This document shows, piece after piece, positions 1 to 64,000 of a stretch of 64,000 bases of DNA. The DNA lies in assembly GCA_023920165.1 (NCBI GenBank), contig CP089279.1, forward strand, positions 1,860,001 to 1,924,000, given 5' to 3'. The position numbers and the translations under genes are program-made. Under the pieces are notes generated by a model. It saw only the letters and a list, made by a program, of their open reading frames with translations. It searched no databases and had not been told where the DNA came from. Source of the stretch: Curvularia clavata. Taxonomy: Eukaryota. The stretch's first letter is position 1. Each line of letters begins with the position of its first letter.

Positions 1-2590
1 AATTTGGGAAGGCTTCGCCACGCCCCGGAGCCTGCATACAATACACTTAAGCCGCTGGTAATTGGCTAACCTTTTGCCTTCTTTTGCCGCTTCGATCTAC
101 TGGGCAAGACATGTCCAGGTGCGCGAGACCACTGCTGTCAACGGCTACCAGAAGCCGGTCTTACGGAGTGCAACACCAACCAAGGAGCAATCGAAAAATA
201 TAGTGATTTATCAAGTTCGAGCAGCGTCTAAAGGTCACAGAAGATCTCTAAGTGGTGCTAACGTGCATGGGAACAAAGAGTGGTGTGCTGTCGGTGCAGC
301 AACCCTGCCTAGCTGGCGTACGCAGGACCCGTGGTCAGAAGTTCCCACTTTCCTACCTCCCGAATTCATGGAACCAATCGAGAAAAAGGATACTAATTTT
401 TCTTAAAGGTAGACCAAAGTCTCTAAACTGTAAGAAATGGCTACGCGAAACTCGTACGAAGCCCAGAGAGCTGTCAAGTATTCCAGTGGTACTCGAAGAC
501 CATGCTGCACAATCGCCAAGATTTCAAGGATGCACCATGGTGTAGTGTCTTTATCGAACAATGTAAATCAGACTGTGACATCACTTATGCCAAGTTCGGG
601 GCAATCAAGTTTTGACATACCTTGACACCACTTTGTGCTTCGTCAACCCTTGACCCAACCCTCGAATCCACTCATCTAACCAGGATAGGCTTTGTATTCG
701 CAGCAAGCGCAGATGCCCAAGAAAGATCATATGACGCTCAAGATTTAGCTAGGTGCTCCGGGACAGGAATCTTCGTTGGTTGTCCATGTTGTGGCCCTTT
801 CTGCGACCGCAACGAGCCTTTTACACGCAAAAGCCACCTTGTTCACACCAGGAGGCATGCAGCTGGATCCAGCGAATGGTAAAGAATTTTCTTGTGATGC
901 CTGACCTAGACTCTCCGTCTGGCCGCGTCGTTCTAATCTGACCCCATGTTCATCACAACCCCATGAATTCTTCTTGGGTAAACGAATAATGATAAGATGA
1001 GGAGATAATCTAGTTATTTGGCTTCGAAGCGAAGGGCTCAAGCTGCTTTTTCCATAGAGAGCAGATCAAAATTCAGATAACAACAGCAGTTTTAAGGTTG
1101 CAAGCTTAGAAGCAGCCAGCTTTATGGGCTCATCCTCTCGTGTATGAAGTTTATCGGGAGCATGTGATCAGAATTGAATGCATGCAGGTGCAAGACATCT
1201 GTCACTCGCTCCCAACAATCGGGCATGCATATGCAGGTCAATCAACCATTTGGGCACAATCCCGTTGCAACCAACATGATGAATTCGCCCTATCAGCACC
1301 AACTCAGATACCATTATCGCTTGAAAAGAGACACCACATCAGCCATACCCCCTGATCTTCTAGCCCCAGTCCTCGTGGGGCAGAGCATGACCAAGCTTAT
1401 GGGGGTTATGCAGCTACTCAGGGATCTTGGCCTCAAGAATCCCACCATGTCATGAGCATGCGGGAGCCATAGCACGGAAAACACAGGCGCCTAATCATCG
1501 GTCTTCTTGACGCAGCCTTGAAATGACTTGGAAACCCTCTGACCATAGGCGTGTGAGCACATGGTTCCGCATTCAAGCCCCAACTACATCAGCACTACTC
1601 GTACTGACCGACGACGGACAAATTAATGGAAAGATGAGATATTTGTGTGTCTCACTTGCAAAGGACCCAAGGCATGCCGAATCGAGCTTACATGCAAGGC
1701 GCAACTTGATTGCCGTCATGCTTCTCTAAGCGCCCATCTCTTGCGGCACAGCAAACACTGGTCGTGACCCTAGTCTATTACCACCATTTACACCCCCAAA
1801 TCGCGTCCTGACATCTAAACCATTAGGGGGGCTGTGGCTTAGGAGCTAAAAACACTACCGTGCCGCAACAAGCGCCGGCGCGTAGCCAGGTAGTGAAGCG
1901 AAACGACCGACGCTGCCTTAGGACAACGGCTTTTCCTGGGAAAAGGGCCAAAACTAAGTCAGTTTATGATGTGTCGTTCGCGAGCTTTATACTAGTTGAG
2001 CATAGTGTTGGGCTGCTTTTCGCCTTCAAGGTTCACACTGAGTTGAGCAAGGCAGACGAGTGCACAGGTTCGTCGGGCGGGATCTAAGCACTATTCCTGA
2101 TGCCTCATCTAGACCTTTGAAATATCGCCTATGATAAGACTGCTTTTACATTATTGATGCGGTCTCCAAATATGGGAAGGCTCATTAGGACGACCGTCTT
2201 GGGGCACCGCCTTCCAACTTACGTAACTGCCAGTGGGACCAATGCTCCACACTTGGCACTTTATGGTAGTTTTACTAAGAGTTTCGTATTCTCCTTTTTC
2301 ATTTCGGCGGATTCTGAATCAGACTGAAGAGTTTGTGTCGGGTGGAAGGTCGTGGCGAGAGTCAATACCCGGCACAACAGCGGCAGGTCGCTTAAGATCT
2401 CATACTATCAAAATTAAACTGGCTGTTTGGCATACTATGTATTACACTGTGAGACGTGGAGAATTCGTTATCCGATACGACAATAGGTCGAGTACGCCTC
2501 TTCCCCTGATTAAATTGTGAGCTACCAAGGTCAGGAGCTTGATCGCTTAGTTTCGCATCCTTCCTCATAGCCTCATAAACCTCTGTATGT

Positions 2591-5500
2591 TTATCCAGTT
2601 TCTTGAGTACGTTAGTAATGGGACACGTTGCAGGAAATAAACATGGAGAATCTTACCAGTCTCAACACCAGGCTGCCTCCCATCCAGCCCCCCAGTAACT
2701 TTCTTCTTGAGTTTAGACAGTCCAATTTTAGCTTCATCCTTTGCGAACTTGGCGTTACGTGCCGGCTTCCATTGCATCAATCCCCGGTGCTTGCGCTCTT
2801 CTGCCCGCTTGTTCTGTCTGTTGTGGTCTTTGCTCGATGTCGAATCGTCTGTCTCTGCGGTGCTGCTTGTCCTGGCTGTTGATTGCGACTGTCGAGGCAG
2901 ATGGTCCTCTGTTGGGGAAAGGTCTGTTTTGGTTGACCGGAGTTTCCCATTCGATTTGCTCTGCTCACCGCCACCAGGGCCACCACTGAATTTTGTTGCA
3001 TTGCCTACGGTATCAGCATCTTCTATGCCAAGGTCGGATGAAGACGGATCTTCGCCATAGTCATCGTCGGAGTCATCGTTATCTTCGTTGTCTGATGGGT
3101 GATGACGATCATGCAGTGGCTCCTCGACGCCAGGTTCGCGCCTCTTCTGCCGCCTAGTGTTCATGTATGCTTTGGGGTTATCACCAAAGGCACCTGACCA
3201 GTCCTGTCCATCCTTCGCGAGCCACTTGCGTTTCTCTTCCTCACTTGCATTTTTAAGAATATCACGACCTGATGTTAGTGACTGCTCGTGTAGTTCCCTT
3301 ACACGATCTGGTAACTCCTTTTCGACTATGTGGTTTCGCACGCCCTCAGTAACACATGCCTCCCAGGTCTCAAAGGTCTCACGTGAGTCATTGTCAGTTA
3401 CAAAGGCAGCATGAGACCTGTCCATTCCAGCCTTGAATCGAGCACGGAATTGCAGACGCCCGACCTCTTGGAGATCGTCAAGACCTGGCTCCTTGTGGCA
3501 GTTTTCTTCAGTGATATAGTTTTGCGTGAGTCGTGCTGGGGCTGCGGTCTTCCAGATAGGGATGTTGATGTCAGTATCCTCGTTGTCGATGAAGTGTTGA
3601 AGCCAGACTACAGCATAGGCGTCTGGCTTCCGATGGTTCGCGATATGAAACTCAAAGACAACTGGTGACCTATAGCGATGTTTCACAGGCAACCGAACAT
3701 TGTTTTTGCCACTGTCTTCTTGCAGGTCCCAATAGTATCCATCACCCTCATCGAGTTTATGAGCCGCAGTGCGGCTTATTTTACCAGAACTTCCGCCGGT
3801 TCGCATGCGAAGTTTGGGATGTTGGTTGTAGCCTACAGCCAGAATGCGTTGAGATCGGAACTCAAATGTGCCAACATCCCAACCCAGCATCTGAGGCGGT
3901 AAACGGGTTTCGATACTGCGGAAAAGGAGTGCGATGCGTATGCGACCAAATCCAATGCCGCCATCTAGGGGATACCATCGTGTGACTTGTGAAGAGGTCT
4001 CCAAAATGTCTAGAGAAGTAAAACTTAGCAAGATTATTCAAGCAATTTTCATACCGAAATAGGTCATACCTGATAGCTTCAACGGAACGACACCAAGGAT
4101 AGGGTCGTGTTCTCTGTGTCGCTGATCTCGCACGGTAACAGTGATGATAGCCGATCGCCAGTCACGGATGAAACGTTCTGTCCCAGCGTTGAATATTGGT
4201 TGTGAAGTCACCGCTTTTGTACGTGTACGGTATACCAGTTCATCGTTGAAAAGAATTGTGCAGTAGCTGTTGGGAAGATCTCCGCCAGTCTCTTTCTTGC
4301 CTTCACCATAAGGCTTTGCAGGCTCATATTCACGGCCTTTGGGATCAGCGCTCCCTTTCACATTCTCGAGTTCAAGGTTCACGATTTGTTGTACTACAAC
4401 ACTGCAGATTCCACTGGGCCACAGTGGATCTGGGGGTGTGTGCATCACGGCATCGTCCGTCTCGGAGTTTATGACGCCTTTGTCGTCCTGGAGGGCGGGT
4501 TCGTCCCTGAGTTCCTCAGGAAGAGCCTTGTTCTTACCGTCTGTTCGCATTTCTTTTCTGAATTTCGGTTTGCTAAAATAGCCAACCTCCCAGTGAAGCT
4601 CACCAGGCATATCACTGTCGGGCTCCATGCCAGCTAGCTTGGAGACTTGGGGATACATTTTGCCGGGATGCTGAATCATCTTCTGCAGCGACAACTCTAT
4701 TTTCCCCACGATATCATCAGCTGTGTGCCGATCGGAATCCCACAGCTCGACACTCAGATTTTCGTTTGCCTTGATTAACTCGGGCCCAACGAGAACCGCC
4801 GCCGTTTCTTCCCAGATAGGATTAAGATCATCGGTAATCACGCGAGTGCAGTACATTGGTTTTCCGTATTTCGAGAACGCAATTGTAATGTAAGGGTCGC
4901 TGCCACCGTGTTTTGATCCGCGTCGGTCTTGTTTGCTGAGACCGACGGCTCGATGGATGCGGATCCATAGAACACCAAGGGCTTCGGTGTCCTTTTGAAC
5001 CGAGTCGCCTTGAAGAATTGCGCGCATATCGATGGACATGGATTTTGGTGCGACATACACTGAAGAGGTCAATGTGATCCAAACACAACCGCGGATAGGA
5101 AATTGTACGTACTACTTGCTGCTGCCTTGATGGCATAGTTGACAAAGTTGCTGATTAGGGGAAGGTTTAGTATATTTACGCCTTTCTCTATCATAGGTAT
5201 GCAACCAGCAGTCACCTGAGGCGTACCCATCAATGTGAACGTCAGGGTTTTGAGGAAGGGAGGCTCAGGAGTCATGTTCATGCGCAAGCGCACGGTGCCA
5301 ACAAGGCCTTGCAACTCGACAAATATGGGAAGAGGGACGCCAAAGAGGCCTTTAATACCCAAGTAGAAGACCAGTTGCATGTGCATGTTGCGGGCTCGCT
5401 CGGAAACTCGTTGTCCACTGGGACTGGCGTGATACGCGAAGGAAACTTCCAGGTTGTAGTAATCACCACCCTCTTCGTCAGCTGCTGCCTCTTGGGGATC

Positions 5501-6602
5501 TTTCGTCCTTTTGTTTTCTTCGTGAATCGATGCTTTCATGTCTCCCATTTGCGAGTCCGGAAGTGCTCGCAAGCTCAGAATACGTAGCGGATTGCTTCCC
5601 TGGTTGATTTCGGCAACGCGAACGTTTTCAATTACTCCAGGCACGGAGGCTTGCATGACGTCCTCAAGCATATCGGCGACGCCTGCAAACATGTCCGGAT
5701 TGATGAGACCCCAGACGATGCTGAGAAGCGTGTTCATCCATTCGACTGACTCTGGAAGCAAGTTCAGCGAAGCCTGGGAAACGAGTGATTAGTACGTAGT
5801 CAACAAGAAAATAGCGCTCCGAGAGGCATTTACCATTTGGCCGCGGACTTTCTCGCTGTGCCACTCAGTTTCCCTTCCACTACGAATGAGTTCCTTAGTC
5901 CAAAGATAGACAGCCGATGCTAAACACATGGCCAACGGAACGAGACCCTTGAGTGCGCCACCGAATATTTTACCGACAACGACTGTTCCTATAAGTATAC
6001 CAGCGCACAGTACATTGGCACGTGCTTCCAGGGCTTTGAACATAGGCTCATAGCTGACTGAGGGGGTAGGGTGGAAGAGCACGTTCGTCTTCTCGCCATG
6101 GATGGGAACGTCGGTCGTGGTGCCTTGGGCAACTGGATCTGGCGGTGCAGTAACATCTTGACTATGCTTGTAGTCTTGGAGCGATTGTGAGGGATCCGTC
6201 TTGATGGGCTAATTGGGATCAGCAAAAAGGTCCAAGGGTGATGTCGGGTTATCCTACTGTTTGCTTGTTGAGGTTCGCGTTGGGGACCACGATATGCGGA
6301 TTCTCCACCTCGTTGATCATGTCTTTGTTGACATCAGCGATGACAACTTCCCTTCCTGTGGTTGGATCCGTCACTTTTTTCTCGGTTCCCTTGAGTTGTG
6401 TCTCTGGTAGTTTGTCATTGGGTTTTGGCTGCCCTTGCTTCTGTCCCGTCGCTGCGGCTGCCGCGGCCTCGTCGATTTGCTTGTCGCGAGCCCTCTTGTC
6501 TTTGTCCAGGTTTTCGACGAACTGTTTGACAGTGGGGATGGGGTTATGTCCTGAATAGTGCCCGCCCGGGGCATGCTGCTGCTGTTGCTGCTGTGACTCC
6601 AT
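2591..6602 (-). CDS. SMP + C2 domain lipid-transfer protein (Mug190/tricalbin-like), multi-exon
   Basis: ORFs 6249-6731, 5989-6225, 5789-6082, 5069-5761, 4038-5072 and 2565-4031 are separated by short canonical introns. Start MESQQQQQQ at 6602. TM hairpin, then SMP-like PESVEWMNTLLSIVWGLINPDMF and C2 domains (GVLWIRIHRAVGL..SDPY..LNPIWEE). A final intron gives ...ETETG* with the stop at 2591-2593. Confidence 0.85.
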
Positions 6603-7175
6603 TGTGCAATGGCGTCTCTGTGCGTGGCAGCCCAAGTCTACTGTGAGGACGTACAGGAAGACGGTAGGGGTCAATGGACATATATGAAGCAGACCTAGCG
6701 GCGATCTCCCTCGCCGAGGAAGCGAAAGCAAGGAATAGGGACATCAAAGACGACGCGTAGGCGCGGGGCAGAAGGTTGCCAGCCGCAATTAATGACGTAG
6801 GTATGCACAATTGGTCCTGAAAAAGGTGTAGCCCAGTTACCCAAAAGCGCACAAGGTGCACTCTGCAGCCTTTGCTCCCTCTTGTGGCTCGACCTGAAGC
6901 GGCTGGCATCTCCACTGTTTCTGTATTGCATACCTTGTGCATCTTGTAGGACGCTGCCGTCGGGATATCATCAGACAATCTTGTTACCATGGGCCGATGA
7001 CGTAGACGCGCATCGCGTTACTGGACCAATCAGTGCTCAGCGGGGCCGGCCCCTCCCCCGGCTTGGGACAACTCAATATCGTTCCGCTGTTGCTGTAGCA
7101 TAAGAACTGGGCGCTATAATTTTCTTTGTTGGTTTACGTATATGTAATTGTGGTACATCCGGCAAGTGTTTCGAC

Positions 7176-8475
7176 ATGTCAGGCTGGTTTACGCTCTTCA
7201 CCAACTGTCGCTATATCCTTGATGGCGACCTTGTCGAAGACCACCTAGTTATTTCTGATGAGACCGGACTCATCCTGAAAAGAGATGGCTACATTGGTGG
7301 CGAGGCAGTTGACTTGGATGACGCGATAATAGCGCCAGGCTTTCTAGAGCTCCATACCAACGGGGCCAATGGCTTCCACTTCACACATTTTGAAGACACG
7401 ACGAGCTATGCAAACAACATCAATGACATTGCAAGATACTACGCAGCTCAGGGGGTCACGGGGTTCTGGGCAACTCTACCTACTATCAAGGAAGATGAGT
7501 TCCAAAAGGCACATTCCCCATCTGCGTCTGAACGCCATGCCAGTAGACCAACTAACGTCTTGGCAGATCCTCCCTTTGCTCACCCCGCGGGATATACCCA
7601 GTGCAGCCTCGCTCTTGGGTGCCCATACAGAAGGGCCTTATCTCCACCCTTCGAAGAGAGGGGCACACAACAGCGCTCTTTTCCATCCCTGTTCCACCTC
7701 TGCAGCCAGCATCTATGGATCTTCGAACCTCCAGTCCGCTGTCAAACTTGTTACTGTTGCTCCAGAACTACCTGACTCTGCAGCCTTGATCAAATCATTA
7801 ACGTTGCAAGGTATTAGAGTCGCCATGGGCCACTCGACTGCAAGGTACGAAGACGGCCTGGCTGGACTCCGTGCTGGGGCTAGTGGATTGACTCACACCC
7901 TCAACGCAATGCCGAGCTGGACATCTAGAGCACCAGGTTTAGCTGGATTAATCTCTCTGCCAGAAAGAGGCAAGGTTGCACCCCCTTGGTACACGATCAT
8001 TGCAGACGGAGAGCACCTCCATCCAAACACAGTATCCCTGCTTTACCGTTCGAGCCCCAAGCGCTCAATTGTCATCACTGACAGCATTGAGCTTGCTTCT
8101 CTAAAGGATGGAACCTACCCTGGACACTCACAGATCTCCTTTGAACAAGTCAAGAATGGTACACGCGCTACAATAGCGGGCACTGATACCTTGATTGGTG
8201 GCTGCATTCCACTCCAGCAGAGTATGAGAAACTTAATGGATTGGTCTGGATGTGGCATTGCCGAAGCAGTGGGCACAGTCACTGAGAATGTGGCGGCTTT
8301 CATGGGTATAGACAGCCAAGGTGGGAGGGGTGTATTGAAAGAGGGCAGGAGAGCCGATCTGACCGTGTTGAGTGAGCAAGGTGAGGTCCTTCAGACGTGG
8401 GTGGCCGGGCACAAAGTGTGGGATAAAGAAGAAGACCTCAGGGCCCGCGAAGAGGATGGCGAGGCGAGGGGATGA
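7176..8475 (+). CDS. nagA: N-acetylglucosamine-6-phosphate deacetylase (amidohydrolase superfamily), 2 exons
   Basis: Motifs PGFLELHTNG, HTEGPYL, VTVAPE, MGHS, THTLNAM, IADGEH, ITDS, G.LKEGRRADL. Exons 7176-7508 and 7567-8475 join in frame through a GC-AG intron. Confidence 0.9.
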
Positions 8476-8957
8476 TCCTCCTATTGAACACCGCATGCTG
8501 GGCTAACGCGTGTCGGGGTGTAGCAAACTGGAGTCAATGGGTTTCTAGAAGCCATATCGATCGTAGTCAGGGCATGATGACAATACATTGGCTATTCCGG
8601 CCGTGATATTGTAAAGTGTGCGCGAGCAGCAAGTGCATTTTACGCTCCTCTATGTTAAGGCCTCAGCAGAGGTCTATAAATGTATCGCCACATTCGAGCC
8701 GCTAATTCAGGTAAAATCCTAAGCAGTAGATACCGGACGACTATGTTGATCTTACGCGCACATTTCCAAGTCAGTGAAGACCTGGTTGCCTATCGGACAA
8801 GCCATACCCAAAGCCGAGATGTCCTTGGCGTGCGCGTTAATGAAGAAAAGCCAGTCGACGGCCGTCGACAGATTTTGTCCAGTATGTCGCTTAGTCATCC
8901 GCGCTAATAGGCGCTAACAAGTCTTTCCGAGGCTGCAACTTTTCCTGCAGCTTCAAC

Positions 8958-10756
8958 ATGGAAACTCTCGACAACACCGAATGGGACGTGCTTATCGTAG
9001 GGACTGGCCTGCAGCAGTCTCTTCTCGCTCTGTACGTGCCTTGTCCCTCGGTGACAGGGAGTACGGTCTGACTGACGCAGCACGTGAAGAGCTCTGTCGC
9101 GCTCGGATAAGAAGATCCTCCATGTCGACGAGGATGACTTCTATGGTGGCGCCGAAGCTGCCTTCAGCTTACAGGAAGCTGAAGACTGGGCGCAGCGTAT
9201 GAATCAAGGTACGATCAACGGCCATCGCCTGCACGAACCGGCTAACTCGTCCTAGAATCAGCAGATGCTGCCTTCTCCGACATCACCATCACTAGGCCTG
9301 AAGCTAGCCCCGACAGCTCCGGTCCAAGATTATCTGTTTCCAGATCATATAGCTTGTCGCTGAGTCCCCAGCTCGTGTATGCTCGCTCTTCCCTTCTTGG
9401 GTACCTTGTCTCGTCCAGGGTGTACCGTCAGCTTGAATTTCTCGCCGTCGGCAGTTGGTGGGTGTACACGCAGAACGAAAGTTCCACAGCTGCGACCCCG
9501 CCTTCACATGGAAGACTGTTGAAGGTGCCGAATGGCAGAGAAGATGTCTTCATGGACCAGCAACTAGATTTCAAGGCAAAGCGTGCCTTGATGAAATTCT
9601 TGCGCTTCATCGGAGAGTATGAAGATCAAACGGACATTTGGGAAGACCGCAGACAACAATCATTTGCAACATTCCTTACAGAGCAATTCAAAGTTCCGCC
9701 AAGTTTACAAGCACCCTTGATGGCTCTCGCGCTGTCAAGTGCCCACCCGTCCCAGACAACGACCGAATATGCGCTGCCCCGGATTGCGAGGCATCTTCGA
9801 TCGATCGGTGTATTCGGCCCTGGATTTGGGGCTGTTATACCAAAATGGGGTGGCTTGTCGGAAATCAGTCAGGTATGCTGTCGAGCTTGCGCTGTTGGGG
9901 GTGGAGTCTACGTGCTTGGAAAAGGCGTTGCTCCAGCCACCGAAAGCACTCCGGACACGACAGACAAGGGCACGAAACTTCACCTGAAAGACGGCGAAGA
10001 AGTTTTTGCGAAGTGGATTGTGGGAGGAAGCTCCTCGACCGTTCCCGAGACTGCACATTGCAAGTCAATAACCATTGTAGCATCGTCTTTGCTACACTTG
10101 TTTCCTCCTATCGCAGATGAGGCACCACCACCAGCGTCGGCTGTTGTTATCTTTCCATCCGGCTCTCTGGCAATGAATTCCGGAGTTGACGAGGCTCCCC
10201 CAGTCCATGTTTTTGTGCATTCAAGCGACACGGGGGAATGCCCTCCTGGCCAGTGTAAGTCATCCCGTCTCTTCTTTCTCCGCTGTTATGATGAACATTT
10301 CAAAATCTTATCTACATTGTCTGAACACTATTGAAGACAATTCCTCTGACAACCTGATACAACGGCATTTATTTACCCTGTCATTAAGAACAATTTCTTT
10401 ATATGCATATCGCTAACGGTCATGAAGGTGTGCTTTATGCTTCCACATCTCTTGGTGGTCCCCAAGGACTTGCTTTACTCAGTCAGGCTGTTGACTCACT
10501 TCTTTCTGCTGTTGATGTCTCACCTGTACCACAAGTGCTTTGGTCAGCCAAGTATCAACAGCAACCGACTTCTGGACGTGACGCTCTTCCTTCTGGGTCA
10601 GAGAACATCCTCCGCTTTCCACCGCCATCCATGGACCTCGCTTTCGATGACAGGTTGCTCGACAACGTTAGGAACGTTTGGGAAAAGGTGACAGGCGAGG
10701 CTGAGGGCGAGTTTCTGGTTTTCCAGGATAGAGAGACGTATGCAGATGATGAATGA
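8958..10756 (+). CDS. MRS6: Rab escort protein / Rab geranylgeranyltransferase component A (GDI family)
   Basis: Start METLDNTEWDVLIVGTGLQQSLLAL, then KILHVDEDDFYGG, VPNGREDVF, GVFGPGFG, ISQVCCRACAVGGGVYVLG. Introns near 9032-9090, 9209-9255 and 10255-10427. Confidence 0.9.
10283..10353 (+). ncRNA. Intronic box C/D snoRNA, snR62/U34 (SNORD34)-like
   Basis: Inside the 173-nt last MRS6 intron: box C ATGATGA 10288-10294; guide CTTATCTACATTGT 10307-10320, complementary to LSU rRNA ACAAUGUAGAUAAG (recalled); D' CTGA 10321-10324; C'-like TTGAAGA 10331-10337; D CTGA 10346-10349; short GTT/AAC terminal stem. Confidence 0.8.
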
Positions 10757-11050
10757 TGGACAATGAAATGCACGAGGAAATGATTAGATGAAGCAATTAT
10801 TTTGCCATTGTATCTATCATTCAACAGTTATGACATTATGTCAATCAACTCGATATGAATGGGCTATGTTTACAAAAATTGTGGTACAACTAGTTTTGTA
10901 GTGGATGAGAGGTGAGGAAAAGCGCAAACGTAGTACGTGACCGTAAAGGAAGCAATGGCTTCTTTGTTGGAAAGCCAGATGGGATGCAAGACGTCTATAT
11001 ACAACGCGTTTCATTTCTTGAATTATTCTATAAGCTGATTGATGGATTTC

Positions 11051-12478
11051 TCATTCCTGGATATATTTTTTGAGAGTTCTCAGACGATCCATGGCGCTCT
11101 CGAGCACATCGTCGTTTTTACATACGGCAAACCGCAGCCAGTCCTCTACGATATGGGCGTTGGCGGGTGTAAAGAACTCGGTGGGGGGAATGGCAGCCAC
11201 GCCAACCTCCTTGATCAGAAACCAGCTGAGCTTGAAATCCCTCGGACGCTCTGCAACGTGGGGAGGGAATTCATAGTCATCTGGTAATCTGACCTTTGAC
11301 ATGTTTACCAGCACAAAGTAGCCACCTTCAGGATCTGAGTAGGGCAACTTGAGCTCGTCAAAGACGGCAGTGAACTTGTCCATCTTGGCCTTCATCTCCT
11401 TCTTGGACTCTTCCCAGAAGTTGTTGGCGTCGGCCTGCTCGAAGCCAACGGCTGTGGCTTCTTGAAGGGGAGAGACACTGCTGTAACAGATGCGTGTATG
11501 GGCAGCGCTGACGTACTTGATCAGATGCTCGGGACCGATCAGCCACCCCACTCGCCAGCCAGTGGCGTAGAAGTTCTTGCCTCCGGAGCCGACGGTCAGT
11601 GTGAGCTTGGCGATTTCAGGAGACAGGGTAGCAATGCGGGTAAATGGTACATAGTACAAGCGGTCGTAGACCTCGTCGGAGAGGATGATGATGTTGTGCT
11701 TGACGCACAGGTCGCCAATGGCCTGCAGTTCTTGCTTTGAGAAGACCTTGCCAATTGGGTTGTGCGGAGAGTTAAGGACAATCATGCGAGTCCGTGGGGT
11801 TATGGCGGCCTCGAGTTCGTCCATGTTGATGGTCCACTCAGCTGCCGAGGTGGTCTTGGTTGCGCCGTCTTTGGGCGGGTGCATGGGGACGTAGACGACC
11901 TTGCCACCGGGCATTTCAATGTTGCTGATGTACTGGTCGAAAAAGGGCTCGAAGACAATGACCTCGTCGCCCTGCTCGAGGAAGCCCATGAAGGCGCTGA
12001 GCATGCCCTCATTGGCGCCGGTTGTGATTGTGACTTCGGTGTCAGGATCCAGCTGGCGGCCAAAGAATGGCGAGTAGGCGGTGGCAATGGCCTTCTTGAG
12101 TCGCGGGCGGCCCTTTGTGGGCGAGTACTGGTTGCAGTCGACCTGGTCGAGGGCGGCTTTGGCGGCATCGAGGACGAACTTTGGGGGATTGTAGCCGAAG
12201 AAGCCCTGGCCCATGTTGACAATAGGCTGAACGGGCGAAGCGGCGGCTGCCTCGTTGACTATGGACCAGACATCCTGCTTCTGGCCCGCGACTCTGCCGG
12301 CGGGCTTGAAGGGGTCGTCGCGCCGTGTGGTAGCTGACATGGCCCTGCGCGGGGGGGCTGAGAGCGAGATGGAGAGCGGGGCGGAGGGCGAGGCAGAGGC
12401 AGCGGCAGCGGGCAAGGCGGTGCCAGATGAATTGCGGATGCTGCTGAAGAGGCGACGACCCACGATGGTCGCTCGCAT
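11051..12478 (-). CDS. BNA3: Kynurenine aminotransferase (class I/II PLP aminotransferase)
   Basis: Intronless 475-aa ORF with NMGQGFFGY, TTGANEG, NSPHNPIGKVF, SDEVYD and GSGGKNFYATGWRVG (PLP lysine). Confidence 0.92.
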   Translation of the reverse strand: MRATIVGRRLFSSIRNSSGTALPAAAASASPSAPLSISLSAPPRRAMSATTRRDDPFKPAGRVAGQKQDVWSIVNEAAAASPVQPIVNMGQGFFGYNPPKFVLDAAKAALDQVDCNQYSPTKGRPRLKKAIATAYSPFFGRQLDPDTEVTITTGANEGMLSAFMGFLEQGDEVIVFEPFFDQYISNIEMPGGKVVYVPMHPPKDGATKTTSAAEWTINMDELEAAITPRTRMIVLNSPHNPIGKVFSKQELQAIGDLCVKHNIIILSDEVYDRLYYVPFTRIATLSPEIAKLTLTVGSGGKNFYATGWRVGWLIGPEHLIKYVSAAHTRICYSSVSPLQEATAVGFEQADANNFWEESKKEMKAKMDKFTAVFDELKLPYSDPEGGYFVLVNMSKVRLPDDYEFPPHVAERPRDFKLSWFLIKEVGVAAIPPTEFFTPANAHIVEDWLRFAVCKNDDVLESAMDRLRTLKKYIQE

Positions 12479-12642
12479 GGCAAAGTCGAGGCGAACTGGG
12501 GCTTGGCGGGGTGTGTAGTATTGCGTGCTCTGAAGCCATCGTCATCAAGCGGGGAGCGCCGGGAGGGCACGTCGGCCGATGTCGCTCGTCGCGTGCGCCC
12601 ACACAGCGTTCGCGTCTAACATGCACGCACGCGTCGACAACC

Positions 12643-14226
12643 ATGGTCGACTGTCCCATCTGCTCCCACGCCGTCAAAGACACGCATATCAACCAACACA
12701 TCGACAGCGGCTGCAAGGACTTCCTCGCAGACCCGCCGCCGCCGCCAGGCACACAGACAGCACCCGGCCTGGGCAAAGCCCATGGCTTCTTCACCCCAGT
12801 CGCACGCTCTATTGCTCAGCGCTCTCAACGGCCCCCAACACCCCCACTGCACACCAAGCGCTCCCTCGACGATAGTGCCGACAACAAGCAGCCGGATGGA
12901 GATGCCCAGTCGCCCTCTTCCTCGTCCGCCCCCAAGCGAGCCCGCCGGCTCAAGGCTCTCCAGGATGCCATGCCGCTGGCCGAGCGCATGCGGCCCACGT
13001 CGCTCGACCACGTCTACGGGCAGGAACTCGTCGCCCCGGGAGGCGTCTTGAGGGCCATGGTCGACGAGGGCAGGCTGCCTTCCATGGTCCTCTGGGGCCG
13101 CCCGGGAACAGGCAAAACTACCATTGCACGCTTGATCGCAAACACGTCCGGCTCCCGCTTCGTCGAGATCAACAGCACAAGCACCAAGCTCGACCAGGTC
13201 CGCACCATCTTCGCCGAAGCCTTTAGCGATCTGTCATTGACGGGGCGCAAGACCATTGTCTTCTGCGATGAGCTGCATCGCTTCTCAAAGACACAGCAAG
13301 ACGCTTTCCTCGGCCCCGTAGAGTCTGGCACCATTACTCTCATCGCGGCCACGACCGAGAACCCGTCCTTCAAAATCATATCCGCCTTGCTCTCACGATG
13401 CCGCACTTTTACCCTCGATGACCTCGACCAAGACCATTTGGTCCGCATACTGGAGCGTGCAATGGTTTCTGAGGAATGCACATCTCCCTTGCTCGACAAA
13501 CCCATGCTCCAATACTTCGCCCGCTTCTCCGATGGCGATGCGCGAACCGCTCTCAATCTCCTCGAGCTTGCCATGGGCCTGGCCAGACAGCCTGACATGA
13601 CCAAGGAGAAGATCCAGCAAAGCCTTACCAAAACTCTTGTATATGACCGCGCCGGCGACCAGCACTACGACAGCATATCTGCACTACACAAGTCCATACG
13701 AGGCTCAGACCCGGATGCTGCCTTGTACTACCTGGCACGCATGCTCGAGTCCGGCGAAGATCCGCGCTACATTGCGCGCCGCCTCATCGTTGTTGCTTCG
13801 GAAGACGTGGGATTGGCAGACAACTCTATGCTATCTCTCGCAACTGCTACCTACTCTGCCTGCGAGAAGATTGGCATGCCAGAGTGTCGCATCAACCTCG
13901 CCCACGCCGTCACTGCCTTGTCGCTTTCACCCAAGTCTACCCGTGCATATCGTGGCTTGAACAATGCAATGGATGCACTCAAGGAGCCTGGCGTTGCTGC
14001 ACTGCCCATACCTCATCACATACGCAATGCGCCCACCAAGCTAATGAAGGACCTGGGCTATGGAGAGGGATACAAATACAACCCACACTATCTCGACGGC
14101 AAGGTAAAGCAGGAGTACTTGCCCGAAGCTCTCAGAGGGCGTACCTTTCTGGAAGAAGCCGACTTGGGAAGCAAAGTAGATCCTGACTTGATTGACGACG
14201 ACGAGTTGATTCCAGAGATAGACTAA
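12643..14226 (+). CDS. MGS1: DNA-dependent AAA+ ATPase Mgs1/WRNIP1 with N-terminal UBZ zinc finger
   Basis: MVDCPIC...INQHIDSGC (UBZ), PLAERMRP, Walker A GRPGTGKT, Walker B FCDELHRF, ATTENPSF, ISALHKSIRGSD. ATG at 12643. Confidence 0.93.
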   Translation: MVDCPICSHAVKDTHINQHIDSGCKDFLADPPPPPGTQTAPGLGKAHGFFTPVARSIAQRSQRPPTPPLHTKRSLDDSADNKQPDGDAQSPSSSSAPKRARRLKALQDAMPLAERMRPTSLDHVYGQELVAPGGVLRAMVDEGRLPSMVLWGRPGTGKTTIARLIANTSGSRFVEINSTSTKLDQVRTIFAEAFSDLSLTGRKTIVFCDELHRFSKTQQDAFLGPVESGTITLIAATTENPSFKIISALLSRCRTFTLDDLDQDHLVRILERAMVSEECTSPLLDKPMLQYFARFSDGDARTALNLLELAMGLARQPDMTKEKIQQSLTKTLVYDRAGDQHYDSISALHKSIRGSDPDAALYYLARMLESGEDPRYIARRLIVVASEDVGLADNSMLSLATATYSACEKIGMPECRINLAHAVTALSLSPKSTRAYRGLNNAMDALKEPGVAALPIPHHIRNAPTKLMKDLGYGEGYKYNPHYLDGKVKQEYLPEALRGRTFLEEADLGSKVDPDLIDDDELIPEID

Positions 14227-14844
14227 AAGCGTGTATTTGTAGGAAACTAGTTTTTCTTTTCTTTTATTCTGAACTAATGCTCAGCGAAGCATACGACAAT
14301 ACCCATTTTGAAGCGTATCGTTGATATCATGTTCCCTCTCGAGAAAAGTCTCTATCTGTATTTTTTATGTATCTCGTTCTTATTCATGTGTTTAGCCTTC
14401 GGCCTCATGGTCAAATGACTTCCCAGCGGTAGAATTCCTTGCATCCACCTAGTTCACGCTGCTGCTAAGCATAGCCAGATTACAATCTCAACATCCGCCA
14501 CTTTTCACTCTTTTGTTCTGATTATAGTCGAATCCATTCCTCGGGCCGCTGCTTACCTGGTGGTGACTGTTGCAGCAAAACCGGCATGCATATCTGGCAT
14601 GAGCATCACACTTCCATTTCTTTCACACTTGCATTTACCTTCCTCTTGCAATGCCATACATACCACATACTATCGCCGAGCTCCAGGCTGTAGGCAAGTG
14701 CGGTCAAAACGTAGCAACGTCTGAAGAGAGTCGTGCCCTCGTAGTCTGTCGAGGTCACCACAAGGCTACAGATCACTCAACAGTATACTTCTGAGCGTTC
14801 AAAGGGATTTCTCTTTTTTTTTTGCCCCTTTATGCGTGCCATGC

Positions 14845-16348
14845 TCATGCTGCAACAGCAACATTCGCAGCCTTTACCTGTTCCACAGTCGTGCGCCCCA
14901 ACCCTTCGGTGGCATAAAAGTCCATAGGATACAAGTTCTTACGCTCCCCCTCTCCCAGCCCTCTCTGTGATTCCTCTTCTTCTAGCCATGGTGCATCTCT
15001 TACCCCTAGCGCAACCAGCGCCTCGTATGGACTCAGCAGCGGCCGTGGAAAGGCATAGCCCCAGTCTATACTTAGCCTGGGACATGCAATCTGCACCCAA
15101 GCTTCTACGTCGCCCATCATGGCCAACTTTCCTGGGAAAATCTCAGACATGAGCAAACTGACACACTTGATGTTTTGGCGTCGGAGCTCATTCTCAATCA
15201 GCGTCAACGTGTGCGGGTTGCCTTGTCGGCCTAGTGAGCCTAGGATGATGCCCCATGTGCGGGCTTTCCGAGCCGTTAAGATGGCACTGCGCCGTAGGCT
15301 GTACAGGGACTCGTGCTCGTAAACTTCGTGAGTCAGCCGTCGCGAGTACGGATCATATCGATATGCGGGCAATTGAGGATTGGCGATCATGGCGCTTTCG
15401 AGATGAAATCGCCCATCGCCCAGATACAGGATCAAGTCAGGTACTTGTTGTTCCCTGCCTCTGGCGTCGAGCTGGCCGGGCTTCGTGGCCATTGCTGGCG
15501 ATGTGCAACCGAGGATTTCTCCCTTGGACAGAGGCGCTATTTGCGGTACAAACGGGTTGTATCCCTCCTTCCTCAGTATCGGAACGATGCCGTGGATGGT
15601 TGCATTGAACTGGATAGTACCAACAAGCGCAATCGTCTTACCAACAGGGAAGTTTTCGGTAATGGTGTTGATGAGGTGCTGGGTATCAATTGTGATAGAA
15701 ACGAAGATGTACAGGGTGGCGATCTTAGTCACCGCGACTGGTATCAAACAGCTGTGCGCATAGTGTATCAACAGGTCGCATCCAAGAGCTCGTGCCGTAT
15801 AGTCGTCTATGCAGCATGCCCCATACGTAACGTCGCCCATGATCAGGGTAGATGTTCCAGGACAGAAGCGCGTGAGAATGTCGGATATGGTTGTTGCGAA
15901 CAGCAGCAGTCCCTCGGGGAATTGCAAGGCGATAGACTTGGCGCCCGAAGTTCTTATCCTATGTATACATTTGTGTATTTCAAAGTTGTAGTTGGGTGGC
16001 AGGAGGGCGATAGCATCTTTGATATCCTCATCGTGAAGAATATCGTCGGGTATAGCGTTCAAGGCACGAGCAGTACGTCGAGGCTGCGCAACTAATCGAA
16101 AGTCAGCCTTTTTCTTCTTCTTTCCCAGGGCCGTAGTCATTGCCGTATGGCAGTGGGCTCCTCACACCTTGTATCGCGCTCGAATCTTCAATAGTGGCGT
16201 TTGGGTCTTCTGGCTGCCCACTCGCCTTTTCCGCTGTCTTCCTGCCTACGAAGCGTCGTCTCGGTTGCTTTGGCACGGGCAGTGGCTCCTCTGGCATGCC
16301 CTGATCCACTTCGGGCCCGAGATTAGTCGCTGCCCGGTCGTCTTCCAT
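14845..16348 (-). CDS. DPH1: Diphthamide biosynthesis protein 1
   Basis: [76 protein letters not shown]. Intron 16092-16167. Confidence 0.95.
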
Positions 16349-16635
16349 TTTTGCCCGGCGACTGTGTGTCTGGAGGTGTTGTGGGCGAAGCGCAAGGCAT
16401 ATAATGGACGTGGGGCTGTAGCGGTGCGGCGGGGCTGACCTTTTCTTTTTGGCGCTGAAAGTGGCACCAGTGGGTACTTAGGGCTGAAGTGTGTGCATCC
16501 ATTTCATTATCTGTCTAAGGCCACCCCGCATGCGCCCAACAATACAAAAGCAGGTCTTACATTATTCGTATTATTATACGCTATTAACAAATACACAAGG
16601 ACGTCGCTCATTGCCCCGCTAAGGAACGATGCTCA

Positions 16636-17706
16636 TTATACGTCTATCTTGCCGCCAAGCCAGAACCCTCCAATCCACAGCAAACCCCAGAGGGGCTGGT
16701 AAAAAGCCCTAAGTGTCGCTGGGCCCGGGCACACACCCGTCAATCCCCAGCCTATTCCAAATGCTGCGGCGCCCATAATAAACCTCTTGTCAATGTCCTG
16801 GAACGTCTTCGTCGGCAGAGCAAATTTCTCGGCAAATGAGGGTGGCTTTTCAAAGCCTTTAATCTGGTTCTCGATGAGATTGGGGAGTACTCCAAACACT
16901 ATTACCAAGGCAAGAGACGGATCCCAATGTTGTAGTGCCGGAAAGGACAGAAAAGCGGCGACCTTGTCAGGATGCGCCATCTGGGAAATGTGCAGACCCA
17001 GCGCAAAGAGAAGACCCGAGAAGAACTGTGTAGTGTTGCGTGCAACATTATGGGATTCAGTAGCTTCGGTTTCTTTTTTACTACTGTCTGGAGCCGTGAC
17101 CAGCGCGACTACATGAGGTATTGTTCGCGCAGCCATGACACTGAAGGCTGCCAGCATGACGAGAGACGCGGCGGCTTCCGAAGAGGGGTAGACAGGCGTA
17201 TAGCAAGCCACATCGTTTCGGCATACGGTGGTCGAGAGCGTCGGGTTGGCTAGGTGGTGGGTGATTACGGCAGTGGGGAAAAATACAGCAACTGCAGTGG
17301 CAGAACGGCCGCTCAGCCTAGAAAGCCCACACAGCATGTGTCCAGAGGTACAACCGTTGGCCATCTAACGATTCATACATATCAGTTCATGTTCAGGCTC
17401 GTCGCAAAGACTACTCACCTTGGTTCCCCATCCTATCAAGGCCCCGACTGCGGCAGTCGTGATTGCAATCTTGGGACTTAACTGCACCACCGGATAATTC
17501 GTTATCAGCTGTGGTGCTAGGGCTTTCAGGGGGATATGGCTAGCAGCCATGCCAGCGAAGAAAGCGATCCGCTCTTTGGTAGGCGCGGAGAGAAGCTGGC
17601 GTAGGTATCCGCTCAGTCCCAGTATGTTTCCATTCTGATAAAGAAGATTACTTGTTGCTTGATGCAGCAGAAATGCTCCCACGGTCGTCTCCACGGGTGT
17701 GAACAT
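16636..17706 (-). CDS. YeeE/YedE family (sulfur/thiosulfate transport) membrane protein
   Basis: GWGTK|MANGCTSGHMLCGLSRLSGRS and FGIGWGLTGVCPGP motifs, many hydrophobic helices. Intron 17365-17418. Confidence 0.88.
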
Positions 17707-20700
17707 CGTCTCTTTGGTTTCTCATACACACTTCGTCCGCTCAGCCTTCACCCTTTGTGGCGCACTCTCCGTAACCTGAAATTCGATAAGATGGATCCGG
17801 TAAAACCAAAGCTGAGCAGACGCGCTGCTTGATACATATGCCCCATTTCTAGCATTCTGCCAACCTGTCGCGATAGGCCAAATTTCTTCGAAGTCGGCGA
17901 CCACATTGCGCCAAATGGGGATTGGACCGGGATGTGTATTGTCCGATTGTGAACTATTTCGCGGGGACAGGCTAGTCAAGCTCGGCAGGGGAGATGTACA
18001 CACCCAAAACCTGCTTAGCGAGGACCCTGAGAACTATCTGCCCATGATCTGGCGCATTGCAAGGGATATCGACGCGAGCGTGGACTGGTACTCCAAGGCT
18101 CTTCGACAATGGGTTGCGTCGCGCCGTGTCTGCGCTGTGGGTGCGAATAGGGAGTTCCCAAGTCGCCGACGTCTCCAAGACGCCGACCAACTGCGTCCTC
18201 GCAATTCCGCCCCAAAACTGCCGAAACCCGCCATCTGACGTACCTCAGTAAGACACCTCGCTGAGCCTCGCTATCGGCTTCTCGGCATATACTATAAAGA
18301 AGTGGCTGGCCGATAGTAAAGGAGTTCCCAACCGGCGAATACGTCGTATGTATCTACCATGCAGCAGTATCGGGGTACATATGTAACAGCATCAGCGCGC
18401 AACAGGGGCTCCGTGTTGCTGCCTCAACCAATTTCCACATGGACCCCACAGTGACATCAGGTTGATCATGGCAGAGGTGCCTGATATATGCAAACACTGG
18501 TTAGTCAGTACAACAACTTCTGATTAAAGTTCGGAGCCGTCATCATTTCCGTGATAGCTACCCCATGAGAGGCTTTGGCGTTTTTCGCTAGTCGGCGCCT
18601 TACTGAGACGTGTGTATAACACGACTGTTCCTCTGGTTTCTCTTGTTTACTTGCTCACCACCGAAGCGCGTAAACTGAGCGTCATGAGTCGACGTACAGT
18701 GGTGCGCGGAGAGGGTTCGTTGTATGGGAACGTTACCGAAGCTAAGCCGAGATCAAATATGAGTTATGAGTGTAGCCGGCGCAGATCCGAGCCTCGTACC
18801 ACCGCGGACTGCTTTTAACATTTACTCTGTCTCAGTGACTGTGTGGTTGCATCTTTATGTCCCGGTTCGTATTGCTATACCAAGGATACGTTTCTTGCCA
18901 GCTTATCCTGGTTCATTCTCCGATATACTATGATTGGCTTGCACAAACACTTATGCTACTGTGAGTGTTGTCTTCGCTACGTCCTATTTCTGATAGGATG
19001 AGCCAAAAATCCAGAATCGTGCGCGTACATATAGTCTGTCACATACAGTCAAGGACACATGGCTGCTTGTAAATAGCAGTCCCATTAAATCCAGTTCTTA
19101 GGTAAATGATCTGAGTGAAGTGCTGTGATTAGCAATGGCACTCCTTCATTAGCTATGGGCATTCTGCTGGGAAAAATAATACAAATTGCCTCGGATCTGC
19201 CTAATAACTTAGTCAAAAACTCTCTACTCTTGCCCGAGATGCGCATTGCTGCTCTCGGGCAACACTCCAACAAGGTCCATCTTATCTGTTTTGTCACCAA
19301 ACCCGTTGAAATATTAACTTTGTTTGTGAGGGTGATATATAAACCCATGTATTCAAGCTTATTAAAGCTCTACCTAATTGAGCGAACCCTCCACCTTAGC
19401 TATTTCAATAAGAGATTGCTATGTTGTCGTGGTGTTTGTGGCAACATGTATTATGGTCGCTAGTATGTCCTGAGATTCTGTGTGAAGCCTTATTCCAGAA
19501 CAAATCAAAATCAACGAACAGAGAGCGGCTCTCCACATTCATTTAGTGCGACAATGAGGACAAAAATGCGAATATAATACGGCCGTTGATATGTTTAGCC
19601 TCTGCAGGGGACCAATTCGTTAAATATCGAGATAAACAAACATTAAAGGCATCAAATACGATCGTGCAAGCCCCAGCCTTCATAATCAGGTATCAAAGCC
19701 GGAGCGAAGTTTACAGCCGAATATTTCCAGACCTACCCCAAGATTCGTCGCTTTCGGGCTGCCGCGGGTACCACATTCCTTCAACCCGAGGGTCTCTCTT
19801 ACATAGGCATCGTTCTTCTTCACTATATGCACGCATAACTATAACGGGAATAAAGCTGCAATGTAGAATCGAGTACCACGACAACGCTATTTACATTCAT
19901 ACACGTTTACTACAAAGCGCAGCATACTATTTCCATTCACCCAGTCCCTGATTGGCAGTGAAATGCATCAAAGAACGAGCGTCTACCGCCCTTAGAAAGG
20001 CGAGAGTAACTAGTCGTGTATAAGTATCGCCATGTTACAGGAGAGACGGCGTATGCATAATTCAACCGATTCTGCCCTTGAAGTACATGCATCTTTGATC
20101 GCGAAATCACGAGGTTTTTTTGACCAACCCAATGTTGTAAAGTACGCAAAGTCTAAAGAAAAACAAATGTGCCATTGTGGTCAGATGAGAACTATGGGCA
20201 ACTGCTATCTTGTTCAATGAGGTGCTTTATCCAGGGTTGCTATGGCGTCCCCCCGTTCTGCAAACTGCTATACATGCGTTGCTACTGCTGTGGGTCCAGC
20301 CATTGGCAATGGTAGCAAGTGTGTCGTGCAAACTTCCATTGAAAGCTACTGCTACCAATCTGGGCGTTGGCTGGGTAACTTAGTACTCTATCTGCGTATC
20401 TAAAATTATTGAAGACCTGGCTGCCTCCACAAGCAATACCCACTCACGGAAATTGATGATTTCTTTGTCTCTGCTTCGCTTCAAATTCGCCCAATCATTA
20501 GGCTACATAGCCAATGAAGACATCACAGGTTCTGGCTTTCAATAATTTATAAAGGTTCTTAGCTGATGGCCAAATTGAGTTCAGTGAGGCACTTGGGACT
20601 AGAGCTAAGATGATAGAGTTGTGCCACATTCCTCACGCAAAATGTAGCTCCAATTTTTTACATTCCATCAAATACCACGAATCTTGACTCTGAGATTATC

Positions 20701-22167
20701 AAATGATTGTACCAATGAATCACCTACCATTCTCGCTGGGTCGCCCATGAGGGTTTGCATAGTGGAACCTTTAGAGCCTGACACCCTGAACTCATTTCGA
20801 ATACAACACAGGTATCACATACTTTCTCTCAACATCCCCATAATCATTCTTGTCTTCGTCCACGAATCTCACTCGAACCAATTTTCGATTTCGCTCCTTG
20901 TCGCTCGAACTCCAGTCGGCCACAACCTCTGCTTTGTAAAACCTGTTACTATCAGGATACAAAGCAATGACGTCACTTCCCTTAGCAAGATCATAAAGCA
21001 TGCTATTCGAAGAGATGGCGAAGAGATTGTCGTCAGTTGTATCAAAAGGAAAAGAAGGCAGTGTATCCGGCTTCGCTTCAATGATTTCGTAGCGACGTTG
21101 TTTGCCCTCATCTATCACTGAAGTGATACGGCAGAGTACACCTTCGCCTTCTATACTTTGCATTTCGGGATCTGTGCTTCTATCGGGATAGCGGTAGAAG
21201 ACTTCGTCGTCACGGGCCAGGCCCGCAGTTGCCAGCTTTCGTACATCTGCCTCTTTTGTCGTTAGCTCCAAGCCTCGCTCAAGCGGGTTTGGAGGTGGAG
21301 AAGTGTGTTCAAGCGTCGGAGAGATGGGGCGGACTGATGCTTGTGCAAGCTCGTGTCGTCTCTTGGGTCCCGGAGTTGGCGTAGGCGGTGGCCCAAGATC
21401 TTCGCCTCGATTCCTTCGTGCGTCTGCCTCTTTTGCCATTTGCTCAAGGTCTAGCTTGCCGCCTTCAACAAGACGCACGTACTGATTCTTGACCATATTA
21501 TGGGTCTTTGTACCCATATGCTTTGCGATTGCCTTCCAGTCCGTGCCAAAGTATGCAATGTTCTTATCGAAATCTTGCAACTCTGAAATCGACCAATAAC
21601 TGGACTGGCCAGGTATCGCACCAGACCGGAATTTTGGAGGTTGACGACGTCCACGCTTCGCTAAGGCGTATGCGTCCCTGCACTCGTCACTACAAAACCA
21701 TTTCGTCCGGCCCGTCGGCACCTTCTCCAGGCCCGCGCATTTAAGATGGAACCACTCGCGCGAGCAGTCATCATTGTCGCAGGCAATCATGTTGCCATAC
21801 GAAACGTCGTTACAGTAGCAGTATCTGGTTTCGATGCCGTCTTCCTCGGACACCACCTCGTTTCCAATTTCAGGCTTGGCTTCTTGGTGGTCTTGTTCTT
21901 GGGTGACAGAGCTTGCTGTAGAGTTTGACTTCCCCAGAGATAGCTGGACCCCTGACTCAGCCTCTACGTCTCTGCCATTTCTTTCTAGCAAAAGCGACAA
22001 GTTGTTTCTGCTCGCCAGTGTCCTGGGATGATCAGGCCCTAGCACCTTCTCAAACTGCTCGAGCGTCTGCCGATTTATTTCTTCAGCCTCTTCGTACTGG
22101 CCCTGCGCGCTCAGTGCTGCTGCTAGGTTACTCATGCATCCTAGCGTTGTAGGATGATCAGGCCCTA

Positions 22168-22220
22168 GCGGGCATGGTCAGTGCGTGAGCATGGTCAGAC
22201 AATGAGCCACCCCACCAAAA
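22168..22220. repeat. Left TIR of transposon
   Basis: gcgggcatggtcagtgcgtgagcatggtcagacaatgagccaccccaccaaaa is the reverse complement of 24255-24307; it contains the direct repeat gcatggtcag twice. Confidence 0.95.
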
Positions 22221-22321
22221 TGCACGCCCACCAAAAAACGAAGCTTTTAAGCCCCATACAAAAGCTAATATCGTGAGATTTCTTGGCGGAGTAGTAAGAT
22301 TATAATATATTTGATGGCTGT

Positions 22322-24208
22322 CTACTTATATTTACTCGGAAGATTGATTTTGCGGCCGCGCGTAGTGGTTTTGGTGGAGGGCTCGGGTGGCTGCGGTGCA
22401 GACGCACCACCACTCTGATCATCCGCAACACCACGACGCTTAGCTGTTTTTGATATTTGACTTGATGAAGCTTTTCTTTTACCTTTATTCCCTCTATCTT
22501 GAAGTTTTTTTGGTGTTGCAGCAACGCGTTCTTGTTGTTTTTGAGCCCGGGCAGCCGCAAGTTGCGCAGCCTTCGCCTCCCGCTCCTTTGCTCGTGCCTC
22601 CCGTGCCAACTGTCGGGCTTCTTTTGCTTCTGCTGCAATATTTTTCTTATAGGCAGTAGCAGCAGCTTTAATCTCTTTTTACTCTTGTTTTCGGAGTTTT
22701 TCTACCTTAGCTTCTTATTGTTTTGCGTATTCACGAGCCCGAGCTTCTTGTACTGAATGAGGACTCCACACCACCGCCAAACTTTAATACTCTTAGTGCT
22801 GCTGAAGATCTAGAACTGGATTATACTTTTTCTTCTATTTTTTAGCGTTAATTTCACTGCGTAACTCTTCGTTTTCATAGTAGAGCAGCGCATTTCTAAC
22901 CTGAAGTAAATAGAGTGCCTGTTTTAGCTCTTTGGCTTCAACTTTTAACTTATCTGGGACAGCAGCGTCGTATAACTTAGACAGCTGTCTCCAAATATCC
23001 CCATCTCTATACTCTCTAACTCCTGTATCTATATCCTATTATAGTGTTGAGATTTTAAAGCGTTGGAGTACAACTTCTAGATCGAGTAGATGAACTCCAG
23101 TAGCCGCAAAGCTGCTTATAATATTCTCAAATATGAAAGTCAATATATATGCCGCCCAAAATAAGCTTATAAAGTCACTTTTTTGCACGCGCAGTAACCC
23201 CTAACAGCGGCGGAGAAAGTCGGATAGCTCATTCGAGTAAGCTGTCGACAGAGGAGAATACAACACCACGTCGAGTGGCTGAAGACTATAAGTCGCATAG
23301 GGGGGAAAGATCGCAATCAGGATTCGATAAGAGTCACAGTAATCGATAAGAGATAGAGTAACGTGACTTCCATAGCCGTCGAGCAGAAGAAGTCTATAGT
23401 CTCGTTTTGCTTTCCCCTTTATCTTCCAGTCAAACACCTATTCAACCCAAGCCTTTGCCAGCTCATTATTACTCCAGCCAGACTCAATTGTAGAGCAAAA
23501 AACCTTATATTTATCTACCTCCAAGTCCTATATCCATCGCTCGCGAAGACCAACATTTCCTTCAAAGATAATCGTAGGATCAATCCAGCTCCCATCAGTA
23601 CAAATACAAGCCAAAACTGTTATCCACTCTCTACTACCATCTTGCAAGGCTGCTATAACTTTCTTTTAGTCCCAAAATTATTTTAAAAACACTCTTTTAA
23701 ACCTTTCTACAACCCTAAGAAGGAACCCCTTCTCATCCATATTATAGATATTATATAGCTCTACGTTATACTAAGCGATCTTAGCACGAAGAAGTTCAAA
23801 ATACGATCAGTAACTATCAATATTATCAGCTTAGTAACGCTCCTAATCAATCCCAGTCACAAATTTAGTAATAAGATAATCGCGGTGTCAACAAAAAAAT
23901 CAGGAAATCCAGCTGTCCGAAGGCTCCCATTCTGCAATAACTAATACGTAGTTTTTAATTATAGATCTAGTAGATAGAAGAGCACGCTCAGTTAAGTCCT
24001 ATATATATTTTATAAGCTCGGATTCTTATAGTAGACTAAGAAGTTAGCGTTGGTGTATCGCGTCGTCACGCAACTAAGTTTTGTTTTAGTGTCTCCGCGC
24101 TAACGTATTGCGGTCAACACCAAAAATTTTTACAGCTTCACAGTACGAGATTTATCCTTCTGAGCCTTGCGAATCGATTGCTGCAATCGCTTTTGAAATC
24201 GGATCCAT
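22322..24208 (-). pseudogene. DDE transposase (HTH/CENP-B-like + DDE), many stop codons
   Basis: Start MDPISKAIAAI at 24208. Remnant motifs RLLLLDGYGSHVT and FPPYATYSLQPLDV (canonical DGHGSH / PPH.TH.LQPLD). C-terminus ...TTTRGRKINLPSKYK*. Stops are TAA/TAG, consistent with CAA/CAG origin. Confidence 0.88.
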
Positions 24209-24254
24209 GGTGGTGGAGTTATGTGGTGTTGAAGAGAATGGATTACTATGCTAC

Positions 24255-24307
24255 TTTTGGTGGGGTGGCTCATTGTCTGACCATGCTCACGCACTGACCA
24301 TGCCCGA
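24255..24307. repeat. Right TIR of transposon
   Basis: ttttggtggggtggctcattgtctgaccatgctcacgcactgaccatgcccga. Confidence 0.95.
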
Positions 24308-26609
24308 TAGCTCCTTCTTAGACCGCTCTAGTACCTGCCGATTTATTACTTCAGCCTCTTTGTACTGGCCCTGCGCGCTCAGTGCTGCTGCTAGGTTACT
24401 CATGCATCCTAGCGTTGTAGGATGATTAGGCCCTAGCACCTTCTCATACCGCTCCAGTACCTGCCGATTCATTGCTTCAGCCTCTTCGTACTGGCCCTGC
24501 GCGCTCAGTGCTACTGCTAGGTTATGCATGCACTCTATCGTATAATAATAGTCAGGCCCCGTCTCTTTCTCTAATTGGGCCAACCTTGATCGGAGCTTCA
24601 CCACATGCAACTCTTGGGAATGATCTTCATATTCGCTAGAAGAGATCTCGCTTGTTGAATCTCCCACAGATTCTTCGTCAGATTCAACACCAGAAGGTAG
24701 CACCGCAAGAGCTACTTCTTCCATATGACGTGCGATATGGAGTGACAAGTCATTACGGTCCCCGGAAATGAACTCAACACAAAGTGGACATGTCACCTCC
24801 GAGACTCGAATGTCCATACCATGGTGATCTTGCAGATGGTTCATCAACGCCTCACTGTTCTCAAAAAACGCTTGAGTGTCGCGACATTCAGCGAAGAAAC
24901 AAGCATATGCCAGTATGTCATCAAAAACATGCTTCCTAAGACGGCGCAATCAGCGTTAATTTTGTCTGGGTAGTATGGGAATAAATCGACTCACTTCCAA
25001 GCTTTGGTTCGCCGAAAATCCACTTGCCTGTTGCAGATCTCACACGTAAATGGCTCACCGGACCGCGCTTGCGCTGGTAATGGTGGTACGCGTTTGTGGC
25101 TTGCTTCAGCCCTGCTAGACACCACTGAGGGTGCGTAGATAGATTCAGGGCGAGAAGGATTGGCAATAATCTTGAACCCAACTTCCGATTGTGTCGGCAA
25201 AGAGACGCCGAGTCCGGAGTCATGGAATATTGTTTTCGCCTTCTCCAAAGCAGTTGTTTGAAGTTCTTGCTGTATCGTTTCCCGTTGCAAACGGAGCACA
25301 TGGTTGTATCGATCCCAGTTCAACTTTCCTAACCGGGCCACAATTGCTGATGCAGCTAGAGGGAACTTTTGGGAGATGCTGTTAGCGTAGGCTTGTTCCG
25401 GTAAATGCTCTTTGATGTCTTGGATAGCCCGAGGTTCCTCATCGTCGAAGCTTTCCTCCGCTGGTGATGCTAGGCTGGGCGCCAACATGATAAGAGTATC
25501 AATCTTCGTGCGGAGAGTCTGGCATAATGCTTCTGGGTCTTGCTCGGGTCGATAAGTAGAATGATGCTGTTCTTCAATCATGTTCATGGCCTGTTCTAGG
25601 CAAGTCGAGATTGCCGTTGACTGTAAAACCTTCTTCTGACGAGGCTCGCTGCTGATCATTTGAATTAATGCTGTTCCATGTCAGTGACTGCGCAATATAG
25701 TGGATGGGATAGCTACGTACATGTGCTGACGAATTGGCAGATAGATACGAGAACGGTCAGACAGATATCGCGCAGTTGGCGAGAGTCTTGAAGCATATCA
25801 TCGAGCTCGCCTCGCCATAATCCAAGGTCAATACCCCAGAAAAATAAAGCTGCGCAACTTTTCTCCAGGGAGCCATGGTGTTGGGTCATATTGGAATGCA
25901 TCCTGACCTCAATGAGTATGAGTCCTAGCGTCTCTATGAGAGACTTATAAAGCGATCCGATGGGTCCTTGTTCGTGGAGTTCATAGTTTCGAAAATCCTC
26001 TAATGGGAACCTCCGTAAACTCTCATCGCTATTTTCCAGTGCATGGGTGCTAGGAGGCACTGCCGGAGTCGGGTTGATCGCGGACGATGATGCTGGTTCT
26101 TGGAAGCGTCCCGATTCAGCCTTCCAACGCTCCATGACCAAGTCGGCCTCACGGGAAACCTCTGATGGAAACATGACCAACAGCTATTTGGAGCACCTCA
26201 TCTGTCGCATGCGACTTCCTCAGTCTTGAGGTTTCTTCCTATAGCGATGTGCCTTCGCTTTTACAATGTCAATTCTGTGTCGAACCGTTGTCACGTCCTT
26301 GATCGGCCGACCTTCGCTGCTTAGGCTGAACCTGCTAGGTCTTTTTTGAACAATAGCGTCGAAGTTAATGTCTCGGGACTTATGAGTAGATACTTCAAGG
26401 TCGCGAGACGTTACAGAAAGGGGGAAGGGTCTTAATTGATAGATTCTCCTTGCTGGCATGAAGATGCAGCTGAACAGCCATCAGGCTGCACCTGGGAGGG
26501 GCATGTGCGCCTATCAAATTGGGGGCCAAACTGCGCCTCCCTCTGCCAACAACGCGATTGTTCCTAGCTTAGACAACTGTCATGTCTCCCGAGATTGCTC
26601 ATCCTCATC

Positions 26610-28526
26610 ATGTCGGGCATCGAAATCGCAGGCCTAGTCTTTGGCGTCGTGCCCGTTGTTGTGGAGATTCTAAAGTCCTACAGCACAGCGAAACGTAAAT
26701 TGGCGACTTTCTCACGACATGTCGAAGTTGCATGCGACATCCAGCTGAGGTTTCAGGTAGCGGCAGCGAATTTCAACAATGATTGCCGCCTATTGCTGCA
26801 GGCGACTATCGCCCACCCAAGCGATGTCTCTGAGATGATGGAGGATCCAACGCATAAGAGCTGGCAGGAGCAAGGGAAGGACATTGAACAGCGACTGCGA
26901 GGCTTGATGCAACAAGACCACGAATTATGCCAGAACATCGTAACGCGGCTACGCGATATCCTCCGTGAAACACGAGACAGCCTGACCAAGCTCGAGGACA
27001 CACTGGGCAACGCAAAACAACCAAAACACGAGTTCGTGCGGAAAATCTGGCATGCTTTCAATACATCTCGCAAGGAGAACGAGTACATTCGACAGCTTGA
27101 TTCTTTGGACAAATGGAACAAGGCGCTGAGCAAGTTGCGAAAACAGAGGTGCAAGATTCAAAAGCGTCGCAATGTGCCTTCGGCTTGTATCATTCGCAAA
27201 GCTGTGCCGAGAAGCTATCAACAAATCCGCATCGCCTCGCAACAACTAGGAGAGTCGATCCACGACTCATGGTCTTGCACAAACACCTCTCATATTGGAC
27301 ACCAAGCCAGGCTATCGCTTGATGCCAAGAGCGGGTATGATAGTGTACAGCTTGATGTTGTTGTCGCATGTCAGCCGAAATCGGATTCAGCGCTTCGAAA
27401 GTAAGTCAGTGCGGATTTGCTTCACGGACCGAAGCGGTACATGAGAACTTCCCAGCTAACGAAGATGTACAGGCCATCCGCTGACGTGCCAATATGGCTG
27501 CAAATTCGGTCTATCACCTCACTCACAACATGCAGAGCACCATCATCGCCCCCGCCGGCCTTGGCGCTTGCATTATCTCGTGGAATAGAAGAAACATCGC
27601 AAATTGTAACCCAGAACTCGAAGAGCAGAGCCAAACCCAAGAAAAGAGTCCGAATCGATGACCCCAAGGACAACGTCAAATGTGTTCGAACGTCCGCAAC
27701 AAGCAATATAGAGACGACAGAGACTCAATCTTTTGTGATGTTGGACCTAAAGACAACAAAAAGCGTATGCTGCCATGTAACGAGAGTGCGCTCATCTACG
27801 TCGGCATGTCAAGATGGTTGCGTGGGGTTCCTCGAGGCTGCGAAGAGTCAACCAGCAGTGCGATTTATGTTCTACGATGCCAGCAAACTCGCCACCAACG
27901 ACAATTCTTCTTCCACCAGGCGACAAGGGGCGATGCCCATCAAGAGCCTTGTCCAACGCTTTCGAATACTGCAACAGATCACACTTGCACACAAGTTAGC
28001 TGAAGCTGTTCTCCAATACCACTCAACCTCCTGGCTGCCACAAGCATGGACTCTCCAAGACGTAGCATATTTTACAGATACATCTCAAGCAGATGTATGC
28101 GACATATCTGATGCACTGAACAGCTTACATCTGAGCAACCAGTTTCCAGACCGCGAATCATCCATTGTACAGTCAAAGCAAGAATCGCTGGATCTGAAGC
28201 ATACTTTTGGTATTCGTAACCTTATCCTGGCTAAGCTCGGCGTAGCACTATTGGAGATTTGTGCGCAAAAGGACATCACAGGGCCACGACTGGATGGTAC
28301 ACCATGTGAGATTATCGAGGCGAGAAAGCTACTTGATGAACAACATCATTCCATCATGACTCTGGGTAACCGTTATCTCAAGGTTGTGCGCAAATGTTTA
28401 CATTGCGACTTCTCTTGCGATGATGACGACCTTCACAGCGAGGCACTTCAAAGTGCGGTTTATACTGAGGTTGTGTGTGTTTTACAGGACATAAAAACCC
28501 AGTGGGAAAAATTTTTCAGCATATGA
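26610..28526 (+). CDS. Protein with HeLo-like/fungal STAND-type N-terminal helical domain and C-terminal kinase-C-lobe-like domain
   Basis: Start MSGIEIAGLVFGVVPVVVEILKSY. Intron 27401-27472 joins the exons in frame. C-terminal LAHKLAEAVLQYHSTSWL..W...DVAYF, LAKLGVALLEI, YLKVVRKCLHCDF. Frame is intact, ~614 aa. Confidence 0.8.
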
Positions 28527-28994
28527 AAATTCCCAATCAATTCTATATATTCTCGGAAACAGTCTTTCATACAACGGACGGCACCTCCAGACAGCTCAAG
28601 TGGCACTCTCTTCCAAGATCAGCCTAGTATTGGCCATTCTCATAACATACGAATTTGACACAGTAGCCTTGCCGAGAACAAGTTCCTAAGATCTCAGCCT
28701 ACGCCAAGAGGCGACCAGTGCATACCTCGCGCCGCGAGCTATCATATTATCACCAGCGAGCTTGCTGAGGTAATAGAAATAACATAGGAGAGGTAAACAG
28801 CATCAGTATCATAACAATTCAACTTTTATAATTCTCAGAGGTATGTAAAAGTGAATATTTTGTATATTCTCAATACCGGAAATGAAATGATACAGGTGAT
28901 GGCTGGAGCAAGAGATACAGTGAGGCATGATAACAGTTCACATCTGAAAACAAAATCTGAAAAAAAAACCCCTCCGGCCAACATCCTTTTAAAA

Positions 28995-29585
28995 TCACTC
29001 CTGGCTATCACAGCCCAAGGCCTCCCCTTCCACACCTGTCTGAGAGGAAGAAATCTTCTCTTTAGCCTTGCTCCAAAACCTGTCCAACGACTCTCCGCAA
29101 CTCTTGATCGTGTGACGGACAAACTTCTTCATAGCTTTGAGAGACTTTTTGCTGTTATGCTTGATCCTGGATGGCAGCGCGTCTTCATCGAGCAACAGAT
29201 GCCAACGGGCGTACAACACTACTTCTTTGAGGGAGAGATGCTTCTTGAATTGGACACCATGGTCATAGCGAAGTGACTCGAGGTCAGGAGTGCGCAAGAA
29301 CAACGGCGTATACTTGTATCCTGCAGGACCAGTTGACAGTGGTGAGCTGCTGTGGGGGTGAAGCTGAAGTGGGTCAGGAACATGAGGGCGCTGAAAGCGT
29401 CGTCGCTTGCGGGATCCAACGCCTGATTGGTAGTCGAAGTAGTCCTGGATGTCAGTCAATGCTCTTGCATCAGCTTGATTTGCTTGAATGGTGCTGCTGT
29501 TAGGCATGGTGCTGCTTCTATATACGTACGCACTGCGATGAGCTCTTTTTCGAGCTCGATCTGCCTGTAACTTAGAAGACATCAT
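28995..29585 (-). CDS. Hypothetical basic protein (196 aa)
   Basis: ATG-initiated ORF with a basic cluster (SRKRRR); no recognisable family. Confidence 0.45.
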   Translation of the reverse strand: MMSSKLQADRARKRAHRSAYVYRSSTMPNSSTIQANQADARALTDIQDYFDYQSGVGSRKRRRFQRPHVPDPLQLHPHSSSPLSTGPAGYKYTPLFLRTPDLESLRYDHGVQFKKHLSLKEVVLYARWHLLLDEDALPSRIKHNSKKSLKAMKKFVRHTIKSCGESLDRFWSKAKEKISSSQTGVEGEALGCDSQE

Positions 29586-29846
29586 GCATTCTAGTAGTAT
29601 ATAGCTATAAGTTAGTTATTTGCTTGTAAACCAATATATAGTAGAAGAGAAATGAAGTGAGAACTGGAACTGATTTGTTGGATTTAAGGCGAGTGGTCTT
29701 AGTTGATGCATTGTGTCAAAGAATCAAATTCTAATCATCGTTCCTTCACAACGCAAAATTTTGGAAGATTCATATATTAATAGAAAAACTAGGATGCAAT
29801 GAGATCACTCGGTCAATGCATTGTTTAGAAGTTGAAGCACCGTATT

Positions 29847-30578
29847 TTACTGGCCAATCGGCCCAACGTATAGCCATTCGCCATCTTCTTGTATCCGCCA
29901 GGGACTTGCAAACATTTGAATCTTTTCACCCGTATCTGACCCCATATCGAGATACCACTGTCCAGCAATTGCATCCCATTCCCAGTCTTCCCAAGTTCCC
30001 AATTTCTCCGCAGCGGTATCTGGCAGCAAATTTGTCCCGGCCATGCTCACATGTTCCCATACACCCCTCGCCGCGTTCAATTTCCATTGCGAGAGGTAAA
30101 TGTACGCATTTTGAGTGGGAAGGAAAGTGTAAAACTCATGCCATGCGGGATCCCAACTCCAGGAATAAGCTGACAGCGTCTGTTGGGGTGTTTGCTGTTG
30201 AACAGAATGCGCAGATCTAACCAAGTGGCTGAGCATACGCGTCGCGCTCGAAAGGTTGGCTAAATCGAGTGTAGTTGGCAATGGTTCGTCCCAAGAGTGT
30301 TGTGGTGGCCGCCATTCTCCTCTCGAGCGAAGTTGCCGTTCTAACATCACAACTTCTTCCAAAAGGCCCTTCAAGTGAGTTTTTGTTTCTTCTTGAACAG
30401 CTGCAAGCACTGTGACTACTGCTGCTTCACCACTCAGGGGCGAATCATGCACCGATTCTGAGAAGAGATCTTGACGGCCGCCTTCGACATCCTCGGTGAA
30501 TTTTTGTATGGCAGTCTGAAGTATCAAGACCGCATCTGTTAGCTCTCGAGCTAGCGTCCCGTTGTTTGTCGACGCCAT
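29847..30578 (-). CDS. Hypothetical protein with helical N-terminus and Trp-rich C-terminus
   Basis: 243-aa ATG ORF with natural-looking composition and repeated W-x-W-D motifs. Confidence 0.65.
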   Translation of the reverse strand: MASTNNGTLARELTDAVLILQTAIQKFTEDVEGGRQDLFSESVHDSPLSGEAAVVTVLAAVQEETKTHLKGLLEEVVMLERQLRSRGEWRPPQHSWDEPLPTTLDLANLSSATRMLSHLVRSAHSVQQQTPQQTLSAYSWSWDPAWHEFYTFLPTQNAYIYLSQWKLNAARGVWEHVSMAGTNLLPDTAAEKLGTWEDWEWDAIAGQWYLDMGSDTGEKIQMFASPWRIQEDGEWLYVGPIGQ

Positions 30579-31420
30579 GATGCTATGCGTAGTGTTTTGT
30601 GATGAACGCTATCAGAGACGATCAGATACCGGGGTTGTGTTATAGGGCCAGAGTTGTGCGATTGGTTGGACGTCATGTGGCGTTTGCCATAGGTACGGCA
30701 ATTGGTGGGTGCAGCTTACTTGCTATTGTCGCCACCGTCAGGACTGATCTCATGCACTAGAACGTTGAATGTGAATTAGAGAAACTCACGAAGGCTCCTT
30801 AAAAACTCGAATATTTCACCATCTAGAGCGACTGTAGTAGTCTGAATTGGCGTGCGAATAAATTTCGAGCTCGCCTATAAACAGACGAACGGTTGCGTCA
30901 TGGGTAGCCTCGTGGCTACGGTAACGGCACCCCACTAATCACTTGTATAGTATCAAGTACAGCGCATTTCTAGTCTTCGAGAGACACAAACTGTGTTACT
31001 TGGTTTTTCCAGGTGAGATTCGGTCATTTCCTATCTCTACTGGCCTGGTGTTTGAAGGATTTTGGCAACACATGCAATTCGTCATCTCATTAGGACTCGT
31101 ACACGTCTCGCCTGATTTAAGGCCTAATCAGCACTACTGCTTGTGCTAGGCAAGGAAAGGAAAGCACAACACAAGTTTAAGCATAGGCATACCATTACCA
31201 AGATGTATCACTTACATGGTACGGCTATGGCTAATAGCTCCTCTGGCCTGTCGCTAAAATATAAAGCCCTTGCTTGCTGCTTCGATCCTATCGCCCTGCA
31301 GTTCACAGTATTGCTCCTGCTCTCGACTCTGCACACGAGACAGTACAGATAGGTCGCAACTGTTTGCCGATTTGGCTCCCTTGTTCAGGGCCAGCTCCCA
31401 TCACAAATATTTCACACGCC

Positions 31421-32863
31421 ATGAACGCCTTTGTATTCCCACCTTTGAATAGTACAACTTCTTCTGTCTCATGGAATGCATGCCCTCCGCAACTAGGATT
31501 TCCCTCAGCCCTAGAATGCGCCACATTCTCAGTTCCCGTGGATTGGGATACACCGTATGGTGAGCACTTCGACCTCGGACTTGTCAAGCTACCTGCAATA
31601 CCTTCAAACACAACCTCTAAAATCGGCCCTCTCTTTATAAACCCCGGTGGCCCCGGCTCACCAGCTTCTGGCATAGTAGCTTCCATGGCGCTAGGCGCAT
31701 TCGAGCATCAAACACTTCAACTCCGAGCCTGGTTTGATATCATCGGACTAGATCCACGTGGTGTCGGCTTGAGCCATCAAGTAAATTGCAGCAAAGAAAT
31801 TTACGCTGAAGCTATTTCCCTTTTCCCTCAGACGCAAGAAGAATATGACGCGCTCGCCGACAAGAACAAGCGACTAGGGGAATCTTGCCGTGAGTTAACG
31901 GGGCCGCTGCTTGAACACGTTGATACAATCAGTGCTGCGAAAGACCATGAAGCCGTTCGAGTCGCTCTGGGAAATGAGCCTATGAACTTCCTCGGATTGT
32001 CGTACGGATCTCAACTGGCTGCGCAGTACATCAGTTTGTTTCCCAACAATGTCAGGACTCTGGCCCTCGATGCCGTCGTGCAGCATTCACAGGCCAAGGC
32101 AGCCGAAATTCTCATTGGCGCATCATCTTATGAGCACGTTCTAGAGCACTTCTTCGAGTGGGCAGCCACTGATAACTCTTCTGCCCTTCGCGGACAGGAT
32201 GCGAAAGCAGTGTGGGTAAATGTGCTTGCTAGCGCAAAGAAAACACCAATACCCGCATTGTCTTGCGATGGCGTAAACTGTCGACAGTTTGTAACCGATG
32301 AAGATATTCGATTCAATGCCCAGGGTCATCTAAATTTCCCTGGCTCAGGAAACGGTCTCGGTGCGTCCTGGGTGCTTCTCGCGTCAGCTTTGTCCAACGC
32401 TTCGCACGGCGACGCAACCGCCTTGTCAACATATTCAAATCCCGAAATTTTTTCTCGATTAGCTATCCAATGTTTAGACTGGGATCGCTCGAATTCACTT
32501 ACAGAGGTCAAAGCTAAGTCGATAATGGCCGATACCTACTCGGGTCTTGTAGGTGGTGCCAATCATAGATGGCACTCACAGCATGCCTGTATTGGATGGC
32601 CGGCTTCGGTGAAGAATCCGCCGAAGAAATTAGACGTCGTGTCTGAAACGACGGTGCTCATGGTGACGAGTACAGGAGACGCTTCGACGGGCCTCCCGTT
32701 AGCGGTGGGCTTGCTAGAAGAGATTCCAAATGCAGTATTGATAGTCCGCCAAGGTGATGGGCATGGAAGTTTACCTATGGGTGGTGAGGCGAGCGAGCTT
32801 TTTCTTGAATATTTGGTCACAGGCAAGGCTCCTGCAGAGAGGTTCTTGACAACAACATCGTGA
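31421..32863 (+). CDS. Alpha/beta hydrolase, TAP/tripeptidyl-aminopeptidase-like (S33)
   Basis: LECATFSVPVDW, LFINPGGPG, IIGLDPRGVGLS, nucleophile elbow GLSYG, STGD, GDGHG. Intronless; start uncertain. Confidence 0.85.
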   Translation: MNAFVFPPLNSTTSSVSWNACPPQLGFPSALECATFSVPVDWDTPYGEHFDLGLVKLPAIPSNTTSKIGPLFINPGGPGSPASGIVASMALGAFEHQTLQLRAWFDIIGLDPRGVGLSHQVNCSKEIYAEAISLFPQTQEEYDALADKNKRLGESCRELTGPLLEHVDTISAAKDHEAVRVALGNEPMNFLGLSYGSQLAAQYISLFPNNVRTLALDAVVQHSQAKAAEILIGASSYEHVLEHFFEWAATDNSSALRGQDAKAVWVNVLASAKKTPIPALSCDGVNCRQFVTDEDIRFNAQGHLNFPGSGNGLGASWVLLASALSNASHGDATALSTYSNPEIFSRLAIQCLDWDRSNSLTEVKAKSIMADTYSGLVGGANHRWHSQHACIGWPASVKNPPKKLDVVSETTVLMVTSTGDASTGLPLAVGLLEEIPNAVLIVRQGDGHGSLPMGGEASELFLEYLVTGKAPAERFLTTTS

Positions 32864-33095
32864 TGGTGACGGTATGATATGAATGTACATCAAATGCTAA
32901 GAGCAAGTTTGATCCAACTTGTCACCGATAAGTTCCAGTGAAACAGGCACACGACTAATGGTAAAAGCAGGACTGAAGGTAGGCATGCGTAAATGCAGCT
33001 CAAAGTGTGATTCAAGAGGGGTAAAAGAATTATAAGTCAGGGTATATACATCGTTCGTTCCCCAGCATCTCCCCCAAATCCTTCACTTAGCACAT

Positions 33096-33516
33096 CTACA
33101 ACAGAAGAGCAGCGATGGCACCGACACCAGCAAGGGCACTGCCGACCTTGAGGCCAGAAGCAGCGCCAGTGAACTCAGGGTAGGGAGGGCTGGTGCCAGA
33201 AGGAGCAGCGGTGCCAGTGCCAACAGGAGGCTTGACGCTGGCGACAGTGGAAGCATCGGGGACACCGGCAGTGCCAGTGGGGTAGACGGCGGAGGTAGCG
33301 TAGTAGCTGGAGCCGCTGGAGGGAGCAACAGGAGTGTGGCCAATGGGCATGGTCCTGAAACAGAGGGTGTCAGCAGGTTTGGATAGTGGTGTGAATACAA
33401 AGCAGGACGTACTTGGTCACGGTGACGGTGACGGGAGCAGCGCAGCTCTCACCCGCAACGGGGTATTGGGCAGCGACAGCTGCGACGAGAGAAGCGGCGA
33501 TGATGGCGAAACGCAT
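33096..33516 (-). CDS. Small secreted S/T/P-rich GPI-anchored cell-wall protein (ccg-6/Mmc-like)
   Basis: Signal peptide MRFAIIAASLVAAVAA, intron 33355-33412, C-terminal PEFTGAASGLKVGSALAGVGAIAALLL GPI signal. Confidence 0.8.
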
Positions 33517-34676
33517 TTTGCTTGATGTTCTCGGTTGGTGAAGAAGATTGATGGGTATAGAACAAAAAAGAGTAGTTGAATAGGAGAAATATGCGTCGAG
33601 GTAAAGACCGTAGGAGGTTGTTTTCAAAGGAGTGACTAACAGTATGAACTACTATTGATTATGAGAAGGTTTGGATGGAAGTAAACAAAGAATCTACTGG
33701 CGAGGTGTGGAAGGGGTCTTATACATGTCGCATATTAACAGTAGATGAAGGAGACCAGGTGGGTAGTGTGGATGCGGACGCGCCAGCCTCGCTTGGGATC
33801 AACAATGTTAATTCATTTCCCTATGGGCGGGGGTGTGTGTGGATTGGATACAAGATCACTGCTATTGCACGAGCCATGGAGAACAGGGTGGGAAGGTCAA
33901 AAGCTGGGGGGTAGGCGATAACGGAGATTGGACGATGATCTACGAGAGACGGGAGCGATGGTTGGCTGGAGCAGTCTATGAGCGGGCGGGTAGTAATGTA
34001 TTAGTGAATTGCGTATTGCTCCATATCCACCGGCATTGTTCCGCTTCCCAAGTTGATTCTTCTTGGTGTTCCTACTCAATGCCTCGGACAGGTTTGAAGC
34101 AGTATGCGGCTGCAGCACATGGCCTTGATCGAACATGGGCGGTGTTTCGAAACATGGCGCCGAGTAACCCAAGGCCGTGGCCAGGACAAAGGGATATTAA
34201 AAGCTCATCTTGATAGGAGCGGCACAAGATTAGCATTGGATGCATCTGAGACGCTAGTGGGCCCCTGGGCCTAATGCTGATTGGTCTCACGTTTTTTGGA
34301 GAAACATCCGAAGAAAAGTGCCTGTTGATCCATGTCGCACCTTTACCGCTTGTGGTGCACCCACGCAAAGGCAACATGGAACTAGAGAGTCGCCATAGTC
34401 ACATCCAGCAAGGGATGAAGGACCAGACATCGCAACTAAGATATCGGAGGGTTTGCAAGAGGCGCGGATACTGTATGCAAGCAGTTCGCGCAATGTGGAA
34501 AAGTTCGTATTCGCTAATCTTCTCATGGTCAAAGACCTGGGGTATTGCTCTAGCACCGTCAATCATGTCAACATGGTCTGATTGACTACATGGGGGGAAG
34601 AATACACCTTCAACGCCAACAATAAATGCCCCCAACATCACAGCCGAATTCAGCCACGACTCTCCAGCTCTCCAGC

Positions 34677-36968
34677 TCACTTTACTCTTCCCATGATTGG
34701 GTCAGGGGGCGCGTCTTCCGCAATGGGCTCTGCAGCCTTTGCTTTGACTGCATTCAACATGCTCCTGTCGAAATCGTCTCGGGTTCTGAGCACAGCTTCC
34801 ACCCAACTAATGGAAACATCTCGGTAGGCAGTCTTGAACTGCACGTAAGCAAATTGCACCTGCGACTTGTCGCATTCAAGCAGGTTGAGGAATTCTTGCA
34901 CAGCGCGCCATCGCTGCATAATGTCTGCGCCTTGCTCTCCGTACGATCGGAAAAACTCAAAGGCCGTGAGGAGATCGTCCTTCATCTTGGCGCCGAACTG
35001 GTCGGTTCTCCTAAACTTTGCACCTTTGTTTCGGACGGCGCCTAGGTACTGCACTAGCAGCTCATCGGCAAGGGAATCGATTATCAAGTCACGAAGCGAG
35101 CGATGGAGCTGGCCTTCGAATTCGGAGAGATAGTCCTTGAATGTCAAGATGATGGATGCCATGTCTGTCCTTGTGTACCACTCTGGCGTGAAGAATTTGG
35201 AGAAGATAGGCTTGAAGTCCGTGAGGAAGATGAGCTCACAAAAGGTTTGTATGCAGTGCGACGAAATATCAATATACCCGTTCTTTACCTCGTCCACATT
35301 CTTGGACAGCTTGTCGATCATGTAATCTTGTGAGACAATGGGCGTGACTTCACGCTCAAAGACACTCAAGAACGAAGCGCGACCGCTGCCTTCAAGATCG
35401 TCGTCGATGCATATGATTTGGTCGTTTGCGAGGGCAACAAGCCATTCTTGAAATATGGGCACTCCGTCACCGTCAAGTGTAGGGTTCGCACCGGCATACT
35501 TGGCTTTTTCTTCGTCTATAAGCTGAGTCCATATGCGCTGGCGTGATATCAGAGCACGGAACATGGCATCGACCACACCATCGGCAACGTCAGGCCGCTG
35601 GCTACTGGCTGCGACAGCAATATTCTGGCTGAACAGCGTCCAAACATCTCCCAGTGACCTAGTCTGGTAGATGCCATCGGGGTTGATCTCGTATGCCGTT
35701 CTGTCCTGCTCCAGGAAACTTCTTCTGTCTTGGCTGTTGATACGCTCCATGTATTGGTCGACTGCCTGAATGATGACTGAGCGATATGTGCGAATAAGCT
35801 CAGCACTGCGGTTGTCAATGACGTGCGGTTGCAATTGCTCCTCTGAAAACCCAAGCTTCTGCATTTTGGCGTAGTATTTATCTACCCAGTTGATGACGCC
35901 AAGCAAGTACTGAGGCCCCAATGCCTCGTCGTCAGCAAAACCCATCAGAAAGTCGTGCATCTGGGTGTGGTAAATATTGGTGTACGTCTCAAAAATCTTC
36001 CACTTCTTGGGCATCAGGTTGACCATGCCCAGCTTCACTGTATTAAGGTTATTGAAGTACCACTTGAAGTACTTTTCAATCTTTTCCGGATCTTCCATAA
36101 ACTTTTGTCGCACTTCATCCATTTGAGCCTTGCAGACGTATTCAATAGAGGTAATAAACTTCTCCTTGTATCCGCGAAGCTCCTTGGGACCCTGGGCAAT
36201 GGACTTGAAGCGAGATGCAAGGTCCCCGAATTCTCTCTGGGCGTCCTGCAAAGCCTTGATCTTCTTATCCGTTTTCTCTTCTTCCTCAACGACGACGGCC
36301 AGTCGCACTACCATGCCATCGTTTCCGGCCTGGATCAGCTCAATCATGTTGATGCAAGCCTCGCCAACGTGTCTATCAAACCACTCGACGACATCATCTA
36401 GCCGCGTAAACAGGTCCTGAACCGTGACACCACTTTCGAGAGTGAGGTTATCGATGAGCTCGGTAGAACTGTCACTGTTCTTGATCTGGCCTATAGCCTC
36501 GTCGCGGATGTCGCGCAGCTGCGTCAAGCCGTAGTGTACCTGCAGTAGATTGGGTTGGTTGGCGGGGTCTTGATCATCTTCCTCTAGCAGCATCTCGAGG
36601 TTCTCTAGGCGCTGTGCGAAGCTCTCAATGTCGTTTCGCATCTTCTCGACCGACTCGAAGTTCTTGTGTGTTTGGGCTACCAGGTTGATGTAGGGGAAGT
36701 CCTGGATCATGTTCTGGGCCTCGGCGCACAGCTTGTCAATCTTCATCATCTCTTCCTTGATCAGATTGACGGTCCGCTGCCCCTCGGTAATGCTGCTCAT
36801 GCCCGATTGGGTCAGCTCCAGCTGTTCCTTGAGACCATGGCGCAGCTGGCCGTCAACGGCTGCCTTCTTGCGGGTGAACTCGGCTTTGAGGGCGGGGATC
36901 TTGTCGAGGTCCTCTGGGTGTCGCAGCAGCTCAGCGAGCTTGACTGTCGCGGACTCGACATCGCCCAT
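34677..36968 (-). CDS. SEC6: Exocyst complex component Sec6
   Basis: 763-aa intronless ORF: KLAELLRHPEDLDKIPALKAEFTRKKAAVDGQL, EWLVALANDQI. Confidence 0.92.
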   Translation of the reverse strand: MGDVESATVKLAELLRHPEDLDKIPALKAEFTRKKAAVDGQLRHGLKEQLELTQSGMSSITEGQRTVNLIKEEMMKIDKLCAEAQNMIQDFPYINLVAQTHKNFESVEKMRNDIESFAQRLENLEMLLEEDDQDPANQPNLLQVHYGLTQLRDIRDEAIGQIKNSDSSTELIDNLTLESGVTVQDLFTRLDDVVEWFDRHVGEACINMIELIQAGNDGMVVRLAVVVEEEEKTDKKIKALQDAQREFGDLASRFKSIAQGPKELRGYKEKFITSIEYVCKAQMDEVRQKFMEDPEKIEKYFKWYFNNLNTVKLGMVNLMPKKWKIFETYTNIYHTQMHDFLMGFADDEALGPQYLLGVINWVDKYYAKMQKLGFSEEQLQPHVIDNRSAELIRTYRSVIIQAVDQYMERINSQDRRSFLEQDRTAYEINPDGIYQTRSLGDVWTLFSQNIAVAASSQRPDVADGVVDAMFRALISRQRIWTQLIDEEKAKYAGANPTLDGDGVPIFQEWLVALANDQIICIDDDLEGSGRASFLSVFEREVTPIVSQDYMIDKLSKNVDEVKNGYIDISSHCIQTFCELIFLTDFKPIFSKFFTPEWYTRTDMASIILTFKDYLSEFEGQLHRSLRDLIIDSLADELLVQYLGAVRNKGAKFRRTDQFGAKMKDDLLTAFEFFRSYGEQGADIMQRWRAVQEFLNLLECDKSQVQFAYVQFKTAYRDVSISWVEAVLRTRDDFDRSMLNAVKAKAAEPIAEDAPPDPIMGRVK

Positions 36969-37066
36969 GGTTCTGAGCGGTGATGGATTGGGGCAGGCGT
37001 GCGCCCGTGCCCATCATAGGGTGGAAGTCGCAGACAGCGTAGGCAGGCAGCGGTAGACAGGGCGTG

Positions 37067-37085
37067 GAGAGAGAGAGAGAGAGAG
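37067..37085. repeat. (GA)n microsatellite in the SEC6/DPH3 divergent promoter
   Basis: gagagagagagagagagag. Confidence 0.8.
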
Positions 37086-37297
37086 CAATGGGCGGTGGAC
37101 AGTGGATTGCGGTTACGGTCTGTTGGTGATGCTTGTGCTTACGTGTAGTCGTGTTCGGAGGTTCTGGGCGTGTGAATGGACGGATGCAAGTCGAGGCCTA
37201 GCGCGTCCGAGCACAGTTCCTTACCCCCGCGCCGCCGCCGCCGCCACCACCACTACGGCATCGTCTTGGATAATTCTCACAACTCACATCCAAAAAC

Positions 37298-37600
37298 ATG
37301 GCCGACGAAGAACTGAACCTCTACGACGAGATCGAGATCGAAGACTGCTTCTACGACGAGACGCTGCAAATCTATCATCACCCATGCCCCTGTGGCGACC
37401 GTTTTGAGATTTCTATTTTCGACATGCGGGATGGTGAAGATATTGCGCGCTGCCCCAGCTGCAGCCTTATGATCCGGATCATCTTCGATCCAGTATGCGC
37501 CGCCTTTGTTTCTGCTAGGCTGTTGGTCGCTAACACTGCGCAGTCCGACCTGCCCCCGGAAAACGACGGTGCACCGCAAAGCGTTGCCATCAAGGCCTAG
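37298..37600 (+). CDS. DPH3: Diphthamide biosynthesis protein 3 (CSL zinc finger)
   Basis: [17 protein letters not shown]...[13 protein letters not shown]. In-frame intron 37493-37543. Confidence 0.95.
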
Positions 37601-37809
37601 ACTTGCGAATTCTCACTATACGCATCACACAGGAGGCCAGAAACAAGGCCTCTTTGTTTCATGGATGGCTTCGCAGGCTACAAGTCTCTGGACTGATATG
37701 TGTGCAATGTGAACTTGGAGGCATAGCATTAGCTATCGACTGCCCGTTCCCACGATACATGGCCAAACGGCGTAATACATCATATAATGGTGTCCATGTT
37801 CTGCTCCCA

Positions 37810-38475
37810 TTAGCGTGGGACCTCGTCGTCGACGCTGACATCGACGCCTAGCTCCTTCCTCAGAAGTTCAGTGAGCGAGGTGCCGTCTCTCAAATATATC
37901 CAGTCCCCGATGCCGCAGCCTTCCTTCTCACCCATGCCTTCTTGGGATACGACCCAGTCGAAACGCTTTGGTCCGGATATTGGAGAGCTGAGCCAGATTT
38001 GCTTGTTTGGAGGTTGCTTGTTCAAGACGAATATATTGTTCTGGTACGTGACTTCGAGGACACCAGCCTGTTTGTAGTAGAAGAAGATTAGCGATGAATT
38101 GAATGCCCGTGAATGCGCATAGCGCCAACGTACCGAGTAATCAGCCTCAATGCTAGGGTCGTTCTCTTGCACCTCCTCTAGCCTCTGCAGCAGCTCTCCG
38201 AGGTAGTGGTCTGCACGCTCATGGAACTCGGCCATTGAAATTTCGGTAGCTTTGTGGGGGCTGTCATCGGCAGGAAGCTCCTTTGGCTTTGGGTTCTCCG
38301 AGTCAGGCATGATGCTCCTCAAGCCCATGGATGAATGAAAGCTGCGGAAGCATGTGGCGTTGATGGTAGCTGGCGCCCTGTTGACAATGACGCGACTGAC
38401 GGAGGGTTGCTCGCGGAGCGGAGCGCGAATGGCGCGGCGGAGGGCCACATTGGCAAAGCGAGTTGCGGGTCTCAT
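37810..38475 (-). CDS. YFH1: Frataxin, mitochondrial
   Basis: Arg-rich presequence from ATG 38475, [26 protein letters not shown]. Intron 38068-38133. Confidence 0.95.
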
Positions 38476-38691
38476 TGTGGTATCTGGCTTGGAATGCGCA
38501 GCAGAGAGGAGTATGTTGTATGGTGCAGTGCTTCGCACAGCAGTAATGAGACGGGCGGCGGGAGTGGGAGCATGGGCCCCTTCGTCATGCTGCTCGCCTG
38601 TCTCCCCGCATCTTCGGCGGGGACTGTCACCAACCAAAGTCACTGCCCACGGCCGCCGCTCATCACTCATCGCCTATCACCCATCGCCGCC

Positions 38692-39416
38692 ATGATCAAC
38701 GCCGTGCTCGTCTTCAACAATGCAGGACAGCCGCGGCTGACAAAGTTCTATACCCAGCTGGTACGTGCACGTGACTCCTACCACCATCGTCCCTTGCATA
38801 CTGGTGCACAGCTAAACAAGCCACGGACAGGAAACCAGCGTCCAGCAACGCCTCATCTCTGAAATCTTCACCCTCGTTGCCAACCGCCCCAACTCAGCGT
38901 GCAACTTCTTGCCGTATGTCGCTGCGCGCGCAGCCTGTTGCTCTCCGCTTCTTGAGCTAACCATACTCTAGCCTCCCGCCTCTGCTCGCCAGCAGCTCCA
39001 AATCCTCGGCTCCTACCACCCCACACAACGACACACCCTCGCTCGTAACCTACCGGCACTATGCAACACTCTATTTCATTGTCATCTCCACGTCTACCGA
39101 GTCACCCCTCGCCCTTCTCGACCTCATTCAAGTCTTCGTACAAGCCCTCGATGGCCTCTTTGAGAACGTATGCGAACTAGACCTCATCTTTAATTTTGAG
39201 ACGTTACATGCAACACTTGGCGAGATGATTGTGGGTGGTGTAGTAGTCGAGACACAGCTCGACAAAGTCATACAGGCCGTCAAAGCACAGGGCAGAGTCG
39301 CCAAACGCCCGGTCAACGAAGGCAAGAATTTAGGCGGTGGAGGAGGAGGCGGTGTTATGGGTGGGCTCACTTTCGGCGGCCTGGGGCGAGGAGACGGTAT
39401 CTGGGCCGGACGGTGA
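38692..39416 (+). CDS. APS3: AP-3 adaptor complex sigma subunit
   Basis: MINAVLVFNNAGQPRLTKFY, YRHYATLYF, LDLIQVFV..LD..FENVCELDLIFNF. Introns ~38761-38830 and ~38914-38971. Confidence 0.92.
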
Positions 39417-39736
39417 AGATCAGGAGGCCAGACTCATACCCCATTTACACCTTCAACGCCCGTGCAAGCAGCAACGCCTTCTACCTTCGTATGCCGAGGC
39501 TTTCTCGTCCACTGGATACCACTTAGGACCTCGGGGAGATTCTCGTGGGAGTGCGCCTAACATGTTCGGACCATGTGGCTTCGTTACATGTGCCTAAAGA
39601 TTTGTCTCTTCATGGTACAGATGAAGTCATAGCCTGTCAGCCGTTTGCCAGGCACAATGCTTTGGCCAGACATAATTAGCTCAATCCCTCTAGAACGCAT
39701 TGTTTCCGACGGACTAATCTCGAAAATTTCTCCGAA

Positions 39737-39903
39737 CGGTTAAAGGGCCGGTAAAGATCAGGGGTCGGGAGATAGTCGAAACCTAAGCGCGTAGGGCTTT
39801 GGCCGAGCTGGGTTTAATGGAAACAAGCTTTAATCTATCGGTTCCTAGTGCCCCAGGCCCCTAACGCCTTTTCATCTACAAAGTGCAGCAAACTCATGTG
39901 GAG
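39737..39903 (+). promoter_or_regulatory. Possible XlnR and CreA sites upstream of the acetylxylan esterase
   Basis: CGGTTAAA 39737-39744 fits CGGNTAAW. SYGGRG matches at 39851-39856 (minus) and 39898-39903. These short motifs could be chance. Confidence 0.3.
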
Positions 39904-40107
39904 CAGAATCGCTCCAATGGCAGATTCCGTAGCCCCGTTTCACTCGAGCTGATTGCTGGACTGTTTCAAGACGATACTGGTCATGCGCATGGTATCCCTT
40001 CGGCCGCACATACCTCCAAGTCCATGGCAAGGCTTATAAGAACCACATTGCCTCCACCACTGTTGATCTAGCCTACCACCAACCATCACTCCTTTAAAAC
40101 AAGCATC

Positions 40108-41126
40108 ATGCGATTCCTTAGCATTTTCACTAGCTTTTTGTCCGTGGCTTCGGCTGCTACCATTGGCAAACGTGCCGTCACTCCTGGTACCCTGTCCCAG
40201 GTCACATCCTTTGATGCTCCTACCAAGGCAGGCTTCTACATCTACGTTCCAAAGAAGCTCGCCAAGTCGCCTGGTGTTATTGTTGCCATTCACTACTGCA
40301 CTGGTACTGCCCAGGCCTACTACAATGGCAGCCCCTACAAGACCTTGTCTGAGCAGTATGGCTTCATCGTCATCTACCCAAGCTCGCCTCACCAAGGCAC
40401 ATGCTGGGACGTGAGCAGCAAGGCAACTCTTACCCACAACGGTGGTGGTGATTCTAACACCATTGCCAACATGGTCAAGTGGACTCTCAAGGAGTACAAG
40501 GCCGATGCCAGCAAGGTCTTTGTTACCGGTTCCAGCAGTGGTGCCATGATGACCGTACGCCATTCCCTTCTCCAACACTTAGCCCCTCATACAATACTAA
40601 CAATGCTATAGAACGTCATGGCTGCCACCTACCCCGATATTTTCAAGGGTGCCATCGTCTACAACGGTGTTCCCGCCGGCTGCTTCGCCTCCCCATCTGG
40701 TGCCGTCGATGCCTGGAACAGCGACTGCGCTCAAGGCAAGATCGTCAAGACTCCCGCCGCTTGGGCCAAGGTTGCCACCGACATGTACCCTGGATACAAC
40801 GGCTCGCGCCCCAAGATGCAAATCTACCACGGCAACGTTGACACCACTCTTCGCCCCCAGGACTACCACGAGACCATGAAGCAGTGGGTAAGTAGATTTC
40901 AACCCCCACGCTTGTCACACAGGACCTTGATGCTAATTACAAAAAACAGGCTGGTGTCTTTGGCTACAACTACGACAAGCCCCAGAGCGTTCAGCAAAAC
41001 ACTCCTCAGAGCACCTACACCAAGACCACCTGGGGCCCCAACGTCCAGGGTATTCTTGCTGCCAACGTTGGCCACACTGTGCCCATCCGCGGCGCCGACG
41101 ACATGAAGTTTTTCGGCTTTGCCTAA
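40108..41126 (+). CDS. axeA: Secreted acetylxylan esterase, carbohydrate esterase family 1
   Basis: Signal peptide, VAIHYCTGTA, CWDVSS, GSSSG nucleophile, GHTVP. Introns ~40555-40611 and ~40888-40949; stop 41124-41126. Confidence 0.93.
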
Positions 41127-42058
41127 GAATGTGCACCATCTGGTTTCACCAAGAAAGAGTAAATTCCCTTCTTATGGCCAGCGCGTGGAAACCCGGTGTT
41201 TGACCCACTTCCCAAAAAAACCACATATTCAATTGTAAATACTTATTCCTTCTCGTGATGAGATGGCTCATTGCGGACTTTGCCGCATCTTTAGCAATCG
41301 AATTGTACATATATTGCTAAAAACAAAAAGCTTATGATTCTCTCTTGGCTGTGAATACATGAATGATTTATCAAGGTGGAGTCTTACACCAAAGAAGAGG
41401 AAAAAACCCTCCATAATTGCAATACCCTTACTTTGTAGCCAAGGCAGGAACGTCAAAATATACACCATGTCAAGGGCATGTCAGTAGACCTGCTTATCCA
41501 TGCAGCTGGGTTAGGGCTGCATGATGACAAGCGAAGATCTCGATTAGGGCGCGCGGTGAGAAGTTTAAAGTTGAGCTTGCCGCTTTTGCGCGTAGCGGTA
41601 ATTTTAGATCGGCGATACGCGGGTGCTGCTGACGATCCAGGCTGTGTTCCTGGAATGAGATGGTTAGGTTACGTTGATGCGTCGTGGTATGCAGGAGAAT
41701 TTATGGGAGGGTAAATCTAGTGAGACAATGCAGATTTAAACAGAACTCAGCTTCTGGTTTTTTCCCTACTCGACATTTTCCAGTTGTCTGATCTAATGGA
41801 TATTCAATGGGATGAAATTTTGATTGCACATATTACTGGGGAGGTTGATGACAGAAAATCAGGACTAGCATATTGAAAATAATTGCATACCTGTAATTTC
41901 TAAACAGCAAACACATGAAAAGAAAATCTCTCTACTAAAGAAGAGTATTCAAGCTTCGTCGTGTACAAAGAAAAAAAAGAAAATGTTTTTGTGATGCTCA
42001 TTCTACCTGACGTCTATAATCAACTCCATTCTTGATAAAAAATTACAACGCGACAACG

Positions 42059-42682
42059 TCAGACCCTTCTAACCCCATACTTCCGAAACGCACATCTCAA
42101 GAACTTCTTTAACCCAAACACTCTCGTTCCTCTCCTCTGCACTCGTACTCGCTGATCCCCCCACTCTGGCCTTGGGTTGCGTAGGTCTGAGTGCTTGGAA
42201 GGCGGGAAATATGACGGCAGAGGATAGTATGGAAAGTCATGGTCATGAATAATCGGTAATTGTCCTTTTACTTCTGGTCCTAATACTATGTCCTGATAGA
42301 CGGTGGACTGGGGTCGGGTATATAGTATCGTATGATGTCCTCTACGTGTAGGCGGTCTACTTTCAATGTATAGGTCCATGTTGTCTGGCAGACTGCTGTT
42401 CAATCGTACAGCTGATTGCGACGCCGCTGAGGATTCTACCATTTTCTGATGTGAAGACGTTAAGATAGGGCTGGTAGGCTTGTTTGAAGCGTTGCAAGTG
42501 TCTTGTGTGGGGAAATCTGGAAGCACAGGGGAGTCTGTACGAAGGCTTTCTTCCGAGGGAGTGGGACTGAGGAGAAAAGTTTGCTTGACTGGTGATTGGG
42601 GTTGTTTGAGTTTCGCGAGCGTTTGTTCGGAAAGATGCAGGTGGAGGGGTTGAGAATCTGGGTGGTCAATGTTGATGGTCAT
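42059..42682 (-). CDS. Hypothetical low-complexity protein
   Basis: ORF of ~207-235 aa, S/P/Q rich, no domain recognised; start uncertain. Confidence 0.4.
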   Translation of the reverse strand: MTINIDHPDSQPLHLHLSEQTLAKLKQPQSPVKQTFLLSPTPSEESLRTDSPVLPDFPTQDTCNASNKPTSPILTSSHQKMVESSAASQSAVRLNSSLPDNMDLYIESRPPTRRGHHTILYTRPQSTVYQDIVLGPEVKGQLPIIHDHDFPYYPLPSYFPPSKHSDLRNPRPEWGDQRVRVQRRGTRVFGLKKFLRCAFRKYGVRRV

Positions 42683-43130
42683 TCTGAGATTATCTGAGAC
42701 AAGATGAAAGTAAGTAGTAGTGGCAGTGATGATGGAGATTAGAAAAGGAAAGGATTTTGCTAACATACTTCGATATTTTACATGCTACAAGTCGCATAGT
42801 GAAATTTCCTCAAGTGCGCTGTCAAGTCAAAAACTCACGATATCGTCAACACCCAGACGGATGGTATGTGCTTGTGGCTTTACCATTTGCAGCTAATAGA
42901 GGTCCAGTAAAAGGGAGTGTAGAGATTAGATGAAGGGCATTGTCAGACTTTGAGTAGTCTAAGACAAAGCGCTCAGACGTAATGTTTAAGACGATGCAGT
43001 AAAACAACAAAGAGAATTTGTAATATTGGACGAAAGAAACCTATATATCAGGCCACCAGGGCGTGAGAACATTGCGCTTAAAAACAACGATTGGAATCAA
43101 ATACTTCAACTGCAGTGCAAAAAAACATAA

Positions 43131-44087
43131 TCAATCCTGGCGCCCCCTTTTACAAGACGGCACCGAGCAATAGTAAAGCTGGTAACACCTATCTGCATCA
43201 ACTGACAGGCCAGATTGCGAGTACAGCCCGAGAACCTGTGCAACGTGAATGGTACCGCGACGATACCTCTTGATAGCCCACGAGGAGGCGCGCTCTAGAA
43301 CTGGCGTGCGTGGGCCGCGATCGATTTGATCGGGTTCACCCCCCCATTGCGAGTGGACTGAGGAGCGGTTCATATATTCGACGAAATCTTTTGCCAATTC
43401 CCTGCCGTCGAAACCGGCCGTTATGGTGAATGATTCTGGAAAGTTAGCTGTGCTAAGGGATGAGTTCAAACACTCTAGTAACGGTGTTTTGGGTGTACCT
43501 GGGGTTTGCGTATGTTGCAGGTACTGGTTGGGTGGGTTTGATGCCGTGATCAGGTACCTGATTGATGTCGGACTGCCCTTGGATGAAGTAACTGTACCAG
43601 AAGAGATATTTCTGTGACTAGGATACAAAGGTGAAGGTGCAGAAATGCGTGCCCTGCGTGAGTGAGCTTCAGCTCTGTTGTTCGCCTTGCTAATCAACTC
43701 CGTAAAAATGCGTGCATGCCGTTTGGGACAGCTTATATTGTACGTTATCTGGGGAATAAAAAGCAACGGAGAATGCTGCTTTGTACGCAAGCCTTCTAGT
43801 ATGTCTAGGGTTTCTTGGTGCACAGCGAGAGAAGGACCGGAAACTAACGAGCGAGCCCCTGGAGGTTCAGACGCATTTTGAGCAGCCCCCTTGTGAGCAT
43901 AATAATGGGTTGACTGGGATGGAGACTCCTCAGGCATTATCTGTAGGAAAGCCGCGCGTAAGTCTTCGTTCGGTGAAACTCGTTTCACGTGGCAAGCCTC
44001 CATCAGCGCGAGTTCATGTTCGCGTCTAAAATTTCTCTTGCCCCTCTTGTCCCTGCGTGGAGGGTTGTATACATGTAACATATCCAT
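43131..44087 (-). CDS. Hypothetical protein (318 aa)
   Basis: Long ATG-initiated ORF with no recognisable family. Confidence 0.5.
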   Translation of the reverse strand: MDMLHVYNPPRRDKRGKRNFRREHELALMEACHVKRVSPNEDLRAAFLQIMPEESPSQSTHYYAHKGAAQNASEPPGARSLVSGPSLAVHQETLDILEGLRTKQHSPLLFIPQITYNISCPKRHARIFTELISKANNRAEAHSRRARISAPSPLYPSHRNISSGTVTSSKGSPTSIRYLITASNPPNQYLQHTQTPGTPKTPLLECLNSSLSTANFPESFTITAGFDGRELAKDFVEYMNRSSVHSQWGGEPDQIDRGPRTPVLERASSWAIKRYRRGTIHVAQVLGLYSQSGLSVDADRCYQLYYCSVPSCKRGRQD

Positions 44088-44966
44088 GGTTTGGAGAGAA
44101 AGTTATGGCGATTTTGCCCTTTAAATAACCAGTGCTTGACATTGTGTGCACAATGTCAAGCCACGATACGAGCAGTTCATATCCACTCATCGAGCAAAAG
44201 AGACAGAAACAAGAAACGGGACTGAAATGAAGGAGCACATGTTGGACCCAGTTGGAAGAGTGCCGAGTCAAAGTAACGACTGAAAATCAGCGCTGCGAGG
44301 TGCGGTGAAAGCTTTCGAAACGGACAAACTGTGAGTGTCAAAGGAAATTGGAAGTCACCAGACAAGAGCAATCTGCAGCTAGTAGCAAGTGCACCTCGTG
44401 ATACATGTAGGCCTGTTTCAAGATAAGCATTGGTATTTTTGTTCAATTCACTTGCGCTTTGCCGGTCGTGAGGCAGCGTGCTTTTGAAGAGGCGTCTCCG
44501 GAAAATAGTTTGGCGTCACGTGACATTTCTCGAATTCATATCACCGAGTACAACACTTTGGCGCTTCCATTTTCAATGACATCCAAAGTAATACATTTTG
44601 GTGAGAATGACTCACATTCACAAATGGCTGGAGGATGATTCCAAAGAGAAAATATGACGTAATGATATACGGCGAAGTGGGGAAGTCGATCGCGACGAAA
44701 CTGGGTCCGCCAGTGCCATGGACTGGACTGATATGTGGGAAGCAGTTTGGTGGGGATGCAAAGCCGTCTATTCCACGCTATGCAAATAAATAATCTCTGT
44801 AGAAGTAGACATCCAAAAACCCGTTTAATGTGTCATAGGCAAAATATCAACGCCTCTGTAGATAACGCCGTGTGTCAAACTCCATTTTGGGTAACCGGGA
44901 GCGCTGCGCAGATGATTCGCAGGTTGCGGTAATTGATACAAAACTGTCGAACCTAGACATTCCAGT

Positions 44967-46273
44967 TCAACGCCGGCTTTTCAGCCCAGCCCTGGCGGCT
45001 GTGGATCGTCGTTCTGGTTTCGACTCGTCCTCGCTGTCCGAAGCACCGCCGTCATCCATGTCGTCACTCATAGGCTCTGACATATCATCACCCTCATCAT
45101 CGTCTGTCTCTTCGGCCTCGTCATCGATGAGGTCTTCGTCCGAGCCCTCGCTACCTTCGTCGGAAACATCATCCATCTCCATGTTTAAGCCCATCTCATC
45201 GGAAGAAGAATCGTCGTCGTCGTCCATCTCCAGGCGTGCCCTCTTTGGGGTTGCGGTGGCTCCGTCGACTGACTCGTCGTCTGAAACATAGTCATCCTGG
45301 CCTTCGACGTAAATGAGGGCCTCGTCAGCATCGTCGTTGGCCGCTTGGTTTCGTTTTCTGAGGTCAAGCTGAGCCTGAAGCATATCCAGGCGACCCTTTA
45401 GCGACATGAGAGGCATCAGGCCGCTCGAGCGCTCCTTCAGAACCTTGTTGAGAGCAGTGAGTTGCTTGACAATTTGCGGCTGCGACGCCAGGTATCCTCC
45501 ATGTGCGGCGCTGTGAAAAACTAGAGTCAGTATGCGTATCTTGTGCGTGCAATGAAGCATGTGGTGGCTTACAGTGACCATTGTACCCAAGCCATGAGCA
45601 TGCCCGCGCGTCCAGGACTCCGGTGCAGGCGCTCAGCCAATCTCTGCAATAGTGTTCCTACGAGGGGCGATGGGAGGCGCTCGACCGTGGCATATACAGA
45701 CTCAACATCTACAACCTGAAGACAGGAATCGAGGAGCTCCTTGTCGTTTGTACGCAGGGCCTGGGTCAAGACGGTTCCGAGGGAGTTTGCGTTGGGGGGT
45801 GCGAGCGGGCGATCCTTGGTGGTGGCTACAGTGCGCTCGGGGTTGGGTTCGAAAGCATCCTCGACGCTGATGATGCGCGACTCTTGGACGGGCTCGGGAG
45901 CCTCTGCGCGCAGGCGGTCGCCAAACGTGAGATCTTCGTTGTCTTCGTCTGCGGTGCCATTGACGGCGGGGGTATCTTGGGCGTCGTCTGAGTCGTCGTC
46001 GGCGCTTTCCTCTTCGGCGCTGCTGATTTCGATGACGTCCGCATCCGCCATGTGGGCATCGGCAGGTCCCTGGACGGCAGCCGTGGCATCGTCGACCTTG
46101 TCAGCGCGCGCATTCTTGATGCCGTTGGTTTTTGCCGTGGGCTTTGGTGCGCTGCCGCCAACTAGCGCCTTGAGACCATTCTGGCGGACGGTGGCAGGCG
46201 ACTGGGCCAGCTTGGCCTTCTTCGCCGGCGGGGCTCGGTCGCGGGAGCGGGGGGTGGACAGGGCGGCGGGCAT
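44967..46273 (-). CDS. U3 snoRNP / SSU processome protein, Utp5-like (Utp12 domain)
   Basis: SLGTVLTQALRTNDKELLDSCL...TVERL...LMAWVQWSL|AAHGGYL...LMSLKGRLDML and an acidic tail. Intron 45511-45572. Confidence 0.85.
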
Positions 46274-47578
46274 GGTGCAGGCGCTCGTGACTGGCGTGCG
46301 GTGGTTGTCGGAGGGGAATTGCGCAGCGAGCAGGCGTAGTCGAGGCCGTGATGCTTCGAGGCTGGAGCAGCACGCGCAGAATGCAAGTGGTCGCAAAAAA
46401 TTTGGATGAGCGGATTAGCCACCCCTGCACGCACGGGCCCCGTTGGCAGGGATCATGGGCACGGTGAAGAGCTGACCGGCGGGCGGTTGCTGGGCGCTGG
46501 GGACCGGAGGCAGCAGCAGCAGGCGAGGGCGGCCACACAGCAGGCAGCAGACGGGCACGGCGATGGGCTTGCAGCGACCGAGGCAGCTTGGGCGGGCGAG
46601 GATGCAGCGGAGCGTCGTGGGCGTGGGCGTGCAAGCAGAAAGGTGGTGCAATGGTGGGCAAGGACACGTACCCCGTCCCGGTTAGTGGCAGGTCAGGGGC
46701 TGCTGCGAGGCTTGGCCTCGGAGATGGAAGGGCCGGGCTACTTAACCCCAATGCCTCTCCTCTCGCGTCTGTCTTCGACGTTCTTGCGTCCATTGTCCTG
46801 ATCTGCCTCCAATCAATACGCGCCTGCTCGCCTGCTCCCGATCACCCGTCACCCGCCCACACCCACGCCCTACTCGCACCCCACCACGCCCAACCCCTCG
46901 CCAGGCTCCGCCCTCCCACGCTCTAGGCTGCACTGCACTGCGCTGCATTCTCTCTCTCTCTTGTCTTATCGTGTCTTGATAATCCACGCCGCCCATCACC
47001 CGCTGCCTGCGCCCGCCCTGCACTAGCCGTCGGCGTTTCCAGCCCGACGTCACCATCCGTGCGCACCCACCATCCTACCCATCCTATCCTATATTATCTT
47101 CGCATCCAGGCCAGCTCCAGCCGTTGTCGTCTTGGGCCTTGGTACGTGTTCGCTCTTGTCGCTGTCGCCGCTTTGTCCTGGCCCCACCGTCGCGTCGGCC
47201 CTCTCTCACTGGCGCCTGTCCAAAGCCCGCCTTAGCTCCGACCGCCACGGCTGCTCTTCACCACCGCGCCGCCGCCACCTGGTACGTAATCACGTGCGTT
47301 TCAGCCTCCCCAGCATATATGCTCGTCCTGCTGCCCCTCTCTCGTCCCTCGCGTTTGCTCCCCACGCTAGTCTCACCTCCCAGCCCCACTCCTGCCCTCC
47401 GACGCGTCCACAATCCCATCCTGCTGCCCGCCACAACCATCACTACGCGTCTGCTGTCCCGTCGCGTGCGCGCCCACTCTCAACCCCAATCGCTAACAAG
47501 CCCAGACTGGCAACTCTACCCAATCGCACCTCTTCCCTGTCAGCCGCGCGCAAACTCGACTTTTTCTTTCATGGCCCT

Positions 47579-50302
47579 ATGGCAGTAATGACCTCACCTG
47601 CTGTCGACAAAACTTCCTTGGACCTGAAGGTGAGCGCTTTTGCGCCGGCAGACGCCATGGCAGTCGACACCGAGACAAATGGGTAAGTCGCCCGCTGCAC
47701 CCCGCCGCGCCTGCTTCCCCGCCATGCGCAACACCTGCTAATACCTTGCAGCGTCCACGACGTCCTCTTTGACGATTCCGAAACCAATGCAAAGGTCGCC
47801 GAGGATCCCGCGCCACCCAAGCCAACAGTCAACGGAAACCACACGGAAATGGACACGTCAGAACCTGCTGTCGAGCCCACGACCAATGTCTCATCGGGAA
47901 TCGAAGGCGTCGCGCAGTACGTGCCAGACAATCAGCAAGACATCAACTCATTGTTTGGTGACTCGGATGTCGGCACGAGCGTCACAAACGCTGTCGAAGC
48001 ACCTACCTCTGATGTACGCGACGAGCCAGCACCGGCCCCACAGCCGTCCGCAGCCACCCAAGAGACGAGCACCAGCACACAGGAAGTGCCCGAGACTCAG
48101 ATTCCACCCAAACAAGAAGAGGAGCCAGCTGCAGAGAGCATGGACACGTCTGCCGATGCACCCGAATCCAATTCTGCAGAGGCTTCTGGCGCGCCCACAA
48201 AACCCATGGACGAATTGACAATCAAGACTAGTGCGGATGAAGCTACTGCGCCTGCCGCATCTACCCAATCACCGGCAATCATGGACCGTGAGATGGAAGA
48301 TGCGCCCTCGTCCGGCAAAGTGCGCCCGCGCGAAGATGACGACGATGATGTCCCCGACGCAAAGCGCACAAAGACTGAGGATGAGCCGGGTACCCAGGCT
48401 GACACCAAGCCACCCGTCGTGCCGAACCAGACCGAGCAGACCAATGGCAACAGTGTTACACCAGGCCCAGCATCTGAATCTGCGCAAGAAGCATCTGGCG
48501 TCCACAAGGCAGTCGACTGGGAGGAATGGCCAACAACACCCATGACGGAGGTTCAAAACAAATTTTTGCTGGAACGGATACGGAATACAAAGAAGATCAA
48601 AGTGTCACTAGCGTTCAAGGATCCTGTTGACCCCGTAGCGCTCAACATCCCAACTTACTATGACGTTGTCAAGCACCCCATGGATCTGACCACCATGGAG
48701 GCCAAGTTGAAGGAGAAAAAGTACACATATGTGAGGGATTTCATGGCAGATCTTGATCAGATGATTACCAACAGCGAGCTGTTCAACAACAAACAGCACC
48801 CTGTCACACAAGCAGGATACAATCTACGAGCTTACTTCTTGAAGGGCATGGGTAAGATGCCCCGGGGCGCTGCGGCTGAAGAGCCTCCCAAGCCGGCAAA
48901 GGCCAAGAAGCCAACAGTGAATACCGCGCAAAAGGCTAGGCGCGAATCACGCGTCGCACCGCCCAATGTCAAGTCTCCAGCCGCTCCCACACCAGCGGCG
49001 ACATCGCCACAGGCTGCTTGGCCGCTGCAGCAGGATGGCACTCCGCTCATTCGCCGCGATTCATCTACTACTGACGGTCGGCCAAAGCGAGAAATCCACA
49101 GGCCGTCCAAGGACTTGCCCTATGCGAATGCTAAGCCTAGAAGGAAGAAGTTCCAACAAGAGCTCAAATTCTGCGAGTCTGTAATCACGGAGCTCATGAA
49201 GCCAAAGTACAGCACTCTTACTTACCCCTTTGTGACTCCAGTCGACCCTGTGGCTCTCAACATTCCTTCTTACCTCAAGATCATCAAGAAGCCCATGGAC
49301 TTTGGCACCATTGAGAAGAATCTCAAGAACGGAGTCTACCAGAGTGCAAAGGACTTTTATGCCGATTGCCAGCTCGTGTTCCAAAACTGCTACAAGTTCA
49401 ATCCCGAGGGTGACGCCGTCAATCAAATGGGTCACAAACTCGAGGAGCTCTTTGACAATCTCTGGAAAGAAAAGGCTGACTGGCTCGCCCAGCATGCACC
49501 TCCCCCTGAGCATTCTCCTAGTGACCTCTACTCTGACGAGGAAGAGGAAGAGGACGAAGACGAGGAGGAGATGGACCCTGCCCATGCCCAGTTCCTTGCT
49601 ATTCAGCAGCAGATTGCACAACTGAACGCGACTGCGCAGCAACTGTTGCAACAGCAGACAAATGCCAAGCGTGCCTCGCCCAAGCTGCCCGGCAAGAAGA
49701 AGAAGAGTGGGCAACCCACAAAGAGGAAGAGCCTGCCTCTGGCTGTGCCACCTCCAGCCAAGCCCATGAAGAGCGCGGCGACCAAGAAGGCAAAGGCGCC
49801 TGCACCTCTGACTTTTGCCCAAAAGCAGGAGATTTCAGAAGGCATCAGCACTCTTGGAGACGCTGAGATGCGCCGTGCGGTTCAGATCATCCGCAACGGA
49901 TGCCCACACCTGGCTAATGTCAATGACGACGAGATGGAGCTGGACATGGACGAGATCAATGACGACACGCTCCGAGAGCTGTTGAGGTTCATCAAGTCTC
50001 TGCGCGGTCCCAAGGGAGGTGCGGTAGCCGATGACGATTTCGAGCCACCAAGACCCGTGTCCAAGCAGACGACGAATCGGCCCAAGAAGAACAAGCCCAT
50101 GGGCAAGTCGGAGCAGGAAGACAACATGCGCAAGATCCAAGAGAAGCTGCAGTCGTTCCAGGGCGGTGCATCGGGATCCAGCCAGTCTCCACCTGGTGAG
50201 TTGTCAGTGCTTGCTCGACGTGATGATGTACTAACCTCTGTAGTGCACGATGCATCCAGCGACGACGACGAGTCGAGCGGCTCTGAAAGCGAGGAAGAGT
50301 AA
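47579..50302 (+). CDS. BDF1: BET-family double bromodomain + ET protein
   Basis: Two bromodomains (FKDPVDPVALNIPTYY..PMDL; PFVTPVDPVALNIPSYL..PMDF..NCYKFN) and an ET domain (LTFAQKQEISEGI...EMELDMD). Introns 47683-47751 and 50196-50243. Confidence 0.95.
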
Positions 50303-51764
50303 ACCTCTTGAGCAACACCGTCTTGTTTCCGCGTGATCTGCTTCGTCTGCCATGCCCTGCCCTGTTCTGCCCTGCTCTTCCCTGCGTGTTTGATGATTGG
50401 ACCAGTTTTCATCACTTCTCTTCCCTGCATGACATGAACAGTCTTGAGCGTCTTGGTCCGGCCGATCAGGTATCGCTGCCGATTTACCAAAAGGCTAAAG
50501 CCGAATGTTAGTGCGTGCCTAATACCTGCGCGCCCCCGGCCCACTCACCATTGCACGTCATGCCCGCATACACATCGATTGTATAGTATTCTCTTCCTCA
50601 CCGACTTCCCTCTAGAGGTGCCTTGATAATGGTACCAATGCCGACAATGGATTACGAGTGACGACGAGGTTTGTCTTTTCTGGTGGTCCGTTTAGTTGAG
50701 GACATGGGGGCTGCTCCTTGTAACCAGCATTTGGCGCGCGGTTGTGGTAGTTCAAAAACGGAGGATATTTCGACTAGGATTTTGCTGTATGAATACGCTG
50801 CACGAGTCGGCAGCCATAACAAAATGCAAATAATCTCTTCCAAAATTGTGTGTCGTGTTGTGTCGTGTTCGTAGGTGCGTTGCGTTGCGTTGCGTTGGAT
50901 ACTCCTTTGGCCATCTCTTTTATCCGGATTCAGTGCCTTGAAGTTTGGCTATGTAGCGAAGGATCTTCTTCTCAGGCCGTAAATGGGAGATGTGTACATA
51001 CATGGCCCTGTACAGATGGCGGTGATGGTGGCGTGTGCCAGCCGTCATGTGCTGCTGAGCCGTGTTCGGGTTAGATTGGCTGCATGCATGACCATCTCGT
51101 CAGGGGTTGCATATCGCGTCTGGGTGAGGAAGCCACCGGTGGTTGATCGGGCGAGGAAGTGCCGAGGGGTGACGGGCGGTGCAAAGACCAGTCTTGTATG
51201 ACCAACATGTCGTGCGTCGCTGTTCGTGGCGTATGTGTATTCCGAGTGAGGGCGCGATCGGGTAATGAGCGTTCGGTTGCTTGTTCTGTGTTCTGAGCGT
51301 AAGTGTGCAGCGTCAGCGCTGTGTGACGGCAGCGGACAAGCGGCGTCAGGGAGAAGGAAGGACACGACCGTCGAAGACGCTGGCAGAAGACGAACAGGCT
51401 GGAGGAGCAGCAGAAGCGATGGCCTAAAGGGTCCAAGTAGAAGATACTACTGTAACGTGTACAGAGCGGAAGAGAGAAAGAAGGGTCGTCTGGGAACCGT
51501 GGGCTGGCCTGTTTCTGCGAGCGGAGGTGGAGGGTGGGGAATCGGCGCGGGTGACTTTGAGTGTGCTGCGCTGTGGTGAGCAGCCGGCGCGCTAGCTGTG
51601 GCTTTCGCGAACTGCCTGCCTCGCCCAAAACTTCGAGCTTCAAGACACGCCAAACAAGACGCGCCCAGCTACATCCACCCATCCTCCCCACCCAAACGAA
51701 ACCAGTCTCGGTCCCAGCATACCTGCTCTGCCTCCAATATAATTGCCTTCTTGCGACTGCCAAA

Positions 51765-53251
<1,487 letters not shown>

Positions 53252-54044
53252 TGAGTCGTGAATTTTATATGAAGACAAAGCCTGGCGTTTGGATGTAAGA
53301 GGACACTACTAGCTGAGGGGGTTGCGTTGCCGGTATTTTAGGGAGCAACGCTTTTTTTCTTCTTTTGGTTTTGTCTTTTACTTGACACTTTCTGAGAGAA
53401 AAAAATATATATATCTAGATGAAATGTGATAACTGGGTAATATGATATTACGGTAGACTTGAACTGAATTGGCCTATGCCTTGATATCAGGAGAAGGGTC
53501 TTCTGTTTGTTTAAAGAAGAAGTGTGATGGTGTTTTGGAATCGTGATTATATATGAAATCCTGCTTACTATACTACTGTAGCAACTATTTTATCAGACTA
53601 GAGAGAGAGTGTGTGTATGAATTCTCCACTTAGCTGGTGGATGGGTATATGTCCTGCTTGGATATGAAAAAAGACAGAAGCATATATCAGACAAAACTTA
53701 TTTTCTAATAAAGAGGCAATTGAATGTGTCATAGAAGTAGAGATGTGAGCACCAATAAACTAGATTAGCAACTCAAGTCATTATTGGCTTTGCAATAGCA
53801 ACAGACTATTTCACATGTACCATTGAGCATCGGGTTCTTACGGAACCAGCTCGGATGGCAAGAGCAGGTTTGTGCCAAGGACGAGTTGCCACTCGCCCGC
53901 TCTCCGATTGGCTGCGCTGCTATGTTCAAATCATAGAAAGACAGAGAAGATCGCTCTCTTCTTTATAATATCACGAGGCCCTTGTTTCAGAGTCGCTGGC
54001 TACCACTGCGAAGAACCGAATCGCGACACCTGTTATTATCCATA

Positions 54045-54551
54045 ATGTCTACTACGATGCGAGTCTTTGGTCGCGTGCCCCGCCAGCTGTCTCGGCGCTC
54101 ATTCAGCATGACACGCAGCGCGCTCGCAGCACCGTTTGGTTCTGGCCCAGCACCGCCGCGGCTTCCCAAGGAAGAGCAGGAAATTTTTGAGAAGCTGCAG
54201 CGACAAAGCACCGGTGCTTTTAGCACGCCAAGAGAGAGCGACGACGCAGCAACACCGTCATCAACACCCAATGTGCGCATCCAAGTCAACCAATCGCCTG
54301 ACTCGTCGTCAGCTCGCCCACAAATCAATCAGTCGCCAGATTCGAGCGAAGGACCAGAGATTCGGTTTGAGAATGGCAAGGAGATTAGGAAGGGAGAGGA
54401 GTTTCACCCCAATATGAGGAGAGGTGCACCACCAGAGTTTGAGGGCGATGTCAATCCCAAAACTGGAGAAGTGGGTGGCCCCAAGAACGAACCATTACGG
54501 TGGGGGCATGGAGGGGACTGGAGTTACAATGGGAGGGTGACTGACTTTTAG
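54045..54551 (+). CDS. SDH8: Succinate dehydrogenase assembly factor 4 (Sdh8/Fmp21), mitochondrial
   Basis: Presequence, PPRLPKEEQEIFE, PEFEGDVNPKTGEVGGPKNEPLRWG..GDWSYNGRVTDF. Confidence 0.92.
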   Translation: MSTTMRVFGRVPRQLSRRSFSMTRSALAAPFGSGPAPPRLPKEEQEIFEKLQRQSTGAFSTPRESDDAATPSSTPNVRIQVNQSPDSSSARPQINQSPDSSEGPEIRFENGKEIRKGEEFHPNMRRGAPPEFEGDVNPKTGEVGGPKNEPLRWGHGGDWSYNGRVTDF

Positions 54552-56477
54552 TGGCGGTGCAAGTTAGTAGCTGACAGAGCAGGAAGGGAGCGGCTCAAAA
54601 TAGGGTCGCATGTACGGAGTACGTAGGATAAATTGGACAGGAGCTTGATGGCGTATGCATGCGGGAATAAAAGGCTGGCTGTGATGGTATGACCGAAATG
54701 ATTGTTTCCCAATGCCGAATAGTGCGGAAGTCTGTGGCGTACGGATATAGTATAGCCATGGTAAACCTAAGGCGAACAGCACTAGAAGAACGAATATAGT
54801 CAATTTGAGACCCACTCTGGTACATGCGATACGACCAAACGCAAGGGCGAATGGAGAGGCGAGGACCAGAGTCAACTCTGGAGCGAGTTCTAGAACGCAG
54901 ACCTAACGGCGAAGAGCTCATGTGGTGAGAATCCTTCGGAATGCCCAGAGGACCGAGAACATGCACATGGATGTTGGCTGGGTTGGGCTGGGCTTCTGCA
55001 TGCACGTGATGTTCGGCTATCAAGCATCGAGGGCAGGGATGGGATTTGGCGCAGCGTATGCACATCTATCAAGTCTTGCTCATTCCCCGTCGTATAGCAA
55101 CAAATGGCGGCTCGAGCGAGGGCCGCCCGGCGGCTGGCAGAAATGGGCGTTTAGGTTTTTGTGCTAACGGGCAATTGGGGGAGGCCCGTGGCGCAGTACG
55201 CGGCCTTGTCAGCCCCTGGCTATCGTGGCTAAGCTTTTGCTAGCGTGGCTTTATTTTCGGGGTCCACGACAGGCCTTGCAATGCATCCCTCCCCCCACCT
55301 CGTAAGCAACCATTCATACGCTCGCATGGGCCAACGTGTTCTACCTCGGTCCTCAAAGGAAAACAGAAGAAGCCTCTTTTTTTTCGCACAGCGGAAGTCC
55401 AGACGGAATGCCGAGTTTCAGGCGCCCTGGCGATGCAAGTCTTTTGTGTTGGCGAAACACTCTTCTTGTTTCGCGCGCAACAAGCATCCTGGAGCCGATC
55501 ATGTTTTTGCTTCACGAGCTGCAGGTCCCACTTAGCAGGGTAGATCGACAAGTCGGGCTGCGCTGTTAACCCCCCGTGTCTGTCGACGGTATCTCCATAG
55601 CGTGTATCAGCTGTCGTTGCTGGCGCTCCCCTTACTGGTGCGGGCGAACACGCACAGGGGATGCCGCTATCGTGCTTCAGAATCACCATGTGCGCGACGA
55701 GCGTGTATGTATACATGCAGTGTACATAGACATGCGCATGTGGGTGTGGGTGTGGCGTCGCTCATCGTATACGCGCCTCGTACGGTCGTTGGTGGTGCTG
55801 GCTGGAACCTTGTCGGCGTAATTCGACTGTCAGCGCACGCTATGTGCTGTCGGTAGTTCCTGCCCATTCCTGGTCTGACACCCATCTGCCCTTGCCCTGC
55901 AGCAAAGCCTAGGCCAGCCGCCCCGTTGCTCCAGGCCCTCCCCACGCCTGCACGCAAACACCTGCCATGTCACAACAGGTACCCCGTACGGCGACTAAAA
56001 CACCAGCCTGGCTAAATGCGCCGCCGTATATGTACCCTCCTGCGCGGGAGCGTCTCCGTGACGCAAATCCCCTCCGCTGCTCCCGCCCACTACATAGGCG
56101 TGCGCTCAGCCCCCCTCGTGTACCCTTTACGAGCCCAATAACCACTAATCCTTGCCCACGGTAGGTACCCTCCGCTGTAGCGTCACCTAGCCTCAGTATT
56201 GCTCACCTGCTAACGCTTTGGTCACAGCCGCCCTGTAACAACGCTCCCCTATATGAGGTGCTGATGCTGTCATCTGCTTTCTTTTTCGCCTTGTCCCCCA
56301 TGCCTGTCTAAGAGATCTACGTCTTAGTCCGCTTACCCTACACCTTCACCTCTGTCCGAGGCAAACGCCTCTTTTCGGCACCATTGTCAGGGATACCGCC
56401 GACTAAGCACACTTATTCCTGATAATCGCCGCCTCCGGACCATCTTTACTCCCTACCATTCCACAACAGCAGCAAAA

Positions 56478-58348
56478 ATGTTGCGGTGGCTGCTGTGTGT
56501 GGCCTTCCTCTTCCACTGGGCCCTTGCGCTAGACGAAGTCGTCGATCTTGGATACGCAAAGTATCAGGGCAAAAGTATCGGCAATGGCGTCGTGCGCTGG
56601 GCAGGTATGCGATTTGCCCGCAGCCCGTCTCGAAAAGAAGGTCTTCGCTTTGCTGCACCCCAAGACCCGGTTCAAGAAGAAGGCATCGTGAATGCAACAA
56701 CGGTACGCCAACATTCACTGCCGGGACTACGCATGACAACTAACTTCCTACCAGTTTGGGCCCTTGTGCATTGGGACCAGGAGCGACCTCAGTGCTGAAA
56801 CGGGAGGAACCCATTCAGAAGACTGCCTCTTCGTCAATGTCTTCGCACCAAGCAAAGCAACCGAAAAGAGCCTGCTGCCCGTCTATGTCTTTATCCAGGG
56901 AGGTGGCTTCAACATGAACGGTAACGCAGACTACAATGGCGCAGACTTGATCGAAGCAGGCGACAATAGCATGGTTGTTGTAAACTTCAACTACCGCGTA
57001 GGACCATACGGTTTCTTGGCTTCGAAAGAGATTGTTGCCAACCAGAGCTTGAGTTTAAACAACGGCTTGAAGGACCAGAGGCAAGCTCTCAAGTGGGTGC
57101 AAAAGTATATCGCCAAGTTCGGCGGAGACCCTAACCACGTAACCATCGGAGGTGCCAGTGCTGGTGGAGGTTCAGTCGTCTTCCACCTTACAGCCTATGG
57201 TGGTAGGGACGATGGTCTTTTCCATGCTGCCGCCGCCGAGTCTGCGGCTTTTCCAACTCTACGCAGTGTCCAGGACAGCCAATGGCAATACGACGAACTG
57301 CTTCGCCAAACGAGTTGCAAGGACATGGACTGCCTGGTCAACCTCGATGCTGTCGCCTTCCAGACTGCTGTTCGGACCATGAAGAAACCCTTCCCAGGCG
57401 GCGACGGCCCGCCTCTTTTTTTCTGGAACCCAACCCTTGACAATGATTTCATCCAGGACTTGACGTTCAACCAGCTGCAAGCCGGTCGTTACGTCCACGT
57501 ACCCACCATCTTCGGCAGCGCTACGCACGATGGCGTCATCTTTACGCCAAAGTCGGTCATGACGCTGTCCAAGTCCACGAGTTTCCTCACTGATCAATAT
57601 CCGACTGTCAAATGGAACGCCATTCGCCAGGTGTGGGGCTCTGATACTGCCATTGCGGCCGCTAGCGACGAGCGCTGGAGATCAGTCACTGCCGATATCT
57701 ATGGCGCAATACGATACGGCTGTCCGGGACTCGCAATTTCCTCCATTTACGCTAGCAACAAGAGCGACTCCACATGGCATTACAGATGGAATGTTGGGCC
57801 AGCTCTGCACGTTGGCGAGTTGCTATCTATCTGGAACAACGGTACCACTGCTGCCGGCGTGTTTGTACAAGCCTACTGGGCCTCTTTCATCAGGAGCTAT
57901 GATCCCAACAAACATGCTGCAGAGTTCCTCGCATCAAAGGGCTCGGAGCTCAAGAGTCCACAGTGGGACACATTTGACCCCAAGGTCCAGAACAGAATTG
58001 TGTTCAGTGACGACAACAACGTGAGCATGGAGAACGTTTCGGATGTCGAGCAGAAGCGGTGCGAGGCCATTGATGTCATGGGCTTGAATGTAAAACAGTA
58101 AGTCATTAAGCGTCATTCTGAAGAACGTCGACACTAACAAAAGTCACAGGCCTACAAGTGGTTCTGCCGGTTCCTCTGGCTCAGCTTCTGGTGCTACTTC
58201 TGGTGCCACTTCTGGTTCTTCGGGTCCCTCTTCTGGTTCCTCCCAAACTCCCTCCCACTCCTCCGGAAACCGAGACGCACCGCTTTCGCTGGCCTCTCTG
58301 ATATTCGCTTCAATCATCATGGGTGCCTGGCAGTGGGCACCGTTTTGA
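56478..58348 (+). CDS. Secreted type-B carboxylesterase/lipase with probable Ser/Gly-rich GPI tail
   Basis: Signal peptide, VVDLGYA.YQG, SEDCLFVNVFAP, IQGGG, NYRVGPYGFL, FGGDPNHVTIGGASAGG. Introns 56703-56754 and 58098-58149; the last exon ends ...WQWAPF* at 58348. Confidence 0.88.
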
Positions 58349-59040
58349 ATTCGTGTGCGCGGACATTGAGAATAATATACTTGTTTAATACTGTTAGATT
58401 TGATCGTCAGAATTCCTTGAGATCAAGGTACACATCACCCTTGGACTTGAGGCCCTCGGGCTCCAATCTACACACACTCCACGTAATAGCGACGCTGCAT
58501 TCTGCTCTTCATATGCATCGGGCGAAGCCGATAGCTATCGCCCAAGGGCATACGAACCTTGGCACTACCGCCGAGAAGAAGCGAGAGTCGCTAAAGATAT
58601 CACTGCATACCAGGGATGTTCTTGAAGATGACGAAGATGACAAGGAAGCACTAGCAGGAGGAAAGAAGGGGGATAGTTCTCTAAGATGAGGCAGATTCCC
58701 GCCAAAGAAACACACTTCTGAGTTGAGTACTAGTTATTTGAAGTGTAAGAGGATAGTAATTGGCGCCCAAAGGCATGATGAAGCTGTTGCGATACTGTCC
58801 ATCAACCGACAGACGCTACGGTAATCTAAAAAATTTAAAACTTAAAATATTCTTCACAAACAAGTCAAACACACTGTGCGCACTGGAAGCACTCACATCC
58901 CCAGACATGGTGTGGCAACTGTGTTTTCACAATGTGAATATTTTGACTTCTTAAAATGTTTATTTAAAATCATCTGCACTACACTGGTCAAGTCTCCAGT
59001 AGTGCTTTCTCTCAGCAGAAAGAAGGAAGATAAGCTCAGT

Positions 59041-60102
59041 ATGACATCTCAGATTCCGCCGCACAGCTTGGAGCTGGTGACTGATGTTCAAGTCGATGAA
59101 GAACGGCTGCTTGCAGCAGGCGGCTCAGATGCGACTTCTCCTTCTAGTGTGCTAATGACCTCACAGAAATCGGATAACCCGGCTCTTGCAGTGTCCTTCG
59201 ACGACTTCTCATGGTTTTCCTTTGACGAATTTCCACGAGACTCGTTTGAGCAAACGGATGCTCGCTCCTTGGCCTCGTCTGCGACCGATAGCGCTGCCAG
59301 CGCTGTTGCCATTGCTGAGCGGGAAACCTTGTCGACATTTCTCTGGGACAGCTCTCGAGAGGCACCAATGTTGGGATTCCCACCGGAGCAGATGGATAAC
59401 CTGCAGCGGTACTATAACGGAGCCTTATCCGACGATGACATAGCAGCTCTGATCCGTGGCAAGAAGAACCACAACCTCAAGAAATGGTCGCCCGAGGAAA
59501 CGGTCAAGTATCACGAGGCTCGGAAAAGCCTCATTCCTCTCGTCATGCCGAAAGTCGAGAAGATGAGTGCGCTCGCGGATATCGAGCATGACAAGCAGTA
59601 TAGCCAGCGCGCCGTGAATCATAGGGTGCGTCCCGCATTCCGCTTACCATGTATCAAGGTAACTGACCATAACAAGGAGAATGGTGAAGCTACGTCGTCG
59701 CCCCGATCTTCCAGGTCGTCGCCATCGTCGCCCATGAAAAGCCATTCTAATTCTAGCCCACTCTTCACATGTGATGGCGAGTCACTCCAGTGTTCGTCTC
59801 TGCATCTGCACACTCGCGCAGTCAGCGGCGGCGACTACTTCTCCCACCGTCGTCGTATCTCTCCCCTGGCGTCATCCTCAGGCCCATCGTCAGAATCCTC
59901 GACCCGCGTCCGCAGCCCACTGGCGCAGGAAGTCCAGTTTCGACTTAACCCAGAGACAACCTTTGACTCTTTCCTTGTGCCGCACAAGTCTGGTAAGTGC
60001 GACATCCTGCCCGGTGTAGCGAATGTGAAGAAGCCCAAGTCACGGAAGCTGAGCAAGATGCCTTCTATGCCACTCCTGCGGAAGCGAGGACAGCTTGACT
60101 AG
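59041..60102 (+). CDS. Hypothetical Ser-rich protein
   Basis: ATG at 59041 within a 408-codon open frame; mostly low-complexity, no domain recognised. Confidence 0.6.
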   Translation: MTSQIPPHSLELVTDVQVDEERLLAAGGSDATSPSSVLMTSQKSDNPALAVSFDDFSWFSFDEFPRDSFEQTDARSLASSATDSAASAVAIAERETLSTFLWDSSREAPMLGFPPEQMDNLQRYYNGALSDDDIAALIRGKKNHNLKKWSPEETVKYHEARKSLIPLVMPKVEKMSALADIEHDKQYSQRAVNHRVRPAFRLPCIKVTDHNKENGEATSSPRSSRSSPSSPMKSHSNSSPLFTCDGESLQCSSLHLHTRAVSGGDYFSHRRRISPLASSSGPSSESSTRVRSPLAQEVQFRLNPETTFDSFLVPHKSGKCDILPGVANVKKPKSRKLSKMPSMPLLRKRGQLD

Positions 60103-60518
60103 GCTATTTGTGTCCCCGTCGGTAAGATTGTTGCTTATGAGGTGACATCCTAAGTTATGAGATGGCGTTCAAATGGACCCGTGTCCAACCACACAGAATG
60201 GTAACGAATAAAGACAAGTTAACAGCGTCCATCAGCAGAGAATAGCGTGCATTCATTCTTCAACTCTTGTTCTTCTACTGCATCCCCCTCTGGCGTTAGA
60301 AATTGTATTTCCTACTAGGCTGTGGTTCCTATTACTAGTTCTATTGAGCGACTCTCTTTAAGAGTCCCCCCCCCCTGCTTATTTATAGTAGCTTAAAGGT
60401 ATAGAAAGTGTACTTCAACTCTGAAACAAGTTTGATATGCTGCTAAACACACTGATGAGGTGATAGAGGAAGAAAGGCCTACTTTCCCTTGCACTAAGCT
60501 TTGCATCTAGCTAAATAT

Positions 60519-63500
60519 CTACGCGCTCGGCTTCTCCCATGCTTCGGCTTCCTCGTCTGGAACCTGCCAGTCGGGACTGCTCATGTGCAAAAGTACTTCG
60601 CTGCGGTGTTGGCGACATGCTTGGGTGGTGGGGTGATGCTCTCCAAGAACAACGTTGTACCCATCACACGCCCTAGTGTACAGATTAAGAGATTCCTTGT
60701 AGTCACCGAGCATCGCAAGCAGATCAGCAAGGTAGTACACGCTAGTAAACGTGTCGGGGTGCTCGGGCCCAAGCACCTTCTCAGATGCTTCTAGATCTCG
60801 TCGATGCATCAATTCTGCCTCCTTATACTTGCCCTGCCTTGACAGTACAATACCAAGGTTATTAACGCTAATAAGCGTGTCAGGGTGCTCGCACCCAAGT
60901 AATCTTTCTCTCACTTCTAGTACTCGTCGATGCATTACTTCTACTTCCTCGTACTTACCCTGTCTTAATAGCACTGACCCAAGATTGTTAACGCTGATAA
61001 GTGTGTCGGGGTGCTCGCGCCCAAGTAACTTCTCTCTTGCTTCTAGCGTTCGTCGATGTATCACTTCTGCTTCCTCGTACTTGCCCTGGCTCTCTAGCAC
61101 TGACCCAAGATCGCTGGCGCTGATGAGCGTGTCGGGGTGCTCGCGCCCAAACAACTTCTCTCTTGCTTCTAGCGCTCGCCGCTCCATCTCTTCTGCCTCC
61201 TCGTACCTGCCCTGGCTCAATAGCACCGGCCCAAGGTTGCTAACGCTTATAAGCGTACGAGGGTCCTCGCGCCCAAGTAACTTCTCTCTTACTTCTAGCA
61301 CTTGTCGAAGCATCACTTCTGCCTCCTCATATTTGCCCTGGCTCAGTAGCACTGAACCAAGATTGTTGACGCTGGAGAGCGTGTCGGGGTGTTCGCGCCC
61401 AATTAACTTCTCTCTTGCTTCTAGCGCTCGTCGATTTATCACTTCTGCTTCGTCGTACTTGCCCTGGCTCAGTAGCACTAACCCAAGATTGTTGATGCTG
61501 GCGAGCGTGTCGGGGTGGTGGTTGCCCAGTACTCTCCTCCTCGACTCCATCACTTGTATATAGAGCTCTTCAGCTCTCTTATATTGGCCATCGCTCCTCA
61601 GAGCCCCAGCGCAATCTTCTGCAAGATTTGTTCTCTCCTCATCATCGTTCTTCTCGCTATGCGACAGTACATATTGAGCGTGCGGTAGCAATCGCCTCCA
61701 TTTGCTTCTATTACTATAGTCGATGTTTGGAAATACTCAGATCAGCTACGTGACTATGCGTTGATTATATTCGTGAAGCCGTCCCTGTATCTGCAGCTGC
61801 TCTCGTAAGACTTAGTGTACCAATTGATAGACGTCAAATGCTGACTCAGCAGGTCGCCTTGTGACAAGCACATACCTATCAAGTGTCATGATCGCATCTA
61901 CACGGGCCTGCGGCGAAGCTGCCTCAAGCAGATCGAGTGGAATATCCTTTCGGTCTACACACGCGGCAAAGTAAAGCTGCTCTACAGCAATGGCGTTGCT
62001 CTGCCGGACTTGACCTATAGAAAGAGATAGTGTAGCAGCTACAGCCTTTCTTAGACCAGACTCTCCATGCTCGCCTTCACGCAAGTCGTCGCTATGCTTA
62101 AGAGCTGCTTGGTTGTATTCGTGTAGTCGTGCTTGGTACTGCTGCACTGTCATATTGCTCGCGTTTATGCACGCTGCCGCTTGCGACACTGCTAGAGGTA
62201 GGTGCGATAGTTCTCTTAGCAGTCGTATAGCTCCCGGCTGCTCAGCATTAGAGAGCGGTGTTGATAGACGGGATTGCAACATCCTCAACGCCGTGTCTGG
62301 CGTCAGCTCACGCAGCGCTACCACATCTTGTGGAGCAAGGGTCCTAGCCGTGTCGCTTTCTGTTGTTGTGAAAATGACAGAACACAGCTTGGATTGTGGC
62401 AGGAAGTTGGCCAAGTCTGTAGTTTCTGCTGCTAACGAGCCGCCATGCTGGACAGTTGTGCCCTCAACATTGTCGAAGATTAGTAAACACTGTCGCGTAT
62501 TCAGCTCTGCTATGCAACGTTTTACAATCTGCTCTATATCTACCTGGTCGTTATTATAACCAGGAATGCCGAGCTTCTGTGCAATACTAGTATAGGACTG
62601 GTTGAGACTGTCTTTATCGCTCGCATCAATCCAGAAGACTGAGCAATGCTTCTGTTTCTTTAGTGTTCTGTGTGCGACTTCGAGCGCGAGCTGCGATTTC
62701 CCTGTTCCGCTAGGCCCAACTATTGCAAGCATCGAGGTACTGTTCTGTGTGTTGCTGAAGAGCTTTGCCTCTAGTTCAGCCAGCTGTAGTTCGCGACCCA
62801 CAAAAGACTTGTTACGCGAGAATGGAATAATTGACGGTGCGCAGTCGGCTCCCTCTACTTCAGCTTGTAGTCTTTCTAACGCACTCTCTCTTCTTTCGCC
62901 ATAGGTTATAGGCATAGAGACGCCAAGAAGTCCAAGCAGGCAGTATACCATGTCTTCTGTCTCGGTCGTTTCGCGACCGCTAACCCATCGCATGCGCTCA
63001 GATATACTAAACTGGTCGAGAGGACAGTTACGTAGCGCTGCGAGTGGAATGCCGGTAATGCTGTGTAGTAGTTGGCCGAGAGAGGTTTTGTCGCCTATAC
63101 GCTGCCCTTCGCACGAGAAGAACTCCACAGATGCTGGCGCTATTAGCTCCTGTAGCGTCCATCCGCGAGTGAACCATTTGCTTCGCCGAAGCGGTACATC
63201 CCAGTCCCTGCATAAGACAGATTCTGTCGCGGTCGAGGTCAAAGTCGAAGTTGAGGTCGATGCTGACACATCTGACAAGAAAACGTAGCATCGTGCCGCA
63301 TTCTTGTACCACTGGAACATGGAGTTGATCGCCTTGGAACGCTCGTTGTTATTCCATCTGTCGATGCAGCATGTGTCGATCCAAAAGTACTGCAGCTCAT
63401 CTCGCGCCACCTGCTCAGCGCAAAAGATAAGTTTCTTATAGCCTTCCTCTCTCTCCCTGTACATTTCGTTCGCTATATCTTCCATAAGGATTTCTGAGTC

Positions 63501-63599
63501 GCTCCATCTGTGCGACAGGACGGCGTAAGGTGGGATCGGCTTGCCGCGAAAGTCTGTCAGGACAAGCCTGCCGAGCGTATCAAAGTGGAGAAGCCGCAT
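60519..63599 (-). pseudogene. Fungal NLR, HET - NB-ARC - TPR architecture, with three in-frame nonsense codons
   Basis: HET motifs PYAVLSHRW, FWIDTCCID, INSMFQWY, WFTRGWTLQELIAP. P-loop GPSGTGKS, VFWIDAS, LLIFDNVE, LPLAVSQAAA. ORFs 61812-63599 and 60519-61691 are in the same frame, with stops at 61812, 61746 and 61737. Confidence 0.9.
60648..61529 (-). repeat. Tandem array of ~7 x 126-bp (42-aa) TPR repeats
   Basis: Consensus LGREHPDTLISVNNLGSVLLSQGKYEEAEVMHRRALEAREKL; high nucleotide similarity between units. Confidence 0.93.
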
Positions 63600-64000
63600 G
63601 ACATGTAGAATTCAGCTTGATTTTACCATGGAGAGAGATGAGTGAATGACTTTATCGTGTTCGGTGTAGTACAACAAGGTCGTGTTGGCGCAGAGGAGGC
63701 GTAAGCTGGACTGCTGAGAAGGCAACCTGGCGAGGCAGTGCCTGCGACTAGGCTGAATGGGCTGGCTACATAACGTGCCCAGCGATAGACGCTGCTAAGC
63801 CTCACGATCTGCAATTTAGGCAGTTCTTGCCTTGCAAATCCATTCCTTGATGAAGGGTACGCATAAGCAGAGTAACTTAGCATTGAACAAAGCAGATCTA
63901 TCGTTGCAGCGCTGTCGCGGTACCAGGGTCGAAGAGGGAGCTTTCAAAAAGGCGTGAATTGTGCGAACGCAAAATCAGTACTGTGCTGCATATGTGAAAT

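Follow-up and report, generated by a model that had tools for sequence, protein, structure and literature searches.

The gene at this locus lies on the minus strand of a 64-kb window, the whole stretch of DNA that was analysed, and its 3′ part joins TPR units to three chromatin modules: a PHD finger of the ING type, a SANT domain, and a tandem Tudor of the SGF29 type (Table 1). Translation of the open reading frame places these four elements in 461 uninterrupted codons (22177..20792). The first-pass annotation had described three chromatin modules behind TPR repeats in one open frame; this arrangement holds, and the module positions given there (21826-21674, 21604-21470, and ~21212-20810) agree with ours within a few bases. 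The gene as it stood before a transposon insertion comprises 1043 codons in three exons. Its public model, P0261 (1047 aa, an identical NCBI protein), carries the name "ankyrin repeat domain-containing protein", which fits none of the domains found.

Table 1 Features of the gene, with positions in the window
Feature	Positions	Strand	Basis
Whole gene (ATG 26174-26172, stop 20794-20792)	20792..26174	-	ORFs, sequence reading, NCBI protein P0261, relative's spliced contig
Intron 1, 50 nt, GTACGT...CAG	25671..25720	-	Sequence reading; exactly absent from X1 and X5 contigs
AcuF-like C2H2 zinc-finger region, protein residues ~351-480, intron 2 inside	24626..25074	-	Precomputed PF26082 on P0261
Intron 2, 59 nt, GTGAGT...TAG	24936..24994	-	Sequence reading; absent from X1 contig ("cut +1")
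First two TPR units (TPR_10/TPR_12 type, 42 residues apiece); the second stops at transposon	24308..24559	-	Pfam, repeat family D1, translation
Degenerate pogo/Fot1-like DNA transposon, 2140 bp	22168..24307	-	Inverted repeat, DDE_1, absent from relative's contig
TPR unit 3 and degenerate fourth unit	21950..22167	-	Pfam, translation
ING-derived tract, open-frame residues 78-174; PHD core 21826-21674	21656..21946	-	ING alignment and PDB matches
SANT-derived tract, residues 181-299; SANT core 21604-21458, then GPPPTPTP tail	21281..21637	-	Decorospora alignment, Pfam
Relic of older SANT-to-Tudor junction	21238..21279	-	42-nt direct repeat (D2) of 21415-21456, 33/42 bases match
SGF29-derived tandem Tudor, residues ~322-461, up to stop codon	20795..21214	-	Pfam, yeast Sgf29 3MP1, AlphaFold and Foldseek, tree

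The spliced form of the gene is visible in contigs of a relative that is ~5% diverged in letters. Record 1 of run X1 (3464 letters, depth 36) covers position 20625 to past 26300; both introns are precisely missing from it, and the transposon is absent. Run X5, from a second study, gives the same picture. The label of these runs indicates RNA only by guess, and we take them as RNA because the two introns are precisely missing. Since the contigs span the whole gene, it forms one transcript, and an assembly chimera is excluded. In the close relative, transcription and splicing yield a single mRNA that carries the TPR region and the modules contiguously, a point that the first-pass annotation had proposed to confirm by RNA-seq. 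The relative's contig is ~125 nt shorter, which corresponds to one TPR unit fewer, and the only indel in its coding part, of 6 nt, keeps the frame. Among the 35 coding differences listed (40 shown of 287, minus 5 in the 3′ UTR), 12 are synonymous and 23 non-synonymous, indicating weak constraint. Contigs of two further runs, X9 and X11, match only 21743-21918, at ~90% and with loose ends on both sides; as a guess, these short contigs may represent canonical ING transcripts in the respective samples.

At its termini, the transposon carries inverted repeats of 52 nt that match perfectly (22169-22220 and 24255-24306); TA duplications flank it on both sides (22166-22167 and 24308-24309). It retains a DDE_1 remnant at 23201-23437 (Pfam, E 1.2e-8), contains at least 26 stops in every frame, and has a TpA/ApT of 1.11-1.16 and a GC content of 0.42; no second copy was found within the 64-kb window. 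The element splits a TPR unit, and its excision together with one TA copy restores the frame (...KKE-L-GPDHP...) with a normal TPR boundary. The public model treats it as a 2130-nt "intron", in frame and with 12 additional nucleotides, using GTGCGT 13 nt inside the left end and, at the right end, CTGAC followed by the duplicated TA and then G. Some GT...AG will always be picked up by a gene predictor. The allele here either breaks off after TPR unit 2 or depends for its rescue on splicing of the element, as is presumed in the public annotation. The locus illustrates how a public gene model can disguise a transposon as an intron. The first-pass annotation had missed this element upstream of the modules, as well as the absence of NOD and HeLo domains.

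The carrier of the modules is recognized by its zinc-finger region, for which Atlas clusters labelled zf-C2H2_AcuF score 0.96-0.99; PF26082 is present in 64-79% of the proteins in these clusters. The Pfam search, with a model set that gave no AcuF result, returned no zf-C2H2_AcuF match and a weak zf-Di19 match to this region; the family call rests on the precomputed PF26082 and the Atlas clusters. The N-terminal 340 residues have no Pfam match, and no usable Atlas match once the PF26082 clusters are set aside. On these domain matches, the gene is a member of the AcuF-like C2H2 zinc-finger family and not an NLR. The TPR array comprises three and a half NLR-type units of 42 residues; TPR_10 and TPR_12 match residues 11-75 of the open frame (Pfam, E 1.5e-15 and 1.1e-14), and similarity between the units in DNA sequence is 79-83%. 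The gene has in common with NLRs an array of highly similar repeats that changes in copy number, the relative being one unit shorter. On the other hand, Pfam gave no match to NACHT or NB-ARC on the gene's ORFs or P0261, and no recognised death or signalling domain, HeLo included, in the protein. That the carrier of the TPR array is an AcuF-like zinc-finger gene and not an NLR had gone unnoticed in the first reading.

A genuine HET-NB-ARC-TPR gene is located elsewhere in the window (60522-63611). The TPR units were considered as a recent copy of this neighbouring NLR, which we rejected because the units are only ~50% identical at the protein level. The divergent neighbour encodes a DUF7580 protein; a stop at 27402-27404 was rejected as a pseudogene mark, since it lies inside a typical 72-nt intron.

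The three chromatin modules and their donor genes

The ING-derived tract aligns without gaps over 97 residues to residues 587-683 of a 694-aa ING protein of Bipolaris maydis (71% identity), and the PHD structures of ING3, Yng1, ING1, ING4, and Pho23 match the finger at E ~1e-17 in PDB sequence comparison. All Zn ligands (C4HC3) and the Y/S/M/W columns are identical to ING1, and they also appear in the printed ING3, Yng1, and ING4 alignments. We take the Y/S/M/W columns to be the methyl-lysine cage of ING2, lining the H3K4me3 pocket. Judged from these alignments, the PHD finger is unmistakably ING-type. The N-terminal ING domain, which tethers the protein to a HAT or HDAC complex, has no match (PF12998) on the 1047-aa protein, and the protein as a whole is not an ING family member. 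In a metagenome scan with the PHD tract, 33 of 33 matching loci were ING genes, in which the donor tract sits within one large exon. Therefore, the "intronless" state of the captured tract is uninformative as to retro-copying.

The SANT-derived tract shares 78% identity with the long SANT protein of Pleosporaceae, as measured across 120 residues against positions 1357-1476 of the 2285-aa Decorospora sequence. Pfam detects Myb_DNA-binding at residues 194-235 (30.9 bits, cut-off 24.4), and the comparison with PDB gives weak matches to SANT2 of NCoR2 (2LTP, E 1.2e-3) and to another SANT. The donor SANT protein (P0263) has no match among the solved structures in PDB; from its size and SANT type, we infer that the donor is the Snt1 orthologue. 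In the tree, the window's SANT falls in a clade with long SANT proteins of Pleosporineae (99/98 support). The short direct repeat of part of this tract (Table 1) is not expected by chance, as its 33 matches were reached in none of 200 codon shuffles (maximum 28). In P0002, the second protein with all three modules, the SANT tract ends exactly at the relic motif and continues straight into the Tudor. Since the internal repeat is significant and the SANT tract in P0002 is shorter, the SANT tract was re-acquired or converted from the donor after the first fusion. The earlier proposal of "serial" capture is supported in this part only.

SGF29_Tudor matches residues 336-456 well above threshold (60.8 bits, cut-off 23.8, E 1.9e-16), and the tract shares 55% identity with SGF29. 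The AlphaFold model of the Tudor has a mean pLDDT of 83.6, and in Foldseek it comes closest to SGF29 structures from yeast and human that contain H3K4me2/3 peptides (TM 0.61-0.68). Human SGF29 forms its cage with Y238, Y245, F264, and D266 (PMC4589357). We mapped the two Tyr columns onto human SGF29, and the Phe and the Asp at F+2 via the yeast alignment. The cage Tyr, Tyr, and Phe do not vary among the 16 sequences of the alignment, and F+2 is an Asp, as in human F264/D266. Both hallmarks of an SGF29 tandem Tudor, the double Tudor fold and the cage residues, are found here. The tract begins ~15 residues before the first Tudor strand and follows SANT-derived sequence; the N-terminal part of SGF29 is absent, and the protein as a whole does not belong to the SGF29 family. 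The Tudors of the window and P0002 are sisters in the tree (93/92 support), beside Pleosporales sequences. The end branch of the window Tudor amounts to 2.39 changes per column, and canonical Tudors of different orders are 72% identical; by this comparison, the captured Tudor is evolving fast, much faster than the canonical Tudors.

The retention of cage residues that the first-pass annotation had read in both pockets is borne out (PHD Y/S/M/W as in ING1; Tudor Y, Y, F and the Asp). Its domain assignments fared differently by method. Myb_DNA-binding and SGF29_Tudor exceed their Pfam cut-offs, whereas the Pfam PHD models stay below threshold (PF00628, 16 bits against a cut-off of 24) and the ING type is assigned by the PDB matches. 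The trees place SANT and Tudor beside Pleosporineae and Pleosporales proteins, whereas the PHD finger is too short a domain to resolve: the best tree has 8 changes, and starred branches force only 1. One shared origin of all composite PHDs is compatible with this tree.

Origin and distribution of the chimera

The three tracts come from three different conserved genes, as the first-pass annotation had predicted, and each tract, non-domain linker sequence included, aligns gaplessly to its donor family. The pieces correspond to the C-terminal ~97 residues of an ING protein, ~120 internal residues of the large Snt1/NCoR-like SANT protein, and the C-terminal ~140 residues of SGF29. These tracts from unlinked genes were joined in frame to the C-terminus of the AcuF-like TPR carrier. 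Being copies from conserved host genes attached to a receptor-like protein, the fragments show one of the two features expected of an integrated decoy or bait; the other would be a response triggered when a foreign factor binds or modifies the fragment.

Besides the window's own protein, P0002 is the only one with all three modules among the 295 proteins fetched, and only 13 proteins reach E 1e-30 among 1.84 billion representatives. The gene is not a conserved orthologue across Pezizomycotina; such conservation was what the first reading had named as fatal to its view. A word-based search with the Tudor alone is of low informativeness, since it gave only 7 proteins out of 464 candidates, P0002 not among them. 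The window's protein and P0002 are most alike in the zinc-finger region, at 80% identity; the value is 73% for the PHD core, 71% for the SANT core, and 52% for the Tudor, and the domain cores (71-73%) are better kept than the linkers (36-55%). No TPR can be recognised in P0002, whose first ~85 residues correspond to the window's exon 2 read out of frame, which points to a mis-called or frameshifted gene there. The gene is a lineage-restricted chimera of Pleosporales fungi, and the fusion is older than the split from the species of P0002, the SANT tract having been re-acquired or converted from the donor later.

Fusions of the same kinds recur. An AcuF region is combined with one or more of the same modules in 13 of the 295 fetched proteins. 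The SANT tract is also carried by NACHT NLRs of Alternaria alternata (DUF7708 + NPHP3_N/NACHT + C2H2 + SANT) and occurs within SH3, kinase-fragment, and ULD architectures. In the SANT tree, built from 49 hand-picked rows of the 113 with SANT matches, 13 switches between composite and canonical labels are required; starred branches force at least 7 of these, and a single origin of the composite SANT appears in 0 of 200 bootstrap trees. By this tree, the SANT tract has entered new architectures independently at least 7 times.

A literature search found no account of this three-module architecture. Chimeric genes and integrated domains are already known; what stands out is the recurrent use of the same donor tracts, the trace of tract renewal, and the stacking of three different histone-tail readers from three housekeeping genes in one transcribed frame.

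Possible functions and rival explanations

The most likely function, as suggested by the retained pockets, is that of a multivalent H3-tail reader. The C-terminus would read the histone H3 tail through two H3K4me2/3 pockets (PHD and Tudor) and a SANT tail-binding module, and it may thereby bring partners of the TPR and zinc-finger part to H3K4-methylated chromatin. The Pfam, PDB, and fold evidence on the modules, together with the pocket residues, argues for this reading, as does the recurrence of module fusions in AcuF-region proteins. However, the captured modules evolve faster than their donors, although the H3-tail ligand is invariant, the 12:23 ratio of changes against the relative suggests weak constraint, and the copy in this genome is interrupted by a 2.1-kb element. 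On balance, we consider a lineage-restricted three-tract chimera acting as a multivalent H3-tail reader the best explanation overall, with a chance of being correct that we judge to be about even. If the modules are functional readers, the gene is a natural experiment in the construction of a multivalent chromatin reader.

The gene could also be an evolutionary by-product, a young transcribed chimera that has no selected function and is drifting to loss, with the transposon as one step of decay. The interrupted frame, the excess of non-synonymous over synonymous listed changes, the very long Tudor branch, the very narrow distribution, and the apparently mis-called or frameshifted P0002, which lacks a recognisable TPR, are all in keeping with this. 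Yet the module region is still open over 379 codons in the window, and the relative's single coding indel is in frame at ~5% divergence. Fold, Zn ligands, and pocket residues are intact, the cores are better kept than the linkers, the relative's gene is expressed (contig depth 36), and the same kinds of fusion recur independently, which makes mere drift an unlikely explanation. That the locus is an artefact, namely an assembly or annotation chimera, or else the conserved orthologue of a standard chromatin protein, is refuted and retains almost no probability. The artefact-like "intron" of the public model, which is the transposon, and the ill-fitting ankyrin name might suggest it, but TPR and three modules share one uninterrupted frame, contigs from two independent studies span the N-terminus to the Tudor, and among the 295 proteins fetched P0002 alone shares the full set of modules.

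The modules may instead be integrated baits. ING, Snt1-like, and SGF29 decoys on a variable repeat protein would sense attack on, or mimicry of, the H3K4me3-reading machinery, or a methylation signal as in het-v; the attacking factor might come from a mycovirus, a mycoparasite, or a selfish element. We regard this as a tentative possibility. It would account for the presence of the SANT tract in genuine NACHT NLRs of A. alternata and in the SH3, kinase-fragment, and ULD architectures, for the at least 7 forced moves of that tract without a single-origin bootstrap tree, for TPR units of the fungal NLR type with one unit fewer in the relative, and for modules that evolve fast and a SANT tract renewed from its donor. 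In a Neurospora crassa pangenome study, zf-C2H2_AcuF is among the highly divergent families, next to HET (PMC13412767), and precedents exist in the Tudor and HeLo of HET-Vb (PMC9262711) and in a CHK2-derived kinase proposed as a decoy (PMC12258605). Against it, the protein lacks both a NOD and a recognised domain for death or signalling, the ORFs of at least 140 aa in the 64-kb window include no SET methyltransferase or HeLo partner, the AcuF-like family is not known to act in immunity, and repeated gain of reader modules is equally expected of zinc-finger proteins that simply act on chromatin. In a more general form, Dothideomycetes would use their own copies of H3K4me3 readers as baits on AcuF-like/TPR proteins and NACHT NLRs, refreshed by conversion, which report the targeting of chromatin readers by a virus, an antagonist, or a selfish element, or a foreign methyl mark; this wider proposal we consider improbable. 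If baits are indeed involved, chromatin readers would rank among the major classes of targets in fungal conflicts, and the AcuF-like family would be a branch of fungal surveillance that has gone unrecognised. Research on fungal immunity, still a young field, would gain a concrete class of guarded targets that can be tested, with a link to the Tudor/methyltransferase logic of het-v.

Comparison with known systems

The canonical ING PHD and SGF29 Tudor readers (Yng1, Pho23/Png2, ING1-5; SAGA) share with this protein their sequence, fold, Zn ligands, and cage residues. The N-terminal ING domain and the N-terminal part of SGF29 tie those proteins to their complexes, whereas only the reader ends are copied here, in one chain with SANT. 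With the Snt1/NCoR-type SANT proteins of Pleosporales (1,600-2,300 aa, "Myb-like domain-containing"), the gene shares the 120-residue SANT and its tail [11 protein letters not shown] at 78% identity; as a fragment, the tract lacks the remainder of that scaffold.

A CHK2-derived kinase has been proposed as an integrated decoy in Sordariales NLRs, according to PMC12258605; SANT, Myb, PHD, and Tudor are absent from the main text of that paper. As in this case and in the integrated decoys of plant NLRs, a conserved host fragment was duplicated onto a repeat-bearing, fast-evolving protein, but the protein here has no nucleotide-binding domain, and three fragments are stacked. The het-v system of Podospora anserina, which the first-pass annotation had named as a possible precedent, is rightly cited and a stronger precedent than stated there: HET-Va is a SET methyltransferase and HET-Vb joins MLKL/HeLo to a TUDOR (PMC9262711). 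That Tudor is a remote HHpred match only, according to the same paper, and not an SGF29 copy. The gene has in common with het-v a reader type of domain for methyl marks, which in het-v lies within a fungal non-self recognition protein; here, no HeLo or SET match was obtained in the gene or in the window ORFs of at least 140 aa.

Transposon insertions can be processed as introns (introners; PMC9860276, PMC12130899). Similarly, the ends of the element here offer splice sites, which the public model uses in frame; unlike introners, the element is 2.1 kb long and the sole copy in the 64-kb window. Finally, Tudor-PHD and PHD-bromodomain proteins hold paired modules in ancient conserved architectures. 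This protein resembles such multivalent readers in having several putative histone-tail pockets in one chain, which may serve avidity and combinatorial reading, but it is young, built from gene copies, and attached to TPR and AcuF-like parts.

A transposon-interrupted gene and its transcript in a relative

The window holds a real, transcribed and lineage-restricted chimera of three donor families, in an allele interrupted by a transposon, and tracts of its modules have been fused recurrently in other proteins. With the transposon removed, the gene has 1043 codons and two short introns, and runs from a Pfam-blank region through an AcuF-like C2H2 zinc-finger region, an acidic linker and 3.5 TPR units to the three modules. 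The element (2140 bp between TA duplications) contains a DDE_1 remnant by Pfam and at least 26 stops in each frame, and its TpA/ApT ratio of 1.11-1.16 is RIP-like. Its flanks, joined over the insertion site, read ...KKE-L-GPDHP..., an ordinary boundary of two 42-residue TPR units; once the transposon is recognised, the reading frame can be followed upstream.

Features of the chimeric gene and its surroundings in the window
Feature	Position	Strand	Remarks
Start codon (ATG)	26174	minus	
Open frame with the modules	22177..20792	minus	461 codons, ORF reading
TPR_10/TPR_12	residues 11-75 of the 461-codon frame	minus	Pfam
Myb_DNA-binding	residues 194-235 of the 461-codon frame	minus	Pfam, above cut-off
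SGF29_Tudor	residues 336-456 of the 461-codon frame	minus	Pfam, E 1.9e-16
Transposon ends	22169-22220 and 24255-24306		perfect 52-nt inverted repeats
Intron of the public model	22165-24294	minus	2130 nt
Downstream region, ~2.4 kb	18300-20700		no ORF reaching 140 codons; GC 0.47, slightly low
DUF7580 gene	26610-28526	plus	divergent; start codon ~430 bp from that of the chimeric gene
In-frame stop of DUF7580 gene	27402-27404		within a typical 72-nt intron (GTAAGT...CTAAC...CAG)
BET double-bromodomain gene	47687-50299	plus	ordinary chromatin gene
TIP49/RuvB-like gene	52190-53248	plus	ordinary chromatin gene
NLR	60522-63611	minus	genuine; HET, NB-ARC, seven TPR_10/12 units; 38 kb from chimeric gene

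NCBI has an identical protein of 1047 aa (P0261), named 'ankyrin repeat domain-containing protein [Curvularia clavata]', in which a domain search found no ankyrin repeat. Its model excises the transposon as an intron, leaving four extra residues (12 nt) in frame; its splice sites are GTGCGT, 13 nt in from the left end, and, at the right, CTGAC with the duplicated TA and a following G. This 'intron' could be an introner-like rescue or merely the choice of the predictor. Because the ends are inverted repeats, identical splice signals would be available whichever way the element inserted. PF26082 (zf-C2H2_AcuF) is precomputed on P0261, and its Atlas neighbours belong to the same family. Domain searches of the ORFs of the chimeric gene and of P0261 detected no NACHT, NB-ARC, HET or HeLo, so the gene does not qualify as an NLR.

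The first-pass annotation had called for confirmation that the TPR part and the modules are transcribed contiguously, and this was observed in a close relative. No run is catalogued as RNA, and the Logan contigs from runs X1 and X5 carry only a guessed label, 'RNA?'. They represent one organism and two studies, and diverge from the window at ~5% of positions. In X1, record 1 (3464 letters, depth 36) spans 20625-21918, continues with 431 letters of TPR sequence, and resumes over 24618-24934, 24994-25670 and 25721-26300, so that exactly both predicted introns are absent; these read CT..AC on the plus strand, that is, GT..AG on the gene strand. Since the two introns are precisely missing, we infer that the contig is spliced mRNA. 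The record also lacks the transposon, which dates the insertion to the lineage of the window. The TPR part of the relative is ~125 nt shorter, equal to one unit fewer, and the single coding indel is 6 nt. An assembly chimera is ruled out by the X1/X5 contigs, which run through both the TPR part and the modules.

The surrounding genes are otherwise core housekeeping genes (such as Sec6, frataxin, diphthamide synthase, TIP49, BET bromodomain protein), and there is no sign of a link between the chimera and the BET and TIP49 genes of the window. The TPR units of the neighbouring NLR are ~50% identical to those of the chimeric gene. The N-terminus of the DUF7580 neighbour (domain E 4e-15) is hydrophobic and helical (MSGIEIAGLVFG...), and this gene looks intact because its in-frame stop is intronic.

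Reader pockets and donor families of the modules

Pfam, PDB, AlphaFold/Foldseek and cage alignment agree with the earlier observation of three modules in one frame with their pocket residues kept. While generic PHD models in Pfam scored below their cut-offs on the 461-codon frame, residues 110-170 match the PHD fingers of ING3, Yng1, ING1, ING4, ING5, Pho23 and Yng2 in the PDB (E 1e-17 to 1e-12), with no difference from ING1 at any Zn ligand or in columns Y, S, M and W. For the Tudor tract, the match is to yeast Sgf29 and, when the tract is used as a profile, to human SGF29 too. Its AlphaFold model from a 16-sequence alignment (mean pLDDT 83.6) has Sgf29/SGF29 with H3K4me2/3 peptides as top Foldseek matches (TM 0.61-0.68). 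Of the human SGF29 cage, given in a passage of PMC4589357 as Y238, Y245, F264 and D266, both Tyr and the Phe are unvarying across the 16 sequences, and the window has Asp at Phe+2.

Alignments show each module as a tract, including non-domain linker, copied from a separate conserved gene. Residues 78-174 align ungapped to 587-683 of a 694-aa Bipolaris maydis ING protein (71% identity overall, 84% in the PHD core), which over its full length is closest, within the PDB, to S. pombe Png2. Residues 181-299 share 78% identity with the stretch 1357-1476 of a Decorospora 'Myb-like domain-containing' protein of 2285 aa. For the Tudor, the nearest sequences are P0043 (Aaosphaeria) and P0027, at 55-56% identity; against SGF29 of Macrophomina the value is 48%. 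In the trees, the SANT belongs to a clade of long SANT proteins from Pleosporineae (support 99/98); the PHD is placed, weakly supported, among ING proteins of Pleosporineae and outside the tight Pleosporaceae clade containing Bipolaris; and the Tudor groups at 93/92 with that of P0002, another protein with all three modules, adjoining P0027/P0065 and Aaosphaeria. Capture from three donor families, as first proposed, is thus borne out by tract alignments and trees. The accompanying argument that the captured domains were intronless is void: where ING genes occur on metagenome contigs, their homologous tract sits within one large exon, and the breakpoints are therefore not at introns.

Recurrent fusion, renewal and divergence

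Among 295 fetched proteins, every one chosen for similarity to one module, 153 have the PHD tract only, 102 the SANT and 22 the Tudor, and 16 have more than one kind of segment, not counting the window's own two entries. Thirteen of these 16 join an AcuF region to PHD, SANT and/or Tudor tracts in varying orders, including AcuF-Tudor (P0065), AcuF-PHD-SANT (P0051/P0098) and AcuF-PHD-TPR (P0047). The last (505 aa) runs from the end of the AcuF region through an ING-type PHD to six TPR_10/12 units; these are parts that the window's gene also has, but here the PHD precedes the TPR array, which argues for independent assembly. The SANT tract is also found in the Alternaria alternata NACHT NLRs P0285, P0283 and P0282, and elsewhere beside SH3, kinase-fragment and ULD domains. 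The three NLRs have DUF7708 and NPHP3_N/NACHT without a repeat array; their last elements are two C2H2 fingers and, after these, the Snt1-like SANT tract and its tail. In a SANT tree of 49 rows picked from 113 with SANT hits (17 composites and 32 'canonical', meaning long proteins without other segments), 13 changes of the composite/canonical label are required, strongly supported branches force at least 7 of them, and a single origin appeared in 0 of 200 bootstrap trees. The Tudor of the protein P0003 nests away from the window's, with Polychaeton. For the PHD, one origin would be compatible with the data. Another unusual use of ING-type PHD fingers, four to five in tandem, is seen in P0006 (288 aa) and P0103 (588 aa).

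P0002, a 645-aa protein on a 2-kb contig, carries all three modules in the order of the window's gene and shares the TPR-side junction motif KSNST.SSVT with the window. Over its first ~85 residues it matches exon 2 of the window's gene read out of frame, so part of its gene model is mis-called or frameshifted. In donor numbering, its SANT tract covers 1327-1431 and passes directly into the Tudor; that of the window covers 1357-1476, after which its 21415-21456 segment is repeated over 42 nt. The two copies agree at 33 of the 42 bases (maximum 28 in 200 codon shuffles), and the repeat encodes the motif where the SANT tract of P0002 stops. On the simplest reading of these tract maps, the fusion would predate the split of the two species, and the donor would later have supplied a replacement for the SANT tract in the window lineage, through conversion or another capture, with the old junction surviving as a relic.

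Window and P0002 are 80% identical in the zinc-finger (AcuF) region, 73% in the PHD core, 71% in the SANT core, 52% in the Tudor and 36-55% in the linkers; canonical Tudors from different orders are 72% identical. Of 287 differences from the relative, 40 are listed, 35 of them coding (12 synonymous, 23 not); those listed in the Tudor proper are 7 synonymous versus 11 non-synonymous. The modules keep fold and pockets and are conserved better than the linkers, yet evolve much faster than their donors.

Candidate roles and known chimeras

Since both pockets are intact and zinc-finger proteins gain readers repeatedly, we rank first, tentatively and at nearly even balance, a multivalent H3-tail/H3K4me reader that would tether the AcuF/TPR part to active chromatin. 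The first-pass annotation saw the modules as baits or methyl-lysine sensors; its observation is confirmed and its interpretation supported in part. Baits, ranked second and rather unlikely, would accord with the SANT-tract fusions to NACHT NLRs, the variable TPRs of NLR type, the fast evolution of the modules and the renewed SANT tract, as well as with passages listing zf-C2H2_AcuF as a divergent family (PMC13412767) and describing the het-v precedent (PMC9262711), but the chimeric protein has neither a NOD nor an executioner domain. Drift towards loss ranks third and is slightly less likely again.

Full-text searches found no literature on the module-stacking architecture, on SANT/PHD/SGF29 tracts in fungal NLRs, or combining SGF29, NACHT and fungi, and a single passage on PF26082 or AcuF-like proteins. 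The main text of the Sordariales NLR paper (PMC12258605) names none of SANT, Myb, PHD and Tudor; its supplements may do so. Gene chimeras and integrated domains are already known, and the chimeric gene is a variant thereof.
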